DNA from: Hyaloraphidium curvatum SAG 235-1
Lineage: Eukaryota; Fungi; Monoblepharomycota
Assembly (NCBI GenBank): GCA_025558095.1
Contig: JAIVFI010000045.1
Span: 124,001 to 188,000 of the forward strand
Length of the DNA: 64,000 nucleotides
Reading direction: 5' to 3'
Under the pieces are notes generated by a model that worked only from the letters and a program-made list of their open reading frames with translations, ran no database searches and was not told the DNA's origin. The first letter of the stretch is position 1, and each line of letters begins with the position of its first letter. A program made the position numbers and the translations under genes. Positions 1 to 64,000 of the stretch are shown piece after piece.

Positions 1-143
1 AGCCAACTATCACTGATCTTTACGAGAAGAAAACAGCTGGCGAAGTGCTGTCTCCGGCCCGTGTGCAGCTGTCAACCGATCGGCTGTCTTCCGACCATTG
101 ACACCGAATCCAACTCCCATGTGGATGATGAAGGACAACTTAC

Positions 144-330
144 AGGCGCCGAGAGCGGCAACCGAGCCCGCGATGGCCCCCCGGGCGCGGCTGGGAGCTG
201 TTTGCGCCGACGACGAGAAGGCGCGTGCCGGGGCTGCCATCGGGGTCCGCACGGCCATGCGGGGGCCCAGAGGCACGGAGGAGCGCACGAGGCGCGAGAA
301 TCCGCGCGTTACTGCGGCGTTGGCGGCCAT
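144..330 (-). CDS. Probable first exon of a mitochondrially targeted protein continuing toward or off the left edge (partial)
   Basis: ATG at 330 starts an Arg/Ala/Ser-rich, acid-free presequence (MAANAAVTRGFSRLVRSS...ARAFSSSAQ). A canonical GTAAGT donor follows at 143. Downstream exons could not be resolved. Confidence 0.45.
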
Positions 331-372
331 CGCAGCGGAATCCGAGTGTGTTTGCGGGAGGCAATCGACGCG

Positions 373-2121
373 ATGATGGCGGTGCGCACGGCTCCATCAA
401 TCGCGCTTCGGAGCCCCGCCAAGATGTCCGCGTCGCCGCCGAGCAGCGCGATCGAGATTTCGCGGCCCGCCGGCGGCGATGACGACGCGTTCGGCCTCGG
501 CAAGTCGGGCCCGAGCGGCGGGCGCCGGCAGCACTTCCTGTCGCGCTCGCCTCTCAAAGGCTCGCAGGGCGCGCCCGCGCAGCCGTCGGCGGACCAGCGC
601 GCCGTGCGATACCTGCGCTCGCTGCCGGCCGTGCGCGAGCGGTGCGCCGCCGTGTTCGAGGCGTTCCAGAAGAAGGGCGAATCCGAGTACTTCACGCTCG
701 ACCGCGTAATGGTCGACGACATCGCGGCCAAAGTCGTCGAGATCGGGCACAGGGACTACGGGACGGACGCCGGCATCGACCCCGCAAAGGTGCCGGCCCA
801 CGCCCGCTGGCGGCACTACGCGGCTGGCGGCCCGGACCGCGCAGAGGCGCTGATCTCCGAGTGGGGTGCGGGTCCGAGATAGCCGGTTGACGCATTCCAT
901 TCGCTCACCGGACGCGTCCTGCCAGGCTCCGAAGTCAATACGCTGGAAAAGACGCGTCGGTTGGTGGATTTGACGGTCATTTCGGTGCTCGTGGACGCGG
1001 GAGCGGGGCCGGATTGGAAGTACACAGAGGAGGGAGGCAAGACCTACACGCGCAGCGAAGGTCTGGCCGTGGCGAGCGTCGACATGTTCCGGAAGGGGCT
1101 GTTTTCCTCCAGCTCGACCTCGAAGCACCACGTTGATGGTGGGTCTTGGCTTTCTTCCAGAATCACCTCGTATCTGACGTCTCGCCCCGATCAGCCAAAG
1201 CCCTGAAATCGCTCCAGGCCCAGGCCCTCGCCGCCGCCTTCCAGCACTCGGACTCCAACCCCCTCGTCGGCCTCGAAGGCCGCCACGACCTGCTCAAGCG
1301 GCTCGGCGAGGCCCTCGAATCCTCCCCCCAGTTCTTCGACCCCGCCTTCGGCTCACCCAACCCTTCCCCGCGGCCGGGCAACATGGTCGACTACCTCCTC
1401 GGCAAATCCGAGCGCGTGGGCGAGATCTCCGAGTACGGCACGGGCGGGACCGTGCGCATCTCGCTCAAGGACCTGTGGGAGGTGCTCATCTCGGGCCTTG
1501 GACCTGTGTGGCCGAAGACGCGGACGCAGGTGGCCGGCCAGCCGATGGGCGACGTGTGGCCGTGCGCGCTGCTGGGGGATGGCACCGAAGCGCTGGTGCC
1601 GTTCCACAAGCTGACGCAGTGGATGGCCTACTCGCTCGTCGGGGTGCTGGAGCGCGTGGCAAGGTGGGAGGTGGCGGACCAGGAGCTGCTTACGGGGCTG
1701 CCCGAGTACAGTGGGTGTCCACGGTGCTCATGAAGCTGGTCGTTGTTGATTCGCTTCTTTTGCTGTGCAGGGAACGGCGGGATTATCGTCGACTACGGCC
1801 TGCTTATGGTCAAGGATCCCAAACTGATCGAAGAGCCCCTAGACGTCGGCCACCCTCTCATCGTGGAGTGGCGTGCGCTCACCGTCGCCCTGCTGGACAT
1901 GATCGCCGAGCGCGTGCGGCGGTACCTGAGGCTCACGCCCGAGCAGCTGCCGCTGGCAAAGGTGCTCGAGATGGGGACGTGGAAGGCCGGGAGGGAGGAG
2001 GCGGCGCGGCGCAGGGAGGGCGGAGGGCCGCCGATCCAGATTATTAGGTGAGTTTGAGCTTTTGGGCTTCGGGACGGCGAGGTCTGACAGATGGTTCGGC
2101 AGTGACGGGACCGTGTTCTGA
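373..2121 (+). CDS. URC4: DUF1688 / uracil catabolism protein 4 (Urc4/Urg3-like), 5 exons
   Basis: Motifs YLRSLPAVRERC, VPAHARWRHY, DLTVISVLVDAGAG, RSEGLAVAS, PFHKLTQWMAYSL, TGLPEYRNGG, EWRALTV, LEMGTWKAGRE and C-terminal SDGTVF. Introns 866-925, 1139-1194, 1711-1770, 2048-2102. Start may be ATG 424. Confidence 0.9.
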
Positions 2122-2128
2122 GGAATGT

Positions 2129-3004
2129 CTATTCGCGTTGTGCTTGCTCCAACTTTGAAGCTCCACGATCCAGGAAACCGTTCACGATTTCGTAGAACCG
2201 TTCTGGATCTTCGCGCTGGGGCCAATGGCCGCAGTTTTCCATCATGGCAACCTCGGCACTCGGGATCTGCTTTGCCGCGTCCTCGACAGCTTTTCGTGGC
2301 ACTAACGGATCTTTGGAACCAAGCACGATCAAGGTTTCCGCCTGGATGCCCTTCAGACGCTCGCCAAACACGGTCCCGAGGCGATTCCATCGAATTTCGC
2401 GGAGCTGAAACTCCTGCCACGACTTGGCCGCCCGCGGGTCCCGCGCCGCAGCGTACACGAGGTCCACGAGCTCCTCCGGCATCTTCCGCGGGTCGTGGAA
2501 GATGGACGTGAGCAGCCTCCGCGAGTTTTCTCGGCTCCTGCGCGCCCACGCCCACGTCGCGGCGTTCAAACCAGGGGTCCGGAGGAAAAGGTACGAGAGA
2601 AAGTGCCACGGCACGGTCGCGGCGAAGCCGTACGGCGCCACGAGGACGAGCTTTTCGACCAGCGACGGCGAAGAGATCGCAAGCTGCGCCGCCGCGCCCC
2701 CGCCGAGCGAGAGGCCAGCAATGTGAGCCTTGCTGATCCCGAGCGCGTCGAGGAAGACGCGGGCCACGTCGGCGTAGAACGGCACCGTCGGCGGTTTGGA
2801 AGAGTCCCCGGAAAGACCGTAACCCGGCCAATCGGGAGCGAGGACGCGTCTCCGCCTTGACAGGTGCGAGACGGTGTCCGACCAGGAAAGGGAGGCGGAA
2901 TCCGCGCCACCGCCGTGCAGGAGCAGCAACGGCGGGCCCGGACGATCATCTCCGGCAGAAATGTAGTTGACAAAGAGGTCTCCATCGACATTGACGCTGG
3001 GCAT
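2129..3004 (-). CDS. Alpha/beta-fold hydrolase, intronless
   Basis: LLLHGGG, APDWPGYGLS, nucleophile GLSLGG, GSKDPLVP, CGHWPQRE. Confidence 0.9.
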   Translation of the reverse strand: MPSVNVDGDLFVNYISAGDDRPGPPLLLLHGGGADSASLSWSDTVSHLSRRRRVLAPDWPGYGLSGDSSKPPTVPFYADVARVFLDALGISKAHIAGLSLGGGAAAQLAISSPSLVEKLVLVAPYGFAATVPWHFLSYLFLRTPGLNAATWAWARRSRENSRRLLTSIFHDPRKMPEELVDLVYAAARDPRAAKSWQEFQLREIRWNRLGTVFGERLKGIQAETLIVLGSKDPLVPRKAVEDAAKQIPSAEVAMMENCGHWPQREDPERFYEIVNGFLDRGASKLEQAQRE

Positions 3005-3776
3005 CGCGGAGATTCAACTGCTATGCAGTTGGATTCGGACTTCGCGCGCGGGCAGTCGACAACCTGCTTCGAATTTGTAATGAGGATTCGGGTGACAGGT
3101 CTTAGAAGGCGTTGCACGGCCTACGAACGGCCGCAGCAAAATTCCGTCCCGCCAAAATGAGCGCCCGGGGCGGGCCAGGGCCTACCTATTCGGACGAAGT
3201 TCGGGAGTCCGTCGAGAGGGGGAAATTGGCCTTCTTCGCTGTATACGGTCCGCAGCCCCATGCAGGTGGGGTCGAGTCGAGACTTTTCGGACCGACCTCA
3301 CCTCGTTCTCGACGAAAGACACGGTCGAGGAGGTCGGTACGCGAGCATGCGGGTGCCTGGCTAATTGCTGGATCAGATTGCTCTCGATATCGCCAACGAC
3401 ATGCTACGAAAGCCCAGCGGCTCCATTGTAGCCCGCGTGGAAACGATTCAGGGACCGTTTCTCGGACGACTTTGCCAGCTTTCAGCAATCGCTCGCGCAG
3501 TCGAGCGAAGACAGCATCACGGAACTCGTGAGCGATGGGGACCTCAAACGACGATCCGTGGAAGCGTACGGCATCCTTGCCCGTTGCATCTGATTTCCTT
3601 TGTCCAAACTTTTTCGATCTGGAACATAATGTAGTTCTCGTCGTAGATGAGGATGCTCAATGGTAGCTAAATGAATGACCCTCATTGCGAGAGGGTCGAC
3701 AGGTCGACAGGCCGGCGGAGATCCTGCACTCGTCCCGAGAGCGTTTCCCCATTGAGCCGCGTTGCTGCCACGGCAC

Positions 3777-4718
3777 ATGGCCGCGCCGGTACCAGTCACT
3801 GTCGTCGGAAGTATCAATGTGGACCTTTTCGCCACGGTTCCCCGCTTCCTTCTTCCCGGCGAAACCCTGACCGGAACGCGCTTCGCGACGGACCGGGGAG
3901 GCAAAGGAGCAAACCAAGCTACGGCGGCTGCACTTGCCGGAGCCGCGGTGTCCTTTGTAGGCCGTGTTGGCAACGATTCGTTTGGCGACGGCGCTTTGGA
4001 AGCTTTCCGTGGGCTCGGCATCGATACGCAGCATGTCGGACGCGACAGTACGACGGCAACCGGCACTGCGCTCATCGTCGTTGAAGAGCGCTCGGGTCAG
4101 AACCAAATCATTGTGATTCCCGGAGCCAACCATGCTTTGAACCCGGATCACGTCCGAGGAGCTTCTACTTTGCTGCGGGAATCCAAAGTCGTTGTTTGCC
4201 AGCTCGAGGTCCCCACCGAGTGCGTCGTGGAAGCGTTCCGCATTGCCAAGGGTGTCGACAATGGTCCAATTACGATTTTGAATCCGGCACCGGCCGCTCC
4301 GATACCTGATGAACTGCTGGAGCTCTGCGACATGGTTGCTCCGAACGAGACGGAACTTGAGCTGCTGACGGGCTTGCCGGTCGTCAGCGACAACGAGCTC
4401 GTAGCTGCCGCGAAAGTTCTTCTTGAGCGCGGCGTCCGCGGGCACGTTGTTGTTACCCTGGGAAGCCGCGGGGCCCTCGTTGTCGCGAGAGGCTCGGAAT
4501 CGAACGTCATGTTTGTTCCGGCTCCCAAAGTCGAGGCTGTGGACACGTCTGGGGCCGGGGATGCCTTCATTGGCGCTTTTGCACGTCTGACTGGGGACGG
4601 AAAGACGGTGGAAGAAGCGGCCAAGCTCGCCGTCGGGGTTGCTTCGCTCTCCGTGACCCGACGAGGGACGCAGTCGAGCTATCCGGGCCGCGAGGAAATG
4701 CTTGAGCTTCTGAAGTGA
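3777..4718 (+). CDS. RBK1: Ribokinase (PfkB family)
   Basis: VVGSINVDL, GGKGANQA, GRVGNDSFG, NPAPA, PNETE, DTSGAGDAFIG; intronless. Confidence 0.92.
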   Translation: MAAPVPVTVVGSINVDLFATVPRFLLPGETLTGTRFATDRGGKGANQATAAALAGAAVSFVGRVGNDSFGDGALEAFRGLGIDTQHVGRDSTTATGTALIVVEERSGQNQIIVIPGANHALNPDHVRGASTLLRESKVVVCQLEVPTECVVEAFRIAKGVDNGPITILNPAPAAPIPDELLELCDMVAPNETELELLTGLPVVSDNELVAAAKVLLERGVRGHVVVTLGSRGALVVARGSESNVMFVPAPKVEAVDTSGAGDAFIGAFARLTGDGKTVEEAAKLAVGVASLSVTRRGTQSSYPGREEMLELLK

Positions 4719-4957
4719 TATGTACGGGCAAGCCACTCTTTGAGCCACCCTCCACGGACATGTCATGTCGTTGATTGCACCTGTGTTCGTTATTGCTTGC
4801 GCGGAAGAGTATATCGCGGTCTAGTGGTAAAAGCGGCCGACGCAAGCTTGAGCGCGGTCCTGATGTAGCGCAACAAGATGCATGGAGAACGGGACGAAGG
4901 AAATTGAGGTGAAGCGTGGAGCGACCCGCGAAGAGGATCTGGTGACTGCGGACGCAA

Positions 4958-5938
4958 TCAGCACCCGAGCTGCGGCACCCCCTGCCCCGGGTTGAGAAGG
5001 TTCCATCCGCGGCTGCACCAGTGGTTCCTGTTGGCACTCGTCAACCACAGATCGTCGGCCCGGCGAGGTTGCACCCACGAATCCGTATATCCGCTGGTTC
5101 CCCAGACGCGTTGGTGCAATGTCCCGCACTCGAAGTACGGCGAGCGGTCGTTGCCGCTGACGGCGAGGGCTTCGCAGCACGATCTGGGCGTCCAGATGCA
5201 GTCCCACGAGTTTGTGGACATGCAGCCGACCTGGCCGTACTGCGTGCGCTTGACGGGGACCCAACTGTCGATTCCGGATTGGTCCTGCAGGCAGACCCAA
5301 TTCGAGCCGGGGTAGCTCGGGCCGTCGACCGGGGCGCGGCATGTCTGGTATGGGCGTGGGTCGACTTCGAGACGGGGGTACGGAGCCGGACCCCGCGCGC
5401 AGTTGCCGCCCGGGGGCGAAGGAGCGGGCACCGGTGCCGGGGCCGGCGGAGGTGGAGCAGGAGGCGGGCTCGAGGAACGTTGCAGAGAGATCATGGCCAG
5501 GTTGGCGCTGAATGCTTCGCTGTTGGATGCACGCATGATCAAGCACAGAACAATCGAGCCGGCATAGTCAACCTACCACCACCCGGAGAGCACGTTGATC
5601 CCGTCGTACCACGTCCTCCCGCGACTCAGCCTGTAAGTAAAGGACTGTCCGTTGAGCCCCGCTGTCGAGACTTGCTGATCATTGACACGGCCGCTCCTGC
5701 GCAGGGTAGCGTCGTCCGCGGAGGACGCTCCCCACCAGAACACCGCGGGGACGCCGGCGACGATGGTGGCTTCAGACCAGCGGAAGGTGCAGTCGTCGAT
5801 GATCTCAATGACACCGCCCATGTTGTCGGCGGGCTCGATGGTCGCCAGGCGACCGCGGAAGCCGACGAATGGGTGCGTGGTGGCGCACTGGGCCGCGGCG
5901 CTCCCGGCAAGGGCGAGGACGAGAAGGGCGAGCAACAT
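4958..5938 (-). CDS. Secreted protein: signal peptide + DM13 domain + Pro linker + Cys/Trp-rich domain, 2 exons
   Basis: MLLALLVLALAGSAAAQ signal. DM13-like GVIEIIDDCTF...PAVFWWG...LSGWCEAFSANLA after removing intron 5520-5576 (GTAGGT...CAG). Confidence 0.75.
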
Positions 5939-6348
5939 CGTTGCACTCTGTAGCTGGTTGACGGTGGATTTGGCATGCTTGAGGTGTTGCGGAGCCTTTA
6001 AACCGGCCGTGCTCGCAAATGCTGTGTCGGTCCCCCAGCGGAAAGACTTTCCTTCCGGCGTGTGGAGGTGCGGATGCCGTCGAGTTGTCCCGCCGCCGCC
6101 AAGGGAGATCCCGCGCGACCACGGAGATCCGCTGTTGAGCGCCCGATCAATAGCTCCGCGACAGGAGTCGAACGATGGATGCATTCGAATTCATCGAATA
6201 CAGTCGATGTAGGAATCGACGCACAGTCGCCGCATGTTTTCCCGGCGCGGATGGACTTCGGGCGATCTTGCACAGCAGCCGGGGTCCGCGGCCTATCCCT
6301 GAAAAAGGCCCTGCCGATGGTCGGCCCCGGAGCGCTCGCGCAACGAAG

Positions 6349-8132
6349 ATGCTCATTGCTGCCGTTTTTCTTTGCCTCGTCGCGGGGGCCGCGGCCCAAT
6401 GCCGGAAGACGCACCCGTTCGTCGGCTTCCGCGGCGCCCTGCGGACTCTCGAGCCCGCGGACAACATGGCCGGCACCGTCGAAGTTCTGGACGACTGCAC
6501 GTTCCTCTGGTCCGAAGCGACGCTCCGCCGGGGCGTGCCCGCCGTGTTCTGGTACGGCTCGGCCACGTCGGACGCTCCCAGCGTGCGCCGCGGCGGGCGT
6601 GTGAGCAACGAGCAGGTGCCGGCCAGCGGCCTGGACGGGCAGCAGACCCTCACCTATACGCTGACCGGGAACCGCACATGGGACGATGGTATCTCCGTGC
6701 TGTCGGGATGGTGGTGGGTGCACGCGCGCGGCCTGCTCTTCGGGCCCTGCATCGAGGTGAGGCTGACGAGACCTCCAGCGAGTCATTCAGCGCACATCTT
6801 GCAGTCGTTGAACTCCAAAGGGCACCGACAACCTCTGCCGTGCCTGCTGCCACCCCGTCCAGTGCTGCCCCGTCGCCATCATCAGCGCAGATTCCCACGG
6901 TCACCCCAAAGTTCGAAAGCTGCGTGACGCTCTCGGACGGAGTCTACAATCTGCACTGGACAGTGAACTCCGACGGTACCATCACGATAGCCCAAGAGAT
7001 TGCGGCCGCGGCCATGACCTGGTCGGGGTTCGGCGTGCCCGACCCGTCTGGATCGGGAGGCATGGTGAACGCGAGCGTCGTCATAACCGGGGAGCACGAT
7101 TCGGCCGGCTTCTTCGCAACCAACTACCACCTGTTTGACCGCTCCCAGTGCTCCTACAACGTGCAAGGGGCCACCGACGGCGTGTGTCCCTACTCGGAAC
7201 AGGGAACGGACCTGCGCATGCTGGGCAGCAACTACGATCGTTCTGCCGGCGTGCGCATGGTTTGGTACAGCAGGTCCCTACGCGGATCGGGCAAAGATTG
7301 GCCGATCGTCCTTGGGAGAGAGGTGCCGGTGATCTGGGCTTTCGGACCCCTCAGCGAGTCGTCGGAGCGGCCCGTCGTGCTCTACCACGGCCAGAACCAC
7401 AGGTGGGAGGCTTCCTCAATGCTGTTTGCAAAGTGCGATGCTGATCGCTGTCCTTCTGAATCCAGCCCTACGAATGTCACCATACGATTCGATCGCCAGC
7501 AGAACAACTGCAAGCCCCTGGGTGCCGCAGCGCCCACCTCGAGCGCGCGGAACGAGACCGTTCTCCGCGTACCGGCCTCGAGCCCGACGATCGTCGTCAC
7601 CGTCGGGCCCAACCCCTCATACCCCAACCCGCCCGGGTGGGGCATCTCGTACCACCTCAACGGAGTCGAATCCCCACATCTGGTCTTGGACGCCGGCGCC
7701 GATTACGTCTTCTCCGTCCAAGCCGGCCCCACGCACCCGCTCTACATCACTGATTCCGCGCTCGGTGGCCGGGGACGCATCGACGATCCGATGGCGATTA
7801 AACCCGAGAGGGTGGTGGCCGGCGAGTTTGGCTTCGCCAACGGAACTGCGGCTGCCCCGGGGATCCTGCGGTTCCGAGCAGATCCCGCCCTCCAGCGGGC
7901 TGGGCAGCTTTACTATCAATGCTACAGCCACCAGAAGCTTGGGTGGAAGCTGACTGTGAGGGAAACAGATGCGTCAACGGGCGGCAATGCGGCTACGACC
8001 GCGGCAGCTTCAATGACACCAACCGGTGCGACACCGACGACATCGAGCAGGCCGTCGTCGGCGGATATGAGCTGGGGTACGCATGGTGCGGCGTGGATCC
8101 TGGCGGTAATGGCTGCTTCTTGCCTCACGTGA
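6349..8132 (+). CDS. Secreted, probably GPI-anchored DM13-DOMON protein (Knickkopf/Skeletor-like)
   Basis: Signal peptide; DM13 domain with intron 6714-6778; DOMON (YNLHWTV...WSGFGV...GMVNASVV...VIWAFG...YH); YPNPPGWGISYHLNG, HPLYITDS, LYYQCYSHQKLGWK; S/T-rich stalk and hydrophobic tail. Probable in-frame intron 7403-7465. Confidence 0.8.
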
Positions 8133-8226
8133 TGCACATGAATAGATCAGAAAAGAAAGAGCTCCGAATGATGTGTGCATAGCATTCTATTGCCCAGCAG
8201 CACCATGCAGAGAGACAACGAGTCGA

Positions 8227-10123
8227 TCAATCATCATCCTGAATCTTCACGACCTCGTCAGCCTTTTCGCCCGTGGTCGACACCGAGTCCGCGGACGAAG
8301 AGTCGGCCGCCTTTTGGCCGTCTTTCTCTTCAACCTTGCCGTCGTCCATCGTCGTCCGCAAAACCGTGTGGCGCAGGAACATGACCGAAATCCAGCCCAC
8401 GGCCGTAGCAGAGGCTATCGAAATGAAGGCCTTGGTCAGGCCCGAGACGTAGGCGTCCTGCACCAGGACGTTGACGGCATCGAGCGCTTCCTGGGACATG
8501 GATCCCGATGGCGGAAGCGGGTGTCCGTTCACCTTGTTCTTCACAGCTGATCCAACCATAGCCATCGAGATGTTGTAGTTTGCCGCAATGGCACTCATGG
8601 CCGCGGGAGTGATCGCGTTGCCCGTCGCGATCTGGAGAATCGTTCCGGCCACACCAATGCCCACCACCCCTCCGATCGTGCGCAGAAAAGTGGCTACCGT
8701 GGTGGCCGGGCCCAGTTCGCTGGTGTGAACGTTGGCCTGGACCACGAGCATGAGCATTGAGATCGAAAGGCCGATGCCCAGTCCAAGGATGACGACGAAT
8801 CCCATTTGCTCCCCAAGCGACGTGCTTGCGTCCCAAAGAGCGCAGATACCGATCCCAATAGCTGCAATCGCCATCCCGACTTTGGGAAACGGAAGGTAGA
8901 TGCCCGTCTTGGACGAAATGATACCGGCCGTGATGGATGCAGGGATCAAAGCACCTATCTGCGGCATGAGCTTAAGACCACTCGTAGTGGGCGAGTTTCC
9001 AAGGACAAGCTGGTAGAACAGGGGCTGGCAAAAGGGTTCGTCAGCGAGGGTAGGCGGATCTGTGGTCTCGGCGCCACTTACGAGGAAGTAGGAGCTTGCA
9101 GTCGAGTTCCATCCCACGAAGAAGTTGCCCAAGTATGCGAAAGGAATGTTGCGCATCGCAAACAGGTGCACCGGAACGTTGGGCTCCTTGGGGACCTTCC
9201 ACTCGTAAACGATGAACAAGCCCATAACCACGAGGCCGGAAATCAATGGTCCAAGGGTGTTTGCCGAGCTCCATCCGTACGTGACGGCCCACGTCAGGCC
9301 GAGGAGGAAGAGAGCCGGTGACGCAGAGGATGGCACCGCCGTAGTCGATCCGCGCGAGGGTGACCTTCCACGGTGCCTTGGCCCTCCGCGGGACCTTGAG
9401 GGCGAAGAAGACGCCCGCAAAGCCGATGACGCCGACCGGGATGTTGATCCCTGGTGCGAGCATGTAAGAATGGTGGAGCGGGGATGCTCCTGGTAGCGCA
9501 ACTCACAGAAGCAGCCACGCCAGCTCCATCCGTCCGTAATGACTCCACCCAGCAGCGGACCGAGGATGGCGCTGACACCGGCAATCGAGCCCATCAATGC
9601 TTGGTAAACGCCACGCTCGCGGAGCGTCACGATGTCCGCAATCAAAACGTAGACGCCCGCCTGCATACCACCGCTGTTGGCATAGCAAGTTTAGGGCGGA
9701 AGCAAAGCAACTGCATAGTGATGCTCACCCTCCGACCCCCTGGAGGCCCCTTCCGATGATGAGGACGACCATGGAGGGCGCGAGAGCGCACACGACGCTC
9801 GAGAGGATAAAGAAGCAGATGTTGAACAGGAGCAACTCCTTCCTGCCCAGGACGTCGCCGAGCTTGCCCCACAACGGGCCCAGCGCCGTACTCGACAGAA
9901 GGTAGGCGGTTCCGATCCAAGAAAGGAGGTCCTCGCCGCCAAGGTCCTTGACCATGGCGGGAATGGCGACCGAGACCATGGTGCCGTCCAGGGCAAAGAG
10001 CACGATGGCCAGGGAGAGGGAGAAGATGCCAAGGAGCTTCTCCGTCTTGGTTTTCGGGGGAGCCGCGGCCACGACGGCGGCTTCGTCGGCCTCCGCAGGT
10101 GGCCCTGCCTCAAAGCCCTCCAT
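8227..10123 (-). CDS. MFS DHA2-type drug:H+ antiporter, multi-exon, apparent frameshift near 9315
   Basis: LFALDGTMVSVAIP, PLWGKLGDVLGRK, GRGLQGVGG, GPLLGGVITDGWSWRGCF, RIDYGG, FLRTIGG. Confidence 0.85.
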
Positions 10124-10521
10124 TTCGATGTCAGGTCGGAGGAAGTTGGGCTCGCAAGCAGGCGGAGCTTGGGTGGGGAAGAAGTCGGGGCTCTGGGCGG
10201 CACTGAAGGCCCGGTCTCTCGAAGACGCGAGGTCCAGGGGCGGCAAAGCTATTTAACTCGCTGTAGGCTTGCGGAGGAAGAGCTGCCGCGGAGAGTGGAG
10301 AGGCGGTGACGCTTTTCCGTGATTCCGGGTAATCCGCGGTGGCGTCCCGGTTCCAGCCGCTCAAAAACAGCCTCAACCCCCGAGGTTTTCGAGACGGCGT
10401 GGGGCAAACTCGCTGCGAGGAAGAAAGGGGATGAAAGTCGCGGACGCATGCACCTTTCTCTGCGTTCGTCGCGGATCTTTTTCCATCCGGGCCACAGCTC
10501 CCACTACGATCTTCGAGAAGC

Positions 10522-11853
10522 CTAGCTCGGGTCCTTGACCGACAGGGATTTGACGATCTCGTAGCTGAATATCAGCAGCGTGCTCGTCGGCACCGTGCTC
10601 AGCATCCTCGCCCTGACCCCCTTCATGAAGCCCGCCGCGCCGTCCTGCCTCCACAGGTCCGCCACCACGGCCAGCAGCGACCTGCCAGCGCCCGTCTGGA
10701 TGCGGGTCTTGATCGTGTCCAGGGGATTGGTCAGGAAGGCCGAGGTGAACCCCGCGGCGACGCCCGAGAGGGCGAGCACGGCCAGGTCCGCGGGCGGGCG
10801 CTTCAGCACCGAGACGGGGATGTCGTACTCGTTGTACGGCCTCGACCCGTCGTCGTCGTCGTCGTCCGCGGCCCGCGAGGCGCCCTCCTTGGCGGACGGC
10901 GTGCCGTACACGGCATAGTTCAGGTTGCGGCGGGCGACCGAGTTGGTGGCCCACCAGATGGCGCTCGAGGGCATGTAGGTGAAGAGGGAGGAGAAGAAGC
11001 CGCGGTACAGCCCGCGCGCGCCTTCGGTGGAGAGGATGTGGCGGACCACGTGGATGCCGGAGCGGTAGTGCGGGTATTGCGGCGCCGAGGAGCCCGAGGG
11101 CGACGGTCGGGGCGGGGAGGGGGTATTGGGCGCGGAATTGGGGCGCGAGGATTTGCCGAAGAGCGATTGCGACTTGTCGCGGGTCTGGATCATCAGTCTG
11201 ATGGGGAAGTTAGATCATTTGTCATGAACTGCGAACTTGGAAGGGATCAATCATCGACGCTCACCTCTGCGCGACGACGTCGATCGGAACGACGACAAAC
11301 TGCGACGTCAGCGACGCGGTGGCCCCGCCGACGAGGTTGCTGACAAAGGAAGAAGACGCCTCGTCGTAAAGGCCCGCCAACGGTGCCCCCTCAGCGACCT
11401 TGGACTTGACCAGCTCTGCGCGGCGAAAGGACGTTCCCGCCAACACCAATCAGCCTCCGCCGCCAACCCCGCCGCGCCCCACAAGTCCAAACCCACCGTA
11501 GGTCGATATGTACACCAGCTGCGCCGGCACGGCCCCAAAAATCGACACCGAGAACCCCGAGTAGAGCGCCCTCACGCCCTCCTTCCTCCCGATCTGCGCC
11601 AGCGTCGAAAACACCCGCTGAGAGGGCGACCTGCCGACCTGCATCCGCGTCTTGACCAGCTGTCGGAGGCGGGCGTAAGTGCCCGGTCCGGTCCCCGGGC
11701 GCGGGGGAAGGTACCCGCCTGGAACGGGTACACGAGCCAGCGGACGATGAAGACCGAGATGGAGCCGTAGGTGAGGAACTTCCTCTTGTCGACCTGGTCC
11801 CACTGCACGTCGATGCCCGAGGCCGACGGCGCGGCGCGCGCGGCGGCGGGCAT
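10522..11853 (-). CDS. Mitochondrial carrier family protein (SLC25A44-like), multi-exon
   Basis: Three carrier signatures after splicing: YPFQLVKTRMQ, VPIDVVAQ, NPLDTIKTRIQ. N-terminal IDVQWDQVDKRKF. Confidence 0.85.
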
Positions 11854-12677
11854 CCCGTGCTGTCCGGAAGGGAGAGGGGCACACTGCTGCCGGGATGTCC
11901 GATGTGCGGTCCGAAGGAGGGACACGGGCCAGGTAGAGTCGAGACAAGATCCCTGTGACGTCCGATGCCCGGTCCCAAGGAGGGGAGGGCGAAGGCGGAG
12001 CCGGGAACTGACGTCAGCGACACGGGTCGACGGGGTGTTCCGGGGAGGGGGAGCGATGCGGAAGGCCCGGAACGAGCCTAGCGCGGAGGCCGGTGGGAAA
12101 GAAGGGGCGGGCGGTGGTCCATGGCGGCCCGCGGCGAGCCGGGGTGGTTGCCGAACCCGAGGCGAATGTGGTCGACGCGTTGGGGCGGGCCGCGCCGCGG
12201 CGCCGCCGGCGTGAACACCACGCCCTTCGGGGAAACGGGCAAAAGAGATCGGATGTCGTTATTCCGTCCTATCGTTCAAATGGATGACAAGCTGATGGAT
12301 CACAATTTCGGACGGCCAGGAGAGAGGAAGCTGTAGACGAAGCAGACTCCGACCTCGAGTTCGTGCCAGGCAGCGCCCAGGACAGCAGATCACGGGACGG
12401 AACGAAGAAGGCAGTACACTACATTCTCATTCTCATCATTCGATACACGCCAATCCCCTCCAAGCCCCCAACCCTTCGTCGCCCGCCCTTCGCGGGCCGG
12501 GTAGTGTCCTTTTCTGTTCGAACGGCCAGCGGCCAACGGTTTATAGATTATTTGGTGGTGGTCCTCGCGGCACAATGCCGCGGGCGATCGGATGCTCTTT
12601 ACACGTCCATGGGTTCAGAAGACAGAGACGGATGCGGGCGCCGCGTGCCCGAGACGCGCATGGGCGCGGAAGGCGGC

Positions 12678-13329
12678 TCAAGGGGAGGAGGAGATGGTGA
12701 CCTGGAGGGCAGGGGAAGGATCAGCATGCGCGGATGCGGGAAAGGGGCCGCGGGGGACCTTCTCGGTGACGGAGCTGCGGCGCTTGGGCTCGACGTCCTT
12801 GGCGTCCTTCATCACGTCGGGGTCGGCGACGTCGGACTCCCAGGTGCCCCAGTTGAACTGGCCCGAGCCGGAGCGCTTGGTCTTGGTCGAGGCGCCGTTG
12901 CTGCGGGGTGCGTGCGCGGGCGGGGCGCATCGGAGTTCGGGGCAGCGGGTGATGGGCGGTGCGAAGTGCGGTGGGCGGCAGACGGGCGGGATGGCGGCGG
13001 TCGGCGGTGCACGGCATGCGAATAAGCGATGGCGGCGCATGCGGGCGGGGCACGGGGCGGCAGGGGAAGCGGGGCATCAGACCGGAGTTTCACGTCGGGA
13101 GGGGCGGGAAGCCCCGGCGCACCCCCCGCCCCGCGCGCCCGCGCCGCGCGCACCCGGCCGCAGCGCGGGCGCTCTGAGACGCGCGCGCGGATGTGCGCGG
13201 CGGGCGGCGGCGGCGCGCGGGGCGGCGCCACGGCGGGGCGGGCGCGGGCGGTGCGCGGGGCTCCCCGCGGGCAGGCGGCACTCACCGCGCGGTGTGGCGC
13301 TCGCCCTCGGCTTTGATGGTCTTTCCCAT
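12678..13329 (-). CDS. ~69-aa Stf2/Tma10-like (KxGxGxxNWG motif) microprotein, 3 exons
   Basis: Exons 13329-13286, 12900-12759 and 12701-12678 splice in frame to MGKTIKAEGERHTARNGASTKTKRSGSGQFNWGTWESDVADPDVMKDAKDVEPKRRSSVTEKVTISSSP. Confidence 0.7.
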
Positions 13330-13660
13330 GCTGGCGGGCGCGCGCGGACGGCGATGCGGCGGGTGGTCGGGGTGTGTGAGTGGTGTGCTTTCGAGCGAGG
13401 ACCCGGTGCGCGTGACCTCGCTCCCCAACTGGTTGGGGAGCTCCTCGAAAGTTCTGGAGCCCCAGGGCGCGCACAAACACCCGGTTCGCGGCACCAGGCA
13501 CAGTCATCCGCATCAATAAACAACATCCACGTCCGAGCCGACCCTCCGATCATCCACCACGGCCCCCCTGCACCCCCGCAGTGCGCTATCTCGCCCAGGC
13601 TTTCGTCCCCACCCCCACCCCCGGGCCCCGCACCCCGATCGCCCAACGCCCCCCGCCGCA

Positions 13661-14418
13661 TCACACCTCCTGCTCCTCGGCGCACTTCTTGAACAGCGGC
13701 ACGCACTCGGCGAACGACTCCGCGGCCTCCTTCCCGATCACGGCGCGGTACAGCGACGCCAGCGGGCCCGAGACCTCGACGCCCATCCGGAAGCCGTAGG
13801 CGCCGGCGGTGGCGTTGAGGGGGGTGAAGTTCCAGTACCAGTCCTGTCCGCAAAGTCAGATGGCGACAGACGGGGAAGGGGTCGAGGGGCCCACCATCTT
13901 CGCGCCCGTGTGCTCGCTCCGGTACACGACCCGCACCGGGCCCGGAACCGGCGGGTCCGCGGCGACAAAGGTGATGTCGAACGTCCCCCTGCCGTCACGA
14001 TTGTTGTCAGCCGTCATCCCGGACGCCGCCAGATCCGCTGTCGCCCACCGTTCCTTGAGGTGCACCTTGCCCACCCTCCCCACGACAATCGGCTGCCGGA
14101 ACAACGTCAGCACATCTTCCTCTTCCAGCCGGCACGGGAACCCACCGTCTCCACCTCGGCCCTCTCCAGCCCGACGTCCCAGCGGGGCCAGCCCTCCACG
14201 TCCTGGAGCACAGCCCAGGCCTGCTCGGGCCGCCCTTTGATCTCGGTTTCGACGGATACTTCCCACCCGCCGACCGATGCCGCCGGGATCAGCACCAGCG
14301 GCAGCAGCACCGCGAGGCCGGCGAGGGCGAGGCACCACGCGCGGGAACGGGATTTCGGGGCCGCAGGAGCGGACGACGAGGGGAGGAGGGGGGCGGAGGC
14401 GGTGTCGGGGTAGGCCAT
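13661..14418 (-). CDS. SRPBCC/START-fold (polyketide cyclase-like) protein with N-terminal TM anchor, 3 exons
   Basis: TM segment, then VSVETEIKGRPEQAWAVLQDVEGWPRWD; final exon WYWNFTP...MGVEVSGPLASLY...FKKCAE. Confidence 0.7.
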
Positions 14419-15609
14419 GGCGGTTTCGGATGGGTTTCCGGGGGAATGGAGGGGGAATAAGGGGGTTCGGGAGGGAGATGTTGCGGGCTTCGGGATCTCG
14501 TCGATCCGCACCGCGGGCCCGGCGTCCCGGGCCAAGCTGGGCACGGGGCAGCAAAGAACATATTTAGGCGGCACGGCAAGGAACAAGACCGATTGAATTG
14601 ACGCACGTCGCTCCGGGATGGGTTCGCCACTTCGCCACGGCCGATGGAGTCGAGGCTTGACTGGATGCCGCCGGTGTCGACTCACCGGTCTCCGAACCGT
14701 CCCCCAAACCCCGAAACAAACCCCGCCAGCACCCACTGCGAGTCGTCCAGCGCAACCCTCTCGCCGGCACCGCTTCCCCACGGGACCGCCGATCTGGTCC
14801 CGCGCTGTTTCTCGGTCGCCGGGCGCTCTCCCAAGCCGGGCGCCCCGCCACTCGGACCGCCCACTTCGGAGACCGCATTTGCGCCCTCTTCCACCTCTTT
14901 TCTGCCGCCGGGAGCGGCCCGCTGCCGTTCCTAGCGCTCGGGCAGCGCCTCCGAGGGCAGGCCGCCCCGCTGTACCCCGCGGAGCAAAGACCGCACTGCT
15001 GCACGGAGACACCCCGGCAACTCGGACGGCACGAACGACCCCATCGGAGGACCGGGACGCCGTTGCGTGCTCGGACGCCTCCCCGACCCTCGCTGAGTGA
15101 CACGGAAAGCTCCGTGGGCTGGTGGGCATCGAGCGCAGGGCGACCCGAGGGCGGCCGGAGCTGTGCCTGCCAACGGCGAGTGCGCCTGCGGACCTTGAGC
15201 CTGCTAGGACAGCGCCTGCGAGGCAGCAGCGGGGTGCCACACTTTGGCTTCTCGGGACACAGCCTCATACGGGAAGCGTCCGGTGGCCTTCCCGGACGTT
15301 CCAGACTGCCTCACGAGCCCGGTTCACCCCACGTATCTGCCCTCGCTCCGCGCGCCCGAGCGAGCCGCGTGTCCGGCGGGAGGTCCCTCAGCGAGCCCCG
15401 CGCCAGTTGCAGCCGGTGAGTCCCGGTCCCGGCGGTGCGGGGCGCGGCGCGCGACGCGGTCCCCGTGCGGTGGCCGACGCCGCACGGAGGGTCCGCCCTC
15501 TCCGCGCCGCGCAGCGCCCCGCGCGGCACCGCGCCGCAGCGCATCGCCCGCGCAGACATCGCTGACCGCGCCGCCCGCCCGCAGCCCGCGCACCGCACCC
15601 GCAAACACG

Positions 15610-16257
15610 ATGGACGCCGACCCCGCACCGCCGCAGCGCCTCCGCCGCGCCCCTTCCTCCGCCTCGCTCGCGTCGACCGCCTCGGCCGCGACGCTGGTGT
15701 GTGCGCCCTCGGCCGAGCGCTACGCCGAGTTCCTGGACGCCTGGGAGGACACGGACGTCGTGCCCTTCTACTACGCCGCGCGGGAGGCACCCCCCGCCCC
15801 CGCGCCCCCGGCCTCCGCACCCCTCCCGATCCCGATCGGCGCCCGCCGCACCCGCTCCTCGCTCTCGGACTCGCAGCCGCAGGCCTCCTCGCCCGGCAGC
15901 GCATCGGACGGCGAGCCGCAGGGCGACAACCCCGTGCTGGCCGGCGTGCGCACCTTCTTCCGGCGCGTGTCGCGCGGGCTGCTCCAGGGAATCAGCAACT
16001 CGGCCGGCGCAGGGTACGGGTACCACTGGGCCGCCGTGTACGAGGACGGGTGGATCGCCGCGGGGCCGCCGTCGCCGCCGCGCAGGTCCGACGAGCGCGA
16101 GCGGAGGGCCGCCGAGCGCCGCGAGAGGCGCGAGGAGGAAAGGGGGAGGAGAGAGCGCGAGCGGGAGGAGAGGAGGAAGCGCAACGCCTCGAGGGAGCTT
16201 TCGGAGGACGAGGCGCGCGGCGAGCACGTCGCCGCGGTCTTTGTGCCCTGGATTTGA
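15610..16257 (+). CDS. Hypothetical low-complexity protein
   Basis: ATG in CACGATG context, coding-like codon bias, Arg/Glu-rich coil. A probable 5'UTR intron lies upstream (GTGAGT at 15416). Confidence 0.55.
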   Translation: MDADPAPPQRLRRAPSSASLASTASAATLVCAPSAERYAEFLDAWEDTDVVPFYYAAREAPPAPAPPASAPLPIPIGARRTRSSLSDSQPQASSPGSASDGEPQGDNPVLAGVRTFFRRVSRGLLQGISNSAGAGYGYHWAAVYEDGWIAAGPPSPPRRSDERERRAAERRERREEERGRREREREERRKRNASRELSEDEARGEHVAAVFVPWI

Positions 16258-17086
16258 GCCTTCACCTGCGAGTGCGATGGGCAGCTCGATCCCCTCCTAC
16301 ACCTCCCCCACCTGGATGCGATGCGCTCCACGCGGACACCTTTCCTCCTGCCATCACATCCTTCCCCATCTTGCACCCATCACCAACCCCATCACCTCAA
16401 ACTGACACTCGCTGCGACCATTGATTACCCCGACTTTGGCCTACACATAATCCGGCACGGACCGCTGCCATATGCCGCGGATCCCGGGCATCTGACTTTG
16501 CGTATACGCGCGCCGCACCTGGCGGCTGCGCCCAGTTTCTGAACACTTTTGCGCCGCGGGAACCCCGTGGGGCGTTAGGATAGCCTGCGTGGTAGCTCTA
16601 GCACTTGGGAGGATTGGAGACCGTCGATAGCTTGCTGATCGGAGGACATGTAGCTGCTGAGAGATGCACTGATTGATTCTGAGCGAGGGGAGCCCAGGAC
16701 CGACGGATCTGTTCCGGTCTGATCCGAATGTTGGGTCGTCCAGGATCATCGGTAATTCGATGTTTCGTTGGTCCGTGCTTAGAAAGCGGGCGGCTCGGTT
16801 TGGCTTTTTCCGAAAAGTGGCCATGCAGCATCCCGCGCTGGAGACACGACGGCCGATCCCGCCTCACCACCGGCCGCACACAGAGGTGGGATCCGAGCCC
16901 CGCAGCGATCCGAGGCTCCCGCTGACCTCGTTCGCCCCTCCCACGGCCGATAAGGAGTTTCTCCGTGCGGCCGATTCCAACCCATTGGAGCGGCCCAACG
17001 TCGGAAGAACTGACGAACTTCCGGTCGTCTTTCCGCGCCTTAAACTCCCCCCAACCCGGCCTACCGGCACCGCCGCACGATCTACA

Positions 17087-20000
17087 ATGCCGGCCGCCTC
17101 CGCCCCGGCGCCGCCGGGCACGCCGCCGATGGCGCTCGACGCCCCCGCGCACCCCGCGGTGCTCAACATCCAGGGCTGGCACTTTGGCCGGCACCACTCG
17201 CTCGCCGTCCCCTCGGCGCGCTCGCCCTCGCCTGACAAGCGCAGCGGCGCCGGGTCCCCGGGCGATTCGCCCACGCTGGGCCCGGCGTCGGACAGGGGCT
17301 CGCTCTCGGACGCGGGGACCGAGGCCGAGGTCGACAGGGAGCTCGCGAGGGCCGTGGTCGAGGGGTTCCTGGGCAAGAGGGTCGAGGTCGATGTGGCGGG
17401 CAAGAGGGTGGGTGGCCGACGACGATGCGGCTTCCTTGGGGCGTCGCACTGACCCCGCACCGCCGAGCAGCTCAACCCGCTGTCGCTCCCCACGATCCTG
17501 CTCTACGACAAGGTCGGGCTCGAGATCTTTGACGAGATCACCTACCTGGACGAGTACTACCTCACCAACGCCGAGATGGAGATCCTCAAGCAGCAGGGCG
17601 ACGAGATCATCAAGGCCGCCCTCGGCGGCGCCGGCGACGAGCACGGGGTGGCCATGGTAGAGCTGGGCTGCGGGTGCGTTGCTCGGCCTGCTTTTATGCG
17701 TCGATCCCGCTCACCTCTCGCATCCCTCCAGCTCGATGCGCAAGACGCGCTACCTCCTCGAGCACCTCGCCGCGCACCCCAACTCGTCGCGGTGCACCTA
17801 CTTTGCCGTGGACCTGGACCACGACACCCTCGCCGCCACCGTGTCGGAGATGGCCGCCGCCTTCCCGACCCTCAACTTCGTGGGCCTGAACGGGACCTAC
17901 GACGACGCGCTCGAGTTTGTGCGCTCGGGCGGGCTGGACGCCCCCGGCCTGGACGGGCTCCCCGCGCGCGCAGGAACCAGCGGGCCCGTGCGCAGGAAGC
18001 GGTGCCTCATGTGGTTCGGCTCCAGCATCGGCAACTTTGGGAGGGAGGACGCCGCGGGCTTCGTGAGGAAGTGGACGCAGGAGTGCCTCCAGCCCGGCGA
18101 CAAGTGGTTCGTCGGCATCGACAGGCGCAATGGTGGGTTCTTTTGGAATCGCTTGCATGCTCTTTCGCTGATTCGCATGTTCTTCGCAGACAAGGCCAAG
18201 ATCGAGCTCGCCTACAACGACCCCAAGCAGGTCACGGCGCGCTTCTGCCTCAACGGCCTGGTGCACGCGGACCGGCTGCTCCGCTCGCTGTGCCCGACGG
18301 AGGCCCCGATCGTCGACGTCAACGACTTTGCCTACTTTTCCCAGTACGACGCCGTCCGCGGCCGCCACGAGGCGTTCTTCCGGTGCGTCAAGAAGGGCGG
18401 CCTCCAGATCACGTTCCCCGCCAGCCTCATCAAGGAGCTCTGGAACGCCGACGCCCCCGAGGACCCGGTACGCACGCACACGAGCGACGACTTTGCCGGC
18501 GGGGACACGACCGTCAGCATCGCCGAGGGCGAGCTGGTGCACATCGAGTTCTCGTTCAAGTACTCGGAAGCCGAGGTCGCGCGGCTGCTGCACCACGCCG
18601 AGCTCGCCCCCGCGCACAAGTGGACGGACCCGCTGGACCAGTTCGACCTGCACGCCTTCTCCAAGCCGCCCGTGTTCTTCGACAAGGCGGCCACGCTTCC
18701 CGGCGGCTCCGTCCCCTCGCTGGCCGAGTGGGACGCCCTCTGGACGGCATGGGAGACGGTGACGGAGCGGATGATCCCCGCGGACAGGGTGCTCGAGAGG
18801 CCGATCGCGCTGAGGCACCCGTTCGTCTTCTACCTCGGGCACATCCCCGGGTTCCTCGACATCATGGTCGACAAGGCCATGAAGTGGGGGCTGATGGAGC
18901 CGGCCTACTACGCCGACATCTTCGAGCGCGGGATCGGTGAGCATTTCGCATTCGGAGTTTGGTGCTGGTCGCTCACGCTTCGCCTGAAGACCCCGACATG
19001 GACGATCCCACCAAGTGCCACCCGCACTCGCTCGTGCCGGACGTGTGGCCCCCGCGCCACGAAATCCTCGAGTACAAGGGACGGGTGCGCGCCCGCATCG
19101 AAGCGCTATGCGCCGCGCACGAGCGCGCCGTCGCCGAGGGCGTGGACGAGGTCGACGGCACGAGGATCCCCAAAGAGCTCGGCCGTGCCCTGTGGATGGC
19201 GTACGAGCACCAGGCCATGCACCTCGAGACCATCATCTGTGAGTTGGACGTTGCTTTCTTCGCATGCCTTTCTCCTGACGCCGGGCTTCTTCAGACATGC
19301 TGGTTCAGTCGCCCAACATCGCGGCGCCGATCGATATCGTGCCTGTTCCCATGCCCCGGCACAAGGAGCTCGTCGTCCCTTCTGAAGCGGCCATGGTCTC
19401 GCTCCCCGGCGGTACCTTCATGCGGGGCATCCCCTTCTCCGTCGATCCCGCAGGGAACCTGCTCGGCTGGGACAACGAGTCGCCCGCGCACGAGGTCACG
19501 GTGGCGCCCTTCAAGATGCAGGAACGGCCCGTCACCAACGTCGAGTACCTCGCCTTCCTCGACTCGGTCCTGCCCCAGGGCTGGCGCACGCAGAGCCCGC
19601 TGGACGAGCTCGTCCCCTCCTCCTGGCACGTCGCCGAGGACGGTTCGATCTCGGTCAAGACGGCGCTGGGCCGGCTGCCCATGCTCACTGCACAGCACTG
19701 GCCGCTCTTCGGCTCGTGCGCGCAGGGCGAGGCCTACGCGGCGTCCAAGGGCATGCGGCTCGCGACCGAGGACGAGATGGCCTTCGCGATCAAGACCGAG
19801 GGCAAACAGGCCGGCGAGGGCATGTGCGAGGCCAACGTGGGCTTCGCCCTCTGGCACCCGTCCGACGTCGTCTCAGTTGGACCCTCGGACGGCAAGCTCA
19901 AGCACGTCCTCGGGCACGGCTGGGAGTGGACGTCGACAACCTTTGCGCCCTTCGACGGCTTCGTCTCGGACGCCATGTATCCCGGCTACAGCTCCGACTT

Positions 20001-20136
20001 TTTCGACGGCAAGCACAACACCATCCTCGGCGGCAGCTGGGCCACCGTGCCCATGATCGCCGGCAGGGAATCCTTCAGGAATTGGTACCAGAAGACTTAT
20101 CCCTTCGTCTTCTGCAAGTTCAGATGCGCACTTTAG
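17087..20136 (+). CDS. EGT1: Ergothioneine biosynthesis protein 1 (histidine N-methyltransferase + DinB_2/FGE-sulfatase sulfoxide synthase), 6 exons
   Basis: LLYDKVGLEIFDEITYLDEYYLTNAE, ELGCGSMRKT, GSSIGNF, AYNDP, HIEFSFKY, LRHPFVFYLGH, iron motif EHQAMHLET, GWDNESP, GWEWTST, YPGYSSDFFDGKH, FRNWYQ. Introns 17408-17470, 17674-17731, 18133-18189, 18937-18989, 19239-19294. Confidence 0.93.
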
Positions 20137-20281
20137 ATCTTGTACAGTTTGAAAAATCAATCTTCTTCGATGCTCGATCTTCGGGTCATCGTCAGTCACC
20201 CTCCTTGCTCGGAACTCCGGTCCCAAACACGAGCGCTTTCTCGCCATTTCACGCGTTCTAGAGTCGGCAATTGAGCTCTAT

Positions 20282-21194
20282 ATGGCGGCCTCTCCGCTCA
20301 GCATCATCATCACGGGATCAGCCAACGGCATCGGGCGCCATCTCGCCTATACCTTCCTCTCGTCGCCTCGACGGCACTGTGTGACTGCCCTGGACCTGGA
20401 CAGCCAATCGCTCGGCCGTCTGCGCGCGATCTTTGAGCGGCAGAATCCGAAGCTGGAGGACCTCGACTCGCGGCTCCTCGTCGTCACGTGCGACGTGGGA
20501 GACGCGAAAAGCGTCGAGGACGCGGTCAACCAACACGTTGCTGCGTTCGGGGGGGTTGACGTCGTCATCAACAACGCATCTCCTGCGCCTAAGGATTTTG
20601 GCAAACCTGTCGACGGGACCGGCATGGTTTCCGTTGAAAGCTTTGAGCGGTCGCTTCGAACGGGCTTGGTCGGACCGTTCCTTCTGTCACGCTCCGCCGC
20701 CCCGTACCTGAAGAAGTCTGCAAACAAGGGGAGGATCATCAACATTACGAGCACTAGGGCACACCAGTCGGAACCTACCGGGGAAGGATGTTAGGTCCTT
20801 CGTCGTCCTCCTCCTACGCCGTTGACGCCTCCAATTGGCAGACGCGGCTGCAAAAGGTGGCCTATATTCGCTCACCCACTCCATGGCCATGTCGCTCTCA
20901 CCTCATGTCCTCGTGAATGCGATTGCGCCCGGATGGATCGATGTGAGGCACTTGAACACCGCCGCCCTCTCCGAGTCGACGTCGAAGGACGGCATCTTCG
21001 TCGACGTGGATCCCATCCCTGAGAACGAGCACCGACAGCAACCTGTTGGCCGCGTGGGCACACCTGATGACATCGCGGCTTGTGTTGTTTTTCTTGCCGA
21101 AGAGGAAAGGGGGTTTCTGCAGGGGCAGGAGATCGTCGTCGACGGCGGGATGACGAAGAGAATGATCTACGACGAAATACCGCAGCACTTGTAG
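20282..21194 (+). CDS. Short-chain dehydrogenase/reductase, 2 exons
   Basis: ITGSANGIG, NNA, INITSTRA, catalytic YAAAK formed across intron 20790-20841, VNAIAPGWI, VDGGMT. Confidence 0.9.
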
Positions 21195-21351
21195 CGAAAC
21201 TCCCCGGCACTACAGATCCGTTTTTCAATCGCAGCAAACGCCTCTATCGTGGAGATCGACGACGAGAGTCCGGAACACGCCGGGTGACCGGGTGCCGACC
21301 GCCGCCACACGGCCTTCGTACTCCGCACATCTCGCCGCGTGTACCTGGAGA

Positions 21352-22841
21352 ATGACCTCAATAGGGTCTGCATCTGCACCTCAAGCCGCTGAGGCAAAAG
21401 CGGCGCCGCCGGCGATCCCAAAGGCGCTTTCTCGGACTGCCACCGTGCTTTCTTCTTCACGGATGCGCCTCACCGTGTTCCTCAGCCGACACGGCGAATC
21501 GGAGTTCAATCTCACTGGCCGCGTTGGCGGCGATTCGGACTTGAGCGCCATGGGCCACGTTTACGCCCGGAAGCTCCCGGAAACAATGGCCAAGGTGGGC
21601 TGCCTCCCACGTCCGAGCTTCGCGTCGAAACCGCTAACCTCCCTCGTCCGGCTCAGATTCTGCCTGAATCGGTGGAAACGTTGCACATTTGGACGTCAAC
21701 GTTGCGGAGGACACATTCCACGGCGGCTCATTTTCCGGAGAACTATCCCCGGAAGAGCTGGTCCGAGCTCGACGAAATCTACGCCGGGGATTGCGACGAG
21801 TACACCTACGAGGAGATTGAAGAAAAGTGGCCCGAGGTCATGGAGGACAGGGAGCGCGACAAGTTCAACTTTCGGTGGGTCGTTCTATCTGGGAATCTCG
21901 GTCTCGCTGACGACAGTCGGCCCACAGGTATCCGAACGGGGAGTCTTACTCGGATATCACGGATCGGCTGCTCCCATTGCTCCACCATTTGCAAGATGTC
22001 CTCTCTTCACCTTCCTTCCTGTCGTCCGAGGATCGGTCTCCGCGGGAAGCGGTCCTCATTATCGGACATCAGGCCGTCCTGCGTTGTGTCCTCGCCATGC
22101 TGAAGAAGAACGTGGCAGACGACGAGGTTCCTTACGTCAAGGTTCCGTTACACACGCTGATGAGGGTGGAGTGGGGAGGAGACAAGCCCGCCCTGGAAAA
22201 GCGATGGTGTGTTCATCGATCGTTCCATGTTGGCAGGCGCTCATGTCTTCCTCATGTTCTGAAGGCGCATGGACATTCCCGGAGCCGATACCCATCGGGA
22301 AGCGCAGGCAAAACGGACTAATGCTCCGCCGGAACCCGAAGTTCCCTACTCGCCGATCTATTTGTCGAGCTTGAAGCCCGACATCGAGCTTCCACTAGCT
22401 CCTGCAAAGGCCGACTCGGCTCAGAACACACAACCGGCCGCCGTCGAGGACTCTTCGACAAGGAACGGAGGCAAAGCAGGGCCGGACGAAAGCGCGGCCA
22501 CTTCAGCAGGGCCATTGCCCATTGTTGGACACGCTGCTGTCGGGGCCTCGGTTTCGCACGCGGCTCCAACACCCATCAACACCAAGCCTCCCATATTTGC
22601 GCTTGCGTTGACCCCTCCGCCGGGCCCTTCGGCATTGGGCGGTGGGGATCAGGCGGACCTTGTTCCAACCTTGATCCGCGTGCCGTCTGTTGTCGACGTT
22701 GCGTTGGTGGCCGAGAATCTGGACTCTAAAGTCGACGACAACAACAACCCGTCGCTGCAGCTTCCCAAGGGGTTGCCAACTGGGCCCTTTGCGGATCGAA
22801 TGAACAGGGGGAAGAGCTTTTCGTACGGAGATTCCCATTGA
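21352..22841 (+). CDS. Fructose-2,6-bisphosphatase-type histidine phosphatase without a kinase domain, 4 exons
   Basis: LSRHGESEFN, GGDSDLS, WTSTLRRT, LDEIYAG, RYPNGESY, IIGHQAVLRC, PYVKVPLHTL. Introns 21595-21656, 21875-21927 and one near 22208-22264. Start is 21352 or 21463. Confidence 0.85.
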
Positions 22842-22894
22842 TCGTTGGTATAGAATTATGTAACACTTCAAGCTCTTGGCACCGTCCCATTCTC

Positions 22895-25800
22895 TCACGC
22901 CGAGCCAGAAGGACGAGGTTGTCCGAGAAGCTTCGCCAGCGCGCTCGACACTGGCGCAGTCTTGAGCCTTTCCCTTTCGACCATGCTCTCGAAAGAATCC
23001 TCTCGTTCCTCCTCCTCGTACTGCCGCAAGTAGTCCCGCCCTTCGTTCAGGAACCTCCCCACTTCGTTGAAGAATCCGACCGCCCTCTCCCGGTCCCCCT
23101 GGTTTCCGTCCCTCGCTTTGTGCAGCTCCCGCGATATCATGCCCTTCCAGGTGTTGAGGTCGTTCCAGCTCGCGGTCTGCTTGGCCTCCAAAGCCTCGTG
23201 CTCCTGCGTCAAGCGCGCCACATCTTTTCTGAGCTGATCATTCTCGCGCTCCAGCTGGTTCAGTCTCCTTAAGATGCCCGACAGGCCATCTTCGCGATCG
23301 GAATCAGTTGATCCGTCCACCGAGTCCATGATTGGCGTCACTTCATCGTCGAGGGAGGCAGCAGAAGGGGCGCTGGCCCGGACTCCATCCAGACGATCCT
23401 GCGACCCCAGAATGACGCGGTCGTCCTGAGTTTGGTGTTGTCCGTGCAGAAGCCGCGATGAGCCCGTCGATTCTTTCAGAGGTCGTTTCGCCGCGGCACT
23501 CTCCGCGCCCGATTCCTCCAGCTCGAGATCGTCAAGCTTCCGCTTACTGCGGCCCACCGGCTCCGATTTCCGACGACTGCCTTCTTTAGACGCCTGAATG
23601 GCGAAGTGCGTGAGCACCATGGCGAGGGAAGCCTATGAATGACTAACCGCGCCACTTTCGATCGGCAACACCTCCGACTTCCGTGCCTTGGCCATCGCAC
23701 CACGTTCCCGCGCCAATGCGTTGCAAAGCTTGCAACCTCTGTTCACAAAAAGATTGACTGTATCCACGAATCGATGCGTTGGCTCCCCTCGGCACTCAAA
23801 AACAACGCGGCGACTGGATCCTTTGGTTATGCGCGTGGGATCCTGGAAAAGCTGCCCCTTGTTCTCCACCCTGCACTGCACTGCCAGAGGATCATCCGGT
23901 TGAAGATCACGCACCACCATCGCCGCGATGTGGGGGTGAGTGTCCGCAAGCGTTTCTTTGACCGCAGCCGCCTTGCAGTCCCTGCAGCCATAGTGCACGA
24001 AATAGTTCACCGTATCCGCGACTCGGTGCGTTGGCTCTCCCCGGCATTCGAAAACGACGTGGCGACGGGATACTGGAGATAGGAGCGTGGGATCCTGCAA
24101 AAGCTGGCCGCTGTTTTCTTCCCTGCACTTAACCGCCAACGGATCGTCCGGTTGAAGATCGCGCACCACCATCGCCGCGATGTCGGGGTAGGCGTCCGCA
24201 AGCGTTTCCTTAACCGGTGGTCCCTTGCACTCCCTGCAGCCATTGCGCACGAAAACGCCGACCGTCTCCACTTGTCGGTGCGATTGCTCCCCCCGGCACT
24301 CGAAAACGACGCGGCGACTGGATCCTTTGGATAGCAGCGCGGGATCCTGGAAAAGCCGGCCCTTGTTCTCCTCCCTGCACTGCACCGCCAACGGATCATC
24401 CGGTTGAAGATCCCGCACCACCATCGCCGCGATGTCGGGGTGAGTGTCCGCGAGTGATTTACCGGCTGCTGCCTTGCAGTCCCTGCAGCCATTCCGCAAG
24501 AAAATTTGGACCATGTCCACGAATCGGTGCGATGGCTCCCCCCGGCACTCGAAAACGACGCGGCGACTGGATCCTTTGGATAGCAGCGCGGGATCCTGGA
24601 AAAGCCGGCCCTTGTTCTCCTCCCTGCACTGCACCGCCAACGGATCATCCGGTTGAAGATCCCGCACCACCATCGCCGCGATGTCGGGGTGAGTGTCCGC
24701 GAGTGATTTACCGGCTGCTGCCTTGCAGTCCCTGCAGCCATTCCGCAAGAAAATTTGGACCATGTCCACGAATCGGTGCGATGGCTCCCCCCGGCACTCG
24801 AAAACAACGCGGCGACTGGATCCTTTGGATAGCAGCGCGGGATCCTGGAAAAGCCGGCCCTTGTTCTCCTCCCTGCACTGCACCGCCAACGGATCATCCG
24901 GTTGAAGATCCCGCACCACCATCGCCGCGATGTCGGGGTGGGTGTCCGCAAGCGTTTCTTTGACCACAGCCGCCTTGCATTCCCTGCAGCCAACGCGCAA
25001 GAAAACGTGAACTGCCTCCGCAAATCGGTGAGCTGGCTCCTCCGGGCACTCGAAAACGACGTAGCGACTGGATCCTTTGGATATGAGCGTGGGATCCTGA
25101 AAAAGCTGGCCATTGTTTTCCTCCCTGCATTTGGCCGCCAACGGATCATCCGGCTGAAGATCGCGCACCACCATGGCCGCGATGTCGGGGTGAGTTTCCG
25201 CAAGCGATTGCTTGAACCACTTCCTCGCCGGTTCGGGAGACTGCTCGTCGCCATCAGAGCCGTTCGCAACGCTCTGCCGATCATCACTTCCCGCCTGCAA
25301 TCCGTGCCCAGGCAGATGCAGCTGATCACCAGCGGCATCCTCCGGTTCCGAATGAATGTCATCCTCCGCGCTGGCGGCATCCGTCTTCTCCCAACACAAC
25401 GGGCACGAGGGAGGGTTCTTCCTTAGAGCAAAGCTCTTGATGACGGCACTCCAAAGATGGGAAGGATCGTCCGGGCATCGCAAGACGACCATCTTGTTGG
25501 AAAACTTTCTCAGCTCAGCCGGATTCTGCCACAGCTTGCCACCGTTGATGGGATGCCCTTTGCACTTCAGGGCTACCTCCGAGTTCTCGTCCACGTCCTG
25601 AGCTACCATGCTGGCCAAATCAGGGCGCAAGGGCCTCGGTGCCTTCAAGAGGGGCGGCTTCTCGAGTTCGTCCGCATCGTCCTCCTCTGAACTAGCCCCT
25701 TCTGCATCCTCGGCAGAGGCCAATACCGGATCTTTCGGCGTCGATCGAGTCCCTCTTGCTTTGGTCAGCTTCTGCGTAGGCGCTTCATCGCTCTCAAGAG

Positions 25801-27563
25801 GAGGCTTCCGCGTCCGGCGGCGTTTCGGCTCGCTAGAGCTTTGTCCGTCGAGCTCGTTGCCGCGCCGCTTTGCCAACCGAGCAGAGGCATGGCGCTCAGG
25901 GCTCGCCAAGGAAGACCGGTGAGGGCTGCTGCCTCCAGCAACACCACTGACGTCGGATCCAAGGTCGTCCTTGACGAGGCGTGCGTTAGGGCGGTACGTC
26001 GAAACGGAACGCAAACAAACCTCCTCATCTGACGCGAACTTCAGCGAGCTTCCAGAGAAGCTCTCGGATCGCGGCTCCGGAGTCTCGACTTTTGCCAGTG
26101 TTGCAACGCGATCGATCGACTGAGAAGACGCGGAACTCGGGGAATCGGACACATTTGGCTCGCGAGGCGCACGAGTCCGGGTGTGGGGCCGCCGAAAGCT
26201 TTCTGGAGCCTCGAGGGGTGCTTCGATGTCCGCGGCATGTGCGGAATCCGCAGTCAGCAAAGGAATGTCCAGATTGGTCTGCCACCTCGTCCGTGGCCCG
26301 TCCCTGGTCGTTGGCGGAGACATCCTGCCATCCCGGACCTTGGGCGCGGTTGACACAGGCTCCAAAGTCTTCCTGCGAAGCCTCGCCGCATAGTCGCCAG
26401 CCTTTAGGCTTGCAACCGTCCCTTTGGCCGTTTGCACAGTCAAAGACTTGGTCCGTGCGCCCCTCCGCGCGGCGTTTGCGGCGATAGGCTGCTCAATGAT
26501 CTCCGATGTTGGAGAGGAAAGTCCACTTCGCCGTGGTTGCTCTTGCCGCTGCTGCTGAGGAACATGCATCAGAACAGGGTGATGGTGCTCTTCCTCGAGG
26601 ACTCACATAGAGTAATACGGGATCATCATCTTCACCTTCGCTCGAGTTCGAAACCAAATGCACGGGTCGTTCTCGGACACGCCCTTTCGGGCTCTCCGGC
26701 GGAAGGGAAGAGGCGCGTCCACGCGAGCGCAACGGCCTCGGGGTCCGAGCAGAAACAGAATCGGAACTCGACGAGCGGTTCCTCCTTCTGAACTTGCCGG
26801 CAACAACACCGCCGTCTTGTGATGCCGAGGGCGAAGGCACTTCAGTGCCGATTCCCATTGCGAACAAGCTTTCTTTGATGGCTCGGTCCCTCCTGTTCAG
26901 AACCATCCTCTCGAACGCTCCGTTTGCATGGTAGCTCAGCAGCTTGCGCTGCTCGACGCTCTCTGCTGTCAAGGGAACCACCGTATCCTCCGGCTGCACC
27001 CATCCGACGCGTCCCCCGTCGTTGACGTACCTGGGAAGCCAGTGAGGTCACTTTCCAATCTGCTTTCGCAGCAACGACAGAGAACTGACTGCACCGGCAG
27101 CGCATCAACGCCCTCATCGTCCTGAGTTTTTCGAAAGTAATCCCTATTCTGCTTCTTGAGATTCGCCATGTCGCTAAGGTCGACGACCATCGCTGGCCAG
27201 GGCGGGAACTTGTCGTCGGTTTCGCCCTTCGACACGCGAAAGGGAAAGGTAGCATGGTGAGATAGAGACAAGCAAGCAACTTTGAGAACGGAGACGCGTC
27301 CCCGGGTCCGCCGAAACGCGTCCTCCAGATCCTGGACGAACTCGGGGCGACAGTCCCTCCATCCCCCCTCCCCCATGTTGGCATCGAATCCCGAAAATGC
27401 CGCGCCATGCTCTCCCATGGCATAATTCAGACATCGCACTCACCTCGTCGTAATTGGGGACGACAAGCAGGTATGTGCCGGGGGGATACCGATTGACGTC
27501 CTTTTGCCCATTGCTGCTGGTGCCCCTTCCCCGGGTCTGGCGCCTCCCGGGGCTTGCCGACAT
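22895..27563 (-). CDS. PWWP domain + 7 treble-clef zinc-ribbon repeats (DUF4379-like) + C-terminal coiled coil; ~1428 aa, 5 exons
   Basis: Exons 27563-27444, 27226-27090, 27030-26607, 26554-23648 and 23593-22895 give one open frame of 4287 nt. PWWP: YPPGTYLLV...FPPWPAMVV...PVQYVNDGGRVGWVQPEDTVVPL. Repeat consensus SLAxTHPDIAA...DPxLxSKGSSRxVVFEC...H...GCxxC. Confidence 0.8.
23719..25213 (-). repeat. Coding tandem repeat: 6 units of 249-252 bp, plus one diverged unit at about 25395-25640
   Basis: Near-perfect 249-bp periodicity is visible from about 24290 to 24940, with identical translated units. Confidence 0.95.
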
Positions 27564-27733
27564 CGCGCGTCTTCCGATGCGGCGCGAAATTCAATTCTGC
27601 GCCGACGCGCCTTTCGCGACGGGCGCGCAATACGCGCCTACCCGCGAAGGCGGAAAAGGAGCGAAAAGCGCCGCAGTCGAGCGATCACTCGCTCTTTCTC
27701 ACTCCTCTGGCCACCAGGAGCCCATAAAGACCA

Positions 27734-27777
27734 CTTCAATCAACGCGTGCTTGACCTCTTCAATCAACGCGTGCTTG
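27734..27777. repeat. Perfect 20-bp direct repeat CTTCAATCAACGCGTGCTTG x2 (24-bp period), each copy containing ACGCGT
   Basis: Copies at 27734-27753 and 27758-27777, in the divergent intergenic region. Confidence 0.9.
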
Positions 27778-28110
27778 CTTTAGTCTAGGTAAAGTTGATC
27801 CGTTGGATCCGTTGGAGCGGGATCGGCGTGGTCGACTTGGTCTCGAGATCTCGACGAGATTCGCGGTCAAACGCCGCAGGGAAAAGAATGAATGCCACCG
27901 ACGTGCTTCTCGAGAGCTACTCTTACGAATACGATGAATGGAGAGCTATTCAATGGCTGAATCCGCGTTTGTTCTGGTAGGTTCTGGCAGAGTCCGGGAT
28001 CCGGGAATGCTCCGCCGCAGGACCGCGCCGCGCAAGCAGTTCCTGCTCACTACAAATCTCGAGACACCCGGGAAGGACCGGTCGCAACCAATCTACTCCA
28101 GTACGACACT

Positions 28111-29361
28111 ATGCATCATCGTCGTCACCCGCTGGAGGACCTGTTTGCCTACGGCGGGCCGCCGTGGAGCGCGCTGAACCCTCGTGCGGGAGATGGCCCC
28201 TGGAACTCCGCGTCGCTCTTCAACGACCCCTTCTTCACGAACTACGGTCGCTTCGGCAGCGGCGCCAGTCCTTGGGGCGTCGCCGCGCCCGCGGAGCCTT
28301 CCAATCGCACGGACACAGGATCGGGACACGGACAGTCGGCCGGTTCCCGCACCCCTTCTCCTCAGGACTCATCGCGCTCCATGGGCCGGAACTCCCGTTA
28401 TGAAGTCGATGGTGCGCCGCCCTCGGAGACTGCTCCAGTTTCGTCGAGAGTGTCACGCGCACCGCAACGCACTGTTCGCTTGAGGCGATTCCCGTTCTAC
28501 TTCCCGACTCCCTACTGCGATCAATGTGACTCGGACGAGGACGATTATGGGATGGATTATCTTCCCTTTGGAGACCTGTTCTGGTCGGATTTCCCGCGGG
28601 GATGGTACGAGCCTCGCCAGCCCGCGACGCGGAAGGCTCCTGGCCACACCGATGCCGCGGCGGCCGTTGCTCCCAAACCACCACCAGCTTCATCGACACC
28701 TCCATTTGAAGAAGAGCCGAGGCCTGTGAGAAAGACCGCTCCTGAGCAAGCCGAGTTGCGCTCCCCGGCGTCGCCAGCCGCGCCTGCGAAGGACATGGAC
28801 TTTGAGACGTCGCTCAGCCACAAGGAAATGCTCTACTCCGCGTTGGACTCCATGGACATTAAGCATAAGGACGTTGGCGGAGCTGGCGATTGCCTTTTTT
28901 TGTCGCTGAGCGACCAGATCGCCAACTATCGCGCTCCCTTCGGAAACACGAAGCAGGCACGTTTTCCGAAGCTCAGTGCCAACCAGATCCGCGGCATCGT
29001 GGTCGACGAGATCGCAACGTCGAGAGATCTGTACAAGTGGGACGTGCTTGCCCTCGTAAACGGCAATGCACGATCGGAAGACGAGGCATTCGACGCCTAC
29101 GTTGCAAAAATGGCGCGCCCGGGCGAGTACGGCGACGCAATCTGCCTCGCTGCTTTCGCCAGGGTCTTTGACTGCGGCGTCGTTGTCTGGATGTGGGACG
29201 ACAAGAAGGACCGTTTGAGCCGCGTGATCGTAGAGTGGGAGGAAGACGGGGACGGACCGCGGGTGGAGAAGCGGAGGCTGCACGTGGGCTGGTTTCCTGC
29301 GGGAGAAGGCGAAAGCGGAAATCACTACTTTTCGGTGTTTCCTGGCGATGTGGAGCTGTAG
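28111..29361 (+). CDS. OTU-domain cysteine protease (deubiquitinase-like), intronless
   Basis: VGGAGDCLFLSLSDQ, YVAKMARPGEYGDAICLAAFA, GNHYFSV. Confidence 0.8.
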   Translation: MHHRRHPLEDLFAYGGPPWSALNPRAGDGPWNSASLFNDPFFTNYGRFGSGASPWGVAAPAEPSNRTDTGSGHGQSAGSRTPSPQDSSRSMGRNSRYEVDGAPPSETAPVSSRVSRAPQRTVRLRRFPFYFPTPYCDQCDSDEDDYGMDYLPFGDLFWSDFPRGWYEPRQPATRKAPGHTDAAAAVAPKPPPASSTPPFEEEPRPVRKTAPEQAELRSPASPAAPAKDMDFETSLSHKEMLYSALDSMDIKHKDVGGAGDCLFLSLSDQIANYRAPFGNTKQARFPKLSANQIRGIVVDEIATSRDLYKWDVLALVNGNARSEDEAFDAYVAKMARPGEYGDAICLAAFARVFDCGVVVWMWDDKKDRLSRVIVEWEEDGDGPRVEKRRLHVGWFPAGEGESGNHYFSVFPGDVEL

Positions 29362-29503
29362 CTGTCGTATATGAGTCTCTCTTCGTTGTTATCCGTTTCC
29401 TTCGTGACATGATTTGCGCCTCTCGCGTGCGGAGGAATGCTTGTCCGCAGCCCCTTGCGTCCCCGCCTCAGCGCCCCTTCGCTGAGCGACGCGACGCGAA
29501 ACG

Positions 29504-32500
29504 ATGTCTGCCTCGGCGCCATCGCCATCGACGCCGTCCGGAGAGCCGATGGAGCAGTCCGTCCTCGGTGGCGGCGCCGGCAACCTTCAGGTCGACCCGG
29601 ACGTAATCAAGTTCCTCGAAACTCCGGACCTCCCCATCCTGGGCGCGAAGAAGCTCACTCCGCGGCAACGATGGAACATCGACATGTCCGAGCCATTGAT
29701 TACCACCGCCAAGTGCTACATCTTCAAGTTCAACATCCCGCAGTGGGGCAAGCTCTACCTGTTCGAGAAGAACATCTGCTTCCGGACGCTGCTGTCGGCC
29801 GGGCCCATGAAGCACAGCATCAAGAGGAGCTGGTCCGATGTCGAACGCGTCGAGTCCGAGGATGGCATGGTCCTCAACTCGATGCGGATTATCTACAAGT
29901 ACGGGACCAAGGTGGGACGTTCGCTTCTTGGCCTGGCGGCCCTGACAACGCTCTCTCCAGACCTACCTGGCCTTTGAGCAGCCTGAGGAACGCGTTCGGA
30001 TCCTGACCGCCGCCGAAAAGCTTCTCCGACGCGCGAAGCTCGGGTCGACGGGCTCCTTCGACGTTCTGAGTCCCATTTCGGAAACGGAAGACCTAGAGGA
30101 CGAGTCGGATCCGCTCAAGGTCGCCGACACGGCCTCCGTGAACGTGTCTTTGAACCTGACAACCCTGCGGCGTCCTGGGGCCGAGGGCACGCTCCGGATC
30201 CTGAAAGGGGGCAAGCCGAAACACATCACCATCTTCACAATCGGAAGCAGGTGATGCCAAGCGTCGTGATGATCGCGGCTTTTGCCTTACCGTCGTGCCA
30301 GGGGTGATGTTCAACCCTTCATTTCGCTCTCGAAGACATTGATGAAGCGCGGCTACAAGGTCCGGATAGCCACTTTTGCGGAGTACAAGGCCTGGGTCGA
30401 GGGCCACGGCATTGAGTTTCGGACGGTTGCGGGTGATCCGACGGCGATCATGAGTCTTTGTGTCGACAACGGGTGAGCCGGCCGTGCTTATCGGTGGTCG
30501 ATATCTCTGACAGAATGATAAAGGATGTTTACGATGAAGTTCGTCAAGGAGGGTCTCCAGCAGCTGGACTGGATCAAGAACCTCTTTGAAACGGCCTACG
30601 AAGCCACGGAAGGAACGGACCTCATCTTGCTCACGCAGAGCGCCATGATCGGCGCCAACCTCGCCGAGGCGCGTGCTGTGCCCTGTATGCACGTCTTCAC
30701 GATGCCTTGGTCCGCCACGAAGGAATTCCCTCACCCGTTCATGGTGCCCGAGAAGGACAAGGGCCCGAGCTACAACCTCAGCTCGTGGAAGCTGATCGAG
30801 AATGGCATGGGGGCCGGTTTGCTGCTGAAGATCAACGAGTTCCGCAAAGCACACAAGCTTGTGGGTCGCAGTTTGGCTCGTTCACATTATCCTGCTCATC
30901 CGTTCTTGCTCAGCCGCCTACGTGGCCGCAGGGGCCTGTCGACTACACCCTCATCCCGACCATGTACTGTTTTTCGGAGCTGCTCGTGCCGAAACCGAGC
31001 GATTGGTCGCCACACACCTACAACACCGGCTTCTGGTTCCTGGACAATCCCGACCTTTCGTGGACCCCGCCGGCGGACCTCGTCGAGTTCCTCGATCGGA
31101 AGGACGGCAAGAAGATCGTCTACATCGGTTTCGGATCGATCGTCGTGCAGGATGCCGAGGCCATGAGCCGCGCCATCATCGCCGCGGTGGAACAGGCCGG
31201 CGTGCGCGCGATAGTGGCCGAGGGATGGTCGTCCCGCGGGAAGGAAAAGAAGGAGGCGGGGAAGCCGGCTGCCGCCCCGGCGCCGGCCAAGGAACAGAGC
31301 GACAAGGCTGTTGTCCCGACCCCTAGCTCCACCTCTTCTGTCGACGCCGCGGCGCCGCCGCTGCCTCCCAGGCGGCCGAATGCCGTCTTCCCCCCCGATC
31401 TGTCTCTCGGCGAGCGCGTGACGAGCTTCCTCTTTGATCACAATGGACTCACCAACGACGAAGCGTATGCCGGCCTCTACCAGATCCTCGCCGACTACTC
31501 CAGCAGAGTTGCTGGGAAGGGCGTGGACGCGCCCATCGCGCCTTCCAAGTTCACCGAGGAGCAGGTTGCCGCGCTGAGGGCGGGCAAGCCTGTCCTGGGC
31601 CAAACGATCCCGGCGCGCGGCTCCCTGGGCCAGGCCGCGGACTTCGGAACGTCAAAGTCGAAGAAGGACAAGAAGGCCAAGGAGCCCGAGGCGCCGATCG
31701 TGTGGCCCGACACGATCTACAAGGTCAAGGCGATCCCACACGACTGGCTCTTCCCCCAGCTCGACGGCGTCGTCCACCACGGCGGCGCCGGGAGCACCGC
31801 CGCCGGCCTGCGCGCCGGGTGCCCCACCATCATCAAGCCCTTCTTCGGGGACCAGTACTTCTGGGGCAAGGCCATCGAGCGGCAGGGCCTGGGCGTGTCG
31901 CTCGCGGAGCTCGACGCCGAGGACCTCGCCGCGGCGCTGGTCAAGATCACCACGGACGCGGACATGCGCGCGCGCGCGCAGGCGGTGGGGGAGAAGCTCC
32001 GCGCCGAGAACGGGCCCGAGGTCGCCGCGGACGCGATCGAGAAGGAGCTGGGCTGGGCACGGGACCTGGTCGAGGACCTCCTGACGCGGGCGCAGGAGAA
32101 GAACCGGCTCCGCGAGACGCGCAAGGCCGAGATGGCGGAGCTCAGGAAGCGCAGGGCGGAGATCGCTGCCGAGCGGTCGTCGCTAGAGGCCAAGCTCAAG
32201 GCGCAGGGCAAGTCCAAGAGCGAGATCGACGCCGAGGTCAAGGAGACGCTGCTCAAGTCGGTGACGATGGATCTCGACAGCGACGACGAGAACCAGGACG
32301 ACGACGACGAGGACGAGATGTTGCAGGCAATGGCCGAAATCAGCATCGCGCCTCCCGGCGGCGTCATGACCCGCATGGCCAAGAAGACGGGTCAGGGGCT
32401 CATCAAGGCCACCGTGCTGGGCGCGGGCTTGGTGACCACGGGCCAGGTGTTCGGCCTGCAGCTGGCCAAGAATGCCTGGGACTTTGTCGTCGGAGGCGGC

Positions 32501-32560
32501 AAGAAGAAGGCGGACAAGGAGAAGGCGGCGGCGGACAAGGCGGCGGAGAAGGCGACCTAG
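29504..32560 (+). CDS. Sterol 3-beta-glucosyltransferase (Atg26/Ugt51-like; GRAM + glycosyltransferase domains), multi-exon
   Basis: GRAM (GKLYLFEKNICF), TIGSRGDVQPFI, FTMPWSATKEFPHPF, VYIGFGSIV, IPHDWLFP, VHHGGAGSTAAGLRAG, KPFFGDQYFWG. Confidence 0.9.
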
Positions 32561-32654
32561 AGCGCGCGACAGTGCTCTGATTGTGCTCGTAAACTTGCTA
32601 TGGTATTGAACCATCAACGTTGAAAGTCCAAAAGGCCCAGCCGGCGCCTGCTTT

Positions 32655-35214
32655 TCATCCCAGCACCGTCAGGTTCGGGATCTCCTCGGGCCACGGCGCC
32701 CCGCCCCTGTCGATAACCCTGCGGAAGACCGCAAAGGCGATCCTCGCCGACTCCCACGCCGCGCCGACCGCGCTCAGGCTTTCGAGGCTGGACGGGGCGT
32801 CAGCTGCCGGCCAAAGCGCACAAAGAAGAGCGAGCAGCCCACCAGGCCTCGACGTCCCTGATCAGCTCGTGGATCACCGGCGCCGAGACCGACTGCTCGC
32901 CGGTGGACCAGTCGGTGAACCTGCGGAAGCGGGCGAGCGCGAACACGTGGACCATCCCCTGGGCGGCAGATTCAGCAACGAACGGCCGATCGCACAGGCA
33001 GCCGACGCCCACCGCGCGGAGCACCGCCTGCAGCAGCGACGCCGGGAACTTTTCCGCCAGCTCCAGCTGGTTCCCGGCGTAGTTCCGGAACACGGACCGC
33101 ACGAGCCTGCTGATGAGGATGGAGCTCGTCGAGGCGTCGAGGAAGTGCTGCGAGTTGAGCCACTCCTCGTCCGGCTCCTCTAGGTTCTTGATCCAGTTGG
33201 AGGGCGAGTTGAGGAGCACGTGGCACTGGTGGAACCAGATCATCTGGTGCAGGAGGCGGTACCCGACCATCTGGCCCCAGCTCGTGTCGCCCAGCGCGAT
33301 CAGCCCCGGGCCGTCGCCCGCCGCGTCGAGCGTCTTGACCTCCGCGGGCACGTGCGCCGCGAAATCGTCCAGCATTCCGACCACGTCCTCGCGGCGGCGG
33401 CGCGCCTCGCGGTACAGCGCCTCGGTCGCGGGGTCCTCGGCCTTGACCGCCTTGCCCGCCGCGGCCTCGTACTCGGGCCGGTGCACCGAGAGGCCGGCGT
33501 CGCCGAACCACTTGCACACGCCGAGCGTGCGCCGGATCAGCTCGCCGAGCATCATCCCGCTGCCCGCGCACCCGAGGATCATCCACCTGCCCACGCTTGC
33601 GGCGAGCCTGCGCTCGCGCTCGGGGCCGCGTTGGTGCTCCATCCACAGCACGCCGTCCTCGCAGGTCAGCGGCACCGCCTGCAGAGGCGAGACGATCTGC
33701 ATGGCCACCAGGCGCTCGAAGACAAAGTCCGCGGGGGCGGCGGCGCGCTCGAAGCCGGCTCCGTTGTGGGAAAAGTGCTCGAGGGGGGCGGGGTGGTGCG
33801 GGCCGGCGCGGAGGAAGAGGTGCTCGAAGCCCGGGTCCACGGGGGCGGGGAGGATGTGGAAGGTGACCTCGCTGCAGGGCACGGCTATGGTGCGGTACGC
33901 GTCGGTGCGCATGGTTGGGTAGGCATCGCGGACGTCCGAGAAGGCCGTGTCGACGTTGACGGTGATGAGGCAGGCGCGGGCGTACTCTTCGGCGCGGATC
34001 CATTCGCGGAGGGTAATGCGGCGCATGTTCTCGCGGGAGCGGTACGAAGCCTGCGCGGGGCTGGCGGGGTCCATGAAGGCGAGGAGCGGGTGCAGGGCCT
34101 TGAACGCCCTGTGCATCTCGATGGCGTTCTCGCGGTCGCCGGCGCGCGCAAACACGACGGTCGCAAAGACGGTGGCCTGGAGCAGCCGCAGCAGGCCGTC
34201 GTCGAGGCGCGGCGCGGGGTTGCTCATCTCGTAGCGCAGGCGCTCCTCGACTGCGGACACGAGCGCGTTGCGGTACTCTGCCGAGGTCATCCCCGTGGTT
34301 TCGGCGACGGTCGTGACGAGCCAGCGGCGGTCCGCGCGCTTTTCTGCGGCCAGCAGCCCGCCCCACACGACGACGGTCGCCAGGATCGGGTCCGCGGTGC
34401 CGGTGAGCACGTCGACGACCAACGTGGGGTAGTGCAACAGCGGCGAGGTGGCCTCGGTGGTGGCGCAGAAGAGCTCGACGAAGTAGGGGAACAGGTCGTG
34501 CGGCGGCAGCTGCGGGTAGGCCGGACGCGGCATCTGCGGCGCCTGCTGCACCTGCTGGGCGGCGACGGGCGGCAGCACCGGCGCCTGCGGCGGCGGCAGG
34601 GCCATTGCGGGCGAGACCGGGCCGAACGGGCCGCCTGCCATGGCGGGGAAGCCGTTTGCGGCCTGGAAGCCGGTCGTTGCCGGGAATCCGCCCGCCTGCG
34701 CGAAGCCGGCCTGCACGAAGCCGTTTGCGCCGAAGTCCTGCGGCCAGCCGGCCTTTGACCAGGCGAAGTTTGCGTCGCCCATGCCGGGCACCGCGGGCAG
34801 CCCGCCCTGCAGCACGGCGAACTGCGCCATGTCGGGCGTGGGCGGCAGCGGCGGCTGCTGCGGCTGCGGCTGCGGCTGCTGCTCGCGCTGTGGCCGGCGG
34901 CGCGGGGCGGGCGGCGCCCCTTTGGCCCCCGCGCACCGCGCGTTCCCGTTCGTGCCGCGCACGTGCTTCGCCAGCGCGTCGCGCCGCGTGAACGTCTTGC
35001 CGCACGCGTCGCACTCGAACGGCTTCGCGGCCGAGTGCGACTTCTCGTGGCGCCGCAGGTCGTACGCGCGCGCAAACGCCGTGCCGCACACGCCGCACAG
35101 GAACGGCTTGTCGTCGCTGTGCGTGACGAGGTGGCTCTTGAGGTTGTGCGGCCGCGTGAACACCTTGCCGCACACGGGGCACGGGTGCAGCCGGTCGCCG
35201 CCGCCGCCCTCCAT
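32655..35214 (-). CDS. C2H2 zinc-finger transcription factor with fungal-TF-like middle domain, 3 exons
   Basis: Three C2H2 fingers (CPVCGKVFTRPHNLKSHLVTH, CGVCG...RRHEKSH, CDACGKTFTRRDALAKH), Q/P-rich linker, long helical C-terminal domain. Introns 32959-33012 and 32788-32842. Confidence 0.85.
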
Positions 35215-35488
35215 GGTGGGGGAAGGGGGGTTGTTGCTTGAAGTTGGAGCCTGATCGACCTCGCCGCCCAGCCGCCGGATCCACGTCCCCATCAGCCTCT
35301 CGCCAGCCGCCGGGCTCCAAAGAACGTGGGTCGAGCCAAGAATTAGTCGTGGATCGTGGTATGCTTTGCTGCTCTGCTGGGCCGTGTTCTCTAAACCATC
35401 GATGTCCGGTCGTGACGTAAGGGGGACTCCCCTCCCCCCCTCCACTTCCCGGCTCCAATCCACTCTCGATTTTGGTGCTGCCCGCTAT

Positions 35489-36762
35489 CTACATTTTGCT
35501 CTTCGTCTCGTTCACAGCCTGCCTCGCCGCCACCGCCATCAGCCCCGAGTCCGACGACAGGCTCACGAGCCTGAACCCCATCTCGATCGCCCTCTTCGCG
35601 TCTGCCGAAACAGCTTTCAGCATCGATTCCGGCGCCCGGAAACGGCGACAAAACACCCACACTTGGCCGTGCCGCAGTGGATCCCCGCGAACTGCCCCCG
35701 CTTCTTGGTCTCGGCCAGCACCCGCGAGAAGATCTGCAGGATCTCGGGCTCCTCCCGGTCCAGCATGGGCTTGTAGCCGAGCGAGAAGCCGAGGTCCGCG
35801 GGGCCGATGTCTGTTTCGGGGCGGTCAGTTGCGTAGCTTCGGGGACGGTGGCGGGGAACCCACAGACGCCGGCGACGCCGGGCACGTCGAGGATGGCCTC
35901 GAGGTTCTCGACGGCCTCGCGGGTCTCGATCATGGGCAGGCAAAGCACCTCCTCGTTGGCTGCAAGTCCCAGTGAGCCGAATCATTGCCACGATCGCCGA
36001 GATGTCGGTGATTTCGACGGGAGTGTCAGCACCGGCTTCGACACCAGACGAAGCCTCCAAAGCCCCACCCGTGGTCTGGTACGACACGTTGGGGCTCCCG
36101 TACATGGCCACCCTGATCGGCCCGTTGCTCCGCTTCCCCATGGGCGGGTACTTGCACGCCGTGACAAAATCCTCGCACTCCTTCCGGTTGTTCACCTTTG
36201 GCGATCGCCGTCAGCCGCATTCGAGCAAGAAGCAGCCGGTGATTCCCACCATGGGGCAGATGACACCGTATGCCCCGGCGTCGAGCACCTTGCCGATGAT
36301 CCCGGGCTCGTTCCACGGCACGCGGACCATCGGCGTCACCGGGTGCGGGCCCATGGCCTGGAAGCACTGGACCTGAAAAGGCGCGGACCGTCGCCCGGGA
36401 TCGCGGCGGGAAGGGTGCGGGACTGCGTACCATGCTCATGTAGTCCTGGACGCCGTGCTGCAGATCCACCGTGACCGAGTCGAAGCCGCTGCACCGGCGA
36501 CGGGGAGCAAAGGAACCCAGAAACCGTCAGAATCCGCCTTCTCCGGCCGCAGAACGCAAGTAATCCCACCATCCCGCGATGACCTCGGCCGCAAACCCGC
36601 TCGGGATCGAAAGCCAGCTTGAAAACGTGCGGGAGACACCGTCGCGGGACGGGCCGGGAAAGTCAGCGTTCCCGCGTCCGGAAAACGGATCGCGCCAGAA
36701 AGAACAGACCCATTGACGACGGCCTTATCTTGCGCCCAGAGCTCTTTCACTTTGTTCGGCAT
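35489..36762 (-). CDS. HpcH/HpaI class II pyruvate-dependent aldolase, 255 aa, 8 exons
   Basis: Exons 36762-36710, 36617-36570, 36488-36431, 36372-36250, 36195-36069, 35959-35864, 35810-35661 and 35601-35489 splice to an intact ORF with [64 protein letters not shown]. Confidence 0.9.
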
Positions 36763-36869
36763 GCTGAAGTTCCGGGGTGGTCGCCACAAAGGTTGGCGCG
36801 GCTGAACAATCACCACGCCCGCTTCCACCCCTTTCGCCCCCCATCCCACGCGTTCCCGGCCCCTGAACG

Positions 36870-37996
36870 ATGCCCGACGCGCACCCCAGCCCGCTCTACA
36901 AGCCCCTCTCCGGGATCCCGGAGCTCCTCGCCGGCTGCGGCATCCTCTCGGGCGCCTACGGCGAGCTCGAAAGCACCGCCGCCGAGATCGTGCGGAGGGC
37001 GCTGTACCTCAAAATGAACTTCTTCGACACGAGCGTGTACTACGGCGAGTCGGAGAGGATACTGGGGGAGGCGCTGGCCAGCGTGCGGTCGAGCTATCCG
37101 CGGTCGTCGTACTACCTCGCGACCAAGTGCGGACGATACGGGTACAAGACGTCGGAGTGCGACTTTTCGGGGAAGCGGACGAGGCAATCCGTGATGCAGA
37201 GCCTGGAGCGGCTCAGGACGGACTACTTGGACGTGGTGTACGCCCACGACGTCGAGTTTGCGGCGAGCGTGGATGACGTCTGCGGGCCGGGAGGCATTCT
37301 GGAGGAACTGTTCAAGATGAAGGTGGGCAGCAACCTTGTCTGATGCTCTTCTTAGGGCATCGGGGTGAGCGAACGTGTCCACAGGACGAGGGTCTGATCG
37401 GCCACGTCGGCATCTCCGGCTTCCCCCTCCCCGTGCTCCTCGCCATCGCCGAGGAACAGCAGTGCCGCGGCCGCCCCCTCGACGTGGTCCTTTCCTACTG
37501 CCACTTCACCCTGCAGAACGGCACCTTCGCCTCCTACGCCCCGAAGCTGCGCGCCGCGGGCGTCGGCACGCTCATCAGCGCCTCCCCCATCGCCATGGGC
37601 ATCCTCGGGGAGCGGGACCTACCGCCCTGGCACCCCGCGCCGCCGGCGATGCGGGCGGCGAGGGAAGAGGCGGTGCGGTGGTGCACCCGGAACGGATGGG
37701 CGCTGGGAAACCTGGCGCTGCGGTACGCGCTGCGGGAACGGGTCAGGCCCGAGGACGGGGGATGGGACGCGACGCTTGTGGGGCTCAGGGGCGCGGACGA
37801 GGTGGAGAACGCGGCGATGCACAGGGACGAGGTCAACAAGGGGGTCAAGGGGGAGATCGAGTTCGAGAGCGGGCTCGTGGAGGATGTGAAGGGCATCTTC
37901 AAGAAGCACGGGATGCTGGACTACTCGTGGGAGAGCCCGAGCGAGAAGGAGCGGGATAGGGCGGCGATCGGAAACATTCTGAAGTTAAGCTATTGA
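36870..37996 (+). CDS. Aldo-keto reductase, D-arabinose/L-galactose 1-dehydrogenase (Ara2-like), 2 exons
   Basis: FFDTSVYYGESERILG, LATKCGRYG, SLERLRTDYLDVVYAHDVEF, GISGFPL, LSYCHFTLQN, PPWHPAP; intron 37323-37384. Confidence 0.85.
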
Positions 37997-38209
37997 ATCG
38001 AAGAGTCGGTGATAGTAACACGTTTCCCCGCTTTGTCCCGTTCACAGTCCTCATGCCACGCCTCACATCTTGGCTACCTTCTCCCCAAACATCCTGAGCA
38101 GAATCCGGACGAACCGCCCCGTCACGCTGAAGACTGGTTGACGTTGAGAGAAGTGCCAAGTGGATCCAGCCATGAGCGAGACTCGTGTGAGACCAGAGCC
38201 CCACAGGCG

Positions 38210-38899
38210 CTAGTCCCACACGGAGAATGTTTGATTCTGCAACGAGCGTGGTCGTGGAGGTGGTGATGGTGGGGAAGGGGTCCGGTCCCATGGACCGCGT
38301 GCGGCATACTCATGGGCCGCATCGACGGCAGGAGGCAGCGCCGGGTCGATGGCGGGAGGCAGCGCCCGATTCCGCCGTTGTCTCCCGACGCGCGCTCCCC
38401 CCGTTGCACCCCAAGGACGTGAATTGGTGTCGACGACTTTCGTGCCCAGCAGCATATCGGCCACGGTCCTCCGGGTCATCAGGTGGAGAACACCATCCAC
38501 TCCCGGCAACAATAGATTCCGGGAGGGAAGAGAGGCGATAGGGACGGTGATGCGCAAATGCCTTCCGTCGAATTCAAAGTCAATGGCATGGTTGACGACA
38601 CAGGCAATAGAGAGCCACTTTACGACTTCCCTGACCAGGACGGTGGCGGTACTCGCGGGCTGCCCAGACGCGGTGTCAACGACCGCAAGCCCGACAATAC
38701 GCTTCCCGGGTTGAATAAGGGCGGTTCCAAAGCTGTAGAGGACCATCAAAGCGGTGGCGAGGACTGTGTCGCCGATTTGCTGCGGAACCACCTCCCTCGC
38801 GAGCTTGCGCAGAAGCGGTGTCAGCACTGCGACATCCGTGGCAAATGCCAAGATCCGCTTCCCCGTTCCCGCGACGGGTGTGTCAACAGGTGGGGGCAT
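38210..38899 (-). CDS. RDD-family membrane protein, intronless
   Basis: AGTGKRILAFATD, PGKRIVGLAVVD, VLVREVVK, RRTVADMLLGTKVV. Confidence 0.7.
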   Translation of the reverse strand: MPPPVDTPVAGTGKRILAFATDVAVLTPLLRKLAREVVPQQIGDTVLATALMVLYSFGTALIQPGKRIVGLAVVDTASGQPASTATVLVREVVKWLSIACVVNHAIDFEFDGRHLRITVPIASLPSRNLLLPGVDGVLHLMTRRTVADMLLGTKVVDTNSRPWGATGGARVGRQRRNRALPPAIDPALPPAVDAAHEYAARGPWDRTPSPPSPPPRPRSLQNQTFSVWD

Positions 38900-39324
38900 C
38901 GTTCCGTTTTCGGCTCTGGGGTCCGAACCCCTTTATGTTCTGTCCGTGCGCGTTCGATTCTAGGATCCATGCCGGCGATGGCGGCGCATCAGAGCGGGCC
39001 GGACATTGACGGGACGGCGGCGCTCACTTCCAGACACTCGGGACGCCCGAGAGCAGCCGACCTCGCCGGGTTCGAGCGTGAAATCCTGCGGGGACCTTCC
39101 ATTAGTCACAGGCGCGCGGTCATGCTGACTGACAGGGGAACTTTCCAGACAACTACCTCAAAACGCATCTTATAATAGCACGCCTCGTCCAGAACGGGTC
39201 CGATGGACCTGATCGTTGTCTTCTTCACGCGGACCGCGGCCCATTCCGCGGCCCATTGACATGCCGACATACCCCGTGAATCCCCAAAGGGCAGCTTGCT
39301 ACTCCCTTAGTGTCGCCCATCGCA

Positions 39325-39840
39325 TCACTTAAAGTACTCCTCCGCTTTGTGCTCCGTATTATCGCCCAGGTTAATAACCTTGGCTCTTCCGTCCTGCTTG
39401 TCCAGAATCGTGAAGTGCTTGGCCTTGTACTTGATCGTACAATTCCCGTCCACCTTGCCTTCCACCACGACATCTCCATTCTCAGCACGCAGCTCCACCT
39501 CCGAACAGCCGTCGATTTTGCCCTTTATGGTTATGTTCTCCTTGGCGCTGATCCTGACCTTGGATTTACCGTCAATCTTGCCGTTGCCGGCCGTGCCAAT
39601 CACCACGCTGCCGTCCCTGGCCACCAGTGTCGCAATGGAAGCCCCGTCAATGAACTCCTTGATTTCAATGCTCGTGGCCAGGAGCGTCGACTTGGACTTC
39701 CCGTCGATCTTGCCAACCTTGATGGAGCAGCCATCACAGTCAACGCTGACGTGGGCATGCCCATCTATCTTCTCATACTCCTGGTCTCCCTTCGGCTTCA
39801 GGTCAGCTCTGACGTCGGGACCGTCAAACTTGATGCCCAT
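39325..39840 (-). CDS. 171-aa beta-solenoid repeat protein (8 xxDG repeats of ~20 aa)
   Basis: ATG at 39840, strong codon bias, regular KIDG/KVDG/FIDG/KQDG repeats with alternating hydrophobic residues. Confidence 0.75.
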   Translation of the reverse strand: MGIKFDGPDVRADLKPKGDQEYEKIDGHAHVSVDCDGCSIKVGKIDGKSKSTLLATSIEIKEFIDGASIATLVARDGSVVIGTAGNGKIDGKSKVRISAKENITIKGKIDGCSEVELRAENGDVVVEGKVDGNCTIKYKAKHFTILDKQDGRAKVINLGDNTEHKAEEYFK

Positions 39841-40361
39841 CGTCGAGAGCGGTGGCGGCACGCTGTGAGGCCGGCATCGTGAGTGGAAAGCATGCACGTG
39901 CGCACGAAGAGTACACGCACGACGGAGCAAGTGTGGAGAAGGGGTCCGGAAGAGAGGGGCGCTCGAACAGAAGAGCGGGGTCGGAGCTCCAACCACGGGA
40001 CCTGAGACTTTGCAGCCGCCAGCGAGTTCAGCTCGGACCCGTCTGCGCCGCTGCTATGGTACGCACGTTTCTCACGCGTGCTGATGTGGAAACGCGGCCG
40101 GTTGGGGCGCCACTTCGCGCTGCAAAGCTGTCGCGAAGTCAGTCAGTCACGAGGAAGGGTCCGTGCAGTCGCCGCTCGTCCGCGTACGCTGGAACAGCGC
40201 TAAGGCGAACGAGGCCGCGCCATTAAGCAGGCGCAGGCCCCGGGCAACGCGCCCGATAGGAGGTCCGCAAACTCCCACGTACCGTCGTCGCGTCGGCAGA
40301 CCCGGTTGCTGGTCTCTCGGCGGCGGCGGCGCTCCGGCAACCCAAACACACACTAACCTGA

Positions 40362-40913
40362 TTACCGTTCCCAGAAGCCATCGTCGAGTTCCACCAAATC
40401 CACAAGTTCCACCAGGTCCGGGGAAGGGGAGGGCGAAACGGGGCCGGGGAGGGAAGGAGGGCAGAGGTGAGTCAGCGATTCCACGGCGAGGTGGATGCGG
40501 CTGGCCAGGGAGGCCGCCTCCTCCTTGACGTCCGCATCGCACGCCGGCCGATGGTTCAGCTTGCGAGCAAAGTGACGACGAAGGATGGGGGTCGGGAGAA
40601 ATCCGAGGTCCGTGGTGCAAAGGTGTCCGTACTTCGCCACGTCCTGGTGAACATGGGCGTCCGACAGGGCGAGCCGTGCGCACGGGCACGGGAACGACGC
40701 CCGCTGCGCAGCCCAATCGGAGAGTTGCATGCGGGCGAGCCACGAGTAGTGGTTGAAGGTCGTGCGGGCTAGAGGATCCGGGTAGGAGGCGATCGCACCG
40801 AAGGTCTCGCCGGGTGCGGGCAGCGGATGGCGCCGGATGAAAAGTTGGGCCTTGTCGAGGAGGTAGGCCATGGGGAACGAAGAGCATTGAACGGAGACCG
40901 CCAGACTGGGCAT
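40362..40913 (-). mobile_element. Probable relic of a Penelope-like retroelement ORF (pre-RT region only)
   Basis: SYPDPLARTTFNH...CPC...YGHLCTTDLGFLPTPILRRHFARKLNHRP resembles, from recall, the CxC...GHxxTxDL...LR...KxxNxR segment that precedes the RT in Penelope-like elements. No RT follows. Confidence 0.45.
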
Positions 40914-41402
40914 GACCCAACGTCGGGGCCGGGAAGGTGCCTGGGGCGAAGAGTCCGATAAGAATATGTCTATACGAACGTCCCCCAACGATAGCAATAC
41001 ACGCGCGCGAAGTCTAGTTGTCACGAAAGCGGCGCAGCACCCTCTTCTGCCGCCGGGCCGAGCTGGAGGCGAAGAGCCGCCAGAAACGCGCCAGCGCCAG
41101 ACCGTGGAAGCGAAGGACACCACGGTTGCGGGCCTGCGTCGTCTTATCCGACCCAAGGTCCAGATCACGGAATCATAGACGGTCGCGAGATCACACAAAC
41201 GCGCATTTATGCTCTTTTCGCACGGCACCTCGCGTGCAGTTATGGAGATGGTTCACCTAAGATTTAGACCGTCGGGTGATGGCGTCCCGCCAGTCGGAGA
41301 CGTCCGATGCTTCACAATGAGGTCCATCTGGACAGGATTCCTGCGGATTTCCTGCGCAAACCGGATGTGAAGGGATAGAATTGTTCAGGGCGGGAGCCTC
41401 GT

Positions 41403-42023
41403 TCATGCTGTCAGTACAAGGTCCACTCTCCTGTCCCACTCCTCGCAAGGCACATCCTCGCTCGCAACGAGCTGGCAACTGAGGCAAATGCCGACCACAA
41501 GTGGCTTCGTGAGCCCCCTTTGCTCATAGTCGGCCGACAAAGTCTCCAGGAAAGTGTCGTAGTAACCTTTCCCGTGACCCAGCCGCTTCCCATCCTTCGA
41601 AAAGGCAACGCCCGGCACGATAACGAGGTCCAAAGGCGGGGAAACGTCGCGCCACTGTGTCCGTGCCGACCCGTCCGCGAAGGTGAGAGGAGGTTCCGGG
41701 ATCCCCCATCGCGACTTTGGAAACGCGTCGACGGACTCTTCCGGCACGATTCTGAGCATGACCATGTCCTCCCTCCGCTTGCCCGTGATGCGCGGAACGA
41801 GCAGGGTCTTTTGCTTCGCGGCGTCGGCGATGATTTCGCGCGTTTGCAGCTCCGCGGGCATAGAAAGATAACAGGAGACCGTCCGCGCGGCCTGGTAAGC
41901 TTCCGACGCAAAAAGCCGCTGGACGACCGCTGCCGATTCGGCGGCAATCGCGGCCGGTGTCAGAGCTGCCATGGTGGCAGCCATTCGCTTCCGAAGAGCG
42001 GCTTTCGAAGCAGCGACCGTCAT
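41403..42023 (-). CDS. FAU1: 5-formyltetrahydrofolate cyclo-ligase
   Basis: KAALRKRM, YLSMPAELQT, WGIPEP, DLVIVPGVAF, RLGHGKGYYD, WDRRVD. Confidence 0.92.
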   Translation of the reverse strand: MTVAASKAALRKRMAATMAALTPAAIAAESAAVVQRLFASEAYQAARTVSCYLSMPAELQTREIIADAAKQKTLLVPRITGKRREDMVMLRIVPEESVDAFPKSRWGIPEPPLTFADGSARTQWRDVSPPLDLVIVPGVAFSKDGKRLGHGKGYYDTFLETLSADYEQRGLTKPLVVGICLSCQLVASEDVPCEEWDRRVDLVLTA

Positions 42024-42186
42024 CCCGTCCGTCGGCCGACGCGTTCCGTTCTCCCTCAAGCCAAAGCCGATATCAACGATGCCAAACTGAGCGCTTGAAG
42101 TCGGAAAGCGGGAAGAATCGCTCGCAGGAAGGAGGTTCAAGCTGTCAAAGGGAACCGCGTGCGCCGCGACATCTCGACTTGATCCG

Positions 42187-43389
42187 ATGTCTCGTTCCCC
42201 GGTATCCGCCTTCGGCATCTGCCGGCAGGCTCTCTCTGCCCGGAGAACGATACTTCCGGCACCATCTCCGGGATTTCCGGGGCTATTGGCCCCCCGGCTG
42301 CCCTCCCGATTCGCCGGCTGCATCCGAAACTCCTCGACAGACACGACGAGCTCCGGCGACGATGATCCTGTCCAAAACCTGCGCAACATCCTGCAATCGT
42401 CGTTTTTGCTACAGACGCGGTCTTCTGCGGAGGTTGCGAAAGCCTGGGACGCGTTCCAGCGTGTTCCGAACAAGAGGCTCCTCAACCGCACGGACTTTCA
42501 GAGCATACTCAACACTCAGCTCTGGGAACACCAGGAACTTGGTTCGAAGTCGCAGGCCTCTGTCAGGATCGAGTCCATTTTGTCGGACATGGCCCAGAAC
42601 GGCTTCCCGCCTGGATACATAGAGAACAGTGTGCGACTTCGCGTCCAGGCGCCGTCGTTCGACTACGAAAGAGCTGCTTCCGAGATTCGGACAATGCACG
42701 CTGCCGGCAACCTTGCGGATCAGCACTCTGTGATCATCGTTCTCGCTCTGGCGGACCGTGACGGGCACGTCGGCCGGGCTCGAAAAGTCATCTACTTTCA
42801 TCAGCATCTGCTCGGTCTCCTCACGCCTTCGACGTCTTTGACGATCCCGCTCTTGCTCCACGTGTTGAACAATCCCCAAAAGTTCGAGTTCTCCGACTCG
42901 GATCAGCCGGACGAACCTGTTTCCTTGGACGAGAGACCGCAGGAACCCGTCCCCTCCCTTCCCGGGTACCTGGACAACGCGCTCAAGGCCTGGCAGCGCG
43001 ACATCCTGGCCTACTCGCTGCCGCTCTCGTTGCCTGCCTACTCGCTTCTGATCCACCATCTTCTGCGGCACGACCAGCTCCACACTGCCAACACGGCCCT
43101 GAATGACGCGCTGGCACACGGATTCGACCTCGGATGGACGCTGATGGCGCCCTTCATAGAGCACTTTGTCGCGCTGGGCGAACTGGAGAAGGCTATGAGG
43201 GTCTTTACCGGGATCCGGGGCAAGGAGGGGCCGAGCGAGCCCGTTCCGGGCCGGGTGTACGAGACGCTGATCGGCGGGCAGCTCCAGGCGGGCAACATGA
43301 AGCTGGCGAAAGAGCTTTTCGGGGAGGCAAAGAAGAACGGGCTTTCCGAGGGCGCAATAAGGCGGTTCAAGGCGGGAGCGGGCTTGTAA
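42187..43389 (+). CDS. PPR-like helical repeat protein, probably mitochondrial
   Basis: Presequence-like N-terminus; degenerate PPR motifs (AYSLLIHHLL, LEKAMRVFTGI, VYETLIGGQLQAGNMKLAKELFGEAKKNGL). Confidence 0.6.
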   Translation: MSRSPVSAFGICRQALSARRTILPAPSPGFPGLLAPRLPSRFAGCIRNSSTDTTSSGDDDPVQNLRNILQSSFLLQTRSSAEVAKAWDAFQRVPNKRLLNRTDFQSILNTQLWEHQELGSKSQASVRIESILSDMAQNGFPPGYIENSVRLRVQAPSFDYERAASEIRTMHAAGNLADQHSVIIVLALADRDGHVGRARKVIYFHQHLLGLLTPSTSLTIPLLLHVLNNPQKFEFSDSDQPDEPVSLDERPQEPVPSLPGYLDNALKAWQRDILAYSLPLSLPAYSLLIHHLLRHDQLHTANTALNDALAHGFDLGWTLMAPFIEHFVALGELEKAMRVFTGIRGKEGPSEPVPGRVYETLIGGQLQAGNMKLAKELFGEAKKNGLSEGAIRRFKAGAGL

Positions 43390-43402
43390 CAAGCCCAAGA
43401 AT

Positions 43403-44701
43403 CTATTGCTTCCATTCCGCGATCCCGTTCCAAAACCAAAACTCGTGCACCCTCCCCTGCCAATGGGCCGCGTCCTCCGATCGCGGAATACCACGGATGA
43501 CGACCTTCTTGGGCGCCGCGGCCCGGAGCACCTCGGCCGCCTTTGCCAGGTCCTCGAGCTTCATCGTCGGCTTGGGATGGCGCAGCTCCAGCGTCGACAA
43601 GCCCGCCGGCAACCCCTGCCGGATACAGTCCGTTTCGCAATCATTCAGCACGAGCCGTCCGATATCCGAAGATCTGATCATCCTCAACCGCGGGTGCGGC
43701 GAGTTCAGCTCGAGCGTCCCGAGCTTCCTAGGTATCCCGAACGGGATGCAAGAGTACTCCCCGCCGCGGAGGGTAAGGTGCGAAAGCTGCAGCGAGTCGA
43801 GACCCGGCACGGGGCGGCTGATCGTCGGCACGTGGGTGATCTCGAGGTGCGGGACGCCCGCCAGGGCCGGGAGGAGCGGCTCGAGGTCGTGCAGCGGCAC
43901 CACGGCGCGCTTGAGCTTGGTCATCAGCTGTGGGTAGGCGGAGAGGTTACCGACGGTCGGGCCGGTGGTGTTGAGGAAGATAGAAGAAACCTGGTCCGGC
44001 TTCGTGGCCAGGAGATCAAACAGCGGGCGAAAGTCGGACAGGTAGGTGAACCCGTTCACGACGACGTGCTTCAGCGACGGCGGCAGGGTCCCGAAAGCCG
44101 GTGCGCTCGACCCGAACATCCACTTGTGCCGGGAAAAGTGAGGCAGGCTCGGAAAGTCGAGCACCAGGGTCTCCAACGCCCGCCCGGCCTCCAAGTTGCC
44201 GAGCAGCGGGGGCAGCTCGTGGAGATCCTCCAGGTATACTTCGAGCCGCGTGATCTGCGGCAGGCAGCGCCGGACGAGGTCGCGGTGCCACGGTTCCTCC
44301 GGGTCCACGCGCAGCCTGAGCGTCCTCACGTGGCACAGCCTGGGCAGGCCCCGCCTTTCGCCCGCCAACAATGTTGCAACGTGGCGCTCCCGCAACCGGA
44401 GTTTCCTGCAGCTGTCGCGTTCGCCCACTTCGAGCTCGCGGAAGGCGATTGGGAGGCCGAGGAGATAGCAGCTCCGGCTCGCCAGGAGCAGGCAAAGGAG
44501 GGAACGCCTCCAGCCTCGGCGCAGAAGCTCGTCCATGATGACAATGAGCAGTTCCATCGGGAGCTTTGGCCTGTCCGGGGGTTCCTTCGGGCCGGGAGAC
44601 GGCGCCGGAGATTTGGCAACTTGGGCCGTCAGGCGGCCACCGAGGGCGCCGCTGCCCGCAGGGAACGGCCCCATGTCGTCGAGGAGTGAATGATCTATCA
44701 T
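43403..44701 (-). CDS. F-box-like N-terminus + leucine-rich repeat-like hypothetical protein
   Basis: PKLPMELLIVIMDEL...LLLASRSCYLLGLP followed by LxxLxL repeats; start uncertain. Confidence 0.6.
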   Translation of the reverse strand: MIDHSLLDDMGPFPAGSGALGGRLTAQVAKSPAPSPGPKEPPDRPKLPMELLIVIMDELLRRGWRRSLLCLLLASRSCYLLGLPIAFRELEVGERDSCRKLRLRERHVATLLAGERRGLPRLCHVRTLRLRVDPEEPWHRDLVRRCLPQITRLEVYLEDLHELPPLLGNLEAGRALETLVLDFPSLPHFSRHKWMFGSSAPAFGTLPPSLKHVVVNGFTYLSDFRPLFDLLATKPDQVSSIFLNTTGPTVGNLSAYPQLMTKLKRAVVPLHDLEPLLPALAGVPHLEITHVPTISRPVPGLDSLQLSHLTLRGGEYSCIPFGIPRKLGTLELNSPHPRLRMIRSSDIGRLVLNDCETDCIRQGLPAGLSTLELRHPKPTMKLEDLAKAAEVLRAAAPKKVVIRGIPRSEDAAHWQGRVHEFWFWNGIAEWKQ

Positions 44702-44869
44702 ACTTGCCCGGTTTCGGGGCAAGTTTCGTCCACCGCTATGGCCAGCTGACCTCCGTGCTGACAAGCTGCGGCGCCTGAGTCGATCAGATCACAACTACAC
44801 GCGACTTTTGTGACCGCCCTCTGCGCCGCTCCGGGGGGTCGATATTCCCCGCATCGCACCTCAACTGCG

Positions 44870-45220
44870 ATGCAGCTTCCCCTATTGGCCTACCGGACAC
44901 TTTCACGGGCGCTCCCGCGCCCGCGCCCCGGCGTCCTCCGCCCAAACTCCACCTCCGCCTCCCCCCGCCCCTCGGCGGAGCACACGTCCTACCCCCTCCC
45001 CAAACTCTCCCCCGTCGCCGCCAAAGGCCAGCTCCCCCCCTCGTTCTACCTCAAGGCGTACCTCGTGGGCATCCTCCTCGGGGGCGCGATGGAGGCGCTC
45101 ATGTCCACGACGGGGTTCTACGACTCCCTGAGGATCGCCGAGGGGAAGCGGATGGCGAGGGAGATGGAGGAGATGGAGAAGGTGGTGGAGGAGATGAAGA
45201 AGGAGGGGAAGGTGGCGTGA
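44870..45220 (+). CDS. Small single-TM mitochondrial protein, SMIM4/UQCC5-like
   Basis: Presequence, then LLGGAMEALMSTTGFYD and a charged coil. Confidence 0.55.
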   Translation: MQLPLLAYRTLSRALPRPRPGVLRPNSTSASPRPSAEHTSYPLPKLSPVAAKGQLPPSFYLKAYLVGILLGGAMEALMSTTGFYDSLRIAEGKRMAREMEEMEKVVEEMKKEGKVA

Positions 45221-46004
45221 TGGACGCAACGGGGCGGACCGGACGCGGAGGCGACGCCGGGACGTGAAATCGGCTTCTTGGACGCGTTGTTCCGGGCTTC
45301 GCGGTTCCGGAGGGCACCGGTCGGTCCATGGACGCTGGAAGCGTTGCCTCGAGTGGCCGATGAAGGTCATCTGCTCGTAGGATTGTCGGTCGAAGGCAGC
45401 TCGGTCATGTAGATCCCCTGGAGGAAGGATCTCGATTCCCAAACAATCTACCGCATTACTCTGTAATCGCAGCAAGCTCCACGTCGCGCCGGTAGGCCGC
45501 GATCGATCGGGCGGGATCAGGAACGCGTCGGAGAAGGCGTCATCGTGACAACTCTTGGCATCCGACCTCTGCCCTCTATTCTCGATGCGCAGAGCGGTAG
45601 ATATGGTCTGAACGTCGAATGAATTCAGCTGGGCCCGCAAAATCACGGTGGACGAGGGGTATTCGCTGACGGGAGACGTTCGGAGAGCGTCCTTGCGGTT
45701 CCATACCCCATCTTTCGACAGCTGCACATCGGCGACGCGATCCGCCGGCGCGATCGGATCAATGCAACCGATCCAAACTGCCAGCGGTGGCTCGGCGGTG
45801 GTATAGAGGACGCGAAGTTGGCGTTGCGTGCGGGATCGTGCACCCGACCCGATCGCGTGTGCGCGCTCGAGCACGCGACCTCCGCGTCTGCCAACCGTCG
45901 GGCGGAGTCAGCCGACGGTCCGCGCACGCGCACCTCCGCCCCTCCGTCTCCGTTGCCTTAGCCCGCTCCCGTTTTCTCCGCGCCGCCGCCGCCCGCCCAC
46001 CGCC

Positions 46005-48274
46005 ATGCCGCGTCTCCCCCCCGCGGTCGCCGCCGGCGCTGTGCTGCTCGCTCTCGCGCTCGCCGCGCTGCCCGCCGCCGCGCAGGTGCCGTCGGCGTGC
46101 CTCGCCGCGCAGCGCGATCCCGAGATCCCCGAGTTCGAGCACTGCTCGTGCCCCATGAACGACGAGGTCGACGCTTTCCGGCCCGGCGTCGACTACTTCC
46201 CGGACAAGGCCGTCTCCAGTGGGTACCGCGCGAGCGCGCGAAAACGGCGCGGGGGCTGCACGCGATCCGCTGCCGGGACCTGCTGGCACGGCGCCGCCTC
46301 CGTCGGGTGATCAGCAGAGCGGGGGGCATGGGTGTCCCCAACAGGCTCGGCGCCCTTTCGGCGGTCCTGCCCCGCGGCGCCTGCCATTTCGCCCCTTGCC
46401 TATTTCTTACGCACGTATCTGTCCCGCAGACAACCCGCAGTTCTGGCGGATCGACTACTACAACTCCTACAAGGTGGGCCGTCATCTCGGTCCGCTCAGA
46501 CTGCCCCTTCTGATCGACCGCGTTTCCAGGTCATTACGAACTTCCGCGACGGGGAAACCTACGTCCTCTATCTCTGCAGCACTCCGGTACGTGGCCTGGC
46601 GTTCGAAGTGTGACTGGCGAGCCTCGAGTTGATCACCCACCCTTTGTCTCGCAGCCCCCCAACGCGACCAACTTCGCGCCCAACGCCAAATTCTTCCAGA
46701 TCCCGCTGCAGCGCGTCATGATCGGCGACATCGGCCTGCTCGCCTTCTTCACCCGTCTCGGCCTGCTCCCCGCCATCGGCTACGTCCCCGACCCGTCGGA
46801 CCTCGCAGGGGGCTGCGGCCAGCGCCTGGTCGAGCTGGGCCGCATCCGCGGGATCCCCGAGACCGAGGGCGTCGGCGACTCGGTCGACGCGGCTTTTGTC
46901 ACCTCGGGCGAGCTGCTCAACAGGACCGCGACCAACGGCTCGGGGAGGATGCTGGTACCGCCGTCGCTCGCCGTGCGGGTGCCCATCAGGCTCGACCCCT
47001 CGCCCATCTCGCGGATGGAGTACATCCTGTTCCTGTCGGCCTTCTGGAACCTCGAGGAGTCGGCGAGGCGGATCTGGGCGCAGGGCGTGGGGCAGTACGA
47101 GTGCAACGTCAACCAGGTGGGCCCCCACATGAAAGACTTTAATGTATTGTGCTAATTGCGCCGTTTCTCAGATCAAGCTCAGCGTTCTCCGCCGCCCCGT
47201 CGTCGCCTGGCTCCGCCGCGAGCCGTCCGGCTTCTTCATCACGGTATGTTCGCTGATCCACCCAACCGTGCTCTGCTCATTGCCTTTTTGGTCGCCAGCC
47301 GGAGCACCCGTACCGCACGTCCATTCTTCTATCGGCCGGCGCCAACGCCATGGTCGCCCAGCAGCCCGTCTCGCTCGCGGACGTCCAGAAGGGTCTCCTC
47401 GGCGCCGAGTGAGTGATCTCATGCCTTGGGCGCCGGTCGCCTCCTGATTCGACCCCATCGCAGCTTTATCATTGACGAGACGGAGCGGGTCAACGACCTC
47501 GAGGACTTCCTCTCGGTCTACCAGCTCAACTCCACGGGCCTGTTCGGAAAGAGCCCGTACCGCTTCCTGGAGAGGAGGCAGGTATGGCGCGTGGACAAGG
47601 TCAAGCCGAGCCCCAACAGTCTGAGCAGCGGTGCGTTGGCGGCGCACATTACAAGTCGCTTCGCGTGCTTACTGTGCTGCCATTCCTCAGGCTTCGCCCA
47701 GCTTTCGCTCTCGACCGCCGACATCCTGCTCGCTGACGTGCTCGCCGCGGTCTACCCGAGCTACAACCCCGGCATCTCCACGCGCTGGCTCCGCAATATC
47801 GCCGTCGCCGAGCCCGTCCTGCAAAACACCCCCCTCTCGTGCCAAACCACCGCCCAGGTGTCGGCCCCCGGCCCCAACGTACCGCGGGACCTCTGCCCCA
47901 GCGCGCCCTTCCCCAACGGCAACCCGTGGGCCGTCAGCCCCCCGGACTCGAGCTCCGGCGTCTCCTCTGCCCCTCCTCCGTCGCCCGTCAACGCCCCCCC
48001 GCCGCAGGGGAGCACCGTCAACGTCGTCGCCATCTCCGTGGGCGTCACCCTGGGCGTCGTCGCCCTCCTCGTCGGCGGCGTGCTTTTCTGGGGCCACAGG
48101 CGGCACGGCTGGTTCGCCCCGCGGGGCGGGTCCGACGGCCCCGGCGGCAAGCCCGAGGGCGGTGGCTTCGTCAAGCTCGAGGACGACTTTGCCGGCGTCG
48201 CGGGGAGGAGAGGGACCAAGATCCCCGACGCGCCCGGGGCGCAGAGGGGCGATTCGGCGGTCGACCTCGCCTGA
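46005..48274 (+). CDS. CBA1-like / periplasmic-binding-protein-fold cell-surface protein with signal peptide and C-terminal TM, ~8 exons
   Basis: After splicing: DYFPDK, IDYYNSYKVITN...YVLYLCSTP, FFQIPL, PISRMEYILFLSAFWNLE...YEC, DFIIDET, VWRVD, LLADVLAAVYP, WLRNIA, TM VAISVGVTLGVVALLVGGVLFW. Confidence 0.7.
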
Positions 48275-48703
48275 TCGCCGGTCGGGGGCGCGGATGTTTT
48301 GGGAACCTGCTTTTGGATCGGGATACCGGGTCATTTGGGGTGAGAACTGATTCATTGGGAACATGGGACGATACCCGGCCCCGGGATGGGGCCCCAACGG
48401 GGAGTACAGTTGGATGCGATACCAGAGTCTCGGGAAAGGACGCTTGGCTGTACATAGCGCATCGCTGCCATTTGTATCAAGCACGGGGCTCGCAAAAGTA
48501 TCAGTACATTCTTTCTGGTGGAATCTTTCGGGAGACAATGTTCGTCCGGTATGCGTTGCGGCGCGGCGATAATGGCGTCACTAGGACCCTGCACAGCACT
48601 CCCCTGAATACAACCTTGGCGTTCTGCCGTTGCGAAGGATACCTTTGCCAGACGGTCCGGGCACTTTGCTCTTCTCCTCGAGACAAAGATTGTGCAGCAC
48701 AGG

Positions 48704-49218
48704 ATGGCCGACTCGAGGGAGCGCAACCTCGCGACCGCAGGCGCCATTTACCAGGCTTTCGGAACGGGAGACATCCCGACGATCCTCTCCCACCTCGCGG
48801 ACGACGTGCTGTTTGATGCCGACTGGGCCGATAACTTTGCGCAGCGCGGCCAGGGCCCGAACACCCTGAAGCCGCGGCGCGGGCACGCGGGCGCCGGGGA
48901 GTTCTTCGCCGCCGTCGGCGCGAGCAAGGTGGAGGAGTTCCAAGTCGTCGACATCCTCGCCAGCGGGAACCAGGTGGCCGCGCAGATCACCATCGCCACC
49001 AGCTCGCCCAACGGGGGAAAGCTGCGCGACGAGGAGATCCACCTGTGGTGGGTGGCTTCACATCCGTGTTTGAGGGACGCCGTCTGAACAGGCAACGGCC
49101 GTATGGGGCGCACAGGAAGTTCAACGAAGACGGCAAGGTCGTCGCAATCCGCCACTACTGCGACACGGCGAAGCACATCGAAGCTGCCAAGGGTGTGGAC
49201 ACGACAGTCAAGCCTTGA
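48704..49218 (+). CDS. SnoaL-like/NTF2-fold protein, 2 exons
   Basis: IYQAFGTGDIPTILSHLADDV, EEIHLW/KF across intron 49048-49115, RHYCDTAKHI. Confidence 0.8.
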
Positions 49219-49598
49219 TAAGCAGCATTAGTAGCATTGGCCGATGCGCTCTGACAACATCGTTGCGCAATCGTCTTGTCAACGCTTAGCCGGCAATTGT
49301 TCGTCTGCTGTTTTCCTAGCATTTGGAGGTCTTGTAGCTGCCCTCCTGTCGTGAGTCACAACACACTCGGAGCAGGTTACCGACATATAGCGCTGAGCCG
49401 CGCAGTCGTGCGTCGACCGTGTCGCTGCGCCACACCGACTGACTACCCACTTGGCCGAAAAGAATCCAGCATGTAAATTTCTTCACTCCTTCCGCAGATT
49501 GCCTCTTTTGATTCTCCGTTCGGTTGGAACCGCTCGCGCGCGGCGTCCCTCTCAACTTGCCAACTTTCAAATCCCTCTTCAGGCAGCGCTTTAGGACG

Positions 49599-50293
49599 AT
49601 GGCAGCAATTGCTGCCTCCAAAGCGCGCATGCAAGAAGCACAGACGACTTGGGCTTGGTCGCTGGGCACAGCACAGGACGCGGAGGCCTCCCTTGCGGCC
49701 CGCGTCCACGCGAAGGACGCTGCGGCGCGCGCGTGGGCCGCGCTCTTTCCCGGCCCGAGCGAGGAAATGGCTGTCGTCATCTCTCTACAGTGATGCTTCG
49801 TTTTTGGCCAAGATTCGCACTTTTGCCGGGACCACAGGCGAAAGCAACCACAGCCTTCGCACCCTCTTTCGGAGCCCTAGTTTCAGACCCACCAAGCTCA
49901 CACTTTGCTTGACGGATTTGCGGAACTTTGATTGGACAGCCATCAGACACATGGAGAGTCTTCAACACCTTGCACTTCGTTCACCACAAGCATCTCCCCT
50001 CCGTCCTGCCTAACGTCAAAGTACTGGAGCTCAGCTTCCTTCCTGGTATTGATTATGACGCAAGGAATTGCTCAGTCCTTGCGGAGCCCGATCCCGCTGT
50101 CTGGAATGACTTCGGAGCCGTGCAAGTGACCTGGCAGATGCAACGGCCTACGAGGCACCTGTTTAGCTGTGAGCTACCTCCTGGCGAGAAGCGCACTTCG
50201 CTTGAGGAACTGCTGCGGCGGTGGGAGTCGGAGCGAGCTTTCTGGATGGAGGTTGCGGCCTTGACAGGAGGGTGGTTCTGGGATAGGACCTAG
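49599..50293 (+). pseudogene. Fragmented remnant of an LRR-like hypothetical gene family member
   Basis: Short broken ORFs in shifting frames with LxxLxL pieces and an ERAFW C-terminal motif similar to the ends of the 43403 and 52527 genes. No clean splice model. Confidence 0.3.
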
Positions 50294-50443
50294 CTGATGC
50301 CTAGATGTACAAAGACGCATTTACTACTTGAAGGAGCTTGCTCGAAATGTCCCCTGTTCCCACCGATCTTGGTTTCGGAGGTTCCAGTGCTGATGACTCG
50401 CCGGCCGGCTGACGGCTCAACAAACCGACGCGGCGTCATCGCC

Positions 50444-51317
50444 ATGGCCGATTTCCAGCCCCTCGACCCCATCTTCTTCCGTCTGACCGCGTCGGACCCA
50501 TACTGGCGCTTCGGCCACGTCACGGACGGCTGGAATGGCGGTCCCGGCCCCGTCCCGTGCTCCCCACGCGCGCGCGTTTCGGTCTCCGTCCCGCGGGAAC
50601 CCCTCCTCCTCGCGCGCGCCAGCCCCGAGACCGCCCTCCTCCAACCACCCGAGGGCTCCGCGCCGAGCGACGCGGAGCTGCGCGCGATGCTGGTCTCGCA
50701 CCGCCTCGCGCGGGAGCGGTTCCGCGCCGGGGTCGCGCAGGACAGGTTCGCGTTCGTCGCACTCAGGCAGCCGGGCGGGCCGTGGGCATTGGGCGTGATA
50801 ACCGGGGACGAGGAGGGCGGGACGGCGCAGGTGGAACTGATCCTGGACGAGGGGACGACGTGGGTCTGCCCCTCGTGGGAGGCAGTCGCCCTGCTGACGA
50901 CGCGCACCCCCCCGCAGGATCATCCACATCCCGCGCACCCGGCTCAGGCCGGTACCACTGGACTGCCTGCTCCTCCAACCTCACGATCCGGCGCCCGACG
51001 GCGCGCTGGAGGAGCTGCGGGAGGCGCAGGCGCACGTCGCCGTTGTCCGCCAGAGGGCCGGGGGCGCCTCGTTCCTCGGCGACGAGCTGCCGTCGCCCAA
51101 CGACGACGGCCCGCCGGGAGCTTCCGTGTCGAGCGAGTCGTACATGACCGAACCGCCCCCGGGCAGCTCCTCGTCGGAAGGGCTCATGTTCCGCGGGCCC
51201 GCGCTGCTCCCCGGCGAGACCCGCAGGCAGCTGTACCTGCCCGAGTCGCCGCGCGATGCGACCAGCTCTCTCGTGGGGATCCCGCTGGGGCCGAATCCGT
51301 TGCCTGACGGCCTGTAG
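50444..51317 (+). CDS. Hypothetical protein with two Tudor/SH3-like beta-barrel segments, 2 exons
   Basis: Intron 50860-50917 (GTGGGT...CTGAC...CAG) joins the 50444 frame to the frame ending at 51317. Confidence 0.55.
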
Positions 51318-51385
51318 CTTATTCACGCATTCTCTCTCTCTTGTATCTACTTTCATTGCTCTTCTGTAATGCACCTCCGCCTGCG

Positions 51386-52060
51386 TCAATCCTTCCTCTC
51401 CACCGGCTTCTCGGAGATGTCGCTCTGGAGCAGGAAAAACAGCGGGCACGCCGCCGCAAAGTAGCACCAGAACCTCCCCACGCCGGCATGCACGTAGAAT
51501 CTCCACATGGAGAACGCAAAGGTCGCGTTGGTCAGCAGCAGCGCGAGCCACCTGATCCTCGGCGTCCGCAGGTTCTGCCACATGCTGGTGTCGAACGAGA
51601 CGAGGAAGGCCAGGTAGACGAAGGAGTTGCCGGGCAGGTGGTTCCACTCCCAGTCCAGCGAGGGGGCGGAGCGGGGGGAGGCGGCGGTCCCCCGTACTTC
51701 GCGGAGGCAGCGGAGGGTGTAGGGCACGGCGACGAGGAGGTAGAGCGACAGGGCGAGGAGGGTGAGCAGCGGGAGCCGGCGCCCGCGGAGGAACCGCATC
51801 GCGAGCGCCAGCACCACCGGTTCGAGGTGGTTCGTCACCGTAGCGGCGCGGGTGGCCCACAGGTTGGCCTTTGTTCCGGGCGGGTTGGACCACAGCAGGT
51901 AATCCCAGAGCTGCATGAGGGAGACGAACCCGAAGAAGAGCCCGAGCGCGCGGTGCTCCCGCCCCAGCGGGCGGTGCCGGTGCGGGAGGAACCACAGGAG
52001 GAGGGAGCCGCCGAGGCCGATGGCGAGCGCCTGGGCGGAAGCGGAGGCGGAATAGCACAT
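51386..52060 (-). CDS. Multi-pass membrane protein of the MC(Y/W/F)S-start type (DUF5765/DUF6629-like), intronless
   Basis: MCYSASAS, FFGFVSLMQLWDYLLW, NHLEP, LDWEWN, GRFWCYFAA; about 7 hydrophobic segments. Confidence 0.7.
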   Translation of the reverse strand: MCYSASASAQALAIGLGGSLLLWFLPHRHRPLGREHRALGLFFGFVSLMQLWDYLLWSNPPGTKANLWATRAATVTNHLEPVVLALAMRFLRGRRLPLLTLLALSLYLLVAVPYTLRCLREVRGTAASPRSAPSLDWEWNHLPGNSFVYLAFLVSFDTSMWQNLRTPRIRWLALLLTNATFAFSMWRFYVHAGVGRFWCYFAAACPLFFLLQSDISEKPVERKD

Positions 52061-52526
52061 CTGTTGTCTCTGTTGTTTGGGGGAGTTGGGAGTTGGGACG
52101 GTTGTGCGGATGAGTCAGATGGAGTCAGACGGCGTCCCAACGTCAAGGATCCGCAGGCGAATCCCGCCCGCGAGGACAAACGGATGGCGGTTCCGCGCAG
52201 GCCGAACAAAATGCCCGGATTTCTGGTCACGATTCAGACTGGGATCGCGATGCGGGCTGGATCGTCCGAGGCACGAGCCGGGGAGAGGAGGGCCCCGCGC
52301 CCATCCCTTTCGACCAAGCAAGGCAGTATTCCGACGCGACGCAAGCCCGAGCCACAAGCAGATCGGTCCGGACGACGAAGCATCCCACCTGGCTCCGCCG
52401 CGTCTCGCGTTGCATGGCTCCCGACGGAGAGCGACACTGCAGGTGCCAGGCACCAGCCCGTCCTCGCTGTGCACCACCCCGCGCAATCGCCGCCCGAATC
52501 TCGCCACGATTCCCCCTCTCCGCACG

Positions 52527-53438
52527 ATGTCCTCCCCCGACGCCACCCTGCCGCTCCCCGCCGACGTCCTCCTTGCCCTCGCCGCGCTGGTCCTCCGCCG
52601 CGGGCACCTCTCCACGCTCGCGTCGCTCTCCTCATGCTCGTCGGAACTGCGCGCCCTTTTGGCCCCGGAGCTGTTCCGCTCCGTCGCACTGTCGGACGCC
52701 GGCATTGCCGCGGACCCCGCGCGGTTCGCGGCGGCGGTCGCCGGGTCCCGGTGCGCGCTGCTCGTGCAGGGGCTGCGGCTGCTGAGCGTGCACCGCCCCG
52801 CGTCGCTCGCCGCCCTGTCTTCCGCGTTATCTGCGATGCGCGGCGTGACGGTGCACGCGGACGGGTGCGGTCCCTCGCTGTGGGACGCGCTGGGCAGGCT
52901 GCCGACGGGGGCGCTGGGCGGCGTGCGCGACCGCGCGCCGGTGTCCCCCGACTGGGCGAGGTGGCCCTCCCTGGTCCCGCTCTTGGAGGCGGTGGGATGC
53001 ACATTGGACGGATTGGGAGCGATCGCGGCGCTAAGGGCACCGAAACTGGCGGAACTGCGGGTGTCGTGGTTCGCGGCGTCCTTCTCCGGGGGACGGGTGC
53101 CGAGTTCGGACGAGGCGTGGGCGGCGATCGGGGGTATGGGAACGCTGGCGGTGCTCAGGATCGCGAGGGCGCCGACGGACGCCTTGCGGGGCGCGCGGAT
53201 GCCCCCCTCCTTGCCCACGTTGGTGCTGGAGGACCCTCGCCCAACCCTCGGCGAAGACGCGGGGCAAGTGGCACGCGGGATCGCGGAGGCGGGGATTGGC
53301 GTGCAGATCGAGCTTAAGGGGAAGCGGATGGCGGATGCGTGGGGCTGTGGGGAAAGGCAGGCGTGGGAAGGTGCGGGGGCCAAGTTCGTCGTGCTGCCGG
53401 CGACGGTGCTGGCGGGGATGCCGGCGATACCGAGGTAG
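52527..53438 (+). CDS. F-box-like + LRR-like hypothetical protein
   Basis: LPLPADVLLALA...LASLSSCSSELRALLAPELFRSVAL, LxxLxL repeats. Confidence 0.55.
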   Translation: MSSPDATLPLPADVLLALAALVLRRGHLSTLASLSSCSSELRALLAPELFRSVALSDAGIAADPARFAAAVAGSRCALLVQGLRLLSVHRPASLAALSSALSAMRGVTVHADGCGPSLWDALGRLPTGALGGVRDRAPVSPDWARWPSLVPLLEAVGCTLDGLGAIAALRAPKLAELRVSWFAASFSGGRVPSSDEAWAAIGGMGTLAVLRIARAPTDALRGARMPPSLPTLVLEDPRPTLGEDAGQVARGIAEAGIGVQIELKGKRMADAWGCGERQAWEGAGAKFVVLPATVLAGMPAIPR

Positions 53439-53750
53439 CTGACATCATGTGCGCGTATGGTGTTGGATCCGCGCGCTGGTGCCGGAGAGGGGATCGGCGA
53501 TGGGGGGCCTTTGTAGTGCGAAGAGCTGTCTTTCGTGCCATCCCCCCCCATCCGCGGAATCCGCCCCCCGGATCGCTTTCTTTTCGATCCTGGCTTGCAT
53601 TTCCGGTGCCAGGTTAGCCAGCCGATGCTGGATGCAGAAGCGAGTCGACTCGGTGCAACATCGGGTCGCGGCATCCGAGCGGCCTCCGACATCTGCCGGC
53701 CCCTCGCGACCCTTGACGGACCCCAACCTCCCTTTCGCCGTATTGGTACG

Positions 53751-56000
53751 ATGGATCGCTGCGGCAGCGCATCCACTGCGACTTCGGACGGGTCCGACGA
53801 CGTGCCGCTGCCGCCCCCCACGGACGTCGGCGAGCTGGTCGCGCCGGCGGCCCCTGGGGGCGTCGGCGAGGGCGACTTGCTCGCGGGCGAGAGCGGCGTC
53901 GACCGGCGGCTGCGGGGGATCGTGGGCGGCGGCAGCCCGGCGCGGCAGACCCCGGGCCCGGTGGCGGGGGGGGCGGAGCGTGGTCCGGCGGAGGCGCCGA
54001 CCGACCCCGGCACGCCGGCCCGCGGCCAGCCGGACCAGGCGCAGAGCGACAACGACACGGCAAACGACGCGCTGATCGCGCAGCTGCTGCAGGCCGAGTT
54101 CGAGGCCGAGGCGCGCGAGGCCGCAGAGAGCGAGCGGCGCGCGAGGGAGTCCCAGGGGCAGCGGCTGCCCGCCCAGCCCGCCCAGCCCGCGCCGTGGAGG
54201 CCGCCGCCGGTCGAGCTGCCGCCGCAGAAGCCGCCGCGCTCGCGCGTCGCGTCGCAGGAGGTCATCGGGGGCGGCGCCGGGCAGCAGCCCCAGTCGCCGA
54301 CAAACCAGGGGTCCCAACCTGGGCAGGGGGGACAGGCACGCAGGCCCTCGCCGGCCTGGCTCGCCGCGCAGCAGCCCCTTCCCCGGCCTCCGACGGACGT
54401 CCCGCCTTCCAACCCGCTCCCGGCCCCACCGCGCCCCCCGCCGCGCGACGACCTCCCCGACCCCCCCTCCCCCGACCGCCCCTCCCTCCTCCCCCCCGCC
54501 CCCCCCTCCGATCCCACCGTCCCCCCCTTCCTGTCCCTCCTCCGCACCCCCGCCCTCGCCCCGCTGCTCCCCTTCCTCCGCTCCTTCCTCGCAAACTTCC
54601 CCAACGTGCCCCCCGAGCGCCGCCCGGGCGAGTGGCACGGGTACATGGCCCGCCTCAGGCCGCAGGTCGCTTCGTTGGAGCCCTTCCGCGAGGACCCAGA
54701 GCGGGGGATGGAGGGCGTCGAGAAGCTGCTCCTCACAAAGGTCTACCCGCTCGTGTTTGCCCCCGGCCCGGACAGGGAAGCCGACTCGCGGCTGCGCAAG
54801 AACCTCGCCAAGCACGCGTGGGTCACGCCGTCCCGCCTGGAGGTGCGGCACGACCCCGCCAAATCCGGGCATTGGGACCTCGCAGGGCGCGAGCTGGCGC
54901 GGCTGGAGGAGTACCGCGCGCCGCGGGACAAGCTCACGGTGCTGTGCAACGCGTGCCGCGTGGTCGTGCTCCTGCTGGACCCGCCGTCCCCCGCGCGGGC
55001 GGCGCCGAACCCGGGGCCGGCAAGCGACGGCAACGCGTCGCCGGTCTCGGTCGCTTCCTCGGCCTTTGACTCGCCGCTGCCCTCGGCCGACTCGCTCCTC
55101 CCCGCGCTCATCGCCCTCCTCGTGCTGCACCCCCCGCCCGCGCTGTTCTCCAACCTGCACTACGTCCAGCGCTACCGGCACCAGCCGCTGACGGGCGAGG
55201 AGGGCTACATCCTCACCTCGTGGGCGGCGGCGGGCGAGTGGGCGGCGCGGATGGGCGCGCGGGAGCTCCGCATGGCCGAGGCCGAGTGGCGCGCCGCGTG
55301 CGGCGCGGAGGAGGGGCGGAGGAGCGCCGAGGCGCGGAGGAGCCAGGAGGCGCGGAGGAGCACGGAGGGGCAGAGGGAGGGCGGGGTGGCGGAGGCGCTC
55401 CTGCGGCCGCTGCAGTGGTTCGGGCGGCTGCTCGACGACGGCGCGGGGGCGGGGAGGTCGGCGAGCTTCAATGCGCCCGGTGCGGCGGCGCCGGTGGGCC
55501 AGCCGCAGGGGGTGCAGAGGAGCGCGAGCCAGCCGCCCAGTTCGCGCGCCGCGGCCGCAGCCGGTGGGGACGAGGTACCCCCGTGGATGCGCGGGCTGAG
55601 CGAGGAGGAAAGGAGGAGGTACGAGGATTTCGAGGGGCAGATGCGGTGGGCGCTGGAGCAGAGCGAGCGCGAAGCCAGCGAGGCCGAGGCGGTGCGGCGG
55701 GCGGCGGTCGAGGCCGCACGTGCCGACGGGGCGGGGGAGGCGGTGAAGAGGGGGGCGGCCAAGGTGGATCTGCTCACGGGGGACGACGGGGCGGACGGGC
55801 TGCCGCCGCCGATGGGGGCGATCGGGGTCGGTGTGGCGGCGGTTGCGGCGGGGGAGGACGACGACGACGAGGTGCCGCTGGCGAGGAGGAAGGGCACGGC
55901 GGGTGCGGCCGCGGACGGGGCGGCGGCGAGTGCGGACGGCGGGAAGGGCCACGAGAACGGGGCGGACGGCGGGGAGGGCCAAGAGAATGGGACGGCGTAG
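53751..56000 (+). CDS. VPS9-domain Rab5 GEF with UIM/MIU-like motifs
   Basis: EGVEKLLLTKVYPLVF, RAPRDKLTVLCNAC, SADSLLPALI, LFSNLHYVQRY, GEEGYILT; DALIAQLLQAE and QMRWALEQS. Start is 53751 or 53626. Confidence 0.85.
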   Translation: MDRCGSASTATSDGSDDVPLPPPTDVGELVAPAAPGGVGEGDLLAGESGVDRRLRGIVGGGSPARQTPGPVAGGAERGPAEAPTDPGTPARGQPDQAQSDNDTANDALIAQLLQAEFEAEAREAAESERRARESQGQRLPAQPAQPAPWRPPPVELPPQKPPRSRVASQEVIGGGAGQQPQSPTNQGSQPGQGGQARRPSPAWLAAQQPLPRPPTDVPPSNPLPAPPRPPPRDDLPDPPSPDRPSLLPPAPPSDPTVPPFLSLLRTPALAPLLPFLRSFLANFPNVPPERRPGEWHGYMARLRPQVASLEPFREDPERGMEGVEKLLLTKVYPLVFAPGPDREADSRLRKNLAKHAWVTPSRLEVRHDPAKSGHWDLAGRELARLEEYRAPRDKLTVLCNACRVVVLLLDPPSPARAAPNPGPASDGNASPVSVASSAFDSPLPSADSLLPALIALLVLHPPPALFSNLHYVQRYRHQPLTGEEGYILTSWAAAGEWAARMGARELRMAEAEWRAACGAEEGRRSAEARRSQEARRSTEGQREGGVAEALLRPLQWFGRLLDDGAGAGRSASFNAPGAAAPVGQPQGVQRSASQPPSSRAAAAAGGDEVPPWMRGLSEEERRRYEDFEGQMRWALEQSEREASEAEAVRRAAVEAARADGAGEAVKRGAAKVDLLTGDDGADGLPPPMGAIGVGVAAVAAGEDDDDEVPLARRKGTAGAAADGAAASADGGKGHENGADGGEGQENGTA

Positions 56001-56767
56001 AGGTGGCGAGGCTCAGGTCGCGAGCGATCCGATCTTGCGATTCCGATACACGATGGCGGGAAGTCTAAAACTGGGAGAGGTGCAGCAGATGGTCCGTGTC
56101 TGCATGCGACGCACGCGGCGGTGGAATCTGCGCTGCGGAGCCCGCGTGTTGGGTTGCGTCCCAGGCAGGCCGATTTGCCGACACGTATCGGACGCTTCGC
56201 ATCCGCAGAGACGGAAGCGCGCATCGCCGCTTCGGGCACCCCGCGGCGTGCGGATGCGAGCCCCGCGGAGCCGCAGCTTGCGTCCCGGCTTGCGCCCCGG
56301 ACGCTCCCCGCACCATCTCGTTGACGCGGGTCCATGTCTGGCGGGATGGGGCGCAAGCTTGCGGCCACCGAGATCCCGGACGCGCGCATCCCCCGGTCCT
56401 CCGTGCGCCCGGAATGCCGGACGCGGGGCGGCGAGCGGGGATCGGCGGGTCCGGTGGCGGGGCGGGCCGGCGTCCCTCGCCGGAGGGGGAGAAGGGAGGG
56501 CCGGGCTCAGGACCCGATGCCGGGCGGCTACGGATTTTGGAGCATAAACGGCGAAACAGCATGCCGGAGGGACGGACGCGAGGCTGCAGGGGGATTCCGT
56601 TTGGGCGGGTTGCGGGCGGGGTCATGGGCGGGGAGGGGATGGGGAAAGGGTGGGGCGGCGGCATCCCTCGCCGCTTCCGAGGTTTCCCCGGGTCGGGACC
56701 GCGGCCATCATACGATCGAACGGCCGCGCGTGGCAAGCGACCCACCGCATAACTGCCCGTTAAAAGC

Positions 56768-57784
56768 ATGCCCTCCGCGCCGGCGCCGATGTCGGACAAG
56801 GCCGCGGCGGTGCGCGGGCCGCCGGCGGGGTTGGCGTCGCGCAGACGGGAGCGGTACCGCGGGGACGGCGTGCCGGCGACGCTGGAGGAGCTCGGGCCGG
56901 CGGGCACCGCCGTGCTGTCCGCGTACTCCGCCGCCGGCGTGCTGCTGGAAAGGCTGCGCGCGTCGCTCGGCGTGGGCGCCGCCGGGCCGGGCCGGGGCGC
57001 CGCGGCGCGCGACGACGCGCCCGCCCGCGAGGTGCTCCGCGCCGCCGCGCACACGGACTGGTTCGCAGACGCCGTGCGCAAGCTCGGATCGGCCGAGGTG
57101 CCGCCCAAGGCCGGGCCCCGCGCGAGGATGGCGCTGCACGACGCGCGGGCGGGCCCGTTCGGCTCGCTGGCGGCATCCATCAGCCTGGCCGCGCAGGGCA
57201 GGGACGAGGAGGGCGACGGCGTGCGGGCGTACTACCTCGCCCGCGATGCACGCAAGCTGATGCGCGCCGCGGTGCCCGATCTGGACCCGGCCGCCGCCGC
57301 CGCAGACACCCTGCCCAAGCTGCACGCCGTCGGCCTGCTCGTGGAAAAGTGGCAATCCGCACTGCACCGCCTCCCCGCCGGCGGCCCCTCCGCCAGGTTC
57401 GAGGTCGAGTGTTCCCTGGTGGGCGCCGTCGCCGAACGCTGTGTCGAGTTTGCAGCCCTGGACGGGGTGATCTACGCCTGCGCCGCTGCGGCGGTCCGCG
57501 CCTCGATCGACGGCAAGGTGAAGCTCACCATCTCTCCCGTACGGCCCACGGACGGCCGCACGGCGCCGGATGCGCGGTTCATGTTCACCACCGCCGCCTC
57601 CTTCTCCCCCGACCCGGCTCCGCTTTTCATGCCCGGCACCGGGGCCGACAACCTCGCCCTGTGCGCCGAGATGGTCGGCGAAGCGTACGGCGTGGACCCC
57701 GAGGAGGCCGTGGAGGATGGGTACGTCGGCGCGGCGGTGCGGGGAGGTGCGCTGGCGCTGTGGGTTCACTGGCCGACAGCGTGA
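56768..57784 (+). CDS. Hypothetical protein
   Basis: 338-codon ORF with ATG in AGCATG context and coding-like codon usage; no motif recognised. Confidence 0.55.
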   Translation: MPSAPAPMSDKAAAVRGPPAGLASRRRERYRGDGVPATLEELGPAGTAVLSAYSAAGVLLERLRASLGVGAAGPGRGAAARDDAPAREVLRAAAHTDWFADAVRKLGSAEVPPKAGPRARMALHDARAGPFGSLAASISLAAQGRDEEGDGVRAYYLARDARKLMRAAVPDLDPAAAAADTLPKLHAVGLLVEKWQSALHRLPAGGPSARFEVECSLVGAVAERCVEFAALDGVIYACAAAAVRASIDGKVKLTISPVRPTDGRTAPDARFMFTTAASFSPDPAPLFMPGTGADNLALCAEMVGEAYGVDPEEAVEDGYVGAAVRGGALALWVHWPTA

Positions 57785-58008
57785 CGGGCACGAGGATGGA
57801 GCGGAGCCCGGTACGGCTTGGGGAGTGGGAGCGTGTAGACAACGGGAAGATAGACAGCCCGCGGATTTTCGGTCTTGCATCATCGCCGTCTAATTGCCGT
57901 TCATGTATCTTGGCGCCTCCGGTCAGCAACGGGGAGGGGCGCGCTCAAACAGCCTCAGCACCCCTCAGCACGCGCGGCCCTCCTCCCGCTATGCCGCGAC
58001 GGAGAACA

Positions 58009-59921
58009 ATGCAATTGCTCCCCGCGATCGCGCTGCTGCTGGCTGCGCTCCCCGGCGGCCTGTGTTTGCCCGCCGACCCGCTCGCGGCCGCGGCCGAGCT
58101 CGCCGCGCTGCGCCGCCGCCTGCCCCAACGGATCGCGGTCGGCGCGCCGCAATTCGCCTCGGAATTGGCGGGCGATGAGGATTCGGCGGCGTCGGAGAGG
58201 GCCGCGGGGTTGGGCGCCGCGGCGGCACGGCAGCTGCCCGCGAACCTCTCCGTCTTCTATTCCCCCATCGGCGGCGACCCGGGCTGCGGCTTCACCGTCT
58301 CCCTCGACATCGGCGGCGCGCACCCGTACGATCTTATCCTCGACACCGGCTCCTCCATCTTTGCCGCGTCCACCTCGGCCTGCCCCGCGCTGGCGGGCTC
58401 GAACGACGAGGGCTGCAACCTCCCCCCAAAACCAATCTCCCTCCTCGCCAACGAGACCTCGACCTACGCGCAGAACTACGGCACCACCGCCAACCCCGCC
58501 GGCTGGACCGGCAACCTCACCTCGCGCGCCGTCTCCGCCCCCCTGTGGTCCTCCTCCCGCGCGCCGCTCTCCGTGTCCCCGTACACCCTCGTCGGGATCA
58601 CCGCCGCCACATCCTTCTTCGACCCGCGATGTCCGCACTCGGAGGGGATCCTGGGGATCGGCACCGCCTCGGTGTGCCTCGCGTCGGGGGAATGCCCGCT
58701 GATCCCGTTCCCCGAGCCCTTTTTCCGGGGGCTCAACTCCGCTTCCTCCGCGGTTCCGAGGGGATACGCGCTGCAGCTGTGCGGCAACGGCACGGACCCG
58801 TCGAATTCCGAGTACGCCACGATGGGCGGCAACTTCTGGTTCGGCGGCGCCGACTCGCGGTTCCTCGCCGAACCGTTCCAGTGGGCCGGCATCCTCGACG
58901 GGACGCGGTACGACAACGGGTCGGGCACCATCGCCGTCGACCTCAAGGCGTTCCAGGTCGACGGCGAAACGGCCGCCGAGGTCGGCTGGACGCGCACCGG
59001 CCCCGTGATCGCCGACTCGGGAACCTCCCTGCTCGTCATGGGCTCCGATCTGTTCTCCAAGGTGTCGGCGGCGATGCGCAACGCGAGCTTCGTCGAATTC
59101 GACCCGCGGGTGTCGGCCCGCTCGGTGGAGCAGTTCTGGTCGGGCATGGGCTACGCCATCATCGTGCCCTGCACCTACGTCACCTTCGGCACCTCGACCC
59201 TCTCGCTGCTCGTCGCCGGCCCCGAATCCTCCCCGGGGGACGTCTCCCTCCCCCTCGACCCCACCGCGCTGATCCTCCGCCGCGCGGTTCCGTGTCCCTC
59301 CAACCCGCAGGGCGTGCTGGACTGCATGCAGGTGCAGCTCGCCATCGCGCTGAGCGGGCAGAGGGCGGGCATCACCATCCTGGGCGCGCCGGCGTTCCAG
59401 GGCAGGGTGGTGTTCTTCGATTTCCCGGGGAGGAGGGCGGGGTGGGCCGGGAGCGTGGGATGCAGGGGCGGTGGGTCGTCGTTTGCCGGCGCGGTTCGCA
59501 CGTGGGGCTGACTGTTTCGTTGGCAGGTCCGACGCCGTCGGCGCAGGGGATCGACATCTTCCCCGGCGCGCTGTACAGGGAGCCCAGCATCACGACGCAG
59601 CCCGTGCCGGACGCCTACCCGCCTGCAACCTGCGGTGGCCAGCCCGCGACAAGCACCGCGGTGCCGACCACCGCGCGAACCACGTCCGAAACCACCACGT
59701 CGAGGACGTCGAGGACGACGACGGGGGTCAGGACGACGACGGTGTTCACGATCGACACCGAGGTGACCGTCGCGACGTCTTCCGCTTCCGCGGCGACCAG
59801 CGCGGCCACCAGCGCGGTGCCGACGTCGACGACGTCGCGGCCATCGGCGGCGGAAAGGACCTTCGGAGGGCGGGGATGGGCGGCGCTGGCGGGCCTCGTC
59901 GCGCTCGCCATCGCGGTCTGA
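58009..59921 (+). CDS. Secreted A1 aspartic protease, probably GPI-anchored, 2 exons
   Basis: Signal peptide, LILDTGSS, GILGI, IADSGTS, ILGAPAF; intron 59471-59526; Thr-rich stalk and hydrophobic tail. Confidence 0.9.
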
Positions 59922-59988
59922 CGCTCGATTATGCCGCCGGTATATCCGCATACCCGTATCTGAGCCAGTAGAGCTGCCGTGCCACGGA

Positions 59989-60845
59989 TCACTTGGGGGG
60001 CTCGGTGGACGAGATGCTCTCCCTCTCGAGCGCCTTGGCGTAGTAAGCCGCGACCTTGGGCGGGATTGCGAGCTCGGGGAAGCGGAAGCGGAGGTAGCCG
60101 ATCGCGCAGACCGTCTGCGCGGTTGAGGAAAGCCGCGTCAGAGCCTGCCTGAGGCGGCAATAGGGGAGGGAAACCCACCGTAACTTCCCCGATCGTCATC
60201 TTGTCCACGGGCGCCAGCGAGTCGGCCTCCTTCTCGAGCTGGGCGAGGGCGGCGTGCACCTTCTTCATCTGCCCGTCGGTCCAATCCTTCCACCGGAACT
60301 CCTCGGGGCGCAGGGCGTTCTCGTAGCTTCCCGACGGTAAAGTCAGACCAAACCCCCCACGGGGATCGCCGAACGAAACCAACCGGACGAGGATCGCGGC
60401 GTCGAGGATGCCGTCCGCGAGGGCTTGCAGCCTCAGGGCCTTCCAGCGGGACGCGTCCGAGGGGAAGAACTTGGGCGCGGAGAGCGAGTCGAGGTACTCG
60501 CAGATGACGGGGGAATCGTAGAGGGATTCGCCCGACGGGAGGACGAGCGCGGGGACCTTGGCGAGGGGGTTGGCTGCGCGTGGGAAGGGCGGTCAAGAAC
60601 GCGTCTCTCGACGGCGAGACGGAGGGCGGTTACCATCGTCCGTAGTGGTGACCTTGATGGTGTAGGGTGATCAGCGGTGGAGGGGTGGATAGCCCCGGGA
60701 GTAGAGAACTGACCTTGATGTTGGGCGCGACCGCCGCGGCGAACTTTTCGATGCGGTCCCAGATGCCGTGCTCCTTGGCCACGACGGCGACCTTGCGCGC
60801 ATAGGGCGAGGTGGGGGAGAAATGCAGCGTGCCGAGGGAGGCCAT
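59989..60845 (-). CDS. Glutathione S-transferase, bacterial YibF-like type, 204 aa, 5 exons
   Basis: SPTSPYARKV, NPLAKVPAL, LYDSPVICEYLD, ALADGILDAA. Exons 60845-60714, 60652-60634, 60573-60384, 60326-60179, 60114-59989. Confidence 0.9.
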
Positions 60846-61187
60846 GGCGCGTGAGAAGGCGGGGTTGCGGCGCGTGGAGGCGGGGATGCGGCGCGGGGCG
60901 AGGCGGGAGGCGGAAGGCAGGAAGGCGGATGCCAGGTTTCGGGGCCTAGGTGGTGCTCCGCGAGATTTCGTGCGTCGAATCGCGTGATTGGGAGTTGGGA
61001 GACGTTGGAGGCAAAAGACGCGCGACGGTGTGTGGACTTGGCCAGCTGTTATGCGAGCTCTTGCGGGACGGGCCCTGCAGCTGAGTTTCTGCGTCTGTAC
61101 CTTCGCATCATGCTCATCTTTCATCCGTCGAGCAGTCTAAACTACCTCGGAAGAAGACGATCGAGTGAGCCGACGCCTCGCCCGCAG

Positions 61188-62688
61188 CTATCCTGCCGTT
61201 CCAAACTCGACCAGCAACCACAGGTCATAGACGATCTTCAGTCCTCCTAGTAGATACCAGATCATATCCGGACGCCCGATCTGGAACAGCCAGCCCGCCA
61301 GGCCCGGTCCGAGCGCCGTGGCGAGGCCCTTTGCGATATTGAATGCGCCCATCATCTGCGTTCGGTGCTCGGCGGGGGCGATCTGGGCTTGGAAAGACGC
61401 CCGCGGCACCGTGTCCATCTGTGACAGGGAGAACCGGGCAAACAGCAGCGCAGCAGCCTGCTCCGAAGTCCGCGCAAAGGGCAGGGCGGCGGCGAGCACG
61501 TTGGAAGGCAGGTGCGTAAAGACCATCGTCCTGACGAGCCCGAAGCGCCGCGCGACGAGCGGAGCAAGCAGTACGGAAACGCCCGCAATGATCTGGGTGA
61601 TGGAAAGGAGAGATCCGAGGGAGGACATTGGTAGATGAAAACGATCGTCGAACCACAGCGCCAGCAGCGACCCCGTCCCCAGAGAGCCCGCAAAGGAATC
61701 GAGGGCAAAGAGCACGCAGAGCCGAGTCGTCAACCTGGCCAGCTCCGGGGGCAAGGGCGGCGGGGAGGCAGAAGGGTTCCGCGGTACGGCTTTGCCAAGT
61801 AGCGGCGACCTTTCCGAAGGGTGCATCGTTGGACTCGCTATTTGTCTGACCCGGTACCCGCTGTCCAAGGGTTTCTTGCACATCCTCTGCTGTCCCAGGT
61901 TCGGCGTCCTCTTCCACTGGGAGGCCGTCTTCCGGCTCCTTGGGCTTCGACTCCGCCGGCTGAAACTCCACTTCCCGCGAAAGCAGTCCAAACATACCCG
62001 CCAGGAAGAGCCCCGTGACGCTGTAACCCCACATGACCGCGCGCAGGCTGTCCAGATGGGTAAACCCACGGTCAGCAAGCCCGGCAACGCCCATGCCTGC
62101 GGCCCAAGCTCCTGCGCCGGCGGAGCAGTATCCAACAAACTGGTACAGCCCAAACAGGCTCGTCCGATCGTGCTTGGCGCCCTCGTCGTCGCCCGGATGC
62201 GCGCGGGCCACCAGATCGGAAAGCACAGACTGTTCCAGGGCGACCGCAGGGCCGACCTCGAATCCCGAAGGCGACACGACACCAAGGGTCGCGGCGAGCG
62301 TGATTACCACGAGGCCCGCAGTCCGCTTCCATGGCTCGTTCCCCACGGCCTCGGGGCCCAGCCACGGTGCCACAGCAAAAATGGCACCTGCCAACGCCAT
62401 CAGCAGCGATGAAACAACTAGCGAGGCGCGCCTGCCCCATCTGTGGTCGGCGTTGCGAGTCACAAGCAGCGAGAAGCCAGCGTCGCCAAACAGCGTCAGC
62501 GAGAGAATGACTCCGGTTTCGGCAGCGTCGAGGCCTAACGCGGCGAAGTACATGGCGAGGAAGAAGCCCAAAGCGCCGTATCCAATCAGCCGGACGGCCC
62601 TAGTCGCGAAGAGAGCGCGTCCCGAGGCAGGAAGCGCGACGAGAGGGCCCACGCCCAGCGGCAGCGCACGTGCAGAGACGCAGGACAT
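61188..62688 (-). CDS. MFS transporter split across two frames (weak intron or frameshift near 61790-61850)
   Basis: N-half RAVRLIGYG...GVVSPSGFEVGP...EQS; C-half LFALDSFAG...GLVRTMVFTHLPSN...SQMDTVPRASF. Confidence 0.8.
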
Positions 62689-63247
62689 GATCAGACTCGC
62701 GTCGAGAGATCGACGCGTGCTTCAGCGCGGCCGGGCCGGACAACAAACAAATGTTGCAGGACTTTCTAGGTTCGCTTCTCGCGTACTCGCGGCGTCGCCG
62801 TCGCCTCAGGGCCGGTCATCAACCGCCATCGCACTCGAGTTCCATCGTGGAAGCCGCCGTTCTCGCCTGCGGGGTAAGCATCGGTTCGGAAACACGCGGC
62901 GCCGCACGGGAGGCTCGACCCGAATGATTTCAAACATGAAGCTGAGGCGAGATTACCCTTTCGCCGTTTGCATGGTGAAACAACGAGATTTCTGTCTGAT
63001 GGGTCGTGCTGCACGCGCTGCTGAGCGGTTGGAGGCGGGCCGTGGGAACACTTGGGCTGACTATGCCTTCGGCCTCCTTCTGCTCCAGATACCTCGGTCT
63101 TGACGAGTTCAAGCCAGTTGGCAAGGGTTCGGTTGCCATGACAAAGGCATTATTTGGGATCCACCTCGAAAGTAGACATCGGCCCTCTTCCGCTTACAGA
63201 ATCTACACTTTTCCAATAGACACGCTGTTGGACACTTCAAGATCCCC

Positions 63248-64000
63248 TCAAAGCTTTCCCTTCCTCCCCTCCACGGCGTCCAGGAATGGGACGAGCGCCT
63301 CCAGATACAGCGATGCGTTGGCATCGGTGGTGTCGTGCCCAACCCCGTCCAACATCGCCAACTTGGCCCCGGGGATCGAAGCGGCCGTGTCCTTGCCTCC
63401 CTCGGGATTGACCAGGGGGTCCGCATTGCCGTGGATGACCAGCGCCGGGCACTTCAGGCTCTTGAGCTTCTCGTGCCGGGGCTCGGTGCCCATGATTGCG
63501 GCCATCTGCCGCGAGATGCCCGCCAGGTCCGGCGGCGCGCGGCGCACGACGAGGTCGGCGACCGCATCCAGTTGAGCGTCGGAGAGCTGGTATTTGGGCG
63601 AGCCGATAACGCGCTGCGCGGCCTTGTAGGCGTCCTTGCGGTCCTCGATTGATAGGGACTTCGGAGCCTGGTTCAGCACGACCTGCGCCGCGGGGCTGGG
63701 GCCCGGGAGACCCGGCCGGCCCGTGCTCGACATGACCGAGGTGAGGCTCTTGACCTTGTGCGGGTGCTCCAGGGCCACCAGCTGCGCGATGTAGCCGCCC
63801 ATCGATGCACCGACGACGTGGGCCTTCTCGATCCCCAGGGCGGTCAGCACCCCGGCCGAATCCTTGGCCATGTCGTGCAGCGTGTACTTGGCGCCCTTGT
63901 AGACCTGGCCCTTGGCGACCGCCGCACCGGCTTCCTTCAGGTTGCCAGGGCCGAGGTCGTGGAGGTGCGTCGACAGGCCGACGTCGCGATTGTCGAACCT
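63248..64000 (-). CDS. Alpha/beta hydrolase, 5' end beyond the window
   Basis: RFDNRDVGLSTH, YTLHDMAKD, GASMGG, VIHGNADPLV, GVGHD. Confidence 0.9.
   Translation of the reverse strand, partial: RFDNRDVGLSTHLHDLGPGNLKEAGAAVAKGQVYKGAKYTLHDMAKDSAGVLTALGIEKAHVVGASMGGYIAQLVALEHPHKVKSLTSVMSSTGRPGLPGPSPAAQVVLNQAPKSLSIEDRKDAYKAAQRVIGSPKYQLSDAQLDAVADLVVRRAPPDLAGISRQMAAIMGTEPRHEKLKSLKCPALVIHGNADPLVNPEGGKDTAASIPGAKLAMLDGVGHDTTDANASLYLEALVPFLDAVEGRKGKL

Follow-up and report, generated by a model that had tools for sequence, protein, structure and literature searches.

The window, a 64,000-nt stretch of the Hyaloraphidium curvatum genome, carries a five-exon gene on its minus strand (22895-27563), in which a PWWP-type N-terminus is joined to an array of DUF4379 zinc modules and a C-terminal coiled coil. 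The gene model was reproduced independently, with four GT-AG introns (217, 59, 52, and 54 nt) and a coding total of 4287 nt, that is, 1428 codons and a stop; all exons stay open across the splice model. A syntenic locus in another assembly (L009) harbors colinear PWWP exons, a linker, two units, and a coil tail. The features of the gene are as follows, with positions in the window.

27444..27563, minus strand: exon 1 (40 aa), start codon and presumed first PWWP strand G-T-Y-L-L-V-V-P, as read from the sequence
27227..27443, minus strand: intron 1 (217 nt), GTGAGT...CTCAC...AAG, acceptor AG at 27228-27227
27090..27226, minus strand: exon 2, putative PWWP core containing F-P-P-W-P-A and an insertion loop; sub-threshold PF00855 match
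27031..27089, minus strand: intron 2 (59 nt, phase 2), GTCAGT...CTCAC...CAG; position and phase shared with L009
26607..27030, minus strand: exon 3, putative second PWWP half (Y-V-N-D-G-G-R-V-G-W-V...P-L-T), helices, and beginning of a Ser/Arg-rich linker
26555..26606, minus strand: intron 3 (52 nt, phase 0), GTGAGT...CTGAT...CAG, predicted to connect the PWWP exons to long exon 4
23648..26554, minus strand: exon 4 (969 codons, no stop), disordered basic linker and seven zinc modules
25805-25828, minus strand: NLS-like motif PKRRRTRK in the exon 4 linker
25379..25657, minus strand: Unit 0, a diverged stand-alone DUF4379-type module matching the first unit of the L009 orthologue
23708..25213, minus strand: six tandem units of 83/84 aa (period 252 bp) with nucleotide identities of 77-96%
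24992-25024, 24740-24772, 24491-24523, 24242-24274, 23990-24022, and 23738-23770, minus strand: variable strand-helix segments of the array, from the unit table
23594..23647, minus strand: intron 4 (54 nt, phase 0), GTTAGT...CTCAC...CAG; junction found in the public protein KAI9000393.1
22895..23593, minus strand: exon 5 (232 aa and stop), acidic/Ser-rich stretch, coil at 23180-23284, and conserved helical tail

An earlier note on this DNA had joined separately listed open reading frames by four canonical introns into one protein of about 1428 aa, and this model held. Intron 4 was confirmed by KAI9000393.1 (P0002), whose sequence spans the exact junction of exons 4 and 5, whereas introns 1-3 are based on sequence and conservation. 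The L009 model is one open 975-aa frame with GT-AG introns, of which introns 1 and 2 share positions and phases with those of the window; the end of exon 1 (LVVP...E) and its GTGAGT donor are also kept there. Introns 2-4 each have a branch-like motif, CTCAC or CTGAT, 11-16 nt upstream of CAG. For intron 1, an alternative in-frame acceptor (AG 27210-27209) gives an intron of 235 nt, exon 2 from 27208, and a protein of 1422 aa, six residues shorter. Because exon 2 of L009 begins with FPPWPA, the real acceptor may be AG 27210-27209 rather than 27228-27227; intron 1 of L009 is 234 nt long, and the tblastn match of its exon 2 starts at 27208. A third in-frame acceptor at 27332 (112-nt intron) and an intron-less start ahead of exon 2 were not favored, because the PWWP profile stopped short of the residues added by the former and the in-frame upstream sequence added for the latter gave no longer match.

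Were intron 3 left unspliced, the PWWP reading frame would run to a stop 77 nt into the next frame. The locus could then hold two genes, a small PWWP protein (exons 1-3 to a stop at 26493) and an array protein starting from an in-frame ATG at 26569, just upstream of exon 4, and the parts are indeed unjoined in the public annotation. However, the two frames lie on one strand and would share 77 nt, a canonical intron of 52 nt that preserves phase lies exactly there, and the orthologue has an equivalent phase-0 intron (68 nt) between PWWP exons and linker in the same colinear order. The public model itself, KAI9000393.1 of Hyaloraphidium curvatum, is a 407-aa C-terminal fragment, all that GenBank carries of the protein, and begins at an internal Met directly after the near-identical units, as a truncated model would. 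We regard the two-gene arrangement as most improbable and keep the single gene, which had been the proposal of the earlier note. The start of KAI9000393.1 would fit truncation by, for example, repeat masking, a cause that we infer. Word searches with whole exon 4, exon 4 residues 300-960, and the exon-3 reading frame, in length windows that excluded models of 295-532 aa, brought up no annotated counterpart; the search with residues 300-960 gave one weak bacterial-type match. The public annotation is thus corrected to a 1422/1428-aa protein present there only as its last 407 residues.

The N-terminal domain, split over three exons, is probably a PWWP domain. It has the sequence FPPWPA followed by Y-x-N-D..RVGW...PLT, a P-W-W-P-type pattern that is invariant between the two orthologues; exon 2 is 54% identical to its L009 counterpart, and the RVGW and PLT motifs are unchanged in the exon 3 alignment. 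The sequence also offers candidates for the cage aromatics (F and W of exon 2, Y of exon 3), which are kept in the orthologue. PF00855 matched exon 2 alone at 18.4 bits (E 0.003, profile positions 10-32), under the cut-off of 25.6, and L009 exon 2 at 15.2 bits on the same profile segment, also sub-threshold. The domain stays below the Pfam cut-off everywhere because it was scored exon by exon only. The PWWP domain claimed at first is in keeping with its motif pattern and its conservation in the orthologue; in the PF00855 search that had been proposed as its check, the exon-wise scores were sub-threshold. Exons 1 and 3, each scanned alone, had no Pfam match. Against PDB sequences, exon 2, exon 3, and the profile built for each from two species were all without a significant match, DNMT3B PWWP appearing at E 2.4 only. 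As a lead only, each of the three named Atlas clusters closest to exon 3 (about 0.8) is a PWWP cluster. A six-frame PF00855 search of the same genome gave no candidates but was uninformative, as the controls were undetected too. The domain resembles PWWP readers (DNMT3A/B, PSIP1/LEDGF, fungal Pdp/Ioc4-type) in the P-x-W-P motif strand, strand order, and candidate cage aromatics, but the protein lacks their partner domains, its motif is PPWP, and the domain is identified only at a sub-threshold level, exon by exon.

The zinc modules were recognized clearly. PF14311 (DUF4379) matched exon 4 at 82.8 bits (E 2e-23, four stretches; gathering cut-off 24.5), and the ligand pattern C-x5-H-x13-17-C-x2-C is present in all seven units, in agreement with the earlier count of seven C-H-CxxC units of about 83 aa. 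The zinc-ligand columns are invariant or nearly so in 120 aligned units. An AF2 model of a single unit (pLDDT 90) resembles the DUF4379 protein mt-SAF33 (Z 8.6, rmsd 2.2 over 71 residues, profile E 6e-14). Structural search with this model returned only four PDB representatives at Z >= 2, every one a DUF4379 protein; Foldseek against PDB gave no match at E <= 0.001, and its top matches were the same kinetoplastid DUF4379 chains. The three-unit model had pLDDT 92 and pTM 0.50, i.e. the array is predicted to consist of well-folded beads joined by short linkers. In place of the canonical signature W...WW...W.A.V..R, the units have V, VF, F, and F together with a 15-residue insert. The most conserved Arg of the family (91/106 canonical units) is replaced by Phe and two conserved Trp by Val, so the ligand preference of the units may have changed. 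The units are best classed as a divergent, lineage-specific 83-aa subtype within DUF4379. No exon contained a nuclease family (DUF559, MTES_1575, HNH, GIY-YIG) at E <= 1.

The array is a young coding repeat of minisatellite type, as had been suspected; TRF detected a 252-bp period (5.8 copies, 86% matches, 23748-25206). Units 2 and 3 encode identical proteins and are 96% identical in nucleotide sequence, unit 4 is chimeric (its first 170 nt equal unit 3 exactly, with a different tail), and conversion tracts are visible among units 2-4. At L009, where a convergent His_Phos_1 neighbor is 72-78% identical and a nearby OTU gene 45%, there are two modules instead of the seven in H. curvatum. Since L009 has the same colinear parts but two modules, the fusion is a conserved trait, and the amplification that made the array is specific to one lineage. 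In H. curvatum, unequal crossing-over multiplied the second module to six tandem copies, and units 2-4 are still being homogenized by gene conversion. A coding array is thus caught mid-amplification, with two units in one species and seven in the other.

The coiled coil expected in the C-terminal part was found in exon 5 as a leucine-zipper-like register of five heptads (23180-23284) whose a positions are L/L/N/V/H and whose d positions are I/L/L/L/L. Coiled-coil families of Pfam, among them bZIP_2 in its zipper part, match the region weakly, and a homodimer prediction (score 0.18, mark 0.32) weighs neither way. Exon 5 is 33% identical to the last exon of L009 over 118 aa (E 1e-14). An Atlas look-up with the C-terminal tail returned unnamed clusters only.

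We found 163 relatives among 1.84 billion representative proteins, of which the 150 nearest were listed and 149 were scanned against Pfam. DUF4379 was present in 146 of the 149, and PWWP was absent in every one of these scanned relatives. The combination of PWWP, DUF4379 array, and coil, which the earlier note could not match to any described protein, is documented here and lacking in all 149. Many scanned relatives couple DUF4379 arrays to Vsr-like, HNH, or GIY-YIG-type nucleases: MTES_1575 matched 18+9 and DUF559 16+9, tallies in which the same proteins may appear twice. HNH, T5orf172/MUG113, helicase/SNF2, or TAL repeats occur in a few (the last in three), and DnaJ in 15. The notion that DUF4379 is foreign to fungi had to be dropped, as the H. 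curvatum genome has at least two further DUF4379 genes, and a published survey describes one subtree in Mucoromycota, made up of 219 homologs acquired horizontally, in which the target proteins have DUF4379 only (PMC11291939). A paralog in the same genome (G000:C15; relative P0009) is an SP-RING/MIZ SUMO ligase with two units of the 83-aa subtype. It shares the inserted helix with the window gene and is likewise fused to a domain usually acting on chromatin proteins, but its partner is SP-RING (P0009 also matches PINIT weakly), and its two units are dispersed, not in a tandem array. Together, this paralog and the gene show that, in this fungal lineage, a zinc module otherwise typical of bacterial and phage endonucleases has been recruited into proteins that carry chromatin-related domains.

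We examined variation and selection among the units. The variable strings listed earlier ahead of GCxxC were correct, and variation clusters just before CxxC (11-column window, permutation p = 0.002), at residues that would be solvent-facing judging from helical periodicity. Overall pN/pS was 0.43 (pS about 0.5), falling to 0.08 in the lineage-specific insert helix, which is repeated identically in six units and under the strongest constraint. These features bear on a PRDM9-like reading, in which the variable helix of each unit reads a few bases, the array evolves rapidly under diversifying selection, and coupling to a histone mark through PWWP serves to target recombination or to keep transposons under surveillance. 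Like PRDM9 and tandem zinc-finger arrays, the gene has a coding zinc-module repeat, recent unit turnover, and a chromatin-related domain; the very recent duplication, the chimeric unit, the clustering before CxxC, and the change from two to seven units between species all fit, as does a pN/pS of about 1.4-1.5 at five helix positions, although these were hand-picked after seeing the data. However, pN/pS of the segment was 0.75-0.9, and the nonsynonymous excess in a minimal-change count (18 N : 8 S versus 38 : 31 elsewhere) was not significant (Fisher p = 0.25). The variable columns are the same ones at which DUF4379 as a whole varies (Spearman 0.57), and part of the contrast comes from recent homogenization of the front of units 2-4, which inflates it. 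Moreover, the unit is an 83-aa treble clef rather than a 28-aa C2H2 finger, the partner is a reader rather than a methyltransferase, the protein lacks a catalytic histone domain, and recognition residues showed no significant excess of nonsynonymous change. These results do not support the residue code put forward in the earlier note, and we consider the PRDM9-like reading very doubtful.

The usual neighbors of DUF4379-type modules are bacterial and phage endonucleases, whose arrays are thought to supply target recognition. The arrays of Vsr-type (DUF559, MTES_1575), HNH, and GIY-YIG/T5orf172 endonucleases resemble the array of the window in PF14311, the C-H-C-C treble-clef unit, tandem arrangement (2-11 units), and variable positions in the same strand-helix before CxxC. 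Unlike them, the H. curvatum gene is eukaryotic, intron-bearing, without a nuclease, and fused to PWWP and coil, and its 83-aa units have the 15-residue inserted helix and Phe for Arg. CapR/DUF4379-like repeats have been read as the DNA-binding part of Vsr-type homing endonucleases (PMC12350094), and for CapR, a relative without a nuclease, DNA binding that depends on cysteines and repression of a promoter have been shown (PMC8096241). CapR of the Vibrio cholerae phage satellite PLE is thus a similar case, a nuclease-less zinc module from homing-endonuclease DNA-binding domains reused as a DNA-binding regulator, and the H. curvatum array may by analogy have the same role. Unlike the H. curvatum protein, it is a single small protein of a bacterial satellite; its ligands are four Cys, it has neither an array nor a chromatin reader, and its sequence relationship to the units is only distant.

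We slightly favor, overall, the reading that a nuclease-less nucleic-acid-binding array was domesticated onto a chromatin reader in one nuclear gene of H. curvatum. The zinc modules would descend from modular arrays of bacterial/phage Vsr-like, HNH, and GIY-YIG-type endonucleases. The array would offer multivalent binding to nucleic acid, most likely DNA, with PWWP keeping it at nucleosomes; two chains may be paired by the coil. Each module has an invariant face, the inserted helix, and a variable strand-helix that may tune its binding. We infer DNA binding, as claimed in part by the earlier note, from domain neighbors and CapR; the only solved DUF4379 domains belong to kinetoplastid mitoribosome assembly. 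We know of no demonstration of a DUF4379 domain bound to DNA.

The same gene could instead encode a chromatin-tethered scaffold whose modules bind RNA or proteins as repeated docking sites, with the invariant insert helix as the epitope. The only solved DUF4379 domains, mt-SAF33 and mS66, are all in kinetoplastid mitoribosome particles (PDB 6sga, 6hiv, 7ane), and mt-SAF33 is among the factors on the immature h22/h23 region of 9S rRNA. These Trypanosoma proteins include the best structural match to the unit model and are another eukaryotic co-option of DUF4379, but they serve in the assembly or structure of a particle made of RNA and protein, have one or two units, and show neither PWWP nor tandem amplification. 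Loss of the conserved Arg from all units in the window, the constraint on the insert helix, the paralog that couples the same unit type to a SUMO ligase, and DnaJ in the 15 relatives also point this way. On the other hand, DUF4379 arrays are mostly partnered with DNA nucleases, TAL repeats accompany them in three relatives, and the related CapR domain binds DNA experimentally. We judge an RNA- or protein-binding scaffold to be rather unlikely, though a serious alternative to the domesticated nucleic-acid-binding array.

A stronger form of the domesticated-array reading, which we consider improbable, is that the DUF4379 module is a programmable DNA-reading unit whose specificity depends on exposed residues in the short helix ahead of CxxC, and that the seven-unit array on PWWP is a eukaryotic, nuclease-free factor targeting sequence plus chromatin state. 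If so, the target would shift by unit turnover, with a logic like that of PRDM9 or TALE arrays in a different fold. Should the modules bind DNA with a specificity of their own in each unit, they would represent a new modular recognition scaffold and the first functional assignment of DUF4379 outside ribosome assembly. The CapR Pfam model also matches some of the DUF4379 arrays among the relatives.

An independent reading of the minus-strand gene at 22895-27563 of the window arrived again at the four-intron model of the earlier note, with a coding length of 1428 codons. In introns 2-4, the CAG is preceded by CTCAC or CTGAT at a distance of 11-16 nt.

Exons and introns of the window gene
Exon 1: 27563-27444, minus strand, from sequence reading
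Intron 1: 217 nt, minus strand, GT-AG
Exon 2: 27226-27090, minus strand, from sequence reading
Intron 2: 59 nt, minus strand, GT-AG
Exon 3: 27030-26607, minus strand, from sequence reading
Intron 3: 52 nt, minus strand, GT-AG
Exon 4: 26554-23648, minus strand, 969 codons without a stop
Intron 4: 54 nt, minus strand, GT-AG
Exon 5: 23593-22898, then stop, minus strand, from sequence reading

P0033, a weak match with the same unit subtype, lies on contig L009 (SRR26194948, Logan assembly). This contig and the window are syntenic: the His_Phos_1 gene is convergent in both (72-78% identical), and an OTU gene, 45% identical to that of the window, lies nearby, being ~6.4 kb upstream on the same strand in L009 and divergent in the window.

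Neighbors and orthologue of the window gene
Window 21436-22838 and 28111-29361: His_Phos_1 (fructose-2,6-bisphosphatase-like) and OTU-domain neighbors
L009 8314-11767: orthologue, 975 codons, five GT-AG introns, two zinc units only, unannotated

The gene caller of that assembly broke the orthologue into seven ORFs; the 975-codon model is open throughout. On one strand, an exon that ends LVVP...E just before GTGAGT is followed by an exon starting FPPWPA, an exon that begins Y-Y-N-D...RVGW...PLT, the linker, two zinc units, and a last exon with the coil and tail. The positions and phases of introns 1 and 2 agree between L009 and the window, and in both a phase-0 intron separates the PWWP part from the linker. 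Without intron 3, the window would need two same-strand ORFs overlapping by 77 nt. These comparisons of sequence suggest that the window gene is very probably a single gene. Its protein may have 1422 rather than 1428 residues, because L009 exon 2 begins FPPWPA and another in-frame AG of the window, at 27210-27209, could serve as the intron 1 acceptor.

An exhaustive protein search returned a single identical protein, P0002 (GenBank KAI9000393.1), a 407-aa hypothetical protein of Hyaloraphidium curvatum. Its sequence runs across the junction of exons 4 and 5 just as the model has it, and intron 4 is therefore independently supported. Its start is an internal Met of exon 4, the first past the near-identical units 2-4 (window 23648-24172), which would fit a model cut off at a masked repeat. 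Other repeat-bearing genes in the same annotation may be cut likewise. Word searches, with models of 295-532 aa outside the searched lengths, returned no annotated protein over the linker or PWWP part, so that the description of the gene as hidden was fair.

Database searches were run exon by exon. The zinc modules claimed earlier are solidly DUF4379 (Pfam PF14311; 82.8 bits against a cut-off of 24.5), and all seven units keep the ligands C-x5-H-x13-17-C-x2-C. The AF2 model of one unit had a pLDDT of 90, and its PDB neighbors were only DUF4379 proteins of kinetoplastid mitoribosomes, mt-SAF33 (Z 8.6) and mS66. The three-unit model combined a pLDDT of 92 with a pTM of 0.50, which points to a predicted string of modules that are each well folded, with short flexible connections between them. 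The units form a divergent 83-aa subtype, which also occurs in a paralog of the same genome (contig C15) and in a few uncultured relatives; it has a 15-residue insert that makes an extra helix and Phe in place of the family's conserved Arg. The N-terminal PWWP domain (PF00855) is probable and, at the exon level, not formally established: exon 2 alone scored 18.4 bits (E 0.003, profile positions 10-32; cut-off 25.6), and L009 exon 2 scored 15.2 bits on the same profile segment. The window and L009 agree in all hallmark residues. As a lead only, the three nearest named Atlas clusters of exon 3 are all PWWP (~0.8). In line with the proposed coil, the tail holds five zipper-like heptads in which Asn occupies an a position; the tail is 33% conserved in the L009 orthologue.

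TRF reported a 252-bp period with 5.8 copies, a period that exceeds the usual length for the minisatellite named in the earlier note. Units 2 and 3 share 96% DNA identity and have the same protein sequence, unit 4 equals unit 3 over its first 170 nt and diverges thereafter, and units 1, 5, and 6 show 77-83% DNA identity to the others; pS among units is 0.3-0.5. Therefore, amplification is old enough for synonymous change, and conversion or unequal exchange is still ongoing. L009 has one unit where the window has six, and the six-unit array is thus lineage-specific. We conclude that the window gene is a real, conserved, publicly unannotated domain fusion with lineage-specific coding-repeat amplification. 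It is put together from known kinds of domain.

The earlier note had read the variable residues before G-C-x-x-C as a recognition code. Amino-acid differences between units are indeed concentrated in the 11 residues ahead of this motif (permutation p = 0.002), modeled by AF2 as a strand plus a short helix, although the front/back contrast is exaggerated by the recently homogenized fronts of units 2-4. The dN/dS check across units did not favor such a code: pN/pS of the segment was 0.75-0.9, and minimal-change counting gave 18 N : 8 S there, not significantly different from 38 : 31 elsewhere (p = 0.25). The variable columns are the same as those across 106 canonical units (Spearman 0.57). The strongest signal ran in the opposite direction, namely a pN/pS of 0.08 at pS ~0.5 in the inserted helix, which is therefore strongly constrained by purifying selection in all units. 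A PRDM9-like adaptive code is unsupported and, in our judgment, very improbable.

The 149 nearest relatives were scanned against Pfam. DUF4379 arrays occurred in 146, DnaJ in 15, and PWWP in none of the 149; MTES_1575 (18+9) and DUF559 (16+9) matches were also found, tallies that may count the same proteins, and a few relatives had HNH, T5orf172/MUG113, helicase or SNF2 domains, or TAL repeats. In Vsr-type homing endonucleases, CapR/DUF4379-like repeats have been read as the part that recognizes DNA (PMC12350094), and the nuclease-less CapR represses a promoter and uses its cysteines to bind DNA (PMC8096241). This literature fits a nucleic-acid-binding role. No nuclease domain was found in any exon of the window gene. 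The main rival, that the zinc modules bind RNA or protein, draws on solved DUF4379 domains sitting within ribosome-assembly particles, on mt-SAF33 being among the factors bound to immature rRNA (PMC8784144), and on the loss of the conserved Arg from the window units; we regard it as unlikely. We lean slightly toward a domesticated, nuclease-free, multivalent nucleic-acid-binding array, which the PWWP domain would tether to chromatin and in which the zipper possibly pairs two chains. Separately, among relatives P0082-P0151 (alignment A3), three DUF4379-array proteins also gave matches to the family of TAL effector repeats (best E 1e-10), which would place two modular repeat types in one protein.

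H. curvatum is a monoblepharid, an early-diverging fungus. The suggestion that DUF4379 is not known from fungi did not hold, as the H. curvatum genome (G000) contains at least two further DUF4379 genes. In a survey of early-diverging fungi, one subtree contained 219 horizontally acquired Mucoromycota homologs, with target proteins of DUF4379 only (PMC11291939).

Further DUF4379 genes in H. curvatum
G000:C15, L007 5129-9903, minus strand: SP-RING fusion paralog
G000:C23, L008 4638-5696, plus strand: 352-aa ORF with two DUF4379 matches (E 5e-10)

The C15 paralog probably forms a single gene: its SP-RING/MIZ finger (E 5.5e-12) lies in a 721-aa ORF, and two 83-aa-type DUF4379 units lie in a 907-aa ORF that shares ~115 nt with the first. 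The order is the same in P0009 (1612 aa, intronless; Logan SRR23967301, locus L010), where zf-MIZ and a weak PINIT match are combined with two units. The C23 ORF has a different repeat subtype (C..H...GC.GC) in repeated surrounding segments of ~115 aa. L011, a metagenome scaffold of 1747 nt, has consecutive ORFs P0059 and P0077 with one 83-90-aa-type unit each, followed by a shared P-S-G-Y-Y-G-A...S-T-E-P tail, and a third ORF that runs off the end; it may be another exon-per-unit array, from an uncultured relative.
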